Below are positions 1 to 64,000 of a DNA stretch of 64,000 nt, piece after piece (the stretch's first letter is position 1; each line of letters begins with the position of its first letter). Where the stretch lies: assembly GCA_963663965.2 (NCBI GenBank), contig CAXXFK010000033.1, positions 224,001 through 288,000 of the forward strand, written 5' to 3'. This DNA comes from Sedimentisphaerales bacterium (GTDB taxonomy: Bacteria > Planctomycetota > Phycisphaerae > Sedimentisphaerales > SM23-30). The position numbers and the translations under genes are program-made. The notes beneath the pieces were generated by a model. It was not told where the DNA came from and made no database searches. It saw only the letters and a program-made list of their open reading frames with translations.

Positions 1-321
1 ATTTATGAATTGCGTTCTCCAATAGCTTTATTGGGATAAGAATATAAATTTTGGATACATTTGGAGTGTTGACACCCATGCCGGCTTTATGGCCTAAGGC
101 TGGCTGGTTGTTGGCATCAATAACATAGAGGGCCTGCTGCGTTCTGCGTGAACCAGGGGTCCTTTTTTATTTTTATCCGAGAACATTTTATAAGACTGTT
201 GGTGGGTATGACAGTAGCATGTCGGGCAGTTTAGGGAGAAAGACAATGTTTAACCCCAAGTGGATTAACGTGGGAAATCCTCAAAGTGGGGGCAGTTGGT
301 TTTCAATTTGCATACACTGCA

Positions 322-1920
322 CTATTGAGGCTGCTTATCTGGTTGTTGGAATTCGCTATTTCCACCAGATAACTGTGGGGGAGAATTGGCATCAAGGGGG
401 CCGGGATTGATGGGTTGATCTGTGGTGGTAGGTCTGGCCAGCGGTATTATCGTATTGGCTTTCGAACCCGATTGAACGGTTTCGTTAGCAGTGGGAACGG
501 TATGGAATAGAGGAGGTAATTTTATTGCTTTGATGAGCAATTCAACTGCAATCAGGCTGGTTTTTTGAGATTCAGCTTCTAATTGAAAGTGATCCTTTGC
601 GAGCGCTTGTGGTTTATCACATTCCAATCTTACGGGATTTTCTTTCATGCGAGCCCAGGAGGCTGAATTGAGGTCAAACCTAACAGGAGAGTTAGAATCA
701 TAGGTCGGCAAAGCTATGTCATTACTATTTTTATTTAATGTTACTCTATCAGACGTGGCCGCCCCAAGATTATCCGCAGTATTAAGTGAGATTTCTGGAA
801 TGTCAACTGGGTCGTTTTTCAAATCAGTCTGTTCAGAGAAATAGTTTTCCTTGAGGTGATCCAGCTGAGATGTTTCAGAGGTATTAGTAGTTAAATCATT
901 CCCGGGAAAAATTGTCGGCAATGAAGGGCTGCTCGTCAGCATCGAGTACCATAAGTTGTTGATGTTAAATTTATTGTCGATAACGGCTATACGCTCGTTT
1001 GGTAACATCCGTAAAATTCTGGCTGCCTGAACATCTCGATTCGCTTCGGTTGCAAGATTGAACGCTTCTTCATTAGAAGGTTCTGAGAGGATAATATCCC
1101 GGTTATTTTCCTCATCCTGTAATACAATTTGCATTGAGGTATTGTCAAGTTGGCTGAGTTCGCCAAATAAGTTTTTAAACTGGTGGTCTGTACACATGAA
1201 AGCGAACTGTGGATTTGTTGGATCTTTAATATTGCTGACTACGTGATTTATCTGGTTGTCATAAATCAGTTTTTGTACTTCAAGTCCGGGTTGTTGGGGA
1301 GGGCTGTAAGTTATAACTAGCTTGATTGTGCCATATGATAACTCGGAATCAGTATTTGGGATTAATAAATCAGCCATTTTGTTAACGGGAGCCGATACTT
1401 CCGGTGTGAAGCTTGAATTTAAGGATGATGAATCGGGTTTGATACCAAATGACCTGAATTTGTGTTCTTCCTTCTTTGTTGAATCAGTGGATTCATCAGG
1501 GTAATCATCCAGCATGACTATCGGTTCATTTTCAACCGTGAGAGATTGCTTTAAGGATCGGTTATCATGTAAAACATTATACACGATCATGACAATTGCT
1601 CCCGCCAGAATCAGCATGGCAGCCGTTTCCAGCCAGCGTCTCCAACGTAAATGTTTATGGCCTGCCGCTTCGGAAAATCCGGAATGCCCTTGTAATAAGA
1701 TATCTCGTTCGAGATCATATAAAACTGACTCTGCCAATTCGACAGGGGCTTTCAGGCGAGGTAAATCCGATAGAACCTGGCGTACCTGGTTCAGGTCCGA
1801 TAGAGTTTGACGAATCTGCTCATCTTTCTCGAGAAGACTTTCAACTTTTTGCCGTCTGGAATCCGGCAATTCATCATCCAGATATGCGTTCAGAAGATGG
1901 TTAATTTCATTTGTATTCAT
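322..1920 (-). CDS. Membrane-anchored anti-sigma factor with large extracytoplasmic domain
   Basis: N-terminal LLNAYLDDEL anti-sigma motif, one TM segment (AAMLILAGAIVMIVY), directly downstream of an ECF sigma gene; no HxxxCxxC zinc motif. Confidence 0.8.
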   Translation of the reverse strand: MNTNEINHLLNAYLDDELPDSRRQKVESLLEKDEQIRQTLSDLNQVRQVLSDLPRLKAPVELAESVLYDLERDILLQGHSGFSEAAGHKHLRWRRWLETAAMLILAGAIVMIVYNVLHDNRSLKQSLTVENEPIVMLDDYPDESTDSTKKEEHKFRSFGIKPDSSSLNSSFTPEVSAPVNKMADLLIPNTDSELSYGTIKLVITYSPPQQPGLEVQKLIYDNQINHVVSNIKDPTNPQFAFMCTDHQFKNLFGELSQLDNTSMQIVLQDEENNRDIILSEPSNEEAFNLATEANRDVQAARILRMLPNERIAVIDNKFNINNLWYSMLTSSPSLPTIFPGNDLTTNTSETSQLDHLKENYFSEQTDLKNDPVDIPEISLNTADNLGAATSDRVTLNKNSNDIALPTYDSNSPVRFDLNSASWARMKENPVRLECDKPQALAKDHFQLEAESQKTSLIAVELLIKAIKLPPLFHTVPTANETVQSGSKANTIIPLARPTTTDQPINPGPLDANSPPQLSGGNSEFQQPDKQPQ

Positions 1921-1934
1921 ATAATTAATACTAA

Positions 1935-2591
1935 TTACTTATGGTTCAGATAGTTCCGAAGGGTCATCCGTGCCCTGAACAGCCTGCTTTTGATTGTGCC
2001 TACGGGTTGTTCCAGGATGCGAGCAATCTGATTATAGCTTAAATCTTCAATATCGCGCATGATGACCACGGCGCGATGGTCTTCATCCAGTTTATCTAAT
2101 GCTTCAAGCGCGCGCGCATGTTCTTCTTTCAATTCGGCCTGTCGTTCCGGGCCGCGATTATTACTCGATTCCATCATATCCAGCAAAGTTTGAGCCTGAT
2201 TATTCTGGGCATGAGGTTCATCTAAAGAAGCAAAATGTACTTTTCCGGCTCGACGACGATGGCTCAGGCATAAATTTATCCCAATCCGAAACAGCCAGGT
2301 GTAAAAGCCGGCATTGCCCCGGAACCGACCTATGTTTTTCAAGGCTCTAAAAAACGCTTCCTGAGTAAGTTCCAAAGCATCATCATAGTGCCCGGTCATT
2401 CGGTAGATTGCGTTAAATAAACGGTCCTGATATAAATCGATCAACTGGCCATAAGCCACCATGTTGCCTTTTCGGCACCGAGCTAATATTGCCTCTTCAT
2501 CAATCGATTTTACCTTGTGGCCTGTCATATAACTTTGACTCACCGGGCCCGACGAGGTTCCATCGAAAATGCCTGTTTTATTGTTTTCCAT
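1935..2591 (-). CDS. ECF RNA polymerase sigma-70 factor (RpoE/SigW-like)
   Basis: Region 2 (DALELTQEAFFRA..FYTWLFRIGIN) and region 4 (LSYNQIARILEQPVGTIKSRLFRAR); ATG at 2591 preferred over the upstream TTG, start uncertain. Confidence 0.92.
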   Translation of the reverse strand: MENNKTGIFDGTSSGPVSQSYMTGHKVKSIDEEAILARCRKGNMVAYGQLIDLYQDRLFNAIYRMTGHYDDALELTQEAFFRALKNIGRFRGNAGFYTWLFRIGINLCLSHRRRAGKVHFASLDEPHAQNNQAQTLLDMMESSNNRGPERQAELKEEHARALEALDKLDEDHRAVVIMRDIEDLSYNQIARILEQPVGTIKSRLFRARMTLRNYLNHK

Positions 2592-2701
2592 GCCTGCCTT
2601 GAAGATAAATATTAAAAACCGGCCGGGGAATCCAGGCAAAGCATCCGTGCCAGTTTGATGTTTCTGATTAAAAAGAAAACAGTCTATCCATTTACGGTAA
2701 C

Positions 2702-2723
2702 TTGACTGTTATATAACAGTCAA
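2702..2723. promoter_or_regulatory. Perfect 22-bp palindrome, operator-like
   Basis: TTGACTGTTATATAACAGTCAA is its own reverse complement. Confidence 0.55.
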
Positions 2724-2740
2724 ATTATCTGGACTATAAT

Positions 2741-2769
2741 ATCATGTCAGAAACACAAGTGAATGTCAA
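2741..2769 (-). promoter_or_regulatory. Sigma70-type promoter for the ECF sigma/anti-sigma operon
   Basis: Minus strand TTGACA (2769-2764), 17-nt spacer, CATGAT (2746-2741). Confidence 0.55.
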
Positions 2770-3140
2770 GGGCAGACCAGCAATTTACTTGGTTCAACAG
2801 GGGAAAGCGCTTCATTTTCAGGTAGTCGTTTGAGCTGTTAATTTATTTGATTATCAATGCCTTATATCTTTATTTTACTCGAAATATTATGTTTATGAAT
2901 TCATAAAAGTGGTAAGTATTTTAATATTTTGTTAATAAGGCTGGTATGATTATTATAATTGTAACAATCATTAAAATCGGAGTAATTGGTAAAAACCAGA
3001 GAGGTAGAACAATAAGCAGGGATTTTTCCGGGAAGGCCAGATAACTAACGAGAAATAAGAATGTTATCGAAATACAATCCACTCAGGATGATATTTTGAA
3101 ATGGCAGGAAATATGATCCGTGCAGGGCTTGATATTGGAA

Positions 3141-4730
3141 TTAAATGGGATTGGCGACTGCGGTGTTTTCGGTTTGGTAAATAATGCAATTGCGACCATT
3201 GGCTTTGGCCTGATAGAGCAATTCATCGGCCTGAGAAAAGATCAAAGTGTTGGACTGGCCTGCCCATGTTTGAATCCCGGCGCTGATACTAATTGGGATA
3301 TGGGTGTCCCGGAATTCCATCTTTTGAATATTGCGACGAATGATATCCAGGGTTCCATAAGCCTGGTAGGCATCCTGATCGGGGAGAATGATAATAAATT
3401 CATCACCGCCATAGCGGCCCAGGAGATCCGAATCATGCAGTCCGGTAAGTAAGATGGCCCCAACAGCTAAGATAATTTTATCACCGATGGAATGGCCACA
3501 GGTATCGTTGATTGTTTTAAAATTATCGATATCAATGATTGCCAGAGAAAAGATGGCGTTTTCCTGGCGACATCTGACGATTTCTGATTTTAGCCGGTCG
3601 ATCATATATCTCTGGTTATAAATGCCGGTCATACCATCCGTAACGGCCGCCAGTTCCAGCAGATTATTTTTCTGATTTAGTTCATCCATTAACTGGTTAT
3701 ATTGCCTGGTAAGAATTCCGATCTGGTCATTTCGATTATTATTCTGGAAGGTGTTCAGGGTGCCCGATTTAATAATTGATTTTATATGCTGCGAAAGATT
3801 GTCAATGGGCTTAATGATCGTACGGTTGATGAATGATCGTAGAATAATCAGCATGATAATAAATAATAACACCAGGAATAGAATGACCATACCGATGGTA
3901 TTGCGTCCTTTTTGGATAATGCCGGCCGATTGTTTGATAGACACTTTAAAAAGCGGATAATCCGCGTAATCACAGATAAGCGCTGAGGCAACCAGATTGC
4001 TTTCAGGATCTAGGCGAATAAGATATTTGTCTTCTTTTTTTAATTTTAGCGGATAATGAGTCAGGCAAGGCAGGATTTTGAAATCCAGGTGTGTAATCTG
4101 GCTAAGCGCGTCGATGAGTGATTTATCCAAAAATCTACCGAATATCAAGGTTCCTCGACAGGGTCCCTCGCCTTCACTGGTAATGACCGGCCGGCAGGCA
4201 AATAAGGTGTAATAGCCATTAATTAATCTTATTCCAGAATGCCAGGATTCTGAGAGGCCATTTTGTTCGATATCCCTGTCGACAATCAGCATGTGATGGT
4301 CAGGTGGAAATTTTTCGGATGGGATTTCTGTTATGAGATACTCCGCCGGTTCTTCTAAATCCGGGTCGAAAAGATAGGCCTTGTGCCAGAGAACCGTTCC
4401 GTCTGGTTTAACCAGATAGCAAAAATTCAATTGGCATCCTTGAAATGTGGCAACTCCAAAATTCGATTCAATATAATCAGGGTCGGCTGAATCCATGTAA
4501 TTGTAAGTATCGTCCCATCTGGCATAATCGTTACAGGTCATGTTGAGGGTTTCGATTTCGCGATTCAAGGCATCTTCGATCCGTTGCAGGTTTGTCCGGG
4601 CGGCATCGAATTCCAGATTGGTAAAGGAAGGCATAACGACCCGATCAGTTACCAACCATGCCCCCATAGCGCATAAGATTAATATAAATCCCATGGTCAG
4701 GCTGATTTTAGATTTCAGGTCTGATAACAT
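3141..4730 (-). CDS. Membrane diguanylate cyclase (CHASE4-HAMP-GGDEF)
   Basis: Two TM helices, CHASE4 motif DYARWDDTYNY, HAMP-like NDQIGILTRQYNQL, DIDNFKTINDTCGH and intact RYGGDEF. Confidence 0.93.
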   Translation of the reverse strand: MLSDLKSKISLTMGFILILCAMGAWLVTDRVVMPSFTNLEFDAARTNLQRIEDALNREIETLNMTCNDYARWDDTYNYMDSADPDYIESNFGVATFQGCQLNFCYLVKPDGTVLWHKAYLFDPDLEEPAEYLITEIPSEKFPPDHHMLIVDRDIEQNGLSESWHSGIRLINGYYTLFACRPVITSEGEGPCRGTLIFGRFLDKSLIDALSQITHLDFKILPCLTHYPLKLKKEDKYLIRLDPESNLVASALICDYADYPLFKVSIKQSAGIIQKGRNTIGMVILFLVLLFIIMLIILRSFINRTIIKPIDNLSQHIKSIIKSGTLNTFQNNNRNDQIGILTRQYNQLMDELNQKNNLLELAAVTDGMTGIYNQRYMIDRLKSEIVRCRQENAIFSLAIIDIDNFKTINDTCGHSIGDKIILAVGAILLTGLHDSDLLGRYGGDEFIIILPDQDAYQAYGTLDIIRRNIQKMEFRDTHIPISISAGIQTWAGQSNTLIFSQADELLYQAKANGRNCIIYQTENTAVANPI

Positions 4731-4862
4731 CTCTCTCGATTACATCCATATTGTCATACTCAGGTGGCTGTTGGAACCTGCTACAAAGGTATGTTTCCAA
4801 TAAGTAATCGGCTGGATATCAGGCCGGATTCATTGAATTACAGTTAAAGCTGCCGGATTTCT

Positions 4863-7571
4863 TTATGGCAATATACTTTGAATAAAGGACAAGGCGCTCT
4901 GCAAGGCCTGGTCAGTTTTGGAGGCATCTTTGCCGCCGGCCTGGGCCATTTGTGGGCGGCCCCCGCCGCCGCCACCGACGATGGGGGCGATTTGTTTGAC
5001 AATATCACCGGCCTTGACGCCTTTTTTGATCAGGTCGTCCGTTACGGCGGCCAGCAGGGAGACTTTGTTTTCTTCGCCGATAATGGCCAGTACGGTGGCG
5101 GAACTGGGTTTGATTTTTTTGATACGGTCCATCTGCTGGCGGACCGCTTCGGGATCGGCGTTGTCGAATTTGCCGATGACGATGGCGCTGTCGCCGATGG
5201 TGGCGGCGGAGTCGAGCAGGGCGTCGACGGCGGATTTCAGGTCGCCGGCGCTGCCTTGTTTGAGTTGTTTTTTGAGTTTTTTGTTTTCGTCGATCAGGGC
5301 AGTGACGCGGGTAACGATCTGGTCGGGGGCGGCTTTGAGCAGGGCGGATAATTCATCGATACCGGCGGAACGTTCGGAATAATAGTCATTTAAAGCCCGT
5401 CCGGTCATGGCAGTGATCCGGCGAACGCCGGTGGCGATGCTCTCTTCGCGTACAATTTTAAAAGAGGCGATCTGGCCGGTGTTATTGACGTGGGTTCCGC
5501 CGCAGAATTCGCGGCTGAAGGCTTTTTCCAGCCGGTCGGGCGATTCGGCGCCGATGGCCAGGACGCGGACGTGATCGCCGTATTTTTCGGAAAACAGCGC
5601 CATGGCTCCCAGTTGACGGGCGTCGTCGATGGGCATGACCTTAAAGGTAACCGGCATGTCCAGATAAATTTGTTCGAGTACTTTCTGTTCGATCTGGTGG
5701 ATTTCATCGCGGGTCAGGGCTTTGGGATGAGTAAAATCGAACCTGAGATAATCCGCACAGACCAGGGATCCTTCCTGATGGACATGGTCGCCCAGGACTT
5801 CTCTCAATGCCCATTGGAGCAGATGGGTGGCGGTGTGGTTTTTGCGGGTGGCTTCGCGAGCCGGGTCGATGGTGATGATGACCTGGTCGTTGACAGACAG
5901 ATTCCCTTTTTGGAGAGTACCGAAATGGACCGTCGCGCGGCCGACATGGCGGGTATCGTCGAAATTAAAGACGGCATCGCCACTGGTAATGGCTCCCTGG
6001 TCACCTACCTGGCCGCCTGATTCGGCGTAGGCGCAGGTTTTGTCCAGAACCAGGCCGATGGTGGTGTCCGATGGAATCGAACCTGAACTTAAATATTGAT
6101 CATCCTGGACCCAACCGAGGATTTTGGCGGTCAGGTGTGTAGTGTGGTATTTATCTATATCGTGGGTCTGGGGGAGTTGATCGGCCAGGGCATCGCCGAC
6201 ATAGACCACGTTTTTGCGGGCTGATCGGGCCAGTTCGCGTTGTTTTGCCATCAGCTGGTCGAAAACCGGGACATCAACTGTCAGGCCTTTTTCCTGGGCC
6301 AGCAGTTGGGTCAGGTCCAGCGGAAATCCGTAGGTATCATACAGGCGAAACGCCTTGTCGCCGGGCAGTACGGATGATCCTGCCTGGAGAACTTCGGCGG
6401 CATCGGCGGCGAAAATTTCCATACCACGGCTGAGGGTACGGGCGAAGCTGGTTTCTTCGGCTTCTATTACCGTGGCAACGTGTTCGGCGCGCTGTTTGAT
6501 CTCGGGAAAACTATCACCCATGACGCCAACTACCGTTGGTACCAGCTTATACAGGAATGGTTGGTTGAGATCCAGCAGGAGTCCGAAGCGGGCGGCGCGC
6601 CGGAGGATACGACGGAGAATGTAGCCCCGACCGTCATTGCTGGGCAGGGCGCCATCGGTAATGGAAAAGGTCAGGGTTCGAATATGGTCTGCAATGACCC
6701 GAAAGGCATTGTCGGTGTCGTTGCCCAGATGGCTGGTATATTGTTTGCCGCTGAGTTTTTCAACGGCGTGGATAATGGGCATGAACAGGTCGGTGTCGTA
6801 GTTGCTTTTCTTTTTCTGCAGGACCGACACGATTCGTTCGAGACCGGCGCCGGTATCGACATGGCAGGCGGGTAGTTTATGGAGTTTGGCGGTTTCGTCG
6901 CGGTTGTATTGCATGAAGACCAGGTTCCATAGCTCGATGAAGCGGGCGCAATCGCCATTGACCCGGCAGGTGTGGCCGGGTGCGCCCTGTTTGTCGCAAC
7001 GATCGGGGCCCAAGTCGATATGGATTTCGCTACAGGGTCCGCAGGGGCCGACATCGCCCATTTCCCAGAAGTTATCCTTTTTGCCGCAACGGAGGACATG
7101 GTCCGGGTTTATATCGGTGCGGGTTTTCCAGAGTTGTTCCGCTTCTTCGTCGGCGGGGAGGTTATCGCCGGCGTCGCCGCCGAAAACGGTGGCCCATAGA
7201 ACGGCCTTATCCAGTTGGTAGACCTGGGTTAACAGTTCCCAGGCCCATTTAATGGCTTCCTTTTTGAAATAGTCGCCGAAGGACCAGTTGCCCAGCATTT
7301 CGAAGAAGGTGTGGTGGTAGGTATCACGGCCGACTTCTTCGAGGTCGTTGTGTTTGCCGCTGACCCGGATACACTTCTGGCTGTTGGCGGCACGGGTATA
7401 GTCGGCTTTGCGAGCGCCGAGGAACAGGTCTTTGAACTGGTTCATACCGGCGTTAGTGAACATGAGGGTGGGATCGTCCAGCGGAACGACGGAACTGCTG
7501 GGGACGAAGGTGTGGTTTTTGCCGATGAAGAAGTCGATAAAGCTCTTGCGAATTTCCTGGGAAGTCAGCAC
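4863..7571 (-). CDS. alaS: Alanine--tRNA ligase
   Basis: DPTLMFTNAGMNQFK, HHTFFEMLGNWSFGDYFK, editing HTATH and EFCGGTH, C-terminal GGGGGGRPQMAQAGG. Confidence 0.99.
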   Translation of the reverse strand: MLTSQEIRKSFIDFFIGKNHTFVPSSSVVPLDDPTLMFTNAGMNQFKDLFLGARKADYTRAANSQKCIRVSGKHNDLEEVGRDTYHHTFFEMLGNWSFGDYFKKEAIKWAWELLTQVYQLDKAVLWATVFGGDAGDNLPADEEAEQLWKTRTDINPDHVLRCGKKDNFWEMGDVGPCGPCSEIHIDLGPDRCDKQGAPGHTCRVNGDCARFIELWNLVFMQYNRDETAKLHKLPACHVDTGAGLERIVSVLQKKKSNYDTDLFMPIIHAVEKLSGKQYTSHLGNDTDNAFRVIADHIRTLTFSITDGALPSNDGRGYILRRILRRAARFGLLLDLNQPFLYKLVPTVVGVMGDSFPEIKQRAEHVATVIEAEETSFARTLSRGMEIFAADAAEVLQAGSSVLPGDKAFRLYDTYGFPLDLTQLLAQEKGLTVDVPVFDQLMAKQRELARSARKNVVYVGDALADQLPQTHDIDKYHTTHLTAKILGWVQDDQYLSSGSIPSDTTIGLVLDKTCAYAESGGQVGDQGAITSGDAVFNFDDTRHVGRATVHFGTLQKGNLSVNDQVIITIDPAREATRKNHTATHLLQWALREVLGDHVHQEGSLVCADYLRFDFTHPKALTRDEIHQIEQKVLEQIYLDMPVTFKVMPIDDARQLGAMALFSEKYGDHVRVLAIGAESPDRLEKAFSREFCGGTHVNNTGQIASFKIVREESIATGVRRITAMTGRALNDYYSERSAGIDELSALLKAAPDQIVTRVTALIDENKKLKKQLKQGSAGDLKSAVDALLDSAATIGDSAIVIGKFDNADPEAVRQQMDRIKKIKPSSATVLAIIGEENKVSLLAAVTDDLIKKGVKAGDIVKQIAPIVGGGGGGRPQMAQAGGKDASKTDQALQSALSFIQSILP

Positions 7572-7878
7572 GTTTTGATTCCTTAATTTACTTATTATTA
7601 ACAGGTTATCTTTTGCCTGAGCTGAGGGGGGGGTTGCCCGTCAGCATGATAGATAGAATGGAATACTATATCATAATCGGGTTAATTCGCCAACAGGTTA
7701 AATTATGGGATTGAGTGAAAGCCGAGAACAAGAGGTTGATTTACGGGTATAGTTTGGGGAGTCGTAAACCCAGAGAATATGAGAGCCTGTCAATTAAGGG
7801 GCGCAACATGGCTGGGTGGATTGAGTTTTCTGTTCAATCCATGGGTGTTATGCACTGGTTGTAGTGATCGGGGCTACC

Positions 7879-8718
7879 TTATTTCTTAACCTCCTGGATG
7901 GGGATGTCGGCGGGTGGTTTAGTAGGGATGCCGAGGGCGTGGAGGGCTTCTTCGCCGTTCTGGTTGGCGAAATCGTTGAGGGCCTCGTAGCGGTTGCAGG
8001 CGTAACTGAAGACCTGGTCGTCAGTTACGCTGTGGTCTTTCATCAATTCGGGCAGGCGGTCTTTGATGTATTCGGGGGCCAATTTGGCTTCGCTGGGGTG
8101 CGTGGGGATTCTGAGTGGGTTGGGGATGTGGACGCGGGGTAAGTCGGGAAATGGGTACTCTGGCGGGTAGGCGTTGGGTTCGTTTGGTTTTTGTTGTAAT
8201 TGCAACTGTTGCAGTAGCTTAAGATTGGCCTGGAAGGTACGGTTGAGGTGGGCTTCGTAGCGGGCCAGGCAGTTGAAGGCGGGGACTTCGAGGGTGAAGG
8301 CGGTACCGACTTCGTTGTGGCGGGGCAGGTAGATACTCGAATGGGCGAAGGGCTGGTCGATGACGGTGTCTTTGCGGATTTCTTCGTTGGTGAGGCGGAG
8401 TTGATAGACGCGGGCGTCGATCATTTCGGCTTCGATGCGGCCGAGGCGTTCGAGTCGCCAGGCGGCCGAGACGATCTGGTCGGCGATGTGGCGCTGGAGG
8501 TAGGTGGTGGGTTTGAGGTCTTGTAACAGTGCGGCTCGGAACTCGAGGTAGGTGAGTTCGGATTCGCCGGGGACGATAAGGTGGGCGGGATCCTGGCCGC
8601 TGAGGCCGTGTTTGATGGCATTTTTCGATGAGATGGCTTTACCTTCGGGGGTTTTGGGGCCGGTGGATTTCTGGGCGTTGCGACGGTTGGCGCGTAGTCT
8701 TCTTAGGGACGATGACAT
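7879..8718 (-). CDS. Conserved hypothetical protein (ANRRNAQKSTGPKTPEGK family)
   Basis: N-terminus RANRRNAQKSTGPKTPEGKAISSKNAIKHGL, later AAWRLERL and LARYEAHL; GGAGG RBS upstream. Confidence 0.8.
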   Translation of the reverse strand: MSSSLRRLRANRRNAQKSTGPKTPEGKAISSKNAIKHGLSGQDPAHLIVPGESELTYLEFRAALLQDLKPTTYLQRHIADQIVSAAWRLERLGRIEAEMIDARVYQLRLTNEEIRKDTVIDQPFAHSSIYLPRHNEVGTAFTLEVPAFNCLARYEAHLNRTFQANLKLLQQLQLQQKPNEPNAYPPEYPFPDLPRVHIPNPLRIPTHPSEAKLAPEYIKDRLPELMKDHSVTDDQVFSYACNRYEALNDFANQNGEEALHALGIPTKPPADIPIQEVKK

Positions 8719-8735
8719 GGTGGTACCTCCTGTTT

Positions 8736-8793
8736 TATAAATTTAAAGTTTAGAATTTAAAATGCAAAATTGTGGTATCCGCCATTCGGCGGA
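8736..8793. repeat. Degenerate heptamer tandem repeat plus small hairpin
   Basis: TATAAAT TTAAAGT TTAGAAT TTAAAAT GCAAAAT followed by ATCCGCC-ATTC-GGCGGAT. Confidence 0.55.
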
Positions 8794-8918
8794 TGAGTTT
8801 TTTATTTTTCGTTAAGATCGATATATTGTTAGGGTTATGGCAATATTTTAACCCATTGGCTTTGTTTCGTTTTCTGTTGTTATTCGCTATGCTCATGGTT
8901 GTTTTATCTTTCGCCTCC

Positions 8919-8947
8919 GGTGCGAAACCCTGCAGGTTCGCCTCTAC
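8919..8947 (-). repeat. GTAG-type REP-like palindrome
   Basis: Minus strand GTAG-AGGCGAACC-TGCAG-GGTTTCGCACC: GTAG tetramer followed by an imperfect palindrome. Confidence 0.5.
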
Positions 8948-9499
8948 GAGGCGTGGCGTGGGACAAATTAAAAACAATCGTTGACCGGCGGTCTTACGAC
9001 CCTGGCTAGAAACGGTCGGCTCCTCCTGAGGCGGATCTTCGACCTTCGAGCCTTTTGCGTTTGGGTTGCCGGTTCGTGTTGTTTTTGTTGGTTTCCATTT
9101 CATTCGTAAGTTATTAACAGCCAAAATAAATTGGCTGGTTGGGTCTGGTCCGTATCAGATAGCACTGGGCCATGCATGCACCCATAAGCTTCGCTTTGCT
9201 ACGCTTGAAGTCGCCACGGTCTATGCGCAGAGGGTCTCCGCTGGCGTGGCCGGTTTGGGCGGGGCGCGCCGGGAGTTGGCGGGTGGTTTGGGGCTATTGG
9301 GGCGACTGTGGTATTATAGGTTAATGTTGCTTAAGATGCAAATAAAAATTTATATAAATTACAAAAAAAACATATTATATGTTATGTTTCTATAGACAGA
9401 TATGGTCAGGGTGGGGGTGTTCATGGTTTATTTGTATATAAGATATTAATTCATAGTTATTTACAGATTGATTTGATTATTGCGATTCGTTTTAAAAGT

Positions 9500-9549
9500 A
9501 TGAGAGTTATGGGAATTATGAGAATTATGGGAGATAGGGGATGGGAGAT
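9500..9549 (+). repeat. 9-bp tandem repeat array (ATG(G/A)GA(A/G)NN)
   Basis: ATGAGAGTT ATGGGAATT ATGAGAATT ATGGGAGAT ... ATGGGAGAT. Confidence 0.75.
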
Positions 9550-9722
9550 TGGTGATGTGGGGATTTTGTTGCTATGGGATTATTTTTAGTAATGGTGTTC
9601 TGGAATGAATATGGAAATCGATTTAATATTTTATTATATTGATTCAAACAGGATTATCAGGAGCGCCCAGAAGAAACCTAAGTAATAGCAGTAAGACTGA
9701 CTTGATATGATTTTGGATAATT

Positions 9723-10352
9723 ATGTTTGAGCAGGCATTTAAAAATATCGACGATGTTCTCAGGAAAGAGGCAGGATGTACCACTGAACTGGATTATACC
9801 GAGCAGACCTCGTGGCTACTGTTTTTGAAGTATCTGGACGGGCTGGAAGAGGACGAGGCGACCGAAGCAGCGCTGGAGGGTAAAAAATTCGGCTATATTC
9901 TCGAGAAGCCCTATCGCTGGGAGAGTTGGGCGGCACCCAAGAATAAGGACGGCCAGATCGATCTCAACAAGGCGCTGACCGGCGATGACCTGCGCGATTT
10001 TGTCAACCAGAAGCTGGTGCCTTATCTGCATAGTTTCAAGCAGCGGGCCAGCGGGGCCAATACCATCGAGTACAAAATCGGGGAAATTTTTGGCGAGATC
10101 AAGAACAAGATCCAGAGCGGCTACAACCTGCGAGAGATTATCGACCATATCGACGAACTGCGGTTCCGGTCGCAGGCCGAGAAGCATGAACTGTCGGCGC
10201 TCTACGAAGAGAAAATCAAACGGATGGGCAACGCCGGTCGCAATGGCGGCGAGGTGGTGGTCCATCGCAGTCCGCAGGAAAAACTTAACGAGATTGCCGC
10301 GTTGGATGCTGAGAGCGCGAAGGTACTCAAGAAGATTCTGGGGTTGTTGTGA
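9723..10352 (+). pseudogene. hsdM: Type I restriction-modification M subunit with in-frame internal deletion of the methyltransferase core
   Basis: HsdM N-domain (FKNIDDVLRKEAG..DYTEQTSWLLFLKYLD..LYEEKIKRMGNAGRNGGE) joined directly to an HsdM-type C-terminal helix (VVHRSPQEKLNEIAALDAES); no YTPR, DPACG or NPPF motifs. Confidence 0.85.
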
Positions 10353-11002
10353 AGAAGAATGGGACTTATGGGAATCATGAGAATAATGGGAGGGATGGAA
10401 AGAAGCCTTCACAGGCTTCTCAGAACTCCCAGAATTCCCAGGAAACGCTTTTGCCGGCGCGAGGGGATTATCGAACGCTGCTGAGTTACCAGAAGTCGGA
10501 AGTGATTTACGAGATCACTTACCGGTTCTGCGAGCGGTTTCTTAAAAAGGGCGACCGGACGGTTGACCAGATGGTGCAGGCGGCGCGGTCGGGCAAACAG
10601 AACATTGTAGAGGGCAGCAAGGCGGCGACTACCTCTAAGGAAACGGAGATTAAGCTGACGAATGTGGCGCGGGCCAGTCTGGAGGAACTGCTGGAAGATT
10701 ATCTCGACTATCTGCGGGTGCGCGACCTGGCGATCTGGGACAAGGGCGGCCGGGAGGCGGCTTACGCCCGCAAGCTGGGGATGACGGAGCCGCTGACTTT
10801 CGAGCTGTTTCGGGAGTTTACCGAGAGCCGGCCGGCGGAGGTGGTAGCGAATATTGCGATTTGCCTGATTCATCAGGCGACTTATCTATTGGACCGGCAG
10901 ATCAAACGGCTGGCGCGGGATTTTCTGAAAGAGGGCGGCTTGCGCGAACGGATGACCCGGGCGCGGCTGGCGGCGCGGGACAAACAAAGGGGGAGATCAT
11001 GA
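10349..11002 (+). CDS. Four-helix-bundle protein with suffix domain (23S rRNA IVP/bAvd-like fold)
   Basis: YRTLLSYQKS, DRTVDQMVQAARSGKQNIVEGS, LTNVARASLEELLEDY, FLKEGGLRERMTRAR; GTG start overlaps the hsdM stop (GTGA). Confidence 0.9.
   Translation: MKKNGTYGNHENNGRDGKKPSQASQNSQNSQETLLPARGDYRTLLSYQKSEVIYEITYRFCERFLKKGDRTVDQMVQAARSGKQNIVEGSKAATTSKETEIKLTNVARASLEELLEDYLDYLRVRDLAIWDKGGREAAYARKLGMTEPLTFELFREFTESRPAEVVANIAICLIHQATYLLDRQIKRLARDFLKEGGLRERMTRARLAARDKQRGRS
10359..10441. repeat. 9-bp repeat array followed by inverted copies, inside the 5' end of the four-helix-bundle gene
   Basis: ATGGGACTT ATGGGAATC ATGAGAATA ATGGGAGGG (10359-10394), then TCTCAGAAC TCCCAGAAT TCCCAG (10418-10441) in reverse orientation. 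Confidence 0.75.
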
Positions 11003-11063
11003 GACGGGCAATGCGGCGGGATCATAACGATGGGGAGCGTCTGGCTGGTTGGAGGGCGGCGAA

Positions 11064-11215
11064 TTGGGAATCTGGGAGGGATGGGAATTATGGGATGGAC
11101 CGGTCCGGCAGGGCAGGGGGAAAAATTGGCATGGGAATGACGGCGGTGGCCGGGTTGAATTCTGGGAATACTGGGAGGACTGAGAATGCTGGGAATTCTG
11201 GGAATGCTGGGAGTT
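11064..11215 (+). repeat. Two 9-bp tandem repeat arrays
   Basis: TTGGGAAT CTGGGAGGG ATGGGAATT ATGGGATGG (11064-11098) and CTGGGAATA CTGGGAGGA CTGAGAATG CTGGGAATT CTGGGAATG CTGGGAGTT (11162-11215). Confidence 0.8.
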
Positions 11216-11468
11216 ATGATAGGGGGGATATTGATAACGCTTGTGTTGGCGTCGGTTATAAGCTGTTATCGATTTCGGAAAGAATTCGGTCAGAAATATC
11301 AGATTCATCCGGAACTGAATCGTAAATTCTCACCGACAGAGCCGGTGGATTAACTCATAATTCAGATCAAAGAACCCAGAATGCGTACAAGTTCTCAAAA
11401 TGGATATTAGCAGTAGTAAAATAATTAAGGATGAGCAACGATAATTTGAGAAGGGCAATGTTGGAAAA

Positions 11469-11900
11469 ATGATGAAAAGATGGAAAATACTAAAAAATAT
11501 TCTTTTGACTATGTTAGTGGTTATTGGAATTATATTTTCCATAGTTGCCTACCATGTCTTTGATCGTATGTATTGGTTTGGGATCGAGGATAGAGTCGTT
11601 TATGCTTATGAAGGAGTCATTTGTGCGATAGAAAAATATATCGCAGAGAACCAGAAACTGCCAGAAACGTTATCTATTGTTCCTCCAGAAGACATGGAAA
11701 CTATTCGACAAATGAAAGAAATTGCAAAAACTGAATATTATGTGATTCCTGCAAGAAATTCGTGGAAATTGGATGTGCTTGTTAGAGCCAGAGGGAAAGA
11801 GCGAGAATTTGTTTATGTTTCTGATGGTGAATTAACGCCTGAAGAAGAAAGTCGTTATTATACTGGTTGTCATGATTGGGTTATACTCAGGATGCCATAG
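11469..11900 (+). CDS. Hypothetical membrane-anchored protein
   Basis: 143-aa AT-rich ORF with N-terminal hydrophobic helix. Confidence 0.7.
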   Translation: MMKRWKILKNILLTMLVVIGIIFSIVAYHVFDRMYWFGIEDRVVYAYEGVICAIEKYIAENQKLPETLSIVPPEDMETIRQMKEIAKTEYYVIPARNSWKLDVLVRARGKEREFVYVSDGELTPEEESRYYTGCHDWVILRMP

Positions 11901-11968
11901 AACGAATGAGGATAGATTTTTTCGTGTAATTTTAGTATGCACAGGGCAGTTGAATTCGGAAATTCTTT

Positions 11969-12499
11969 ATGAAGCAAATAATAAAAAAGCTAATCAGAAT
12001 CATTGCCAACATTACGCTTGTCGTGTTCATATTTTTTCTGTTATTTTATTTTATGAGTGATATTCGATTTACATCAGTCATTCCTGATGATGCGGAGCAA
12101 TACAATTATAGCGGATCATGGGAAAGCGAAAGAGTCCCTATGGTTGCAGGGAGGATTCTTGCTCAAATCCCTTACCCTCCTCCCAAAGGAGAACCTTTTA
12201 CCGTTAACGCCTATATTTATTACAATCTCACAAGCATATATCGCCCCGGTGAGTTTGTCCCTATGGTTATGGACGGTATGATTCAGGAATCTGGTGAAGT
12301 GGCTGGTGGTAATACTGAAAGCCCAATCATTTTACCACCTCGAATTAATTTTAAATATCAGGGAGAGCCAGGGCCAGGCGGAAAACAGACCATAGATTAC
12401 GTTAGCACATCAGACACGGACTTTATACAGATTGTGGGGGGCTATCGTTCACAGTCTCCTTATGATATTGGCATTTTTCGCATTCAGAAGATTCGTTAA
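11969..12499 (+). CDS. Hypothetical membrane-anchored protein
   Basis: 176-aa ORF with N-terminal TM helix and beta-rich remainder. Confidence 0.7.
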   Translation: MKQIIKKLIRIIANITLVVFIFFLLFYFMSDIRFTSVIPDDAEQYNYSGSWESERVPMVAGRILAQIPYPPPKGEPFTVNAYIYYNLTSIYRPGEFVPMVMDGMIQESGEVAGGNTESPIILPPRINFKYQGEPGPGGKQTIDYVSTSDTDFIQIVGGYRSQSPYDIGIFRIQKIR

Positions 12500-12579
12500 G
12501 TTTGATCACCCAATAAAATAAGTTTTCGATTTTTATCTTATTTGCATTCAGTGTTTTCTTATACGAAAGGGGTTGCGAT

Positions 12580-13146
12580 ATGGAACAGCTACTTTGCATG
12601 ACTAAGGCCAAATGGCGTAACTGGCTGGTTCGCAATCATGAAAGCGGCGAGGCGATCTGGCTGGTGTTTTTGAAGGGGGGGGACACGGGGCAGGCGCTTA
12701 GTTATGCCGAGGCGCTGGATGAGGCGCTATGTTTTGGCTGGATTGACAGTCTTATCAAGCGGGTGGATGACCGCCGGTATCTGCGGAAATTCAGCCGGAG
12801 GCGGGAGGTCAGTAAGTGGTCGGAGGTGAACAAGGCGCATGTCGAGCGGTTGACGCGGGAAGGCCGGATGGAGCGGGCCGGGATGGCGGTGGTGGCAGCG
12901 GCCAAAAAAAATGGTTCTTGGGATAAGCCGGATCGTCCGGAGATGGGCGAAGAGCTCCCGCCGGCGTTGAAAACGGCGCTTGACAAGAACGCGAAGGCCA
13001 ATGGGTATTTTGAAACACTGGCGCCGAGTCATCAGAAAAAGTTTTTGATGTGGATCGCAAGCGCGAAGCGTGAAAAAACGGTGAAAAAAAGGGTTCAGGA
13101 AGCGATCAAACTATTGGAAAAAGGGGAAAAACTGGGGATGAAATGA
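12580..13146 (+). CDS. YdeI/OmpD-associated family protein
   Basis: WRNWL..NH, EALDEALCFGWIDS, FSRRR..SKWSEVNK, WIASAKREKT. Confidence 0.92.
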   Translation: MEQLLCMTKAKWRNWLVRNHESGEAIWLVFLKGGDTGQALSYAEALDEALCFGWIDSLIKRVDDRRYLRKFSRRREVSKWSEVNKAHVERLTREGRMERAGMAVVAAAKKNGSWDKPDRPEMGEELPPALKTALDKNAKANGYFETLAPSHQKKFLMWIASAKREKTVKKRVQEAIKLLEKGEKLGMK

Positions 13147-13217
13147 ATTGTTCGACAGAAATCATGCCAGCGGGCATGATCAATTGTTAATGGTCACATA
13201 TTATGAGGCGCTGAATT

Positions 13218-13637
13218 ATGGCTAAACGAAATGTTAAAATGGTATGGGTCTTTCTGGTAGCGGTGTCGGCAGGGTTGAGTGGCTGTATCTGTCAGACGGG
13301 CTCTCTTTCGACCGGTTCCGATGCGTTACATGCAAAATGCTCCTATGTTGACCACAGTAGTTCCACCTGGACGGAATCCATTTATGTAAAAAAAGGACAG
13401 AGCGTCAAGGTGTCATACGAACTGATCATTGGTAAAGGCGTTTTATCTATCGGGTTTACGCCGGCCAATCAAACGGATCCTCATTATTGCTATTCGGCCT
13501 ATGACAAGGATTATAAAGGGAATATGGATGTCCAGTTTCCGGAGACAGGGATCTATGACTTTCGTATCGAGTCGAAGGATTTTACGGGATCGTATGATAT
13601 TTCCTTGCGGGTAGTGAACCACTATTTCAAGCGATAG
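13218..13637 (+). CDS. Putative lipoprotein
   Basis: Signal peptide with lipobox LSGC; beta-sandwich-like mature region. Confidence 0.7.
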   Translation: MAKRNVKMVWVFLVAVSAGLSGCICQTGSLSTGSDALHAKCSYVDHSSSTWTESIYVKKGQSVKVSYELIIGKGVLSIGFTPANQTDPHYCYSAYDKDYKGNMDVQFPETGIYDFRIESKDFTGSYDISLRVVNHYFKR

Positions 13638-13838
13638 CCACTTTACCGGATGCTTCGCGCGGAAAGATAAATTTCTATTCGATAAATTCTTCTGGACTAT
13701 TGATAAATGGTTTATAAAACTACCGGTCTTTTTGTTCTTATGAAAGATTGAAGGGATGATCTGTAAGACAGGTGTTGGTCAGAGTGATCAGATTATGGTA
13801 TAATATAGTTATTGAAAAATAATTAAGGAGATGAAACT

Positions 13839-14204
13839 GTGAAGCTGATTCGACGCGTGAGAATTTTGTTACTGGCGGGGAGCGTGTGTTTGGGTCTGCT
13901 GGGGGCGACTTATGCGGGGATGTATGGATGGATCCAATGGGATGCTCATGCTAAAGCCGGGCGGATCTGGCAGGGGTATCCCCAGGCCGAGGATGAAGTG
14001 GCCGCGCTGATACTGGCAATGCATTCGTGCGATCTTCCGATGGAGCAGCGAAATCAGGCAGTCTGGGTCTTGGGGCGTCTGGCGGATGAACGAGCGCTGG
14101 GCGCGTTGGAGCAGGCCTATACGGGAGAGACCTGTGACCATGAACATGGCCTGTGTCAGTATGAACTGGAAAAAGCGATTCGACGTTGCGGCGGGGAGAT
14201 ATAG
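13839..14204 (+). CDS. Small HEAT-repeat-like membrane/secreted protein
   Basis: AGGAG RBS, hydrophobic N-terminus, RNQAVWVLGRLADERALGALE, C-terminal CDHEHGLCQYELEKAI. Confidence 0.75.
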   Translation: MKLIRRVRILLLAGSVCLGLLGATYAGMYGWIQWDAHAKAGRIWQGYPQAEDEVAALILAMHSCDLPMEQRNQAVWVLGRLADERALGALEQAYTGETCDHEHGLCQYELEKAIRRCGGEI

Positions 14205-14324
14205 CCATCGGGTATGGGGACTATTTGATCGTTGGCATGAATATAGATTGGTTGAAATGCGTCTCTACTTGAGGTCAGGCCGGAATTATCAAACGTTATT
14301 GGTGTCTAAGTTACCGGTGTTGAT

Positions 14325-14391
14325 AAAAAACCAGCCCCTCAGTTTTCCGGCTAAGAGGCTGATCGTGGCAGGTACCACATGTCATCATCAC
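14325..14391 (-). ncRNA. Candidate ~67-nt small RNA ending in an intrinsic terminator
   Basis: Between the promoter above and stem CAGCCTCTTAG/CTGAGGGGCTG plus T6; internal GTGG/CCAC hairpin. Confidence 0.4.
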
Positions 14392-14396
14392 TATTT

Positions 14397-14425
14397 ATTA
14401 TAGGGGATTTCCCTGAGACTGCCAA
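14397..14425 (-). promoter_or_regulatory. Sigma70-type promoter
   Basis: Minus strand TTGGCA (14425-14420), 17 nt, TATAAT (14402-14397). Confidence 0.65.
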
Positions 14426-15042
14426 ACGAAAATAAGCAGATATTCCGTCATAAAGCAAATTATTAAGGTGCCCTATACTGTGAAAATTTGAAACCCTTCA
14501 AAATCATCGTGTTTAAAAGTGTGACCATGATTTCCTGTAAAGAGAATTTCCTACATGCTGGGATAGGCTTGGGGGGGAGCAGAACCGAGTGGTTTCGACG
14601 GTTGCAAAAAGTATGGGACAGGGCTGATCAAATATAGGATTGGTGGAGACAATGACGTGATGGTCAAGAAGCTCTCACCATGATAGGAAGGAATATGTAT
14701 ATTATAGGACTATAATGGGTGATAATATTAGTATCTAATCTCGACTATTTCCCAAATCCTCATGCAAAGACCCTAAAAGCCAAATATGTTTATTAATTAA
14801 AGCTATACTGGTAATATATCATATTTTTGCGGGTATAATATGAAAATGTTTTATATATTTTGTTCAAATGATAGTATCCAAACTTTTTATTATATTCTTA
14901 TCTGTTGTTCATTCAGAAGAATTAATTATGGTCAAAAATATGACATTTTTATTGAATTCTACGGATGGATTTGTTATCATCATACACTGGTAAACAAAGG
15001 TGTTTTTTTAATGTAACTTCATTTCGTAAAGGATGTGAGAAA

Positions 15043-15855
15043 ATGAGAAATTTATTGTCATTTCTTTGTGTCGTATTGTGTGTATCTACTCTGTATGCCG
15101 GATATACCACAGGGGGAGATGCTGCGAGCCAGGCTGCTGCCACCGGTATCCTCGATATCGTATTCGCTATTGATACCAGCGGCAGTATGGATGATGATGC
15201 CCAGTCAATCAGTAATGCAGTCTCAAACGCTATTAATTCTTTGGAATGTTCAAAGGGAGATATCTGGGTAAGAGCACGTTTTGTGGGTATTGGTACGGGT
15301 CGTTACACCAGCACTATTTTCAACGAATCAATGAGTAGCTTAGGTTATTCATCGATTACGAATAGTATTGAAGACAATGGTCCCGCTGTCACTGACCTGG
15401 TGAACCGATACAATTGGAATAACGATGCGGTTGGCGATCAGAAGTATTTTAAAGCGATTGTCACCATTGGTGACGAGGGAACAGACAATGGCGATCCGGT
15501 GACTAGCTCTGATTGGGCCACTGCTTATGCGGCCAATCAAGCCGCGATTGCTAACGATGTATTTGTTTTCAGTTGGCTGGCTAATCCGTATTACGGACCC
15601 AGTACCGATCTCACCAATGTGTTTAAATATATGGCAGTGGGTGGTACTTATGGCAGCTATACTTTTGGAAACACCGGTGGTCTTTTTATTGACGGTACCA
15701 ATCAGAATCCTGATTATATCGCAAGCCAACTTCAAACTATTTTCTGTGTGGCGGGCACAGGCGGTACGACGGCAACTGTTCCTGTTCCTGGCGCGATCCT
15801 GTTGGCCGGTTTGGGTGCGATAATTGTCCGAAGATCGAAAAAATATATTAAATAA
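15043..15855 (+). CDS. Secreted VWA-domain protein with PEP-CTERM-like (VPVPGA) sorting tail
   Basis: Signal peptide, MIDAS DTSGS, IVTIGDE, C-terminus VPVPGAILLAGLGAIIVRRSKK; ATG 15043 chosen because it starts the signal peptide. Confidence 0.85.
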   Translation: MRNLLSFLCVVLCVSTLYAGYTTGGDAASQAAATGILDIVFAIDTSGSMDDDAQSISNAVSNAINSLECSKGDIWVRARFVGIGTGRYTSTIFNESMSSLGYSSITNSIEDNGPAVTDLVNRYNWNNDAVGDQKYFKAIVTIGDEGTDNGDPVTSSDWATAYAANQAAIANDVFVFSWLANPYYGPSTDLTNVFKYMAVGGTYGSYTFGNTGGLFIDGTNQNPDYIASQLQTIFCVAGTGGTTATVPVPGAILLAGLGAIIVRRSKKYIK

Positions 15856-15881
15856 ACTGAGTCCAAGGTAAATATTCATTT

Positions 15882-15919
15882 AAGCCGGCAATCCATGAAT
15901 ATCGATTGCCGGCTTTTTT
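15882..15919 (+). terminator. Intrinsic terminator
   Basis: AAGCCGGCAATC / GATTGCCGGCTT stem then T-run. Confidence 0.85.
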
Positions 15920-16090
15920 GTCTGCATAAATGATGATTAGAGTTTTATCCCGTGATGGAGCATCTTTGCGAAATTGATATCGGCGAGCCTGATGGCAGTC
16001 GTGACGGGTCGAAATTCGCCTGACTGATTCTGAACCTGACAGGGGTAATGAGTTTTGCGGCGCAGTTAGCGGTTTTCGGTAAGCGCAAAC

Positions 16091-16124
16091 AAAAACCCTT
16101 GTAACCAGATGGATTTACAAGGGT
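16091..16124 (-). terminator. Terminator/hairpin downstream of tRNA-Lys
   Basis: ACCCTTGTAA / TTACAAGGGT stem with T-run on the minus strand. Confidence 0.7.
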
Positions 16125-16133
16125 AAGGAAATG

Positions 16134-16205
16134 TGAGAGCGCTGGGATTCGAACCCAGAACCCACGGCTTAAAAGGCCGTTGCTCTACCATTGAGCTACG
16201 CTCCC
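16134..16205 (-). tRNA. tRNA-Lys (anticodon UUU), CCA not encoded
   Basis: Minus strand GGGAGCGTAGCTCAATGGTAGAGCA-ACGGC-CTTTTAA-GCCGT-GGGTT-CTGGG-TTCGAAT-CCCAG-CGCTCTC-A folds to a cloverleaf. Confidence 0.97.
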
Positions 16206-16249
16206 GGCGGTATGGAGAGATCGATTCGCCAAACTGCCAAAGACCAGAA

Positions 16250-16278
16250 CTTATACCGGAAACGAGGTTATTAGTCAA
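16250..16278 (-). promoter_or_regulatory. Sigma70-type promoter of tRNA-Lys
   Basis: TTGACT (16278-16273), 17 nt, TATAAG (16255-16250). Confidence 0.7.
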
Positions 16279-16433
16279 GCGATAAAAAAGGAATAAATCG
16301 TTGGGAACCGGGTGGATCGGGCCGATAAATATCTGTAAGAAATGAATAGACAAAATCATCGTGTTTCAGGGAGTCTGCGGAGATGGGCAGGCTCAAGACT
16401 GGTGAATTGCAATATATTGTAATATAAGGATTT

Positions 16434-17015
16434 ATGATGAAAATAATTGAGACTGGACTTCCGGGTGTGGTTATGCTTGAGCCCAGGGTGTTTGAGGATA
16501 GCCGGGGATTTTTTCTGGAGACTTATCATGCCGGGCGCTATCGGGAGGTTGGGGTGCCGGAACTGGATGGCCGGAATTTTGTTCAGGACAACCATTCCTA
16601 TTCCATAAAAGGGACTTTGCGAGGGCTTCATTATCAGTTAAAAAATCCCCAGGGCAAGTTGCTGTATGTGATCAGTGGTGAGGTTTTTGATGTCGCGGTG
16701 GATATCCGGAAGGGATCGCCGACATTCGGGCAGTGGTATGGGGCAGTTCTGTCGAGTGAGAACAAGCGTCAATTGTATATTTCAGAAGGGTTTGCGCATG
16801 GATTTTATGTGATGAGCGACACAGCGGATGTGACCTATAAATGTACTGATGTCTATACGCCTGGGGATGATTTTGGTTTGCTATGGTCGGACCAGAAGAT
16901 TGGAATTGAGTGGCCGATTTCAGAAAAAGTTAAAATCCCACTATTGTCAGAAAAGGATGCTTTGAATCCGACACTGGATTCGATAGATCCTGAGTTACTG
17001 CCAGTATTTAAGTAA
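16434..17015 (+). CDS. rfbC: dTDP-4-dehydrorhamnose 3,5-epimerase
   Basis: FEDSRGFFLETY, FVQDNHSYS..GTLRGLHYQ, DVAVDIRKGSPTFG, GFAHGF. Confidence 0.97.
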   Translation: MMKIIETGLPGVVMLEPRVFEDSRGFFLETYHAGRYREVGVPELDGRNFVQDNHSYSIKGTLRGLHYQLKNPQGKLLYVISGEVFDVAVDIRKGSPTFGQWYGAVLSSENKRQLYISEGFAHGFYVMSDTADVTYKCTDVYTPGDDFGLLWSDQKIGIEWPISEKVKIPLLSEKDALNPTLDSIDPELLPVFK

Positions 17016-17222
17016 ATTCCAGGAGAGGTCTGATAATAATAAGCGCTGATTTCAGAACAATTTAAGTCGATTCTTGCTTGCATTTCCCGGTAAATTCAGG
17101 GATAATATGTATTCCTGCTGACTTCACCAGTCAACCTTGCTTTATCCCTGCTATAATTTCCGTGTCAGTTTATTACTGATGTATGAATAAAAATTGCCCG
17201 TTGAATAAACGGGAGCTATTTT

Positions 17223-18953
17223 ATGGATAACCGAGACATGAATGAGGAACTGAACAATCAAGCCAGATTGGCGAGAGGGAAACTCCTGATTTTAAAAGGG
17301 TCACAAAAGGAATTGACGGGGAACTTATTCGGGCATTTAAACGAAACCTATGAGTTGTTATTAAGCAGCGAACCCAGGGATATGCTCAATGAGGGGCGAC
17401 TGGGGGATTGCGAATGGGCGTTGATCGATCCGGCGCTGCTGACCAATTTTGATGAGCGTACCACCGGCCGTCAGGCGATCGAAATTCTGAATCATATTGG
17501 TGAAGGTGTTTGCATCGTGAATGGCGATGGCATGACCCTGTGGGCGAATCACAAGATGGAGGAATTCGGGGCATCCATCAAGGAAAGCGTATCGAAGAAG
17601 AGTCGTGAGGCCTGTGAGTATTTCATCAGAACCAGGGCCGGTCAGGAAAGTGGCGGCGATAATCTGCGGTCGAGAAAGTATTCTTTTACTGAAGAGGATA
17701 CACACCGTTATTTTGAAATGTGTGTCTCGCCGATCCATGACGCGAATAGCAGGATTGCCCGGGTTGCCACGATCATCTGGGAGGCGACTGCCAGTCAGCG
17801 TTTGCAGAAACGGATCAACGCCATCGACAAAGCCGGCAGCGAACTGGTGCGAATCGAGGCTGAAACGATCCGCCATCTGAACGTTGAACAGCGAATCAGC
17901 CTGCTGCAGGACAAAATTGTCCGTTACGCGCGCGAACTGCTGCATTTCGACAAGTTTTCGATCCGGTTGCTAAACAGGTCCAATAATCAGCTGGAATTAT
18001 TATTTGGTGTGGGAGTGCATCCGGGTGATTTGGAGATATTTGCCAATATCGAAAACAATGGTATTATCGGATACGTGGCGGCTTCGGGACGCAGTTATAT
18101 CTGCAACAATCCCCTGTGTGATCCGCATTTCATGCCCGGGCTGGACAGCGGCGCCTGTTCATTGACGGTTCCATTAAGGCTGCATGACAAGGTGATTGGC
18201 TCCTTGAATGTCCAGAGCGAAAAATCCAACGCGTTCAGCGAAGAGGATCGTCAGGTTGCCGAGATATTCGCTCGTTATATCGCGATTGCCATGAATATTC
18301 TGGAGTTGATGGTGGTTGAGCGGCATCAAATAGCCGGTCAGGCGGCCGAGGATATTAATCGCGCGTTGAGCGGCCCGCTGGGCACCATTTTAACTGAAGT
18401 CACATTTATTCAGGAAGAATATATCGGCCATGATGATATCCGGCGCAGACTGCAGATTGTCATAGACAGCGCGGATCAGATCAAAAAAGCGATCAGGGAA
18501 CTTAAAAACGCCCCCAAAGGGATCGTTGACTTGCGGGGTTCCGAGCCGGTCCAGGCTGATCCGAGATTCAGTGGGAAACGGATTCTGGTGGTGGATGATG
18601 AGGAATTTATCCGGCAGACGATAGTGGATGTGGTTCGGGAAAAGGGGTGCGAAGCGGATTATGCCTGTGATGGGAAACAGGCGATCGAGAAATTGAAAGC
18701 GGGCCGTTATGATCTGGTGATTTCGGATATTAAAATGCCTTACGCGACCGGTTATGATGTGTTTGCCGCCGCCCGGCAAATCGATTCTTCAATGGGGGTT
18801 ATTCTGATGACCGGTTTTGGATATGATCCGAATCATTCCATTGTCAGGGCGAACCGGGAAGGATTAAATGCCGTCTTGTACAAGCCGTTTAAAGTGGATC
18901 AACTGCTGAAGGATGTGATAGACGCGCTCGAATCCAGGAATCTAACTAACTAA
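17223..18953 (+). CDS. PAS-GAF-receiver signalling protein lacking a kinase ATPase domain
   Basis: PAS-like (EGVCIVNGDG..WAN), GAF (GIIGYVAASG..VPLRLHDKVIGSLNV..FSEED), C-terminal REC (ILVVDDE, VISDIKMP, ILMTG, YKPF). Confidence 0.85.
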   Translation: MDNRDMNEELNNQARLARGKLLILKGSQKELTGNLFGHLNETYELLLSSEPRDMLNEGRLGDCEWALIDPALLTNFDERTTGRQAIEILNHIGEGVCIVNGDGMTLWANHKMEEFGASIKESVSKKSREACEYFIRTRAGQESGGDNLRSRKYSFTEEDTHRYFEMCVSPIHDANSRIARVATIIWEATASQRLQKRINAIDKAGSELVRIEAETIRHLNVEQRISLLQDKIVRYARELLHFDKFSIRLLNRSNNQLELLFGVGVHPGDLEIFANIENNGIIGYVAASGRSYICNNPLCDPHFMPGLDSGACSLTVPLRLHDKVIGSLNVQSEKSNAFSEEDRQVAEIFARYIAIAMNILELMVVERHQIAGQAAEDINRALSGPLGTILTEVTFIQEEYIGHDDIRRRLQIVIDSADQIKKAIRELKNAPKGIVDLRGSEPVQADPRFSGKRILVVDDEEFIRQTIVDVVREKGCEADYACDGKQAIEKLKAGRYDLVISDIKMPYATGYDVFAAARQIDSSMGVILMTGFGYDPNHSIVRANREGLNAVLYKPFKVDQLLKDVIDALESRNLTN

Positions 18954-19112
18954 AATTCAATTGCTTAAGTTTAGTTGGTCCTTACTGGAATTGATCAGTA
19001 TTTGTGTAAATATTCTGTTAAAGCTATTGAAGATTAAAGATATTTACACTAATATCAGAAATAGAGTGTTATAGAGGGACAAGAGAAATCCTATAATCCG
19101 TCAAGAGGAAGT

Positions 19113-19592
19113 ATGTACCAGTACTTTTCAGATACAGCCAAAGAAGTTTTAAAGATAGCCAGTAAGATCGCAAAAGTCGATTCCAGGGAATACATTGGCA
19201 CAGAAGATGTTTTGCTGGCCATTCTGGAGCATGGAGTCGGGTTGGGAGCGCAGATTCTGCAGAAATACTCCATATCCCTTTATGCGGTTCAGGATCAGAT
19301 CCACCTGTTGAGGCGGGGCGCTAATGAAGAGACCTGGATAATGGGGCGGTTGCCGGGCACGCCCAATTTCAAGCAAGTGATAGCCAGAGCCATGGAAGAA
19401 GCAGAAGTGATGCGTGATACCCGGGTAGGGACTGAATATCTATTATTGGGAATTTTGCGAGAAAAAGGCTGTATGGCGGAACGGGTATTAGGCACTTTGG
19501 GCATAAAGTTGTCGCAAGCAAGACAGGAACTGGCGGCGATGAGAGGTCGGCCCATGCCATTGCCAAAAATGTTTGAACGTCTCTGCTATTAA
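19113..19592 (+). CDS. Stand-alone Clp N-terminal (Clp repeat) domain protein
   Basis: MYQYFSDTAKEVL, two repeats IGTEDVLLAIL and VGTEYLLLGIL; no AAA+ module. Confidence 0.88.
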   Translation: MYQYFSDTAKEVLKIASKIAKVDSREYIGTEDVLLAILEHGVGLGAQILQKYSISLYAVQDQIHLLRRGANEETWIMGRLPGTPNFKQVIARAMEEAEVMRDTRVGTEYLLLGILREKGCMAERVLGTLGIKLSQARQELAAMRGRPMPLPKMFERLCY

Positions 19593-20023
19593 TCGTAAAA
19601 AGGCTGATATTGGGCGGCCCAATGGCGATATGAAATATAAAATAGGGTGTATTTATATAACATTTTCTGGTTTTTTGGCGGGATTTCGATTATACTTTAA
19701 TTGACATGCAAAGATAAAAGCTGCCTGATACATAAGGTGGATCCATGTACCGGCTTTATGAAGAGTTAACAAAATATCAGGCCGCTTCATGCCCAGTTTA
19801 AGTCACTCCTATTTTTTCTGCATAAACACTGGAAAAATCAGTTTGCTTTTGTTAGATTAACATACCTGTTTTCAGATCAGGATGTAAATAAAAACCGAGC
19901 AGGCTCAGGCCGATTAGAAATTATAGCAGACAGAGCCATCAGCCGCAGCCGTCAGATACGAGGTCTTGATCTGAGATCCAATCAAAATCAATTAACAGCT
20001 AACTTAGTACAGGAAGCGATATT

Positions 20024-22552
20024 ATGGCCAAATCCGCCAGAATAGCCTGGGGTATAGATGTAGGAAACTGTGCATTAAAAGCCGTCAAACTGGGCGTCGC
20101 CGGCGATCGGGTGGAAGTGCTTGATTTTGCGGTAATTGAACACGAGAAGATCTTGTCGCAGCCGGAAGTGACCCTGGACCAGAAACGGGAGATGATCACC
20201 AAGGCGCTGACGAATTTCCTGGATAATCATAACACCGCCGGCGCTTCTGTGGTGGTTTCAGTTCCGGGTCAGAGCAGCTTTGCCCGCTTTGTCAAATTAC
20301 CGCCGATCAGCGACCAGAAACGAATTGCTGAAATCGTTCGTTATGAAGCCGAGCAACAGATCCCGTTTCCTATCAATGATGTCGAATGGGACTGGCAGAG
20401 TTTTGAGGATCCCAATACCCCGGAACCTGAAGTCGGGATTTTCGCCATTAAGACCGATCTGGTCAAGGCGGCCCTGGTTCCCTTTTCTGAATTGCGATTG
20501 ATGATCAATACCGTGCAGATGTCGCCGATGGCGCTATACAACCTGTTGCGTTATAATCAATCATTTGTAGAAGGGACGCCATCGGGCGAGGCGATCATCT
20601 GTCTGAATATCGGGGCAGACAATACCGACCTGATCATTGCCGATGGAGTGCGGGTCTGGCAGCGCAGCATCCCGATAGGCGGCAATCATTTTACCGCGTC
20701 CGTTCAGAAGGCATTCAAGCTGGGATTTGCCAAGGCTGAGAATATCAAGCGAACCGCCAGCACGAGTAAATACGCGCGCCAGATATTTCAGGCGATGCGT
20801 CCGGTATTTGCCGATCTGGCGGCGGAGATCCAGCGTTCCCTTGGATTTTACAGCAGCGGCAATCGCGATACGCAATTTCATCACGTCCTGGCGATGGGCA
20901 ATGCCATCAAGCTGCCGGGGTTGATCAAGTTTTTGCAACAGAGCCTGTCGCTGCCGGTCAAGCGGCTGGACACCTTTGAAGGCGTGGATCTGGGTGAAGA
21001 GGTATCGGTCGCCGATTTTACCGGGCATATCCCCACCTTGCCGATTACCATGGGGCTTGCGTTGCAGGGTTTGGGGCTGGCAACGATTAAGAGCAACCTG
21101 TTGCCGCGCGAAGTTGTCAAGCGGACCGCCTGGCAGCGGAAACGGGTCTGGTTTATTGCTTCGAGCGCGGTAATCATGTTCAGCGCGCTGCTGTGTTTCT
21201 TTCAGGCGTATGCTCAGAAAGGGAATATCAACGAAGCCAAAACCGTTCTGGCCCGCGCCAATACCAATAAAGGCAAGGTGGAGTCGGTAATCAATGAGCT
21301 CAATTCGGTCAAAACCGAATTGGAAACGACCAAACAGGAGCGCAGCAAATATACGCAGATTTATAAGGATCCGGATCGTTTTTTAAGCATGGAGATCTTA
21401 CAGGCCATTTATGCCTGTTTGCCCAATGAAACGCATAATCCCAGCTTCAGTTCATTTTATCAGGCCTTTAAAGAAGGCCGGATGGCGGAGGTTATGAAAG
21501 TTGACCGTAAGCAGCGGCCTCAGGTATTTTTAACCAGCGTCAAAGTGGTTTATACCGAGGATTTGTCACTGGATTTCAGCCAGGTTATCCAAACCGGCAC
21601 AGGCCCAGGCGCGGGATTGGGGATGGGGAATACCATGGGAGCCGCTCCGGCAAATCCCGGCATGGGTATGGGTATGGGTATGGGGATGGGCATGGGGATG
21701 GAACCGGGTATGGGGGATCCCGGGATGGGCATGGGGATGGGGGATCCCGGGATGGGCATGGGGATGGGCATGGGTATGGGGACCGGCGTGGCGACGGCTG
21801 CCCCGGAGGCCAAGAATCCGGGATTTGTTATTATTATTGAAGGTTATACCCCCAATGGCGATGGTTTGAAATTTCTGGCTCCACCAGAAGTCAAACTGGA
21901 TCGTCGCCGCTGGGGATTCTTTGATCGACTGCGCCATTTGGGTAAAACGGACAAGAGCCTGAATGAAGCAGGAGCCCAGCAGGTAACGGACGCAGGGTAT
22001 CAAAAACAGCAAAATGACTGGGCGGAAAGCCTGACGTTTGAGGCTTATTCGGGAGATGATCCGCTTTCCAAACGCTATTTTAACCAATCGGAAAACGGTT
22101 ATATCAGTGGCGCCATTGAGAATCCGCTGCAACCCAATCCCTATGGTCTGGGAATTCTGAAAGCCGTCTCTTCAAAAGCCGGTAATAACGCCATGATGGG
22201 TAATATGGGGATGGAGATGGGGATGGGAATGGATCCATCAGGCATGGGCATGGGCGGAGGTATGGATATGGTGGGTGGCGGCATGGGCGCGGGGAACACC
22301 GGGCAGCGACCGGAATTTCTGGATCGATATACGATGGAAACCATTAGTGATGTGGTTCGTCGAGACGCCAATGGCGCGGCCGTGCCGGATAGCACCGGGA
22401 AACCCATTGTTGATCATAACGACAGCTGGTTCCGGGTCAAATTCAAACTTATCCGTAAAAAGGACAAGACCGCGACCCCGGAGTCGCCTGCAAATGACGG
22501 CATGAATCCCGGCGGAGCAGGAATGGGAATGGGCCGTGAGCCCATGCTTTAA
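20024..22552 (+). CDS. pilM: Type IV pilus assembly protein PilM with TM helix and long PilN-like Gly/Met-rich extension
   Basis: WGIDVGNCALKAVKL, VRYEAEQQIPF, IPIGGNHFT, EIQRSLGFY, then NLLP motif and TM helix. Confidence 0.9.
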   Translation: MAKSARIAWGIDVGNCALKAVKLGVAGDRVEVLDFAVIEHEKILSQPEVTLDQKREMITKALTNFLDNHNTAGASVVVSVPGQSSFARFVKLPPISDQKRIAEIVRYEAEQQIPFPINDVEWDWQSFEDPNTPEPEVGIFAIKTDLVKAALVPFSELRLMINTVQMSPMALYNLLRYNQSFVEGTPSGEAIICLNIGADNTDLIIADGVRVWQRSIPIGGNHFTASVQKAFKLGFAKAENIKRTASTSKYARQIFQAMRPVFADLAAEIQRSLGFYSSGNRDTQFHHVLAMGNAIKLPGLIKFLQQSLSLPVKRLDTFEGVDLGEEVSVADFTGHIPTLPITMGLALQGLGLATIKSNLLPREVVKRTAWQRKRVWFIASSAVIMFSALLCFFQAYAQKGNINEAKTVLARANTNKGKVESVINELNSVKTELETTKQERSKYTQIYKDPDRFLSMEILQAIYACLPNETHNPSFSSFYQAFKEGRMAEVMKVDRKQRPQVFLTSVKVVYTEDLSLDFSQVIQTGTGPGAGLGMGNTMGAAPANPGMGMGMGMGMGMGMEPGMGDPGMGMGMGDPGMGMGMGMGMGTGVATAAPEAKNPGFVIIIEGYTPNGDGLKFLAPPEVKLDRRRWGFFDRLRHLGKTDKSLNEAGAQQVTDAGYQKQQNDWAESLTFEAYSGDDPLSKRYFNQSENGYISGAIENPLQPNPYGLGILKAVSSKAGNNAMMGNMGMEMGMGMDPSGMGMGGGMDMVGGGMGAGNTGQRPEFLDRYTMETISDVVRRDANGAAVPDSTGKPIVDHNDSWFRVKFKLIRKKDKTATPESPANDGMNPGGAGMGMGREPML
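21613..21783 (+). repeat. Coding ATGGGN hexamer repeats (Met-Gly)n including a duplicated GGGGATCCCGGGATGGGCATGGGGATGG unit
   Basis: Read directly; similar tracts recur through 22193-25950. Confidence 0.85.
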
Positions 22553-22670
22553 GTTTAAGATGGGCATGAACCGGAGGCCTGTGATGATGAACAGGCGGCA
22601 ATCCGTGCGACAAGCAGCGATCAATTTGTTGCAGTGATAGTTTGAGATACTGACTACTTAGAGGTAAGTT

Positions 22671-24116
<1,446 letters not shown>

Positions 24117-24202
24117 TAGATATGGCGAGCTAACGTATTAAACATATTGACCGGACCGTATCGTTTTCACTCGGTTCGACAATTTCTAGAAGGATTAAAT
24201 TT

Positions 24203-25954
24203 ATGGCAAAGAAACAGACCATGAACCTGTTCGAGGCCCATGTCGAAAAGCTGGTCGCCCTGATTGCCCTGGTTGTGCTGGCGTGGGTCGTCGTATTTAA
24301 ACTAATGGATCCTCCGGCTGTGGAGTTGCGAGGCGAGAGAATTCCCGCGACCGAAGCGGCCGATCAGGCATTGAGAAAGTCAGAGGAGTTGACCCGAACG
24401 TTAACCAATCAATCGCGGGAAGGCTCGCCACCGGCGGAAATCGCGCAGGCGCCGGGTATGTTCGAACCGGGGGACACCCATTTTAAATTGAACAAAGATC
24501 TGTATAATCAAAACGTCATCGTCAAGCAGCAAACCGACAAGCGTGAATATCTTCTTCCGCCGGTACCGGATCTGCGTGAGGTGAAAATCGATTTTACCCG
24601 AGGCCAGGCTCAGGCGTCCAATCGTACTGCCGGCGGGGGCGATATGGGATTAGGCATGGGCATGGGCATGGAGATGGGGGGGATGGGGACGCCACCCGCC
24701 CTGACAGCCAATCTGATCGATGTTGATTTTGTTACGGTGGAAGCGAAATTCAGTATGACCGATTTTTATAATGCGTTTGAAGCCAGCTTAAAAGGGCCGG
24801 ATATCGCCAAGCCGCTGTCAGAATATCCTGCTCAACCGGTGGTTGCGACCGTATTGCTGGAACGTCGCGAATTGCTGGCCGACGGGCAATGGGGGGATCC
24901 GGTATCGGTCCCGTTTTTGTCGACTAATCAAGCATTAAACCTCGGCGCGCTATCCATTGGGGATATCGAGCAAATGACCCCGGCGGTGTATGAGGCGTCA
25001 TTCGTACGGCGCGCTCAAGCCTATCAAGAGCAGATCAATTATCTCCAGCCGATTCCCTATAATATGTATGGAGAGACCTGGAAACCCCCATCAGAAAAAG
25101 CAGCAGAGTCGACTGCCAATACCCGAACCGCCGGGCCGGGTATGGTTGGAGGGATGGATGGAATGGGGATGGATCCCATGGGTATGGGTATGGGTATGGG
25201 TATGGGAGTAGGAGGTATGAGTGGCAATCTGAATACCAATGATCTGAAAGTATGGGCTCATGACAATACCGTCACGCCGGGAGCCATTTACGATTACCGG
25301 ATATCACTGGGTTTTTTCAATCCCATATACGGCAAAGAGTGGGCGGGTCCCGGTCAGGAAAAACTGAAGAATGAAAAGATTCTCTGGTCCAAGCGCGGCG
25401 TGCCTGAAAATGCCGTTCAGATTCCACCGCGTACGGTATTCTTTCCCAAGTCGGCCAGTGCCGGCAATCCCACCGAAAAAGTGGCCAGTGTGACCGTCTA
25501 TCATTATCAGGATGGCAAGTGGTATGATCGTTCGTACCGGATCCTGCCGGGTTCTGTGATCGGTTCGGTGGAAGAAGTACGCCCCAAAACCAGGCCGCAG
25601 CCCGCGCCCAGACCCGGTCAACCTCGAACCCCCGCTGCAGAGGAACCGGCAGTATCCGTCGATTTCCGGACGGGAATCACCGTGGTAGATATCTTACCAA
25701 ACAGTAAACGCTGGCTGCCGGGGCCATCCCTGACCGAGCAGATGGCCACGGATATCCTTTTCCGGTATCCGGATGGCTCGGTGCATCGTCTGGGGACAGA
25801 AAAGAATACCTGGCCGGAAAACCTGTCGAATGCCTATACCATGATTCAGAAAGAGTTACGCAAGCAACGTGATCGTGAGAGCCGTTCGCCCAATCAGCGG
25901 TCTGGCAATATGGGAATGGGAATGGATCCCACAGGCATGGGCATGGGTGGATAG
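24203..25954 (+). CDS. Membrane-anchored Gly/Met-rich protein of the pilM operon
   Basis: FEAHVEKLV + TM helix, HDNTVTPGAIYDYRI..FNP motif, GM tracts. Confidence 0.75.
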   Translation: MAKKQTMNLFEAHVEKLVALIALVVLAWVVVFKLMDPPAVELRGERIPATEAADQALRKSEELTRTLTNQSREGSPPAEIAQAPGMFEPGDTHFKLNKDLYNQNVIVKQQTDKREYLLPPVPDLREVKIDFTRGQAQASNRTAGGGDMGLGMGMGMEMGGMGTPPALTANLIDVDFVTVEAKFSMTDFYNAFEASLKGPDIAKPLSEYPAQPVVATVLLERRELLADGQWGDPVSVPFLSTNQALNLGALSIGDIEQMTPAVYEASFVRRAQAYQEQINYLQPIPYNMYGETWKPPSEKAAESTANTRTAGPGMVGGMDGMGMDPMGMGMGMGMGVGGMSGNLNTNDLKVWAHDNTVTPGAIYDYRISLGFFNPIYGKEWAGPGQEKLKNEKILWSKRGVPENAVQIPPRTVFFPKSASAGNPTEKVASVTVYHYQDGKWYDRSYRILPGSVIGSVEEVRPKTRPQPAPRPGQPRTPAAEEPAVSVDFRTGITVVDILPNSKRWLPGPSLTEQMATDILFRYPDGSVHRLGTEKNTWPENLSNAYTMIQKELRKQRDRESRSPNQRSGNMGMGMDPTGMGMGG

Positions 25955-25984
25955 GTAACGCGCATTCATTCGGACAAAAGTTAT

Positions 25985-26019
25985 AACCGGAGATCGACGA
26001 TGTGATCTTCGGTTTTTTT
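25985..26019 (+). terminator. Intrinsic terminator of the pilM operon
   Basis: AACCGGAGATC / GATCTTCGGTT stem then T-run. Confidence 0.8.
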
Positions 26020-26073
26020 ATATCCGGCAGGTGTAAGACCGAGATATTTCATTTTTGGGGGTACTATCGGAAT

Positions 26074-26961
26074 ATGGATGTTGATACATTTTTAGCAATG
26101 ATGTATCCATTTTTGAGTGGTATGGCGTTTTTAGGCGGAACCGTTTTTCTTATGATTGCCGTTGGTATCTATCGCCTGCGATTCAAATGGACCAAGGTGA
26201 TGGGGATTTTATGGGGTTTACTGGCGTTGATGGTGATTGTGGTCTCTGCCGAACCGCTATTGTTCCGGGTATACAGTATCTGGGGAATCGCCTTGGCAGG
26301 AGTTGTGATCGGCAGTATAACGAAAAAGAGACAATTGAGCAATTGGAGCCATGTTGTTTTTAACGTCATTACTTTGGTTATCTTGATGCAGGCGATTAAT
26401 AAACAGCAATTACCAGTTGTTTTTCAGGGGGACTATGATGAAATTTATCTTATTGGCGATTCGGTGAGCGCTGGAATTGGGGGGCGAGACGAGATTATCT
26501 GGCCGGCGATATTCGAACAGGAAACCGGTTGTCGGGTAATTAACGCGGCGGTGGCCGGAGCAACCGCTGAGAGTGCCCTGGAGCAGGTTGACCAGATTAA
26601 AGAAGGCGGAAAAAAGCTAGTGATCGTCGAAATTGGCGGGAACGATCTGTTAGGACAGGCGACGCCAAGCGACTATTACGATAATCTCGAGCGGTTAATA
26701 GAAGCGATCAGAAAGAAAACCGATGGGCCGGTGGTGATGCTGGAATTGCCTTTACTGCCCTTTAAAAATCAGTTTGGCATGGCACAGCGCCAAATCGCCA
26801 GAAAGTATTCAATCAATCTGGCGCCTCGACGTTATTTCGCCAAGGTACTGTGTACGCCGGGAGCCACCCGGGATGGTGCCCATTTAACCCCGGAGGGCCA
26901 TCAACTGATGGCCCAAATGATGCAACAGATTGTTTCGAAATACTTCAATCCGGCAGATTGA
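26074..26961 (+). CDS. SGNH/GDSL hydrolase (TesA-like) with N-terminal membrane domain
   Basis: Blocks IGDSVS, AVAGAT, IGGNDLL, DGAH; four hydrophobic N-terminal segments; ATG 26074 chosen since the upstream GTG lies inside a terminator. Confidence 0.88.
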   Translation: MDVDTFLAMMYPFLSGMAFLGGTVFLMIAVGIYRLRFKWTKVMGILWGLLALMVIVVSAEPLLFRVYSIWGIALAGVVIGSITKKRQLSNWSHVVFNVITLVILMQAINKQQLPVVFQGDYDEIYLIGDSVSAGIGGRDEIIWPAIFEQETGCRVINAAVAGATAESALEQVDQIKEGGKKLVIVEIGGNDLLGQATPSDYYDNLERLIEAIRKKTDGPVVMLELPLLPFKNQFGMAQRQIARKYSINLAPRRYFAKVLCTPGATRDGAHLTPEGHQLMAQMMQQIVSKYFNPAD

Positions 26962-26973
26962 TCCGAGCGGACT

Positions 26974-29109
26974 TTATCCGACATCGACCAGGACCAGGTT
27001 ATCGCCAAAGGCCTGTCGCAGGGCTTTTTTCAGTTCCTGATGTTCCGGTTGAGATAGTTGCGGATCCGTCTTAGCCAGGGCAAAGGCATCGCGCCGGGCC
27101 ATCTGTAAGAGATCGAAGTCATCGATCAGATTGGCGATTTTCAATTCGGGTAATCCATGCTGGCTGGTCCCGAAGAACTGGCCGGGGCCGCGCAGGCGCA
27201 GGTCTTCTTCGGCGATACGAAAACCATCATTGGTCTGGGTCATGATTTCGAGCCGGCGCTGAGCCTGTTCATTGAGCGGTGATCCAAACAGGAGGCAACA
27301 GGATTGCTGCCGGCCGCGTCCGATGCGCCCACGCAACTGGTGCAACTGGGCCAGGCCAAAGCGGTCGGCATGTTCGATGACCATGACTGTGGCGTTGGGC
27401 ACATCAACGCCCACTTCGATCACCACGGTGGCGACCAGAATATCAATTTTATGATTGCGGAAATCATCCATGACCTGATTTTTTTCGTCGGCGCTCATCT
27501 GGCCATGGACCAGACCGACGGTGAAATCGGAGAATATGCGTTCCTGCAGGCGTTTGTGTTCGGCCACGGCCGCTTTCAGCAGGCGGGTCTGGTCTTCCGG
27601 CGAAGAGGGAAATCCGTTTTCGTCCAGTAAATCCTGTTCGGTTTCCTGAATATCAACCCGGGGATAAACGAAATAAGCCTGCCGGCCCTGGCGGATCTGG
27701 TCGCGGATAAACTCATAGGCCGAAGGGAGCAGGTCGGGAGTGATCCAGCGGGTATCGATCGGTTTGCGGCCGGGGGGCAGGTTTTCGATGATGGAAACTT
27801 CGAGATCGCCAAAAACGGTCATGGCCAGCGTGCGGGGAATCGGGGTGGCGGTCATCACCAGGTAATGCGGGGCGATGTCCTTGGCGCGAATGGTTTCACG
27901 CTGGCGGACGCCGAATTTATGCTGTTCATCCACAACGACCAGCCCCAGTTCTTTGAAGACCACATCGCTTTGCAGCAAGGCCTGGGTGCCGATGACGATA
28001 TTGATGGTTCCGTCAGCAATCTCCGAAAGCATCAGGCGGCGTTGCGGGCCGGTGATACCGCCTTTGAGCAGGACGCGCCGAACCCGGGAGTGGTTCAGAT
28101 ACCGTTCGATGTTGAGATAGTGCTGTTCGGCCAGAATTTCGGTAGGGGCCATAATCGCGACTTGTTTCCGGTGGGCAACGGTCAGAAGCGCGGCGTAGAG
28201 CGCGACGGCCGTTTTGCCGGAGCCGACATCGCCTTGCAGCAGACGGTTCATGGGGCGGTTGCGGTTCATGTCCTGGCAGATTTCATCGACCACTTTATTT
28301 TGATCCGGGGTAAAATCGAAAGGAAACAGGCGCCGGATCCGCTGATCAATTTTTTCGGAGATCGCCATCGGATACGCATACTGACTGGTCAGGCTATGCT
28401 CTCGACGCAAGCCGATACCCAACTCCATCAGAAACAGCTCATCATAGGCCAGCGCCCGGCGGGCCTGTATGACCTGATCCTGATTTTCCGGATTATGGAT
28501 CCAGTGATAGGCTTCGTTTCGAGAGGGGAGCTTCCGCTGTTCCCGCCAGGATTGAGGATATCTTTCCGTGACGAGGGTTAACAGTTGATCCAGCGCGGTG
28601 TTGATGACCCGGTTGATTATATGGGATGGCAGTTCCGCGGTGGCGGGATAGACGGCGAGTCCTTTGCCTTCCTGTTCGATCAAGTCCTCGGGACCATTGA
28701 TTTTGGTCCATTTGGGATTGACGATTTGCAGGATGCTTTTATAGCGAACGATTTTACCCCAGGCGGCGATCTGATCGCCGGGGAAAATCTGGCCTTTCAT
28801 AAAGGCGGCATTGAACCAGATCAGCAGGCATTTGCCGGAATGATCTTCCAGAACGATTTCCAGACGAGGCGGGTTGGAACGCGGTTTGAATTGCATGGTA
28901 TCGACGATGCCGGCAACCGTGACGGTATGGTTCTGAAGCATATCATTGATGGCGACCAGCGGGGGGCGGAATTCATGGGTGCGCGGGAAGTAGTTTAATA
29001 GTTGTGAGGCCGTGGTAATGCCCAGCCGGGCAAAGATATCGGCCCGGCGCGGCCCTACGCCACGCAGGTATTGAACCGGGCTGTCAGATTGCAGGGTTCT
29101 ATCAGTCAT
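26974..29109 (-). CDS. recG: ATP-dependent DNA helicase RecG
   Basis: MNRLLQGDVGSGKT, DEQHKFG, MTATPIPRTL, QLHQLRGRIGRG, DLRLRGPG. Confidence 0.99.
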   Translation of the reverse strand: MTDRTLQSDSPVQYLRGVGPRRADIFARLGITTASQLLNYFPRTHEFRPPLVAINDMLQNHTVTVAGIVDTMQFKPRSNPPRLEIVLEDHSGKCLLIWFNAAFMKGQIFPGDQIAAWGKIVRYKSILQIVNPKWTKINGPEDLIEQEGKGLAVYPATAELPSHIINRVINTALDQLLTLVTERYPQSWREQRKLPSRNEAYHWIHNPENQDQVIQARRALAYDELFLMELGIGLRREHSLTSQYAYPMAISEKIDQRIRRLFPFDFTPDQNKVVDEICQDMNRNRPMNRLLQGDVGSGKTAVALYAALLTVAHRKQVAIMAPTEILAEQHYLNIERYLNHSRVRRVLLKGGITGPQRRLMLSEIADGTINIVIGTQALLQSDVVFKELGLVVVDEQHKFGVRQRETIRAKDIAPHYLVMTATPIPRTLAMTVFGDLEVSIIENLPPGRKPIDTRWITPDLLPSAYEFIRDQIRQGRQAYFVYPRVDIQETEQDLLDENGFPSSPEDQTRLLKAAVAEHKRLQERIFSDFTVGLVHGQMSADEKNQVMDDFRNHKIDILVATVVIEVGVDVPNATVMVIEHADRFGLAQLHQLRGRIGRGRQQSCCLLFGSPLNEQAQRRLEIMTQTNDGFRIAEEDLRLRGPGQFFGTSQHGLPELKIANLIDDFDLLQMARRDAFALAKTDPQLSQPEHQELKKALRQAFGDNLVLVDVG

Positions 29110-29382
29110 AATACAAAAATAATGTCCGACGCATCAGGATTCAAGCATTTAAACGATTTACCCTAAAAAGAAACGCGTCATCATATCACAGGCAAAAATA
29201 CCTTTTTTGGCTTTCCCACCCAAAAAATGGAACAAGAGCCAATCCGGTTATACCCATCGGGTAAGGAAATGTCCGATCGTTCGCAAGCTAAGATTTTGCT
29301 CGTAAAAGAGTTATTTCACGGCCCAGGTATATTATCCATCGTTAAGGGTATAAATGATGCGAATCGGCTGGCTATGGCCTGT

Positions 29383-29919
29383 TTATACGGTATTCTCATC
29401 CGGGGAATCAGTATCCGGCAATGATGCTGTTTCGTCGCCGGCGTTTGCATTCTGGCCGCCGGCTTTGCTGATGATTTCATCCAGCAGCAGGCCGAGTTTG
29501 TCGTAGTGTTTATCGGAAAATTTCAAAGCTCTTTCCGAACCGTTTTCCTGAAAGAACAGGATGAAATACCCTTTTTCCTGGAAATTCCGTTTGTCCAGTT
29601 TGGTAATGGCTGAATAGGGAATAGCTGTTTTGCCATCGATTTGGAGCCCATTGTCATCGGCCACTATTTTTCTTTTTTTTAATAATGCCATGCTGACAAA
29701 ACAGTAAATGGCGAACGCGCCGGTTAAGAATGGGGTGGCCCGGTTGATTTTCAGATCAAGCGTGGGCTGACCTTCGCCTTTTTCCATTTCTTTTTTATAA
29801 TAATTGCTGTTGGGGTTGTAGCCGTCATTGATGAACCAGACCGAGACCCCAAGCAGAATAAAACCAAAAATGAGGAAGTTTTTAATTGAATAATTGCTGG
29901 ATGGAATTTCAAGCGCCAT
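29383..29919 (-). CDS. Hypothetical membrane protein (two TM helices plus PH-like domain)
   Basis: AAAGGA RBS; WFINDGY motif after first TM. Confidence 0.75.
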   Translation of the reverse strand: MALEIPSSNYSIKNFLIFGFILLGVSVWFINDGYNPNSNYYKKEMEKGEGQPTLDLKINRATPFLTGAFAIYCFVSMALLKKRKIVADDNGLQIDGKTAIPYSAITKLDKRNFQEKGYFILFFQENGSERALKFSDKHYDKLGLLLDEIISKAGGQNANAGDETASLPDTDSPDENTV

Positions 29920-30173
29920 TATATCATCCTTTTCAGAATTCGATCATCAAGATATCTGTCAGTATATATAATCATCGACATAATACGAGTATTAAATAGA
30001 GGCTATTGTAATAAAAAAAGTATATTGTTACCTAAATTAATAAGAGTTTAATGTTATCCGGGCCTTTAAAACTGTTTATTTTCCGCTAACTTTTCATTTC
30101 TGATCCAGGCAATAAATAAAATACGATTCATTTTATATTAATACGTTAATCCAGTGAATCTGGTCAACAGAAT

Positions 30174-30202
30174 TTGCCTTTTGTGGAAATATATGTTAGA
30201 AT
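30174..30202 (+). promoter_or_regulatory. Sigma70-type promoter with extended -10
   Basis: TTGCCT (30174-30179), 17 nt, TGn-TAGAAT (30194-30202). Confidence 0.7.
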
Positions 30203-30208
30203 ATTCAT

Positions 30209-30494
30209 GGTGAAGTTAAACCGTGTTCAGGATATATCCGGCACGCTAACTTATATAAGTCGGCTGTGAAGCACGTCTTCGCAGCCGGAAAATAAGCGCT
30301 TGAAAGGGCGATGAATATATCAAGACAATTCAAACAGGGCCTCGGGCCCATTTATCGAGGATGCGATCCGTCGCACCCCCTAATTAAAGCAGTTAGCAAA
30401 CTGCTGGCGTTTCTTGCCTGAGCATCAGGTAAAAGAAAGCCAACCCCGAAACGAGCAGGTCATGGTGATCAAACGTCATGCCTGCTACTTTTTT
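30209..30494 (+). ncRNA. Candidate structured non-coding RNA, ~285 nt, family unassigned (5' half loosely 6S-like)
   Basis: Promoter upstream, at least seven helices with G-U pairs and GAAA/UCCG tetraloops, terminator at the 3' end, no credible ORF. Confidence 0.65.
30454..30494 (+). terminator. Intrinsic terminator
   Basis: AGCAGG-T-CATGGTG / CGTCATG-CCTGCT then T-run. Confidence 0.8.
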
Positions 30495-30553
30495 GCGCGT
30501 ACCAAACGACAAGGCACGACTCAGCGTGCCTTATCGTTATGGGGGAGGTATAT

Positions 30554-31993
30554 TTATTTATCGAAGGATAGAATCTTAATGTTGCGATACCAGACCGGCG
30601 CGCCGTGATCCTGGAAGCACAGGTGTCCAATCCGGGGCAGGTCTTTGTAGGCGACATCGAATTTATTGGGGGTGCCATCGGGGTTTTTGTGGGCTTCTGT
30701 CCATTTATTGAGGTCCATATCGATGGTGGTCTGGCCGTTGAGCATCACCAGAACACGATTGTCGATAGCGGTGATGGTCAGGCGATTCCATTCGCCGGCG
30801 GGTTTGTTGGCATTGACTGAGGGCGCCAGGATGTCAAAGATACCGGCGCAACTGTGGATATTAACGGCTTTGCCATAGTCGTTCTGGATCTGGACTTCGA
30901 TCCAGGGCAGCCAGTTTTTGGTATCACCGGTACGCAGGAACACACCGCTATTGGTGTTGTCGGCGACTTTGAAACTGCAATCGAGCACGAAGTTGCCGTA
31001 TTGTTCTTTGGTCCAGATATCGCCATCGCCATTGCGGGTGAGCAGGCCGTCGTTGAAAGACCAACTGCCTTCTTTAAGAATAGCGTTACTGAGGTCATTT
31101 TTGAACAGAGATTTCCAGCCGCCGGGTTTGAGTTTGGCGCTGTAGCTGTCGAAGAACTCAACACATTTGCGGATTTCGGGCATGGAAGTCGTCCAGTTAT
31201 ATTCGTATTCGATCGAGAAGGTGCCGGTGAATTTCTGGCGATTGAGTTCATCGAGGATGCGCGGAACATTGCCCAGGCCCTGGCCCCAGATGGTATCGTG
31301 TTGTTGATCGGTATTGTTATAAAGCTCTTTAAGGTGAATTGTCTTGACGCGTCCCTGGAGTTTTTTGAGGCATTCGACGGGATCGAAACCGGAGCGAACC
31401 CAGTGGCCGGTATCACAACAGGCGCCCAGATATTGGCTGCGGCCTTTGAGTTGGTCCAGGACGATCTGTGGATCCCAGTAGCGAGTGGGTTTGGGATGGT
31501 TATGGATGGCGACGTTGATTTTGTATTCTTTGGCGAGTTTGTCGATGGTGTCGTAGGCTTCAAAGGCCGGTTCGGTGACGATGGTCCGTATCCCCATGTC
31601 TTTGGCGAAGTCGAACACTTTGCGATCCTGTTCTTCGTTGCCGGATAGCCCGGTAACACCAAAATTGACCAGCGAGATGCCGGTTTGCTGAAGTTTCAGT
31701 TTGATTTTCTGACGCGTTTCATCGGACATGGAAGGTTCAAATTTGGCATCTGAGCCTTTTTCGATGGTCTGGCCGGGGTAAGCTTCGATCCAGGACAGGC
31801 CCAGGTCAGCGGTTTTATCAACGGCTTCCATAAAGGTATATTGGTTAAATGACCAGCATTGGATGGCCAGTTTCCAACCGGGAGCCGCATCAGTAGGGGG
31901 ATGGACGGCATTGGGAACACCAGCCGCTGACAGGAAAGCGACGCAAGAGAGCAGGATGACTAATCCTGATAAAAGCCATTTTGAATTCAACAT
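30554..31993 (-). CDS. Secreted fusion: xylose-isomerase-like TIM barrel (AP_endonuc_2) plus DUF1080 domain
   Basis: Signal peptide; IHNH, DTGHW, IHLKE, SIEYE; then NSGVFLR, IEVQIQND, GEWNRLTI, FQDHG..VWYRNIKI; GAAAGGA RBS before ATG 31993. Confidence 0.88.
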   Translation of the reverse strand: MLNSKWLLSGLVILLSCVAFLSAAGVPNAVHPPTDAAPGWKLAIQCWSFNQYTFMEAVDKTADLGLSWIEAYPGQTIEKGSDAKFEPSMSDETRQKIKLKLQQTGISLVNFGVTGLSGNEEQDRKVFDFAKDMGIRTIVTEPAFEAYDTIDKLAKEYKINVAIHNHPKPTRYWDPQIVLDQLKGRSQYLGACCDTGHWVRSGFDPVECLKKLQGRVKTIHLKELYNNTDQQHDTIWGQGLGNVPRILDELNRQKFTGTFSIEYEYNWTTSMPEIRKCVEFFDSYSAKLKPGGWKSLFKNDLSNAILKEGSWSFNDGLLTRNGDGDIWTKEQYGNFVLDCSFKVADNTNSGVFLRTGDTKNWLPWIEVQIQNDYGKAVNIHSCAGIFDILAPSVNANKPAGEWNRLTITAIDNRVLVMLNGQTTIDMDLNKWTEAHKNPDGTPNKFDVAYKDLPRIGHLCFQDHGAPVWYRNIKILSFDK

Positions 31994-32546
31994 GTCAGAT
32001 CCTTTCAATAAAATCGGGTTATCCATATGATGTCAGACTGTTAGAGTATTATATGGTATTGATACCAGGATCGACCAGCCCGATCGGACAGACGGATCGA
32101 TAAGATCGATAGGGGTATTCATTTTTTAAATGTTAATATGAGTTGGCTTACCGGTTCGAAGTTAGATTATTGTAACTACTTTAAATAAAAGTATTTATGA
32201 TATTTATTTCTAGCAAGCCAAGTCAGTTTTTTCCACTGGTGATCGAGATTCGGTCTGGTAATAATATAATGGGTAGTACAGGGATATTATTGCATCAATA
32301 AAGAGAAGTAATGCCTGGGGATTTTGATTGTAATCGGGTGTGTTAAGTTAAGCTGTGGGAAACAGTAAGCATCGGTTAGGATATTTTAGTGGGATGGATG
32401 TAAGGGTTGTTTCTGAATACGGGCTGGTAATTTGACGCTTAATGGGCTGCCCAGCAATTGGCTTGTTATTGAATGATTATAGAGTTTGTTTGTGACGTAA
32501 AATTATTCAAATTGGCTGATGTTTATGCGTTCAGCGTATAAAATAA

Positions 32547-33871
32547 GGCTCATCCGGTTAATGAGTAGTTTTGGTTATGGATATGATGGATCCGGAGATA
32601 GAAGTATTCCTGATCGCGGTAGCCATGAGCCATTCGTTGCAGGAGGCCGATTTTACGGTTATTGACTTCGACTTTGCTGGTGCTGATGGGATGGTCATAC
32701 CAATTGAGCAGGAAGGGTTTCCAGAGTTGCAGTTGTTTGGCGGCATCCAGCAGGATCCGAATCCCGCTGGTTTGCGCCTGGCTGATCCAGCGTTTAAGTT
32801 CCTGTTCAGCCAGCGGAGCCGTGATCGCATCAAAAAGGAGACGGAGCCGTTCTTTCATGTAATAGGCGGTGGCCAGCGGCTGGTTGAGTTGCAGAGCCTC
32901 CTGCAACCGGTGCCGTTCATCTTTGGCGCTATCGGCATGGGATTTAAGGTTCTCCGGCGCTTTGAGCAGCAGCCAGCGGCTGCCTTTAAGTACCGCTTTG
33001 CCCATGGTATCGGCCTCCCGGTACAAATCCCGGCGTAAACTGGTCAGTTTGTCGTTAAACCATTTGACCAGATGAAAATGGTCCAGCACCAGTTTGGCTT
33101 GCGGCAGTTCTTTCAGGACACTGGTCATAAAACCACTGGCCATATCGGTAGCCACCGCGGCAATCACCGCCCGGCTGCGTCGGACACGCCCCCAGAATCC
33201 CACCAGGGCCTCTTGGCCTTTGCCCTGGCCGATATGCAAGATTTGTCCGCTTTCCAGGTCGGTTACCAGCGAGATGTATTTGCTTTTCCTGCCCAGATAC
33301 AATTCGTCAATCCCCAGATAACGAACCTTTTTCAGGGAAATCTTTCGGTACCGTCGACCTAGCCAGGACTTATGAATCGATTTGATGGTATCCCAGCTTA
33401 AGCCGGTCCGTCGGGCCACCTCTTGCAGGGAAGCCGCCTGACATAAATCGATGACATACCGTTCCAACGCATGGGTGTAATGCTTCTTGGGGTCGGCAAA
33501 TGGCAGATGAGGCTGACGAATGGCCCCGCACGCCAGACATTTCAATCGGGGAATAGTGACAAGCAACTCCATTTGACGCAGACCGGCGGGTACCATGGCA
33601 AACCTCCGGGCCTTGTGACCGAAGTAAATGAAATTACGGGAGTTACAACAAGGGCAACGCAGACTATCCGCCGGCAAGATGCCGTGAATCACGCTCTTGC
33701 CCGCAAAAATATTCTGTCTTTTGGTATTGAACACCTCGAACACCAAAAGTATGATACAACATACTTGTGGACATGACTTTAGCTCCTAATATGAGGTTTT
33801 ATTTTTTTCCTCAAACAGTAAAGTCATGTCTCTCTTTTTGCAACATTAACTACTCATTTTTCGGAAGAACC
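32547..33871 (-). mobile_element. ISL3-family insertion sequence, 1325 bp
   Basis: Terminal IRs GGCTCATCCGGTTAATGAGTAGTT vs GGTTCTTCCGAAAAATGAGTAGTT (19/24); 8-bp target duplication TAAAATAA at 32539-32546 and 33872-33879. Confidence 0.95.
32550..33774 (-). pseudogene. ISL3 transposase with a +1 frameshift near codon 23
   Basis: CPCC and CLACG zinc finger, LGIDE, VATDM, LDHFH, KVEVNNRKI; ATG 33774 (MSTSMLYHTFGVRG, AGGAG RBS) is one base out of frame at the T5 run 33705-33709. Confidence 0.85.
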
Positions 33872-34085
33872 TAAAATAATCCCTTCCGACCGCTGGCGAT
33901 TAAATGTTTTGTGTGATATTCTGGCTGAATTAGGGCGGGTGTTTAGAATATTCATGAACATTATCATAACGAATGCCTTAATGAAGAGATATCTTGCCAG
34001 TTTGAAATGAATCCGGTATTATGACAAGCAAATAGAGGATCGAATGATAGTTTATGAACGCTTAAACAGGAGATCTCAATAAGAC

Positions 34086-35525
34086 ATGTCTACGAATAAG
34101 CTGTCTCGTCGTGGTTTTTTGCGGATGTCTGCCGGAATGCTGGCCGGTTCGGCCTGGATGACCGCAAATGCCCAGAATGCCAATCCTCTATCGGCCTCAA
34201 AACCCAATATTCTGATCATCATGGCGGATGATTGTACGCATACGGAACTGTCGGTCTATGGCGGTCAGAATGCCAGGACCCCAACCATTGACAAACTGGC
34301 CCGGGACGGCCTGGTTTTCAATCGTGCTTATCTCAGTTCGGCCATGTGTCAGCCGTGCCGCGCCGAACTCTATAGTGGGCAATATCCGGTGCGTAATGGT
34401 TGCAGCTATAATCATTCGGCGTCGCGTCCCGAAACGCAGAGCCTGCCGCATTATCTGACGCCGGCCGGTTATCGTGTCGGTATCGCCGGTAAAGTCCATG
34501 TACTGCCGCAGAAGGCCTTTCCTTTTGAGAATGTGCCGGGATTTGATGACAACTGTGTACGCAACCCTACCCTGCCGCACGATCTGAACGGTATCCGGCA
34601 GTTTATGTCACGTGAGGATACACCTTTCTGCCTGGTAGTGGCGTTGGTGGAACCGCATGTGCCGTGGGTAATGGGGGATGCCTCGGCGTATCCGCCCCGG
34701 TCGTTGAAGATGGCGCCCAATATGGCGGATACCCCGCGAACCCGCAAGGATTATTCAGCGTATCTGGCCGAGATTACCTACATGGATAACCAGGTGAATG
34801 ATATCTTGCAGACCCTGGAAAAAACCGGCAAAGCGGACAACACACTGGTGTTGTTTACCTCGGAACAGGGCGCCCAGTTTCCGGGCTGTAAATGGACCAA
34901 CTGGGACAGCGGCCTGCATACGGCCTTGATCGCGCGCTGGCCGGGGCACGTACCTGTTGGCAAACGAACCGATGCCATTGTTCAGTATACCGATGTGGCG
35001 CCGACGCTGATGGAACTGGCCGGGACCGATGTGAAAAAGCACGCGGATAAGCTGGATGGCAGCAGTTTCGCGGCAGTTTTGAGCGGCCGGAGTCAGGCCC
35101 ATCGCACCTATGCGTATGGCGTGCATAACAATGTTCCGGAAGGGCCGCCTTATCCGATCCGCACGGTGACCAATGGGGAATATCGTTATATCCGCAATCT
35201 ATCACCCGAACGGATTTATATTGAACGGCATTTGATGGGACCCGAAAACCAGTACTGGCCGTCCTGGGTCGCCCAGGCTTCCGATCACGAGGATATCTAC
35301 AAACTGGTCCAGCGGTATCTGACGCGTCCGGCCGAGCAGCTTTATCATACCAAAACCGATCCGTTTGAGTTGACTAATCTGGCTGACGATCCCAGGTACG
35401 CCGATATCAAAAAGCAATTGTCGGCCGAGTTGGATCGCTGGATGGCTCAACAGAAAGATCCGGGCGCCGCGATGGATACGCCTGAAGTACACCAGGCCGC
35501 TAAACAGGGGAAACATATTTATTAA
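34086..35525 (+). CDS. Tat-exported S1 sulfatase (N-sulfoglucosamine sulfohydrolase-like)
   Basis: SRRGFL Tat motif, PNILIIMADD, CQPCR (CxPxR), GKVH, EPHVPW. Confidence 0.93.
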   Translation: MSTNKLSRRGFLRMSAGMLAGSAWMTANAQNANPLSASKPNILIIMADDCTHTELSVYGGQNARTPTIDKLARDGLVFNRAYLSSAMCQPCRAELYSGQYPVRNGCSYNHSASRPETQSLPHYLTPAGYRVGIAGKVHVLPQKAFPFENVPGFDDNCVRNPTLPHDLNGIRQFMSREDTPFCLVVALVEPHVPWVMGDASAYPPRSLKMAPNMADTPRTRKDYSAYLAEITYMDNQVNDILQTLEKTGKADNTLVLFTSEQGAQFPGCKWTNWDSGLHTALIARWPGHVPVGKRTDAIVQYTDVAPTLMELAGTDVKKHADKLDGSSFAAVLSGRSQAHRTYAYGVHNNVPEGPPYPIRTVTNGEYRYIRNLSPERIYIERHLMGPENQYWPSWVAQASDHEDIYKLVQRYLTRPAEQLYHTKTDPFELTNLADDPRYADIKKQLSAELDRWMAQQKDPGAAMDTPEVHQAAKQGKHIY

Positions 35526-35538
35526 TTGAGCCAATAAA

Positions 35539-35580
35539 CGCTGATGGGGTGATTCTCTAAAAGAAGATACCCCATCAGCG
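35539..35580. terminator. Hairpin between convergent genes
   Basis: CGCTGATGGGGT / ACCCCATCAGCG 12-bp stem. Confidence 0.7.
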
Positions 35581-35723
35581 ATTACCTGCTGCGTGATATT
35601 CTGATATTCTTTTTCTATTCAATCTCGATTGGCTTGGTTTCTGCATTCGAATCCGGCTTGGGATGGTAATCGGATGAAAGCTGTATGCGTATTGTCACAC
35701 TGATCCAGATAACAGGAAGGTAA

Positions 35724-38225
35724 TTAAAGGGGGTGGGCATCCAGAACCAGAACTTCAAAGGGCGAGAGTGTGAACTGGTGGGGGCGGTTGGTTTGAATAG
35801 TGAATGGATCCTGATTCTGTTGGTTGCGTTGCGGGCTGGTTAATCGGTAGCGGAAGGGTTTATTGCCTGGGATTTCAAAGGCTTTGTTGAGGTCCAGTGA
35901 GATTGTCTGCTCATGATCGGATGGATTACGCAGAGCCATAATGCCTTTTGAGTCTGACCAGGAGGCGTAGCCGTAGATTTCGGCCCGGGCGGGATCGCCG
36001 CCGATCCAGTGGGTATCCACCAGGATATTCTGATTGTCCCGGGCCCACCGGGCTGCCCGGGCAATTGTATCCCAGTTTCTTTGAGTCAGCAGTTCCGGGG
36101 TGATATACAATTCCAGCAGATTGGCGCCACAGGCGAACATCATCCATATCTCATGGTCGATTAATAATGGATCGCGTTCCATTTTGCCGGGATCGAAGCG
36201 GTCGCCTACCACTAAACCGTGCGGCATCAGGGAACTGAGTGGATATAATGGTCCGGCCTTGACGACGTGGCTGTGAACGAACCTGTCGCGATACGTTATC
36301 CATTGTTCCCGCATGGGGCCGGTGCCGTGAAATCCGGTATCACCGCCTTGCCGCCAGATGTTGTCGGCGTGGAACAGGAACCAGGGTGAGGCCCAGGTGC
36401 CGGTGGTGGCGCTGATATAAACAGCAGGATTTTCATGGCGCAGTTCCGCGATCAATCTTAACATGGCATCCACATCTTCGGCCAGTTTGTCTCCTGCCTG
36501 TAAACCGCTGAAGGTATTGCCGCCGCCGACACCGTCGAATTTGAAAAAGTTGACACCGTAATCCCGCATCATTTGCAGGCATCGGTCGCGAAAACAGGCG
36601 TAATAGACCGGTCCGGCCAGAGAGAATCCGCTCTGGTTCATTTCATAGCCATGGTTTTTCCCATATTCCAGTCGAAGTTGTCTGGCCTGACCATACCCGC
36701 CAAAGGGTGACAGCCAGACTCCGGTATGACAGTGGTACTTAGCAGCCAGCTGGGCCATTCTGGTAAATCCCTGAGGGAATCCTTCCTGGAAATCCCAGAG
36801 CGAGTTGAAATTATCCCAACCATCATCCCAGACAAAGCCATCCAGCACCACACCGCGTTTTTCGACCAGTTCGCGGCCGACATACTCAATGGTATCCAGA
36901 CATTCCTTTTCCACCATCCGGTTGGTTTCGGTCCGGCCAATATTCAGGTGATACCACGAATTGTAATGCAGATACTGATGATAGGGCCGAGCCCGTTCAC
37001 GTTCCAGGTAATAAAGAAAACCCCGGCGGAGCTGACCCTCTGGAACAACGCCCAGTACCGAAGATTGCTGCAGAAACTGACCTGGAGCGAGAGTGGTATT
37101 CCGGTCCATAAAACAATTCAGACGCTTTGGTTCTTGCTGCCGGTCGGGATCTGGCGGCGCGAACGCCTCCAGTTCGACAATATGTCCGCCCAAGGCGTTG
37201 CCTTCTGAGTTATGGGTGATCGTTACCCTGAGATATCGAGTCTGGACAGGAGAAAACGTATGAACATATCCCGCGGCAGTAGCCGGTGTTTGATTCCCGG
37301 TGGCATCGACAATTTCTGTCCATTTTTGCCGGTCGGGTGAGGCTTCGATACGGTAGCCGTAAAATCGTTTACCGTTATAATAGGTGACCAGGCGAATGCG
37401 ATCCAGAATTTGTGGTTGTTCCAGATCCACCATCAACCAGACAGGCAGGTTGGCACAACCCCAGTGGCTGTTGGGACCGGGTGACCGGCCATCCACGGCG
37501 TATTCAGCCGCCAATGATCCATAGACACCGCTGGGGGATACTGGCTTGCATAATGCCAGGTTGACAGGCTGGGTTGGATCCCAGACGGTATTATTGGCAA
37601 TAGGGTGCTCATAAGCCACAAACATGTTACCTGAGACGATCGGTGATCCGCTGACGACTCCGACTACCTCAGCCTGAGGAGCAGGCAGTGAGAGAAAACG
37701 AATTGACGCAATAGTGATTGGGCTATGAGCCGCTTCGGCCCGTATCGACTGGCGGATAGCGTTGGAGTCATCTCGCAATTCAAGGTTCCAGTTCACCCGA
37801 ACGGTTTTGTCTGGAGATAGCAGTTCCGCTGAAATCCGGTATCCGCCATACTGTCCGGCTAGTCGACCGGCGCTTGCATCAGGTGTCAGGGAGTCTATCT
37901 GACATCCTTTTTGCTCCTCAATAGACATTTCGGAACATAAAATGACCCGTTGGTCAGCCAGAGTGATCGTGAAAAATTCACTTTGGGGATCCTGGTCGAA
38001 AGCTTCACCGTTAATCAGATTTTGAAATTGCCCAAAACGGATGTAGCCCCCCGCCTGAGTAAACCGCAATTTAAGCACCTGATTAGTTAAAACGATTTGA
38101 TCGCCTTCTGTGTTGGCGATCGCCTTGCCAGGTTGAACTGAATCGGGAAAATCCAGGGCAAACAGGGCGGCTGGAAACCCAGCTATCAGGCATATTCCCA
38201 TCAGTTTTTTGATTACATCGGCCAT
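35724..38225 (-). CDS. Secreted putative glycoside hydrolase (clan-D/GH36-like barrel) with inserted F5/8-type C (CBM32-like) domain
   Basis: Signal peptide, NLALCKPV..AVDG..WLMVDLE..RYLRVTI discoidin insert, LHYNSWY, FVWDDGWD, GVWLSPFGGY, FFKFDG. Confidence 0.75.
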   Translation of the reverse strand: MADVIKKLMGICLIAGFPAALFALDFPDSVQPGKAIANTEGDQIVLTNQVLKLRFTQAGGYIRFGQFQNLINGEAFDQDPQSEFFTITLADQRVILCSEMSIEEQKGCQIDSLTPDASAGRLAGQYGGYRISAELLSPDKTVRVNWNLELRDDSNAIRQSIRAEAAHSPITIASIRFLSLPAPQAEVVGVVSGSPIVSGNMFVAYEHPIANNTVWDPTQPVNLALCKPVSPSGVYGSLAAEYAVDGRSPGPNSHWGCANLPVWLMVDLEQPQILDRIRLVTYYNGKRFYGYRIEASPDRQKWTEIVDATGNQTPATAAGYVHTFSPVQTRYLRVTITHNSEGNALGGHIVELEAFAPPDPDRQQEPKRLNCFMDRNTTLAPGQFLQQSSVLGVVPEGQLRRGFLYYLERERARPYHQYLHYNSWYHLNIGRTETNRMVEKECLDTIEYVGRELVEKRGVVLDGFVWDDGWDNFNSLWDFQEGFPQGFTRMAQLAAKYHCHTGVWLSPFGGYGQARQLRLEYGKNHGYEMNQSGFSLAGPVYYACFRDRCLQMMRDYGVNFFKFDGVGGGNTFSGLQAGDKLAEDVDAMLRLIAELRHENPAVYISATTGTWASPWFLFHADNIWRQGGDTGFHGTGPMREQWITYRDRFVHSHVVKAGPLYPLSSLMPHGLVVGDRFDPGKMERDPLLIDHEIWMMFACGANLLELYITPELLTQRNWDTIARAARWARDNQNILVDTHWIGGDPARAEIYGYASWSDSKGIMALRNPSDHEQTISLDLNKAFEIPGNKPFRYRLTSPQRNQQNQDPFTIQTNRPHQFTLSPFEVLVLDAHPL

Positions 38226-38253
38226 GATTCACTCCATGATTTTAAATGAGCAA

Positions 38254-39387
38254 TTAACCGGAAAATTTCTCGCAAAGTTCCACCATGACTTCATAGTTTC
38301 TGAGAGTCAAGGCCGGTAATTCCCGACTGATCGGACTGGCGCCGGGCATCAGGACAAAACCCCGTCCCGGTCCCTGGGTGCCCTGTACGAGCGCCTGCCT
38401 GACTTTTTCGGCAAACTGTTCTGTTGGCAGATTTTCCAGGTCTACCAGTTCCAGATTGCCGAACAGGACCAGATGTTGACCATATTTTCGGCGTACGTAA
38501 TCCAGTTCCACATCACCTTGAGGTGGCGGCTCGATTGGATCCAGTCCCATGCAGCCGGTCGCGATAATGTCATCCAGTACGGCCTGAAGTCTGCCATGGG
38601 AGTGAATACGGGCAAATCCACCCTGCCGGTGTATGATCTCTATCAAAGGGGTGTCATAGGTCACTACGAATTCCCGGAACAGGGCCGGAGGCAGATATGG
38701 AGGGGCGGCGTATTCCGGGCCGTAGATACGCCAGAGCCGGCCGGGAAGCATTTGGGCAATGCAGGCCACCTGTTTCTGGATTGCCCGGGCGAAACGTTGA
38801 AGTAATTGATGAAAGAGCTCTGTCTCTGTCATGGCGATAATCAGATAGGTTTGCATGTCAAACATTTCTGCCGCCAGACAGAGCGGATCGGCCAGGTCGA
38901 TCATCACGATACCGCTGTCACCCAGGGTTGCTTCCGCGGCCAAAATATCTGAGACATCCGGCTGTTCATGCTTTTCGGATTCGGGCAGTGTCAGCCAGCG
39001 TTTCAAATCGTCAACGTTTTTGAGCCAGTGTTCCAGGCGCCAGATTGTATCGATATCCCGATCACGGCGACTATGGCATCGAAATTCACCGCTTGCCGTT
39101 ATCAACTTGTTTATGGTATGCCGGTTGCCATTGTCATCCAGAAATGTCTCTGTCTGGCAATTCTCCGGTAATGAGGGCGGCCTAAACGGCATTTTACGCA
39201 TCACAATCCGGTCTGTCCTGTTTATGGTCAGATCCAGCAGGGGTTTCCAGAAAGGGTGACTGTAAACATGAAAGGGATCGTCGCCGGCCGGAGTCTGATC
39301 GAGACCATTCAATTCGTAAAAGCAGACCGGAGGCCGATCGACTGTCTGACCTTGTAAGGTTGCCATTAAGCGTTCTTTACGATTCAT
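38254..39387 (-). CDS. Uroporphyrinogen decarboxylase/MtaA-CmuA-like superfamily protein
   Basis: MNRKERLMATLQG..VDRPPV, IHSHG, LDPIEPPPQGDV, VLFGNL, GFVLMP. Confidence 0.85.
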   Translation of the reverse strand: MNRKERLMATLQGQTVDRPPVCFYELNGLDQTPAGDDPFHVYSHPFWKPLLDLTINRTDRIVMRKMPFRPPSLPENCQTETFLDDNGNRHTINKLITASGEFRCHSRRDRDIDTIWRLEHWLKNVDDLKRWLTLPESEKHEQPDVSDILAAEATLGDSGIVMIDLADPLCLAAEMFDMQTYLIIAMTETELFHQLLQRFARAIQKQVACIAQMLPGRLWRIYGPEYAAPPYLPPALFREFVVTYDTPLIEIIHRQGGFARIHSHGRLQAVLDDIIATGCMGLDPIEPPPQGDVELDYVRRKYGQHLVLFGNLELVDLENLPTEQFAEKVRQALVQGTQGPGRGFVLMPGASPISRELPALTLRNYEVMVELCEKFSG

Positions 39388-39801
39388 TTAAGATCCCTTG
39401 CCGACTGGAAGTCATAATTATATATCTCATTAACTTTGTGCTATCCGATATATCAGGCACTAATGTTGAAATCCATAACAATCAGTCATTGTGCATTTCA
39501 TTATCTTCATTGTGCTAACACTAATCCAGAAAAAACCGATTAGCAGGGTATCCAGTTTATTCGTTGCTATGAAACAATAATCAAGTCAGGGAACTGTTGA
39601 TGACCAAGCCAAGCCGACAGAATTCTAATCAGAAACTGACAAAAAAGCAGGTGACGGGTGGATAAAATTTATTATAATAAGGGGAGATAGTGTCTGCGGT
39701 ATCGTTTTTGAACGCAGGAGTATAACAGATATAAAAGGCCGTAATTGTGGTTACTTTACAGATGGCCTGAATTGGCGGCCTGAATTTTACAGGAGAGTCC
39801 C

Positions 39802-42501
39802 ATGTCGAACTTGTGGATGTTGAATGCCGGGCGGGGATTAAGCAGGGATATTTTGTCAATAGGGGTCGTTTTTATGATGATGGGAGTGGTTTCGTGCCGG
39901 ACGCGGGATTATTCCACCCAGGCGCTGGTAGGCGAGTTGGTTACGGGGGGGTATGTGACTTCTAACCATCAGATATTGACCCCGGCGGGTGTTCAGGTGG
40001 ATTTGCCGGGGATGCGGCCGCAGGCGCTGGCACTGAGTCCTGATGGGCAGCTGCTGGTCACGGCGGGAAAGACCTCAGAACTGGTCGTGATCAATCCAGT
40101 CAATGGTGAGATCAAGCAGCGGGTTGAACTCCCTTCGAGTAAGCAGCAATCGCCTTCGAATGTTTCTACACATATTCTGGAACCGGATAAGTCAGGACAG
40201 GTCAGCTATACGGGACTGGTGTTCAGTCCGGATGGCTCGCGGCTGTATCTATCCAATGTCAATGGCGATATCAAAGTGTTTGGCGTTGACGATGGCAAGG
40301 TGGCCGGACTGTTTTCCATTGCCCTGCCGCAGGCTGATGCGCCCCGGCGCAAGCAGGCGATTCCGGCGGGGCTGGCCTTGTCGGAGGATGGGCGGCGGTT
40401 GTATGTGGCGCTGAACCTGTCGAACCGGCTGGGTGAAATCGATACCGATACCGGGACTGTGCTGCGGACCTGGGATGTGGGGGTGGCGCCTTATGATGTG
40501 GTGCTGGCGGGCAGTAAGGCCTATGTGAGTAACTGGGGCGGACGGAGGCCGGAGGACGACAGTCTGACGGGGCCGGCGGGCCGGGGAACCCTGGTGCGGG
40601 TAGATCCGGTGCGGCATATCGCCAGCGAAGGATCGGTTTCGGTGATTTCGCTGGATTCGCAAGCGACAGTCCAGACGATTATGGCCGGATTACATGCCTC
40701 GGCGCTGGCATTATCACCCAATGGCCGGTATCTGGTGGTTGCCAATTCCGGTAGTGATACGTTGAGTGTAATTGATACACGGACGGATCAGGTAATAGAG
40801 ACGATCTGGGCCCGGATAAATCCGGCCGATCTGCTGGGTGCGACGCCCAACGCGCTGGTGTTTAATCCCAAAGGGGATATTCTTTATGTTGCCAATGGAA
40901 CCCAGAACTCCGTGGCCGCGATACGGTTCCGGCCGGGTGAATCCAGATTGCTGGGTTTGATTCCAACCGGATGGTTTCCGGGGGCAGTGGTTTATGATAA
41001 ACGCAGACAACATCTGTACGTAGCCAATATTAAAGGAGTGGGTTTGAATTTGAACCTGCGGCATCCGGAACGGCAGGATAACAACACCCATCAATATCGT
41101 GGGACGCTGTCGCTGATTCCGATACCGTCCAAACGGGAGTTGGCGGCGCTGACTGCGGTGGTGCTGGACAATTATCGCCAGCCACTCTTGAAAGAGGCGC
41201 GGCGGCCGGCGCGAGCGAATCAGCCGGCACGGCCCGTGCCTGAACGGGTGGGTGAGCCGTCGGTATTTGAGCATGTGGTGTATATCATTAAAGAGAACCG
41301 GACCTATGACCAGGTGTTTGGCGATATGGCCGAAGGGAATGGCGAGCCGTCGCTTTGCGTGTTTGGTGATAAGATCACGCCGAATCAGCATAAGATGGTA
41401 CGGGAGTTTGTATTGCTGGATAATACCTATTGCTCGAGTATATTGAGCGCGGATGGGCATCAGTGGACGGATTCCGCTTTTGCCACGGATTATATGGAAA
41501 AATCGTTCGCGGGTTTTCCGCGCAGTTATCCGGATGGGATGGAAGATGATGATGTGGACGCGCTGGCTTACGCACCGAGCGGATTTATCTGGGATAATGC
41601 CATTGCCCGGAATAAGACGTTGCGGGTGTATGGCGAGTTTGCGATAACTGAGGCCCGCTGGAAAGATGGCAATCGTAAAGGGCGGCCCGCTTTTCTGGAT
41701 TATTACCATGATTTTGTTAATAAAACGAATCTGATCGATATCTCCAGCCGGCCGGCGATTGAATCATTGCGACCTTATCTGAATATGGAAACGGTGGGCT
41801 GGGATATGAATATCCCGGATGTATTCCGGGCGGACCAGTTTATTAAGGAACTGCGAGAATATGAAGCAAAGGGAGAATTTCCCAATCTGGTGATTATCTG
41901 CCTGCCGAACGATCATACCTCGGGCACGCGCGAAGGTTCGCCGACGCCGGCGGCGCAGGTGGCGGATAACGATCTGGCGTTCGGTCAGATCGTCGAGGCG
42001 ATCAGTCACAGCAGTTTCTGGAATAAGACCTGTATCTTTGGGATCGAAGATGATCCGCAGGCGGGGTGGGATCATGTCAGCGGGTATCGCACAACCGCTT
42101 ATGTGATCAGTCCTTACACCCGTCGAGGGGCGGTGGTGAGCACGCAGTATAATCAGGCGAGTATTCTGCGGACGATGGAACTGATGCTGGGAATGCCGCC
42201 GATGAATCAATTTGACGCGACGGCCACGCCGATGAGCGAATGTTTTGTCGCTGAAGCGGATTTAACGCCGTTTAATGCGGTGCCGACCAATATCCCACTG
42301 GATCAGATGAATCCGGGTCCGAAGAAGATTTCAGATCCGATCTTACGCAAGGATGCGCTCGTGTCGGCAAAACTGCCTTTGCATGAAGTGGATCGGTGCC
42401 CGGAAGATGTATTCAACCGGATACTCTGGCGGGCAATGAAAGGATCGCAGGCACCATACCCGCTCTGGGCCGTGGCGGATGTGGAGGATGACGATGATTG
42501 A
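39802..42501 (+). CDS. YVTN/YncE beta-propeller plus alkaline-phosphatase-like phosphoesterase, probable lipoprotein
   Basis: Repeats ALSPDG..LYVAN, HVVYIIKENRTYDQVFGD, SADGHQW, LPNDHT, EDDPQAGWDHV; GVVSC lipobox-like; start uncertain. Confidence 0.9.
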   Translation: MSNLWMLNAGRGLSRDILSIGVVFMMMGVVSCRTRDYSTQALVGELVTGGYVTSNHQILTPAGVQVDLPGMRPQALALSPDGQLLVTAGKTSELVVINPVNGEIKQRVELPSSKQQSPSNVSTHILEPDKSGQVSYTGLVFSPDGSRLYLSNVNGDIKVFGVDDGKVAGLFSIALPQADAPRRKQAIPAGLALSEDGRRLYVALNLSNRLGEIDTDTGTVLRTWDVGVAPYDVVLAGSKAYVSNWGGRRPEDDSLTGPAGRGTLVRVDPVRHIASEGSVSVISLDSQATVQTIMAGLHASALALSPNGRYLVVANSGSDTLSVIDTRTDQVIETIWARINPADLLGATPNALVFNPKGDILYVANGTQNSVAAIRFRPGESRLLGLIPTGWFPGAVVYDKRRQHLYVANIKGVGLNLNLRHPERQDNNTHQYRGTLSLIPIPSKRELAALTAVVLDNYRQPLLKEARRPARANQPARPVPERVGEPSVFEHVVYIIKENRTYDQVFGDMAEGNGEPSLCVFGDKITPNQHKMVREFVLLDNTYCSSILSADGHQWTDSAFATDYMEKSFAGFPRSYPDGMEDDDVDALAYAPSGFIWDNAIARNKTLRVYGEFAITEARWKDGNRKGRPAFLDYYHDFVNKTNLIDISSRPAIESLRPYLNMETVGWDMNIPDVFRADQFIKELREYEAKGEFPNLVIICLPNDHTSGTREGSPTPAAQVADNDLAFGQIVEAISHSSFWNKTCIFGIEDDPQAGWDHVSGYRTTAYVISPYTRRGAVVSTQYNQASILRTMELMLGMPPMNQFDATATPMSECFVAEADLTPFNAVPTNIPLDQMNPGPKKISDPILRKDALVSAKLPLHEVDRCPEDVFNRILWRAMKGSQAPYPLWAVADVEDDDD

Positions 42502-42776
42502 GGATTCATTAAGAAGGAGGTATTTAACGGATAAGTGCGGAAAGTGACAGAGCCTATCGCAAGGTCGCTGCTTTACGATTGTCCCTGTTTCTATGGAGGG
42601 GTAAATTGGTTTAGATGTTATCGGTCGGTGGCAAGGTATGGGGTCTGGTTTTATCCGGAAAAATAGTTAAACCGGGGCGTTAAAAGGCCGATTAAAGGTA
42701 ATACCATTACAGAAGTTATAAAACGCAAAGGCTGACCCATTGGACTGATGTGTCCGATAATAATGAGAGGTAGCTT

Positions 42777-43229
42777 ATGGAAGTGGCACCGGGCGATTTA
42801 TTTGATCGCTTATCAATAGTAAAACTGAAATCCGAGCGGCTGGACAGCCGGCTGGTTGAGGATGAATTGCAGGAATTGACCGAGGCATTTGAACAAACTT
42901 GCCGGGACCATGAGGCGTTAGCGGTGAGTTGCGCGGATATGGTGGAGCTCTTGCAGATACTAAACGGTCAGATATGGGACCTGGAGGCGGATATCCGTAA
43001 AGGGAAAGAGGGCGAGCTGGGTCTGGAAGAGGTGGGACGGCGCGCGATCGCGATTCGCAACCTGAATGGGATCCGGGTCTGGGTGAAGAATCTGATCACC
43101 CGAACGACCGGGAAAGGGGCGATCGATTATAAGAAGGATCACGCCTCGACCGTGGCAGCGCAGGGCAGCGGGCGGCTGTTGGATAAAATGCACTTTCCCG
43201 GGAAAACACCCGTTGGAGTAACGGATTAG
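42777..43229 (+). CDS. Small helical protein, DUF6165-like
   Basis: PGDLFDRLSIVKLKSER, LNGQIWDLEADIR, NGIRVWVKNLI, DYK. Confidence 0.7.
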   Translation: MEVAPGDLFDRLSIVKLKSERLDSRLVEDELQELTEAFEQTCRDHEALAVSCADMVELLQILNGQIWDLEADIRKGKEGELGLEEVGRRAIAIRNLNGIRVWVKNLITRTTGKGAIDYKKDHASTVAAQGSGRLLDKMHFPGKTPVGVTD

Positions 43230-43322
43230 ATTCTATAAGTGATGGCCGGGTTGAACCGGTATTTTAAGATTGAAGAGAAGAGACAAGCGGACGCTTGTCT
43301 TGTTTTTTAACGACGCCAACCT

Positions 43323-44471
43323 ATGAATATCAGTTACGATCTGCGATTCGCTCATTTGCCCTGCGGCAGCTGGCCTTATGTTTATAATGCCATCAAGCTG
43401 ATGAGCGCGGCGCATCCGGCTGATCACTGGCGGGTCTATTACAATGATTACGATCAGCCGCAATTGCGGATCGTTGGCCTGTTGCGAGAGCAGGAACAGG
43501 CGAAGCCGGAACTGGCCGGTCGATATGAATTTGTGCCGGTGAAGCATACCTGTCTGAGCTGGCAGCATCATCTGGAATTTGGCCGGGTATCCGATCCCAG
43601 CGAGGTCTATCACTATCTGCATTTCGATATGCCGCTGGGGATGAAAGGGCCGGCGCTGGTGGTGACGGTGCATGATCTGTATCCGCTGGTGCTGCCGAAT
43701 TATTGTTCAAAATGGAAGCAGGCCATCTTCCGGTATATTGCCGGGACCAATATGAAACGGGCCCGCCGGGTGATTACGGTGTCGGAGAATACCCGTAAGG
43801 ATATTATGGAGCAGTTCGGAATCGAACCGGAGAAAATCACTGTGATCAACCAGGGGTATTCGCCGGAATTCCGCAAGATCGATGATTCGAGCTTACTGGA
43901 CGGGTTGAAAGAGAAATATCATCTTCCGGAGAATTATGTATTATATACCGGCAATCATAAATCTCATAAGAATCTGGAACGGCTGGTGCAGGCGTACGCG
44001 CAATTGAAACCGGCATTGCGCGAGCAATTTGCACTGGCGCTGACCGGCCCGGTGTCCGAAGAGACCGAAGCGCTGCAACGCCTGATTATCGCCCTGGGTG
44101 TGGAGCGTCAGGTACGGTTCCTGGGGCTGGTCGATTTTGAGGATTTGCCGGGTCTGTATAATCTGGCGAGTTTATATGTATTGCCCAGTCTGTACGAGGG
44201 ATTCGGGATCCCGTTAGTGGAAGCGATGGCCTGCGGAACACCGGTGGTCTGTTCGGCGCGGGGGGCGATGCCGGAAGTGGTGGGAGGCGAAGCCAGGATG
44301 TTCGATCCCTACGATATCGGGCAGATGGCGGAGGTGTTGACGAAAGCGCTGGACCAGGATGTTGACGACCAGAGGCTTATCGGGCGGATTATGGCGCGGG
44401 CCGCCAATTTTACCTGGCAACGGAACGCGGAAAAGACCTATCAGGTGTATCAGGAAGCGGCCGGACAATAA
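43323..44471 (+). CDS. Glycosyltransferase family 4
   Basis: VVTVHDL, ITVSENT, HKNLERL, PSLYEGFGIPLVEAMACGTPVV. Confidence 0.95.
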   Translation: MNISYDLRFAHLPCGSWPYVYNAIKLMSAAHPADHWRVYYNDYDQPQLRIVGLLREQEQAKPELAGRYEFVPVKHTCLSWQHHLEFGRVSDPSEVYHYLHFDMPLGMKGPALVVTVHDLYPLVLPNYCSKWKQAIFRYIAGTNMKRARRVITVSENTRKDIMEQFGIEPEKITVINQGYSPEFRKIDDSSLLDGLKEKYHLPENYVLYTGNHKSHKNLERLVQAYAQLKPALREQFALALTGPVSEETEALQRLIIALGVERQVRFLGLVDFEDLPGLYNLASLYVLPSLYEGFGIPLVEAMACGTPVVCSARGAMPEVVGGEARMFDPYDIGQMAEVLTKALDQDVDDQRLIGRIMARAANFTWQRNAEKTYQVYQEAAGQ

Positions 44472-44493
44472 AAAAGGCGTCACAAGGACGCCT
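44470..44493 (-). terminator. Intrinsic terminator after hisG
   Basis: AGGCGTC / GACGCCT stem with T6 on the minus strand. Confidence 0.7.
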
Positions 44494-44525
44494 CGAATTA
44501 TTTGCGTTTAACCGGCCGATGAAAA

Positions 44526-45398
44526 TCAGGGGATAACCTGGTTAAGTGAGTAAGTAAAGATACCGGAAGCGCCGGCTTTTTTCAATTTGGGTATGACAAT
44601 GCGGGCGGTATCTTCTTCAAGAATGACTTCAACCGCGACATATTCTTTATCGGCCAGCGGGCTGACAGTGGGGGATTTTTCCGAGGGGAGGATGTCCAGA
44701 ACCGCCGGCAGGGAAGCGGTGGGGATATTGGCTTTGAGCCCCACCTTTTCACGGCCTTCGATTGCCCCCATCAGCAGTAATGCGATGTCTTTTATTTTTT
44801 CGCGTTTGAAGGAATCTTCCCAGGCCTGTTTGTTGGCGATCAGGCGGGTGGTGCTGGTCATCAGAGTGTCGATGATTCTCAGGTTATTGGCTCGGAGGCT
44901 GGAACCGGTTTCAGTAATTTCGACGATACCATCCAGCAGGCGGGCTTTGACTTCGGTGGCGCCCCAGGAGAACTCCACTTTGACGTTTATGCCTTTGTTT
45001 TTGAAATATTCACGGGTGAAATTGACCAGTTCCGTGGCGATAATACCGCCTTCCAGGTCTTCGGGCTTTTCGATATCGCTTTCGCCGGGGACGGCCAGTA
45101 CCCATTGCGCCGGTCGTGAGGTGGCTTTGGAATAAACCAGTTCACAGACCTCGACGACGTCAGAACCGTTTTCGCAAATCCAGTCTTTGCCGGTCAGGCC
45201 GACATCAATCACGCCATCTTCAACATAGCGGCTCATTTCCTGGGCGCGAAACATGATCGCTTCAAGTTCCGGGTCGTTAATCGTCGGGAAATAACTGCGG
45301 CTGGCAACGGTCACATTGAATCCGGCGCGTTTAAAGAGATCGAAAGTGGCATCCTGTAAGCTGCCTTTGGGCAAGCCGATTTTCAATTTATTATTCAA
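44526..45398 (-). CDS. hisG: ATP phosphoribosyltransferase, long form
   Basis: [40 protein letters not shown]-terminal regulatory domain SPTVSPL. Confidence 0.97.
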
Positions 45399-45457
45399 GA
45401 GAATTCTCCAATCGTAAAAACAAGAAACAAAATGTCATATTAAATAAAACGGCCCGG

Positions 45458-46186
45458 TTATTTGGGGGACGATTTTTTTTGAGTGGTTTTTTTCTGCCTG
45501 GGCTCGGTGGTTTTGGTTTTGGGGCTTGTTTTTTTTGTTTTGGTTTTTGGGGCGCCGTTAACAGGTTTGACGTTTTTTTCGCCGTGATCACAATAGTGCC
45601 GCAAAAGCGTAAACGATTCGATCAGTTCGGTGGCGTTGATCTGGCGTTCCAGAAAACCCTGTACGTCATGGACATCGGATTTGGGATTAATGGCCTCCTC
45701 GGCAAGCAAAACATCGACCATCTTCTGGTTGACGGGAAAGGAGTGGCCTCCCAGGCAGGTCATCATGATCCAGGCGACCAGATACGGGTTCATGCCGTCG
45801 ATCTCTTCCAGGGCCGCTTTGGCATCCCGTTTCCCCATTTCGGCCAGATGATCCAGATTCAGTTGATCGTAACTGTCGTAAATGCTATTGAGCAGTTTTT
45901 TGATTGTGACGGCAATGGCGCGGGATTCAGGAAACGATTTGCCGAGAATCTGGTCAATTTCGAAAATTCTCGCCACGCGCAGCTCGTTGAAGTCGACAAA
46001 ATGAGAGCGGATCTTTTTCAGCGCGGTGAGGGCTTTGCTTTCCGTGGCATCCGTGGAAAGGCAACCCAGGATCAGGGCTTCGATCGGGTCGGTACTGAGC
46101 GGTGTGGGCGCCAGGTCTTTGTAATTTTTTTTGATGCGATTCAACAATTTTTTTATACGGGAGGCATATTCAGCGCTATTTTTCAT
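45458..46186 (-). CDS. Degenerate HhH-GPD (endonuclease III-like) protein with Lys-rich tail
   Basis: DPIEALILGCLS, FVDFNELRVA, LEEIDGM, LGGHSFPVN; no Fe-S Cys motif. Confidence 0.75.
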   Translation of the reverse strand: MKNSAEYASRIKKLLNRIKKNYKDLAPTPLSTDPIEALILGCLSTDATESKALTALKKIRSHFVDFNELRVARIFEIDQILGKSFPESRAIAVTIKKLLNSIYDSYDQLNLDHLAEMGKRDAKAALEEIDGMNPYLVAWIMMTCLGGHSFPVNQKMVDVLLAEEAINPKSDVHDVQGFLERQINATELIESFTLLRHYCDHGEKNVKPVNGAPKTKTKKTSPKTKTTEPRQKKTTQKKSSPK

Positions 46187-46577
46187 CGGAATTCTCCGCG
46201 GGTGTTACGGAAGGGGGCTGATCGACGGTTTGTTCCTGGGCGATCTGATCCAGCAGCCGTTCGATCTCCCGGCCTTTCTGGATTGACTCGTCATGATAGA
46301 AAACTAATGCCGGGCAGATACGCGTCTTTAGAGAACCGGCCAGGCGGGTGCGTACGAATCCGGTGGCGTTGTTAATGGCCTGCAGGCACAGGTCGCGTTT
46401 GGTCCCGGCAGGATCGAACATACTGAGATAGATTTTGGCCAGACTGAGGTCGGGCGCCAGTTCAACCCGGGTGACGCTGGTCAATGCCAGAATCCGCGGG
46501 TCAGAGAGATGGTTCTGAATGGTATCGCTGACGATATCGCGTATGGTGCGAGTCAGTTTTTCTATTCGTCTTGACAT
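46176..46577 (-). CDS. rbfA: 30S ribosome-binding factor A
   Basis: SRRIEKL, LSDPRI, SVTRVELAPDLSLAKIYLS, PALVFYHDES. Confidence 0.96.
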   Translation of the reverse strand: MSRRIEKLTRTIRDIVSDTIQNHLSDPRILALTSVTRVELAPDLSLAKIYLSMFDPAGTKRDLCLQAINNATGFVRTRLAGSLKTRICPALVFYHDESIQKGREIERLLDQIAQEQTVDQPPSVTPAENSDEK

Positions 46578-46586
46578 ATAATCGGG

Positions 46587-46865
46587 TTAAATTTCAATTT
46601 CGTAATCGAGCAGGGTTACATTGTGAAATACACGGATAAAATCAACCACCTGCGTCAGAGTTGATTCTATAAAACGTCTGTCGTTGGCGACCGCGGCAAC
46701 GCCGATAACCGCTTTGCGATGCATCTCGTTACAATCAACTTCGGCGATGGAGACATTAAAGCGATTCCGTATTCTGTCTTTGAGACTGAGAACGATTCTG
46801 CGTTTGTCTTTCAGGTTCATCGCTTCAAAAAGGGCCAGTTCCACTCGCAGTGAGCCAATAATCAT
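46587..46865 (-). CDS. DUF503 (YlxP-like) protein
   Basis: LKDKRRIVLSLKDRIRNRFNVSIAEV; usual position between infB and rbfA. Confidence 0.93.
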   Translation of the reverse strand: MIIGSLRVELALFEAMNLKDKRRIVLSLKDRIRNRFNVSIAEVDCNEMHRKAVIGVAAVANDRRFIESTLTQVVDFIRVFHNVTLLDYEIEI

Positions 46866-46885
46866 ATGGTTTGTCGATAAATCGC

Positions 46886-49690
46886 TCAGTTTGTTGTTTT
46901 GCTGGATGATTCCAGGGTCCGGCTGATCTCGATATATTCATAAGCTTCGATAATGTCGCCTTCTTTGATGTCGTCAAAACCGGCCAGCTTAATGCCGCAT
47001 TCGAAACCGCTACGGACTTCATTGGTGTCATCTTTATGCCGCTTGAGGGTCTGAATGTCATTGCCGTCTCGAATAATCACGCCATCACGAACAATGCGAA
47101 CCTTATCATGGCGATTGATCACCCCGTCATTGACAAAGCAACCCGCAATGGTTCCCACGCGAGATACTTTGAAGGTCTTGCGAACTTCGGCGCGGCCTTT
47201 GGATTTTTCTTCGATTTTCGGGGCCAGCATGCCTTCCAGGGCGAGTTTCAGATCGTCGGTAATCTTATAGATGACGCGATACAGCCGTATTTCCACCTTA
47301 TTCCGTTCCGCCATTTCGCGCGCGCGGTCATCGGCTACCACCTGGAAACCAATGATAATCGCGTTGGACGCGGCGGCCAGCACAACATCGTTTTCGGAAA
47401 TGCCGCCGACAGCAGTATGAAGAATTTTAACGGCGACTTCAGAAGTATTCAACTCGAGGATCGAATTGCGTAAAACGTCAATGGAGCCTTGAACATCGGC
47501 TTTGACGATAACATTCAATTCCCTGACTTCGCCAGCGGCGATTTCGCTGAACAGGTTGTCCAGGGTGATCTGGCGCCGGCGCGCCAGGGTGTTCTCCCGC
47601 ATATTCTGTTCATGTTCGTTGGCAATCTGGGCGGCTTCGGAGATATCGCTGACCACATAGAAAGGATCGCCGGCAGTCGGAACCGCATTCAGTCCGGTCA
47701 CTTCGATCGGCGTGGAGGGACCGGCTTCTTGCAGGATAGCGCCATAGGCATCGTGAATAGTACGGATACGGCCATAGCAGGCGCCGGAGACCACGGCGTC
47801 TCCCGGTTTGAGAGAGCCGGATTTGACCAGCAAACGGGCCAGGGCGCCACGGGCGGTGGACATTTCCGCTTCGACGATCCAGCCGGAAGCGGGACCCGTC
47901 TGTCGCGCCTTGAGATTATTCAATTCGGCGACATAATCCAGGTATTCAACCAGTTCGTCGATCCCCTGACCGGTGGCGGCGCTGGTCTGGACGATTTCCG
48001 TGTCGCCACCCCATTCCGTGGGGATCAGCCCTTTTTCGGACAGTTGTCCCAGGGCGCGGTTGATATCGGCATTGGGCAGGTCAACTTTATTCAGGGCGAC
48101 TACGATCGGCACATTGGCGGCCCGGGCGTGGTTGATCGCTTCTTCGGTCTGGGGCATGACACCGTCATCGGCGGCAACGACCAGAACGACAATGTCGGTC
48201 ATATTCGCGCCGCGCGCGCGCATTTCAGTAAAAGCCTTATGGCCCGGGGTATCCAGAAACGTCACCCGGCGTTTGCCGTCGTCATAGAGATAAGAGCCAA
48301 TATGCTGAGTAATTCCGCCCGCTTCGCCCGAGGCGACTTTCGCCCGGCGAATCTGATCCAGCAACGAGGTTTTCCCATGGTCGACATGCCCCAGAAAGGC
48401 CACAACCGGTGGTCTCGAGTGCCGTTCAGAGTCTTGAGTCAGACTGTCAAATTGTTCTTTCAATTCGTCAAACCGCAATTTTTTCTTTTCAATTCTAATT
48501 TCGATATCGTATTCCAGTCCGAGCGTTTCGGCCGCTTCAGTATCCAGCGACTGGTTCACATTGGCCATGATTCCGTGCGCCATTAATTTGGCAATGATTT
48601 CATTGACGCGGACACCGATCGCCGCACTGAGGTCTTTGACCGTGATGGGTTCTTTCAAGGTGACTTCAGTAATGGCTTTCTGTTGTGCCGCCAATGAATA
48701 CAGGTCTTTTCCTGCCATGCGTTCGCGCCGGTGCAACGACCGGCCGGACGCAGACGCGAGCCGCTCCTGACGTTCCTGCAGATCACGATCACCGTAACTG
48801 GTGGAAATATCCACACGTTTTTGCCGCTTGTTGGTCAGGCGGCTTTTGCGTTTGGCATCGGTTTCTGTGACATCTTCCAGGGTAACAGAACGGGTTTTTT
48901 TGGCTTTTTTACTTCCTTTGACTGATTTGGCCGGCGTCGTTTCCGCCGCGGCCTGGTCAATTTGAACCACCCGTTCGCGACGAGGAGGACGAGGCGTCGG
49001 CACAGGAACGAAATCCGGCCGTTCAGTCCGGATGACTTTGGGGCCTTCCAGCACTGCCGGTTTGGGAATGTACTGGACCGGTTTTACGGATTCTTTAACA
49101 GGGGGGTGTTTAACCGGAACCGGAACCGGCCTGGGTCGTGCCGGCTCGGCAGTTTCGGGAGCTTCTTCAATGTTCGGTGTGGTCAGGGCGGCGATTTCAG
49201 TTTCCGGGACCGCCGGCTCGCTGATGGGGGCCGGTTCCTGTTCCGGCGCAGGAGCAGTGATGATTTCCTGTTCCTGCTTTTGCATCTCAGCCGGGCTGAT
49301 CCGGTGTGGTTTTTCGCGTCCGCCCAATTCGACCGTCACGAGATGGTCATCCACCTTGGGCGGCATCTCCGAGACGGGTGTTTCCGTGATCATGGTTGCG
49401 ACCGGCGCGACCGGCGCTTCATCCGTGGCCATTTCCAGATCGATATCCGTAGAAGCATCGCTTCTGTCCGGTTTGGTTTTAACTTTTTCGAGATCGACTT
49501 TGGCGGTGGTTTCGACCGTATTATGGGTATTGGTATTGCTGAACCATTCGCGGATAGTCGCTTCCAGTCCGGCTGAAACGGTCGATTGGTGACCTTTGAC
49601 CGCGGTCAAACCTTCAGCCTGGCATTTATCGACTATCGCTGTGCTTTTCACGCCGAGAGCTTTAGCGAGTTGGTGTATTCTGGTAGCCAA
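46886..49690 (-). CDS. infB: Translation initiation factor IF-2
   Basis: RIHQLAK N-domain, [29 protein letters not shown]. Confidence 0.99.
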
Positions 49691-49712
49691 TCATTATCTC
49701 CAAGGATTCAAA

Positions 49713-51032
49713 TTATTCGCCTGGCGGAGGAGAGGAACTCTTGTCCTGTTCATCATCCTGAGCCGGTAAATTAATCGGTTCGGATGATAGCAGGTTGGAC
49801 AATTTATCGCTTTTGCGATTACGGGTTCCCAGGCCGCTCAGTTCTCCGGCCAGGACTTGTTGAGCAGCGGTTTTCTGCGGTTGATTTTCACTCAGTAACT
49901 GGGCTTTGTTGTTGCAATAATTAACAATACGCAAGGCCATGGTCAGGTCGATATCCAGCGTTTCAATCAGTGGGTCGGTTCCAATTTCTTCGAGGTCCAT
50001 CACTGAAATAATCCCCATGGCGCAGATTTTATCGATTAACGGATCCGTTATGCCGTCGATTTCCCGCAAGGTATTGACCAGTGTATCCATATTGGAGGCG
50101 AATTCCTGCGGGGTCAGGATGTCAATGTCCCAATCAGTTAACCGGGCGGCCAGCCGGACATTCTGTCCGCGCTTGCCGATTGCCAGCGAGAGCTGATCAT
50201 CATTGACAACGACGGTAGCCCGGTTCAGTTCGAAACAAAGAGCCGTTTCACGAATCTCAGCCGGTCGCAACGCGTTTCCGATGAAGATTTGTGATGATTC
50301 ATTCCAGCGGACAATATCGATTTTTTCGCCGCTGAGTTCATCGACGATATTTTTAATACGGCTGCCGCGTACGCCGACGCATGCGCCCACCGCGTCTACT
50401 TTATTGTCGTGACTGACCACCGCCACTTTGGAACGGTAGCCCGCTTCACGGGAAAGCGCTTTGATTTCGATGATGCCATCGGAGACTTCCGGAACTTCCT
50501 GTTCGAAAAGTTTACGAATGAAATCAGGATGGGTGCGTGACAGGGTGATTTTGATCTGGTTGGGCGATTCCTTCACTTCATAAATTACCGCGCGCACCCG
50601 TTCGCCCGGATGCTGCGATTCACCCGGAATCTGTTCACTTTTTGGTAATATCGCCTCAGTGCGCCCCAGGTTCACTATGGTCACCCCGCCTTCATAGCGC
50701 GCAACGGAACCGGAGACAATTTCACCCACACGATCTTGATACTCGGTAAAGATACTGCCCCGCTCATCTTCCCGGATTTTCTGGATCATGACCTGCTTAA
50801 CCGTTTGAGCAGGAATACGCCCCAGGTCTTTGATGTCGATTTGCTGACCGTTCAGATAAGCGGTGATATCGCCGGAATGTCGATCAATCTGGACAATAAT
50901 ATCCTGATCCTGTCCGAAATGTTTGCGCGCCCCCGATATCATCGCTGATTCTATATCGGTGAAGATACTTTCTTTATCGATGTTCTTATCCTTGGCGATA
51001 CCGTCAATGATTCTAATTAATTCCTGGTTCAT
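49713..51032 (-). CDS. nusA: Transcription termination/antitermination factor NusA
   Basis: LGRIPAQTVKQV, S1, KH motifs GACVGVRGSRI and AIGKRGQNVRLA; ATG 51032. Confidence 0.98.
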   Translation of the reverse strand: MNQELIRIIDGIAKDKNIDKESIFTDIESAMISGARKHFGQDQDIIVQIDRHSGDITAYLNGQQIDIKDLGRIPAQTVKQVMIQKIREDERGSIFTEYQDRVGEIVSGSVARYEGGVTIVNLGRTEAILPKSEQIPGESQHPGERVRAVIYEVKESPNQIKITLSRTHPDFIRKLFEQEVPEVSDGIIEIKALSREAGYRSKVAVVSHDNKVDAVGACVGVRGSRIKNIVDELSGEKIDIVRWNESSQIFIGNALRPAEIRETALCFELNRATVVVNDDQLSLAIGKRGQNVRLAARLTDWDIDILTPQEFASNMDTLVNTLREIDGITDPLIDKICAMGIISVMDLEEIGTDPLIETLDIDLTMALRIVNYCNNKAQLLSENQPQKTAAQQVLAGELSGLGTRNRKSDKLSNLLSSEPINLPAQDDEQDKSSSPPPGE

Positions 51033-51042
51033 TATTCGCTGC

Positions 51043-51200
51043 CTTAAAAAATAAAAAAAGCGGAACAGTGTCAGAACCCACTTCGAATGCCGCTTTTCGT
51101 CAGCCTCCGGGCCATTAAAACCCACAATAATAAGGCTAAAATTTCTCCTGATTGTTGCTGATACACGTTACATAAACAATCCTCTTGCGTGGGTTGTTTT
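51043..51200 (-). promoter_or_regulatory. Attenuator-like leader of the nusA-infB operon
   Basis: Minus strand AAGTGGG..TCCGCTT + long T-run just before nusA, with competing AACCCAC and AAAAGCGG segments upstream. Confidence 0.55.
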
Positions 51201-51959
51201 CGTTCCTCAAGGTCTAACTATATTACAAGCAATACTTAATATAAAAGATATTGCCAGAATTTCAATTAAATACTTGGAAAATTATCGGCGTTTCCTGATA
51301 AAATCTTGGCCAAGGCTCCGTTTTTTGATGCAAATCGATCCGGAATCGATAGTGGTATTTCTTATAAGTATATATATTGCAATAAGATATATCTTGTATG
51401 GTGTCGGATTATGATCCATGCTCGATGTATATTACAGTTGAATGATGCCATCATGGATCGTGGGAATATAATTATAATTTAATATTGTGCCTTGAACCGT
51501 TTAGCCATGATGGGGGGCTGTAATTGATAACGTTCTGTCAAATCGTATAGTTATGATAAATATGGCCTGTTGATTTGAGAGTTTTTAGACGTAAAGAAAC
51601 AAAAAAGGGGAAACAATGATATATGGGCGGCCCAGAGTATGCCAGTATTAAGTCATCAAAGAAAAGTTTTAATTAACTTCCTGAATGAGAACGCACTATT
51701 ATTTTTGGTAGATTCAGGTAAACTGAAATGACTGAAATAGTATACCCATCAATCATTGCGGCTATCAATGACTGAGACTATGTTATGCTATCCGGCTTTT
51801 CAGGAAATCAGGATTATTTCAGACTTATACCCAATGGGTATGAAAATTCCCGATCGCTTGCAAGATAAGTATTTAACCGAGTAAAACTTATATCACGGCC
51901 CAGCAGGCATTACCAATTGTAAGCAGTATACAATCGTACACAATCAGGATCATTCAACG

Positions 51960-53147
51960 ATGCAGTATAGACGATTTGGCAGGACAGAGATCAACCTACC
52001 AGTGATCAGTGTGGGAGGGATGCGTTATCAGACATCCTGGAAACGGGAGGATGCGGTTAAAGCTGAGTCGGTAACCAATCTGCAACAGATTGTCGCCAGG
52101 GCGATGGAGAATGGATTGAATCATTTTGAAACAGCCCATGGCTATGGTACCAGTGAGGAGGAATTGGGACAGGTCCTTCGAGACTATGACAGGGATCAAT
52201 TGATTTTGCAGACCAAAGGGGGTCCCAAAGAAGATGTCCGGGAGTTCTTGAAAAACCTGGAGAGTTCGCTGACATGTTTACAGACAGACCGTCTGGATCT
52301 GTTTGCCGTCCATGGTATCAATAATGACGCCATTATGCAGCAGGCCCTGGTTAAAGGCGGGGTGGTTGAGGCGGCGCTCAAGCTCAAAGAAGAAGGGGTG
52401 ATAGGGCATCTTGGCTTTTCAACCCATGGCCCCCTGGAAACGATCTTACCGACGATTCAAACCGGATTATTTGATTATGTTAATTTATGGTATTTTTATA
52501 TCAACCAGTGGAACTGGCCTGCCATTGAGGCGGCCACCCAACGGGATATGGGTGTTTTTATTATCTCACCCAATGACAAAGGAGGGAAACTTTATGATCC
52601 ACCGCAGAAATGGCGTGATCTGACTGCGCCATTGCATCCGATGGCGTTTAATGATCTGTTTCTTTTGAGTCACCCGCAAATTCATACGCTTTCCTGCGGC
52701 GTGGCGCGGGCTGAAGACTTTGATATCCATTTAGAAGCAGTAAACCAGATGGCTGTCTGGCAGGATGCGATAAAAAAGATACAGGCCCGGCTGGATGCGG
52801 AACTGGCCGGTGTATTGGATGATGACTGGCCGGAACATTATCGAGATGGATTGCCGGCCTGGGAAGCGACTCCCGGTGGATTAAATATCCCGGTGATCTT
52901 GTGGCTTTGGAATCTGGTTCGGGCTTTTGATATGACCGAGTATGCCAGAATGAGATATAATCTAATGGGCAATGCCGAGCATTGGTTTCCGGGCGCCAGA
53001 CCGGATTCTTATGGCTCAGTCGACCGAAACGCTTTACGTCTCGCATTGGAGCGCTCTCCTTATCGTGACCGGATTATGACCATACTGGATGAAGCGCATC
53101 AGATGCTGTATACCGGCGCTATGAAACGATTAAGCGAAAGCGAATGA
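51960..53147 (+). CDS. Aldo/keto reductase family oxidoreductase
   Basis: MQYRRFGRT, NHFETAHGYGTSE, LQTK, AVHGIN, GHLGFSTHG. Confidence 0.92.
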   Translation: MQYRRFGRTEINLPVISVGGMRYQTSWKREDAVKAESVTNLQQIVARAMENGLNHFETAHGYGTSEEELGQVLRDYDRDQLILQTKGGPKEDVREFLKNLESSLTCLQTDRLDLFAVHGINNDAIMQQALVKGGVVEAALKLKEEGVIGHLGFSTHGPLETILPTIQTGLFDYVNLWYFYINQWNWPAIEAATQRDMGVFIISPNDKGGKLYDPPQKWRDLTAPLHPMAFNDLFLLSHPQIHTLSCGVARAEDFDIHLEAVNQMAVWQDAIKKIQARLDAELAGVLDDDWPEHYRDGLPAWEATPGGLNIPVILWLWNLVRAFDMTEYARMRYNLMGNAEHWFPGARPDSYGSVDRNALRLALERSPYRDRIMTILDEAHQMLYTGAMKRLSESE

Positions 53148-53248
53148 CTATCCCATTTGTACTTTTTAGTTCCAGCAAGTATCATCCTGCTGGCATAGTG
53201 ATATCAGGTCCCTGTAGATAATTAAATTTCTAGCCTTCTGGAGATGTT

Positions 53249-54799
<1,551 letters not shown>

Positions 54800-54872
54800 C
54801 GAATATTTTTCAATTTGGCCGGCAAGTTTTTAAATAGCTTATTTTCGTCCAAGGGACCGTAAATAAATAACA

Positions 54873-55010
54873 GCTTCATTTCTCATTTCATCTTGCCGCC
54901 ATTTTCAGCCGCTTCTCCATCGCGAAATCCTCGACATAGCACAGCACTGCCTGCGGTTTCGCTCAATCGGCGCGACTGAATCTGACGACAAGCCGGGCGA
55001 TAAATGCAGC
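54873..55010 (-). repeat. Long imperfect palindrome (REP/MITE-like) between convergent genes
   Basis: Arms CTTGCCGCCA..TTCAGCCGC / GCGACTGAA..TGACGACAAG pair with G-T wobbles on the minus strand; inner GCGAAAT/GTTTCGC. Confidence 0.6.
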
Positions 55011-55016
55011 ATTTAT

Positions 55017-55808
55017 TTATTTTTCAGATTTAATTGCTTTGGCATCTGAACGGCCGAGAAAGCGAATTAAGCCGTCCAGAATCGTCAGTGGATGGGGAGG
55101 GCAGCCGGGTATATAGAGGTCAACCGGCACGACGGTGTCCGCTCCGTTTTTTACCTGTTCATGGTCGATATAGGGGCCGCCTGATATGGCGCAGGCCCCT
55201 ACCGCGATGACAATTTTCGGTTCGGGGACGGCATCGTATGTTTTTTTCAGCGCCAGATACATATTCTGCGTAACCGGTCCTGTAATCAAAAGCCCGTCGG
55301 CATGCCGGGGAGAGGCAACGAACTGGATGCCAAAACGACCCAGGTCCCAGGCCAGGGTATTCAGTACATTGGTATCGGCCTCACACGCATTGCAACCGCC
55401 AGCACTGACCTGACGCAGTTTTAAGGAACGGCCAAACAGTGTCATCAGATTCTTATCCATCACAACATCGTTGCGCCGGACGGACTGATGATTCACCGCA
55501 AGCATCTGTTGACGCTGACGAGCAGCAAGACAATAGTTATCGGAAAATTTAATGCTTTGCTGCGAACAGACTTTGGCGCAATCGGCACAAAAGAGACATT
55601 TGCCCATATCGATGCAGGGTTGATTATCGTTCAACACGATAGCGCCTGTCGGGCAGACCCGGACACAGGCATCGCAATCCGCAGGACACCGGGTCGCGTC
55701 TATCATCGGCCATCCACGGAATCGGTCCGGCAATTTCGGCGGCGGTTCGTCAGGGTACTTGAACGTTTGGTGCCCCTGCTGCAATCGGGCGAGAATTATT
55801 TTAAGCAT
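55017..55808 (-). CDS. Fused 2x[4Fe-4S] ferredoxin and NuoB/HyfI-like small subunit
   Basis: CPADCDACVRVCP, CLFCADCAKVC, SAGGCNACE, SPRHADGLLITG, GAC, IPGCPP. Confidence 0.93.
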   Translation of the reverse strand: MLKIILARLQQGHQTFKYPDEPPPKLPDRFRGWPMIDATRCPADCDACVRVCPTGAIVLNDNQPCIDMGKCLFCADCAKVCSQQSIKFSDNYCLAARQRQQMLAVNHQSVRRNDVVMDKNLMTLFGRSLKLRQVSAGGCNACEADTNVLNTLAWDLGRFGIQFVASPRHADGLLITGPVTQNMYLALKKTYDAVPEPKIVIAVGACAISGGPYIDHEQVKNGADTVVPVDLYIPGCPPHPLTILDGLIRFLGRSDAKAIKSEK

Positions 55809-55849
55809 CGTTTTTCCTTATCTCATGCAAGAGATTCGTCATATAACCA

Positions 55850-57376
55850 TCACAGGTCATGTCCGCAATAGGACAAATTAAAACTCTTATTACACAACGG
55901 AAAGTCTGAAATCTCCTGTCCACGTAAGACATAGGCCAACGCCGGCCAGTTGTGAAACGACGGGTCCACTATTTTATACCGGGCGAAACGGCCCTGTTCA
56001 TTGGTAATGGCGACATGGCAAACCTCCCCGCGCCATCCTTCGTTGAGGGTAACGGCAAAACTTTCGGGGGCAAGGATACCGACGGATGTCAACGGTGACC
56101 CGACGGGGATCGTTTCAACCTGTTCCCGGATGAATTTTATGGATTGCTGAATCTCAAGCCAGCGAACAAATGCCCGGCTAAAAACATCGCCTGTCTCACA
56201 GGTAGAAACGAGGAGATGTGAAAACCGAAAAATACCAGACGGCTGGTCATGCCGGATGTCGCGTACCAGACCCGAAGCGCGAGCTGCCGGACCGACAATA
56301 CCCAGTTCGACGGCAATTTGCCGCGGCAGCAGTCCCGTGTTTTCAAACCGTGCCATCACCGACGGCGTATCCCAGAGCAAATTGACGGCGACAGCGGTAT
56401 CTTTTTCTATCTTATCCAGACGACGCAATAATTCAGATGCCCGGCGGTCATCAATGTCAAAATCGACTCCGCCCGGTCGAATCATTCCCCGGCCAAACCG
56501 GCTGCCGCATAACAGAGCTGTCATATTAAGAAAATCGCCGCGAATACGGCCGCAATAACTAGCAGTAGGCAAAAATCCCACATCATTGGATAATGCTCCC
56601 AGGTCACCGACATGATTGGCCAGGCGCTCCAATTCCAGGGAAACGCCGCGGAGCATCTGGGCACGGGCGGTTTTCTGGCAGCGGGCGAACGCCTCAATCA
56701 ACTGGCAATATGCCATGGTATGAGCAATCGTCGTATCGCCTGCCAAGGTCTGTGCGTAATGGATCGAACGGTTGTCCGGGCCGCCAGTCATCACCTGTTC
56801 CACTCCGCGATGTTGATAGCCCAGTGCGATTTCCAGGTGAAACACCAGTTCGCCGTGACACTGGAAGCGAAAATGGCCCGGCTCAATAATTCCGGCGTGT
56901 ACCGGGCCGACTGCCACCTCATGTACCTCATCACCTTCGACACGGAAAAAGTCGCCCACGGCAGGCTGGATCGGCTGATCCAAGGGCCGGTCCCAGGCAT
57001 CCCGACCCGTTTTTGAGTGATGGTAACGTACGGGCTTGAACCAGGGATGACCAACCGGCTTTAATCCAAACTGCTCGGCAATTTCACGTTCAAACAGGTG
57101 TACCTGCGGGCAATGCGGCGTAAGCGACTCAAATTGATAGCCTTCAATTTGAGTCCGGCCTGCATAAAGCTGATTTTGCTCATCATCAGCCATGACAACG
57201 TAAAGCTGTATGACATCTGGCTGAATGGTTGAATGACCAAACATCGCCGACACACGCCGGCCTGCGGCAACCCCATTAAGGATTGCCTGACGGAAGCCGT
57301 CAAACGCAAGCAACGGGACCGTATCAAGCGGAACAGCCTGACCGTTTGTTAGTTTTGAAAACTGAGAAAAATTCAT
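55850..57376 (-). CDS. HyfG/HycE-like (NuoCD-like) large subunit without NiFe ligands (Ehr type)
   Basis: FEREIAEQFG, VGPVHAGIIEPGHFRF, ELERLANH, EGWRGE, DPSFHNW; L1 site reads QTLAGDTTIAH, L2 site reads NKSFNLSYCGHDL. Confidence 0.92.
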   Translation of the reverse strand: MNFSQFSKLTNGQAVPLDTVPLLAFDGFRQAILNGVAAGRRVSAMFGHSTIQPDVIQLYVVMADDEQNQLYAGRTQIEGYQFESLTPHCPQVHLFEREIAEQFGLKPVGHPWFKPVRYHHSKTGRDAWDRPLDQPIQPAVGDFFRVEGDEVHEVAVGPVHAGIIEPGHFRFQCHGELVFHLEIALGYQHRGVEQVMTGGPDNRSIHYAQTLAGDTTIAHTMAYCQLIEAFARCQKTARAQMLRGVSLELERLANHVGDLGALSNDVGFLPTASYCGRIRGDFLNMTALLCGSRFGRGMIRPGGVDFDIDDRRASELLRRLDKIEKDTAVAVNLLWDTPSVMARFENTGLLPRQIAVELGIVGPAARASGLVRDIRHDQPSGIFRFSHLLVSTCETGDVFSRAFVRWLEIQQSIKFIREQVETIPVGSPLTSVGILAPESFAVTLNEGWRGEVCHVAITNEQGRFARYKIVDPSFHNWPALAYVLRGQEISDFPLCNKSFNLSYCGHDL

Positions 57377-58806
57377 GGACGGCCCTCCAGAAAACGAACC
57401 GCATCATTAAGCAAATTGCTTAACGGGGCAGGAATCGATAAACCAAGCAGTAAAACCAATCCCATCAGAATAACCACGGGCGCGGCGGTCAACAGGCCGT
57501 CGCGATACGGTGTACTGCACGCCTCGGCCGGAACGCTGCCCTGAACAACCTGCAGCACCGTTTTTCCCATACCGATAAAAACAACCAGCAGTAGAAACAG
57601 GAACAGCCCCGCCGTGCAAAACCGCCCCGCATCAAATGCGCCATTGAGAATGGCAAATTCGCTGATAAATGGACCGAACGGAGGTGACCCTGTAATCGCC
57701 AGAAATCCGGCAAGGAATAAAGTTCCTGACAACGGCAGACGACGTATTGCTCCGCGAACCATATCCGTACTCTTGCTGTCATAGGCGCGGTGGATATTGC
57801 CGGATGAAAGGAAAAGCACGCCCTTGGTTAAACCATTTGTCATAATATGAAGTAATGTACCAAACAGAGCTGGACCCCCAATGCCAAGACCTAGTACGAG
57901 AATGCCCATGTGCTCAACGCTGGAGTAGGCGAGCGTCCTCTTGAAATCTCGCTGGTTGACCATAAACAAACCGGCAACCGTCATCGAAAACAGCCCGATA
58001 AATAACAGCAGCCGTGAAATATACGCCTGTTCTCCAGCCGCTAAACAAATCTGATAGATACGCAGAACCGCCAAAAATGCACAACTGGTAACACCGCCGG
58101 CAAATATCGCCCCAATCACACCCGGCACCTCTCCATAAACTTCCGGTTTCCATGTGTGCATGGGCGCCAGCCCCATTTTTGTGCCATAGCCCACCAACAG
58201 CAGAATAAAGGCGGCATGAAGCCAGGGTTTGGACAACAGGGCGGCATTTTGCAGAACATCTTCAAAAGCCAGAGTGGATTCGAGTCCGGCCTGCACCGAT
58301 GCGTACGCAAGAAAAAAAGTCCCCAGCAGCGCCAACGCAATACCCACCGAGCCAATCATCAGATATTTCCAGGTTGCCTCAATACTGCGAGGTGTCCGGT
58401 TGAAGTAAATCAGCGGCGCCGTCACCAGTGTCGTGCCCTCGATAGCCACCCACATCAAACCCAGATGATGCGACCAGACCACGATACTCATGACACCCAG
58501 AAAGCCAAGAAGGCACGCGCAGAAAACACGATTGGAGCGTTCTTTCCGGTATTGCAGGTATCCCACCGTGTAAAATGAACAGAATAAAAACAACGTGCTG
58601 ACAACCAACAGAACGATGCGGCCGGGAGGGTCTAATACAAGCCATTCGGCCGTCATCATCAGGTCCGGACGCGTCAGCACAAACACCGTCGTAGCAAAAA
58701 ATACAACGGCGGTCAGCGGCAAAAGCCAGGGTCGCAGGCGATTGGACGGGACTGCCGCGGCAATCGCCGCCATCAAAAACGGGAAAAATATCATTGCAAA
58801 CGCCAT
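57373..58806 (-). CDS. hyfF: HyfF-like antiporter-type membrane subunit
   Basis: MWVAIEGTT, EATWKYL, GYGTKMGLAPMHTWKP, KRTLAYSSVEHMG. Confidence 0.9.
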   Translation of the reverse strand: MAFAMIFFPFLMAAIAAAVPSNRLRPWLLPLTAVVFFATTVFVLTRPDLMMTAEWLVLDPPGRIVLLVVSTLFLFCSFYTVGYLQYRKERSNRVFCACLLGFLGVMSIVVWSHHLGLMWVAIEGTTLVTAPLIYFNRTPRSIEATWKYLMIGSVGIALALLGTFFLAYASVQAGLESTLAFEDVLQNAALLSKPWLHAAFILLLVGYGTKMGLAPMHTWKPEVYGEVPGVIGAIFAGGVTSCAFLAVLRIYQICLAAGEQAYISRLLLFIGLFSMTVAGLFMVNQRDFKRTLAYSSVEHMGILVLGLGIGGPALFGTLLHIMTNGLTKGVLFLSSGNIHRAYDSKSTDMVRGAIRRLPLSGTLFLAGFLAITGSPPFGPFISEFAILNGAFDAGRFCTAGLFLFLLLVVFIGMGKTVLQVVQGSVPAEACSTPYRDGLLTAAPVVILMGLVLLLGLSIPAPLSNLLNDAVRFLEGRP

Positions 58807-58809
58807 ACA

Positions 58810-59451
58810 TTATTCCTTCAGTGAGACCAGCATACGCGTATCCATCGAGGAGAACGCCTGGTTAATATGATTGATAATAATACAGGTTACGAAAATACCA
58901 ACAAAGAGGTCGAGCATAACCCCCATTTCAACGATGACCGGCATCGCCTCAATCAATAACATACTGAAGATAAAAATACCGTTTTCCAAAATGAGATACC
59001 CGATCACCTGACTGATAGCCTTGTAGCGGGAGATCAGGAAAATAAATCCGACCATAACCGTTGCAATGGAAGTCGGGACAAGCAACGTACCGTAATGCTG
59101 CCCGGCAAGCGGAAGCTGACCCGCAATCAGCAGCGCAAAGGCCGTTGCCATGGCACCAAGAATGATTGACGGCAGATAACCGATCAACGGCTCAATTTCA
59201 CGTTTTATCTGGGCATCACGAAGGGCACGCATCATGATTGAGGGAATAACCGAACCTTTGATGACGATCGCCACAATAATCATCATCGCCACTGGAATCG
59301 TCAAATGTTTATGTGCCAATAATGGAATCACACCCAGCAGTATGCCTTGTGCCGACACCGTACGGATGACCGCTCTAATCCGGCTGGTGCCGAGGGCAAA
59401 CAGGTTCATGACCAGTATGATTACCAGAACCGCATTTAATAAATCCGTCAT
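58810..59451 (-). CDS. hyfE: HyfE-like membrane subunit
   Basis: Polytopic; IKGSVIP, QVIGYLILENGI, VEMGVMLD. Confidence 0.88.
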   Translation of the reverse strand: MTDLLNAVLVIILVMNLFALGTSRIRAVIRTVSAQGILLGVIPLLAHKHLTIPVAMMIIVAIVIKGSVIPSIMMRALRDAQIKREIEPLIGYLPSIILGAMATAFALLIAGQLPLAGQHYGTLLVPTSIATVMVGFIFLISRYKAISQVIGYLILENGIFIFSMLLIEAMPVIVEMGVMLDLFVGIFVTCIIINHINQAFSSMDTRMLVSLKE

Positions 59452-60365
59452 TGACTATACCTCATTAAAAGAATAAAGCCGAATCCGCAAAACAGCAAAG
59501 CCGCTATCAGCAGACCAGGGATATGACACATCCTGAGCCTGGCCATGATGGATTCTACCATGCCTATCACGATTGCCAGCCCCACAATTTCTATCATGAA
59601 CAGCGGCCAATTCATCCATAGGATCCCCGCCTGGAAAGGCAGGACAATGTGCAGCAGAACGGAACCGAGAACAAACAGTTTCATGGATGCAGCATAGAGT
59701 ATGATTCCAAACAGCGGGCCGCTGTGATCAAGGACCATCACCTCGTGAATCATGGTCAGTTCAAGGTGTGTGTTGGGGTCGTCCACGGGAATACGGCTGC
59801 TTTCCGCCAGCAGCACGACAAATAGCCCTATCGAAACCAGAATCAGCGGCGCAACCATCGCCGAGGAGAACCTGCCTGCCGGACCGTGGAGCATGTGAGT
59901 CAGTATCAGTGAGCCAGACAGTCTGGCCAACACAAGAAAAGCGAAGAACAGCGCAGGCTCTGAAAGACAGGCAAACGTCACTTCTCGGGCTGCTCCCATT
60001 CCCTCGAAAGGTGAACCGGTATCCATCGCCGCGGCTGTCGTAAAAAACCGTGCCAGCCCGAAGAGATAAGCAAAAAGAACTAAATCACCCGCAAACGCAA
60101 TCGGCGCGTTAAATCCGCTGATTGGTATGAGCATGCCGGCCAGGAGAACCGCCCCAAGCGTCACAACCGGACCGGCAATAAAAATCCATGTTGTGGTGGT
60201 GCTGATGACCATCCCCTTACGCATCAGTTTAAACAGGTCGTAATAAAGCTGAAGTACAGGCGGGCCATTCCGGCCCGCAAACCACGCTTTCGTTTTGTTA
60301 ATAACCCCCAGTAAAAGCGGTGGCATCATGACCAAAAGTAATATATGAATTATTTTGTCCGTCAT
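59448..60365 (-). CDS. hyfC: HyfC/HycD (NuoH-like) membrane subunit
   Basis: GRNGPPVLQLYYDLFKL, DTGSPFEGMGAARE, ESSRIPVDDPNTHLELTMIHE. Confidence 0.92.
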   Translation of the reverse strand: MTDKIIHILLLVMMPPLLLGVINKTKAWFAGRNGPPVLQLYYDLFKLMRKGMVISTTTTWIFIAGPVVTLGAVLLAGMLIPISGFNAPIAFAGDLVLFAYLFGLARFFTTAAAMDTGSPFEGMGAAREVTFACLSEPALFFAFLVLARLSGSLILTHMLHGPAGRFSSAMVAPLILVSIGLFVVLLAESSRIPVDDPNTHLELTMIHEVMVLDHSGPLFGIILYAASMKLFVLGSVLLHIVLPFQAGILWMNWPLFMIEIVGLAIVIGMVESIMARLRMCHIPGLLIAALLFCGFGFILLMRYSQ

Positions 60366-62353
60366 CGTGAAACTCCAATACTGCTGAATATCAACAGAAA
60401 GATTACAATCACCAGAATATACAGCACATAAAGATGGGTCTGGCCGCGCTGCAAAACACGAAGCATCGGAAGATATTTGCCGAGGATGCCGAACAGCGGC
60501 ATGACCAACCTGTCAAGGAACGTATCCGGAACCATGCTCTTAAAGTGTGCGGTATCGGGAAAGAGCCGGCCGGTCGAAGGCCGAGTTGTTTTAGGCCAGA
60601 GGATAAAAGCAAACAGTCCCACAAGCATTTGTCCAAGTGATGAACCGGTATACTGAATTCTTGCCGTTGGCCGTGCGTAGCCGCAATCCCATGTTCCGGC
60701 TTTGCTGGCAATTTTGGTTTGCATCAGTTTTTTCAACGCGAGCACAATTATTCCGACAAACACAATAAAAACGAGTCCCATGACGGTCATCCACTTCAGC
60801 GGCGCCGCGGTTGTAATCGGAGCCGTATGCCCGGGCAGTAACGCCCATGTCTTTACCGCGTTATCAAGCGAGGTCGAGGCTATCATTGGAAAGAGCCCAA
60901 TACAACTGCAACCCAGCGCCAGAACCGCCATTGGGATTACCATGCTTGCCGGTGGCTGGTATTGATGATTACCCCTTTCATCGCGAGGAGCGCCAAGGAA
61001 CACCGCGCCAAACAGCTTCACAAAACACGCAACCGCCAGCGCTCCAGTCATGGCCAATGGGACTGCCGTTATCGCCGCGGCGGGGAATCCGGCCGCACCG
61101 TTAAGACCGATCGCGTTGAATAGTCCGCTGTAAATCAGCCATTCACTGGCAAAGCCGTTCAATGGCGGCAAGGCACAGATGGCAACCGCCCCGATGACAA
61201 ACAAAATCATGGTCAGCGGCATTTGTTTGGCCAATCCGCCCATCCGATCGATATTTCGCGTGTGACAGGCATGGATGATTGCTCCGGCATTCAGGAACAG
61301 CAACGATTTAAAAAGGCTGTGATTCCATATATGCAGCAGCGAACCGCCCAGCCCAAGGATAACCCATATCGGCTGGTTCTGCGACCGTCCGAGCAGCGCC
61401 AAACCCAGGCCAATCATAATGATTCCAATATTTTCTATGCTGCTGTATGCCAGGATTCGTTTGATGTCACTCTGGCCGATGGCAAATGCAATTCCCGCTA
61501 CACCGGTGACGGCTCCTGCAGTCAATGCCGTCACGCCCCACCAGTCCGCCGTTACGGGGAGCAGGGCCGTCATGCGTATGATGCCGTATACACCCATTTT
61601 GAGCATCACGCCGGACATGATCGCCGATACATGACTTGGCGCGTTCGCATGAGCTCCGGGCAGCCATACATGCAGAGGCATGATGCCCGCCTTGAATCCG
61701 AATCCGATAAATGACAAGACAAAGATAGTCCCGGCTAATTTCGTCGAAATGCCTTGCGCCGATGTCAATACCAATGAACCTGTTGTATGCTTCCAAAGTG
61801 CAAACATGGCAATCAGGCATAATGTGCCGACGTGCGTTGCGATCAAATAAATCCAGCCGGCCCGGCAAACTTCCGGGTTGTCATTTTCAGCCGTCGCCGC
61901 AAAAAAGGCGGAAACCGCCATCGTTTCCCATGCAATCAAAAATAAAACGGCATCATGTGCAATAACGACAAGCGCCATGGAACCGGCCAGCAAACCATAG
62001 AAGAAGGCCAGCGATCGTCCATTTTCCGGATGTTCCGACTGCTTCCAGTATCTCAATCCATAAATCGAGCCAAGCGCCGGCACCAAAAACACCGGCATCA
62101 AAAACACGATGCTGACAGCATCGACGGTTACGGCAAACTGTCCCCACGGCAAAAACCATGGCACAGACAATGCCGGCAAATCCGCCTGTTTGAACGATAC
62201 CGCTATCCCGCCGAATCCCGCCACACTGCCCAGAAGCATCAAACAGGAGGCTAGGCGTTGCCCTGTCATCGAACGCGATGAAAACAGGTAACCCGGAAGA
62301 CCGCTGAAACCTAATAGAATTACCGCCAAAAGTATCAACTGAATGCTTAACAT
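60362..62353 (-). CDS. hyfB: HyfB-like antiporter-type membrane subunit (copy 2)
   Basis: [58 protein letters not shown]; start may be GTG 62392. Confidence 0.9.
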   Translation of the reverse strand: MLSIQLILLAVILLGFSGLPGYLFSSRSMTGQRLASCLMLLGSVAGFGGIAVSFKQADLPALSVPWFLPWGQFAVTVDAVSIVFLMPVFLVPALGSIYGLRYWKQSEHPENGRSLAFFYGLLAGSMALVVIAHDAVLFLIAWETMAVSAFFAATAENDNPEVCRAGWIYLIATHVGTLCLIAMFALWKHTTGSLVLTSAQGISTKLAGTIFVLSFIGFGFKAGIMPLHVWLPGAHANAPSHVSAIMSGVMLKMGVYGIIRMTALLPVTADWWGVTALTAGAVTGVAGIAFAIGQSDIKRILAYSSIENIGIIMIGLGLALLGRSQNQPIWVILGLGGSLLHIWNHSLFKSLLFLNAGAIIHACHTRNIDRMGGLAKQMPLTMILFVIGAVAICALPPLNGFASEWLIYSGLFNAIGLNGAAGFPAAAITAVPLAMTGALAVACFVKLFGAVFLGAPRDERGNHQYQPPASMVIPMAVLALGCSCIGLFPMIASTSLDNAVKTWALLPGHTAPITTAAPLKWMTVMGLVFIVFVGIIVLALKKLMQTKIASKAGTWDCGYARPTARIQYTGSSLGQMLVGLFAFILWPKTTRPSTGRLFPDTAHFKSMVPDTFLDRLVMPLFGILGKYLPMLRVLQRGQTHLYVLYILVIVIFLLIFSSIGVSR

Positions 62354-62388
62354 ACTATTATTTTTCTGATTGTCCGCAAGGGACCGCA

Positions 62389-64000
62389 TCACCTTGCGAA
62401 CAATCGCATCATAACCTCCTTAAAAGGTATCATCGTGCTCAGCATCAGGATTACCGCAATCAGAATATAGAGCAAATAGTGTTGTGTAATTCCCTGCTGG
62501 AATCGGCGGAACCAGCCAAATCCTTTCTCAACCGTTCGGCAGGCCGGCCATATGATTCGATCCAGAATCATGTCACTCACATGACTGAACATCTTTGCCG
62601 ACTTCGGAAACAATCCACCGATAAGCGGATAATGAATATGCGGGCCAAGCACCCAGCGGAACATGGCCACGATCATCTGTGCAAACGAAGAGGCGGTGTA
62701 CTGTATTCGATTCGTCGGACAGGCATAGCCACAGTCCCAGGTGCCGACACAACGGGAAAACCGGCGGCAAAACCGCAGAAAGACCGTTATTGAGATAACT
62801 GGAATAACAAAGGATACCGCTAAAAAGCTAACCGTTTTCAAGGGGACAAGCTCGCTGATGCTTGTTATCGGCAAATCGGACTCAACCGTCCAGTTTGATA
62901 TGACGGTATCAAGAATCGGGGCCAGCAATACAGGCGTCAATCCAATCGCAAAGCAAGCGGCGGCCAGAACCATCATCGGCACACGCATACTCATGGGTGA
63001 TTCGTGGGCGTGAACCGTTGCTTCCGTACGCGGATTTCCAAGAAATACCGCACTGTAAACCTTCACGAAACAAGCGACCGCCAGTGCGCCAATCATGGCC
63101 AGAACCGGCACAACCATCACAGCGGCTGAGCCCATCGCTCCGTCAGTTATTATCGTTCTGAGCAAACCCAAATAAACAAACAGTTCGCTCACAAATCCGT
63201 TCAGTGGAGGCAAACCACAGATAGCCACCGCGCCGACAGCAAACATCGCAGCCGTCCATGGCATCGTTTTGGCAAGTCCACCCAGAGAATCGATATTCCG
63301 CGTATGCACATTGTGCACTACCGAGCCGGCGCTTAGAAACAGCAATGACTTGAACAAGCTGTGATTCCATGTATGTAACAGGCAGCCGGCCATCCCCAGT
63401 ACAATCCATCCCGGCTGACCGGCCGAACATCCCAGCATGGCCAGCCCAAGCCCCATCAGGATAATGCCGATGTTCTCGACACTGTGATACGCAAGCAGCC
63501 GTTTTAAATCATGCTGACCAATCGCGAATACGACCCCCAAAAGTCCGCTGATTGCGCCCAGCAGGAGAATCAGGCCACCCCACAAATATGGCGGATTCGG
63601 CAGCAGCGACAGGATTCGCACAAGACCATAGATACCCATTTTCAACACCACACCGGAAAGCATCGCGGAGACATGGCTTGGGGCATTGGCGTGCGCACCA
63701 GGCAGCCAAAAATGTAACGGCATGATACCTGCCTTCACGCCAAATCCTAAAAGCGACAGAAAAAATAAAACGTTCATGACACAGAGACTGATTGCGTCTT
63801 CGGGAATCGGCTTTAAATCATAAGAACCTGTTGCCCATCGCCAAAGGGCGAACATTGCAAACAGGGTTAAGGTGCCCAGATGTGTTGCGATGAGATAAAT
63901 CCAGCCGGCCCTCCGACACTCTTCTTTATGATCTTCCGCCGCAATTAAAAAGAATGCCGATAAAGCCATTGCTTCCCACCCGAACAGAAACGCCATGGCA
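62389..64000 (-). CDS. hyfB: HyfB-like antiporter-type membrane subunit (copy 1), 5' end outside the window
   Basis: [48 protein letters not shown]; aligns to an internal part of copy 2, so it is partial. Confidence 0.88.

Follow-up and report, generated by a model that had tools for sequence, protein, structure and literature searches.

The long multi-hairpin small RNAs of Gram-positive bacteria provide a comparison for RNA-RNA base pairing that operates independently of Hfq. Decoy RNAs, as presented in the excerpted text of PMC8058203, consist of concatenated binding motifs, and SpoVG binds several RNAs in Listeria according to the excerpt of PMC4959528. We compared with such systems an element of the plus strand in a 64,000-nt stretch of DNA from a Sedimentisphaerales bacterium (hereafter, the window). 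Judging by its sequence and those of its homologs, the segment from 30209 to 30494 is very probably transcribed into a structural RNA, and we regard it as a stand-alone, vertically inherited non-coding RNA gene of one Sedimentisphaerales family. By the same criteria, the RNA family is uncatalogued and is not 6S RNA.

The RNA gene and its predicted fold

The element sits in a 634-nt gap separating two minus-strand genes. Its predicted parts, its neighbors and other features of the window are as follows.

30174-30202, plus strand: sigma-70-type promoter (-35 TTGCCT at 30174-30179, 17-nt spacer, TG at 30194-30195, -10 TAGAAT at 30197-30202)
30209-30494, plus strand: predicted RNA of ~287 nt, with a putative start 6 to 7 nt past the -10 box
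30213-30252, plus strand: M1, first hairpin of an optional 5′ module (core CCGUGUU/GGCACG at 30221-30245), with a counterpart in the 12 module-bearing homologs
30246-30259, plus strand: AU-rich linker between M1 and M2, (C/U)AUAUA-like and ~11 to 16 nt long in homologs
30260-30288, plus strand: M2 hairpin, consensus GGCUGCG/CGCAGCC, in 12 of 24 homologs
30297-30310, plus strand: CGCUU-GAAA-GGGCG hairpin of the fold, with no consistent counterpart in homologs
30324-30330, plus strand: mostly unpaired conserved motif GACAAUU (ACAWWU or RACAWWU in the family)
30337-30349, plus strand: PA hairpin of GGGC/GCCC type; most single folds have a hairpin at the equivalent place
30359-30380, plus strand: PB hairpin, GACUGUG/CACAGCC in the family, diverged in the window (core 30362-30375)
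30388-30405, plus strand: PC hairpin, GCAGY/RCUGC in the family, ~8 to 11 nt past PB
30406-30441, plus strand: PD hairpin, stacked 0 to 2 nt after PC, with a variable tip
30454-30494, plus strand: intrinsic terminator (stem 30454-30486, U-run 30489-30494), GCAAGCUC/GAGCUUGC plus U-run in the family
30505-30538, minus strand: separate hairpin outside the RNA, probably the terminator of the 490-aa gene given its place after the stop at 30554
29383-29919, minus strand: divergent neighbor encoding a 178-aa protein with no Pfam family, two likely membrane helices and a PH-like domain
30554-32026, minus strand: convergent neighbor encoding a 490-aa protein (xylose-isomerase-like TIM barrel and 3-keto-disaccharide hydrolase)
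32550-33746, minus strand: ISL3-family transposase
22671-25954, plus strand: two ORFs with Met-Gly-rich low-complexity stretches, including a 583-aa ORF with no Pfam match
16134-16205, minus strand: tRNA gene, the sole Rfam match at gathering score in the window

The first-pass annotation had proposed the promoter (TTGCCT-17-(TGn)TAGAAT), M2, the CGCUU-GAAA-GGGCG hairpin, PA, the PB core, PC, PD and the terminator, and all of them were recovered at these positions, the core pairs of the hairpins reaching probabilities of about 0.75 to 1.0 in the ensemble fold. The terminator was missing from a simple terminator scan; two bases separate its stem from the U-run. The annotation had also enclosed the 5′ part in a long-range helix (TGTT/GACA and GATATAT/ATATATC). 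These segments are complementary, but a fold forced to contain the helix is 2.1 kcal/mol less stable, and across the full ensemble no pair of the helix rises above 5%. The helix is replaced by the local hairpin M1, which homologs keep, and it is not conserved: distant upstream pairing of the motif region has a median probability of 0.02 and exceeds 0.5 in 2 of the 24 homologs.

Both strands fold well (z = -4.66 on the plus strand and -3.85 on the minus strand), so that energy alone does not settle the strand. The three intergenic 200-nt segments covering the element rank 248 to 266 of 4,920 genome-wide, with z about -3.2 (top ~5%). Taken alone, the element, which is single copy in the genome, is thus clearly structured yet not extreme among intergenic regions. 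Its strand and its reality are established by the homologs, through their G-U and A-C cells and the strand of their promoters and U-runs.

Some observations concern the locus and its genome more generally. A DNA contig of run X2 (178 nt, single contig, depth 3.8) spans 30137-30314 with 9 differing letters and 2 gaps; four of its five listed substitutions lie upstream of the start and outside the hexamers, and the fifth would add an M1 pair. We do not count this contig as evidence. Among the sequencing runs listed for the locus, none was an RNA run. The host genome holds three intergenic repeat families (C20:293246-293430, C40:158204-158390 and C33:44471-44650), two of them ~170 to 185 nt, palindromic and MITE-like (28 and 36 copies) and one multi-hairpin and BIME-like (40 copies). 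Its most stable intergenic fold is a single near-perfect inverted repeat of ~190 nt at C28:96421-96620 (z = -14.8).

A family of homologs with a conserved 3′ core

Searches with blastn over 25 genomes of the host's family returned short chance matches only, and a one-sequence model run against whole genomes (150 of the order, 150 of the class and 150 of the phylum) gave no convincing match. These negative searches are insensitive, since the same model succeeded only on neighbor-gene loci, with three true matches at 20 to 24 bits, in three family genomes, among 52 loci of the neighboring gene. Reading by eye of the regions upstream of the 178-aa gene revealed the RNA in 19 family genomes. Sixteen of the 19 neighbor-gene loci went into a model of the 3′ core; the host genome was left out, as were G001 and G002, which aligned poorly. 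With this held-out model, positions 30358-30493 of the window scored 40.3 bits, the best match in the genome (next match, 26.9). The eight family members held out of the model, host included, scored 40 to 88 bits (G005, 88.2; G012, 56.7; G011, 47.9; G010, 46.7; G002, 44.7; G013, 44.5; G001, 44.0), and in G005, G010, G011, G012 and G013 the promoter, the motif and PA, which are features outside the model, stand upstream.

Homologs of 245 to 527 nt were found in 24 of the 25 genomes of the host's family, across 18 genera and with one convincing copy each. G019, the sole family genome without a match, is 62% complete. In the L105 genome the RNA scores 93.8 bits; four other Sedimentisphaerales records were without it. 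The RNA adjoins the divergent 178-aa protein gene in 19 of the 24 genomes, host included. In G012 and G013 (genus g10) it lies between tsaD and alr (alanine racemase), away from its usual neighbor, and G010 and G011 match the same tsaD/alr region; this relocation indicates that the RNA moves as an independent gene. Its retention despite a doubling of length and changes of neighbors points to selection for function. The 178-aa protein occurs throughout the order (145 of 151 genomes), recG following in the host's family, and its structural model (pLDDT 81) weakly resembles PH/PTB/FERM domains (best E value, 1.6e-3). The 490-aa gene is not linked to the RNA in other genomes, and beside 80 of its homologs no match to the RNA was found.

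Of the 126 order genomes searched beyond the family, 18 yielded matches, all of at most 34.3 bits; the seven inspected had no promoter-motif-PA layout and were mostly gene-end terminators. Six class-level loci of up to 39 bits were likewise gene-end terminators without the upstream features. Because just 21 candidates were scored per genome, by which three true family members were missed, the range of the RNA may be wider than one family. Phage and plasmid collections yielded no match, and exact patterns none in viral sequences or in GTDB. We rejected one metagenome exact-pattern match as chance (inside a LysR-like ORF), 20 viral matches to the core pattern (at most 15.7 bits, fold absent) and an nhmmer match at C42 (E = 0.13) in a coding region.

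The homologs share a layout of promoter, mostly unpaired RACAWWU motif, four hairpins and terminator. The pattern TTG(C/A)NN-16/17-TANNNT with a TG element stands upstream of 24 of 24 homologs, compared with 4.6% of shuffles, the pattern having been derived from the same sequences, and in all 24 the promoter shares its strand with the U-run. The core runs from ACAWWU through PA, PB, an A-rich linker of 8 to 11 nt, PC and PD, stacked on PC, to the terminator (GCAAGCUC/GAGCUUGC, U-run), and natural deletions among the 24 homologs map the minimal domain, from motif to terminator, to about 170 to 190 nt. An exact ACAWWU is found 22 to 50 nt upstream of PB in 20 homologs (ACAUAU in 12, ACAAUU in 8) and one-letter variants in the remaining 4; the median unpaired probability of the motif is 0.65, versus about 0.41 across the whole RNA. 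The distances from PB to PC and from PC to PD hardly vary. Conserved letters fall in stems and short linkers, whereas the loops are free to change, in length as well, with pairing preserved, and stacked CUG/CAG triplets number 88 versus 29 to 40 in shuffles. The 5′ part measures 60 to 340 nt and in 12 of the 24 homologs contains a second module made of M1, the AU-rich linker and M2. The first-pass annotation had described a 6S-like 5′ part followed by "extra" 3′ hairpins; the hairpins stand, but it is the 3′ half that is conserved and the 5′ part that is variable and optional.

Covariation was counted with PA left out. The model-fitted alignment comprises 22 sequences and leaves out G010 and G011; in it, 91.5% of cells are paired and double changes occur in 24 of 29 pairs, which 0 of 500 shuffles reach; slid controls gave 30 to 42%. 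In a structure-blind MAFFT alignment of 16 sequences, 86% of cells are paired and 19 of 29 pairs show double changes; "further pair types" were not above shuffles there (86/500). A tree-aware G-test, run as an R-scape-like script and not R-scape itself, passed 9 of 29 pairs on the fitted alignment, with each of the four helices represented, and 5 of 29 (PB, PC and terminator) on the structure-blind one; no unproposed pair passed on either. PD, 63% paired in the MAFFT alignment, was significant on the fitted alignment only. Of the 16 pairs of the 5′ module, none was significant in the tree-aware test; M2 has 99.1% of its cells paired and double changes in 4 of 9 pairs, and M1 has 72% paired. 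Across the homologs there are 32 G-U and 8 A-C cells, which favors the plus strand as first proposed, whereas the GAAA and UCCG tetraloops cited along with the G-U pairs are not conserved.

Scanned with Rfam 15, 6S model included, neither the element nor 23 homolog loci matched any family at gathering score, and the element matched none at E ≤ 10. The sole Rfam overlap in the homolog loci, on the opposite strand in L179, was with GcvB, which scored 30.9 bits against a cut-off of 42. Genes for RNase P RNA, tmRNA and SRP RNA, from which the element had been told apart at the outset, are found elsewhere in the host genome above cut-off. One of the two identities first suggested, an undescribed RNA class with its own promoter and terminator, is therefore borne out by the distribution, the covarying helices and the Rfam scan.

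Possible functions of the RNA

Comparison establishes the gene, its limits and the fold from PB to the terminator. As to function, the reading that we favor, plausible while far from assured, is that of a decoy or scaffold that binds protein. The RNA would be transcribed from the conserved sigma-70-type promoter as far as its own terminator; its repeated units, an AU-rich single strand (ACAWWU or AUAUA) followed by hairpins with CUG/CAG stems, would bind and titrate an RNA-binding regulator or enzyme, and the optional 5′ module might add binding sites, in the way that CsrB-type decoys differ in their number of repeats. Protein recognition fits better than loop-seed pairing with the conserved stems and linkers, free loops, fixed spacings, recurrent CUG/CAG stems and a losable unit. 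The repeated-unit reading is weakened in that its motifs are short and were chosen after the sequences had been seen.

The partner of such a decoy is not Hfq, which was found in 0 of 101 order genomes in a search whose positive controls matched. Nor is it probably CsrA: GGA is not enriched in the 24 homologs (108 versus 125 ± 9 expected; ANGGA, 32 versus 35), so that this best-known decoy target does not fit. ARN triplets are mildly enriched (63 versus 42.5). The host csrA gene adjoins two genes that we take to be fliW-like and flagellin-like. SpoVG is one candidate, with nothing that points to it specifically; present in 95 of the 101 order genomes, it does not track the distribution of the RNA. 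ANTAR proteins were found in 0 of 101, in a search that matched no control genome either. We rejected the 178-aa neighbor as partner, as its model has no RNA-binding fold and the RNA is unlinked from its gene in genus g10, and whole RNAs folded as duplexes with spoVG leaders gave no interpretable result. As a separate observation, the SpoVG proteins at C29:178942-179295 and L240-L252 carry an inserted CxxC..CxxC stretch and an acidic tail; lengths are 155 to 211 aa in the 13 family members read, versus 146 aa in one protein recovered from another family.

Taken further, the element could represent a modular bacterial RNP RNA of a new class, in which tandem units of AU-rich strand and CUG/CAG hairpin, variable in number, assemble or sequester an as yet unrecognized RNA-binding protein in an Hfq-less lineage. 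We consider this unlikely as a whole; if true, planctomycete post-transcriptional control would be unlike that by Hfq, CsrA, ProQ or 6S. With no Hfq found in the order, the RNA offers a ready bait for finding post-transcriptional control in Sedimentisphaerales.

Among the alternatives to a decoy or scaffold, the one that survives best, possible if doubtful, is an Hfq-independent base-pairing small RNA, whose ACAWWU motif and A/C-rich linkers would pair with mRNA leaders while the 3′ hairpins stabilize it. The hexamer, conserved and single stranded, could just as well act as a pairing seed: it is mostly unpaired, its ACAU is complementary to AUG, the gene has its own promoter and terminator, and pairing by small RNAs need not depend on Hfq. 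Nevertheless, just 6 nt are conserved, in two variants, and the loops are not. Moreover, a target screen in the host genome alone, with five single-stranded segments against 5,200 start regions (rough start calls), gave best duplexes of -15 to -21 kcal/mol and nothing clearly above shuffles. Four of the five segments were within the shuffled minima and PA-PB was slightly lower, at -19.0 versus -15.7 to -17.8 kcal/mol (shuffles on half the set).

It is improbable that the RNA binds RNA polymerase, be it as an extended 6S RNA or as a separate class like Ms1 and CoRP. Its size does resemble those of Ms1 (~300 nt) and CoRP (~500 nt), two RNAs that, according to the excerpt of PMC11077062, had escaped bioinformatic searches for 6S; its promoter is strong and of housekeeping type, and the host assembly contains no canonical 6S. 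The same excerpt, however, describes one type of abundant RNA polymerase-associated RNA per species, and in 22 of the 24 relatives this RNA and a canonical 6S occur together (22 match RF00013, 20 of them above cut-off). A model that we built from 22 family 6S genes, and that finds 6S in 143 of 150 other order genomes, gave the element 2 bits and no match in the 24 homolog loci. Pairs spanning at least 80 nt make up 0.03 to 0.35 of all pairs in homologs, versus a median of 0.60 and a minimum of 0.42 in the 22 family 6S RNAs, and the closing helix has the very low median probability given above. Given the 2-bit score, the coexistence with 6S and the lack of a rod-like fold, we rejected the other identity first suggested, that of an unusual extended 6S RNA.

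The host assembly (94.6% complete, 42 contigs) gave no 6S by Rfam, the family model or nhmmer, for which an assembly gap is a likelier cause than true loss. The slot at C42:161685-161791, where many relatives carry 6S beside a large gene, presumably pheT-like, contains none in the host. The family 6S genes are themselves well conserved (71% mean column identity, L024-L045), two of them narrowly missing the Rfam cut-off, with 42.6 and 41.8 bits.

It is very unlikely that the element is not a transcript of its own, being instead a terminator stack, a DNA operator array, a repeat element or the leader of the divergent gene. Such a view could draw on the several palindromic repeat families of the genome, on the CTGT..ACAG of PB, which resembles an operator, and on the modest rank of the region, merely in the top ~5% of intergenic segments. 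Against it, pairing is kept despite varying loop lengths, the excess of G-U over A-C cells lies on one strand, promoter and U-run are kept in 24 of 24 homologs, and the RNA moves independently of its neighbors. The first-pass annotation had seen no sense gene downstream, which is the case in the host genome, and had considered many degenerate copies of a MITE; the single genomic copy contradicts a MITE or REP repeat.

Least likely of all is that the RNA encodes a small peptide, either as an mRNA or with a dual function: short ORFs occur in most homologs, with SD-like purine runs before the motif in some, but ATG ORFs of at least 12 aa share no position or sequence on inspection of the 24 homologs, in keeping with the original finding of no credible ORF, and are absent from 3 of them, and length changes are not limited to multiples of three.

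Comparison with described RNAs

In the literature covered, mostly open-access main text, we found no description of this RNA or of Sedimentisphaerales small RNAs, and PMC11266412 makes no mention of non-coding RNA, ncRNA or small RNA. It may be that the supplementary candidate-RNA lists of large comparative screens hold this family.

Like the ProQ-bound structured small RNAs of PMC8058203, which the excerpt describes as highly structured, mostly Hfq independent and ended by a strong 3′ terminator, the family RNA is a structured RNA closed by a terminator; that excerpt places ProQ homologues in proteobacteria, whereas the family RNA is planctomycete. Listeria Rli31 is likewise a structured small RNA in a SpoVG-encoding bacterium (PMC4959528, in excerpt), but its size and fold differ, and SpoVG is found order-wide whereas the family RNA is confined to one family. 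With the CsrB/RsmZ decoys the RNA shares a multi-hairpin, terminator-closed architecture of variable length with repeated units, in a genome that encodes CsrA; it differs from them in having no GGA enrichment and in carrying its conserved letters in stems and linkers, not in loops.

Ms1 and CoRP are, in the excerpt of PMC11077062, lineage-restricted structured RNAs of 300 to 500 nt that 6S homology searches missed, all of which recalls the present family. They occur, according to that excerpt, where 6S has not been found, and the family RNA, compared with CoRP by description, has no Rfam match. 6S RNA (RF00013) resembles the family RNA in being a stand-alone, single-copy, vertically inherited gene with a sigma-70-type promoter and a terminator. 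The family RNA, however, scores with neither RF00013 nor the family 6S model and coexists with 6S in 22 genomes, and where 6S RNA is a rod of ~185 nt with a central bubble, the family RNA is a chain of local hairpins extending over 245 to 527 nt.
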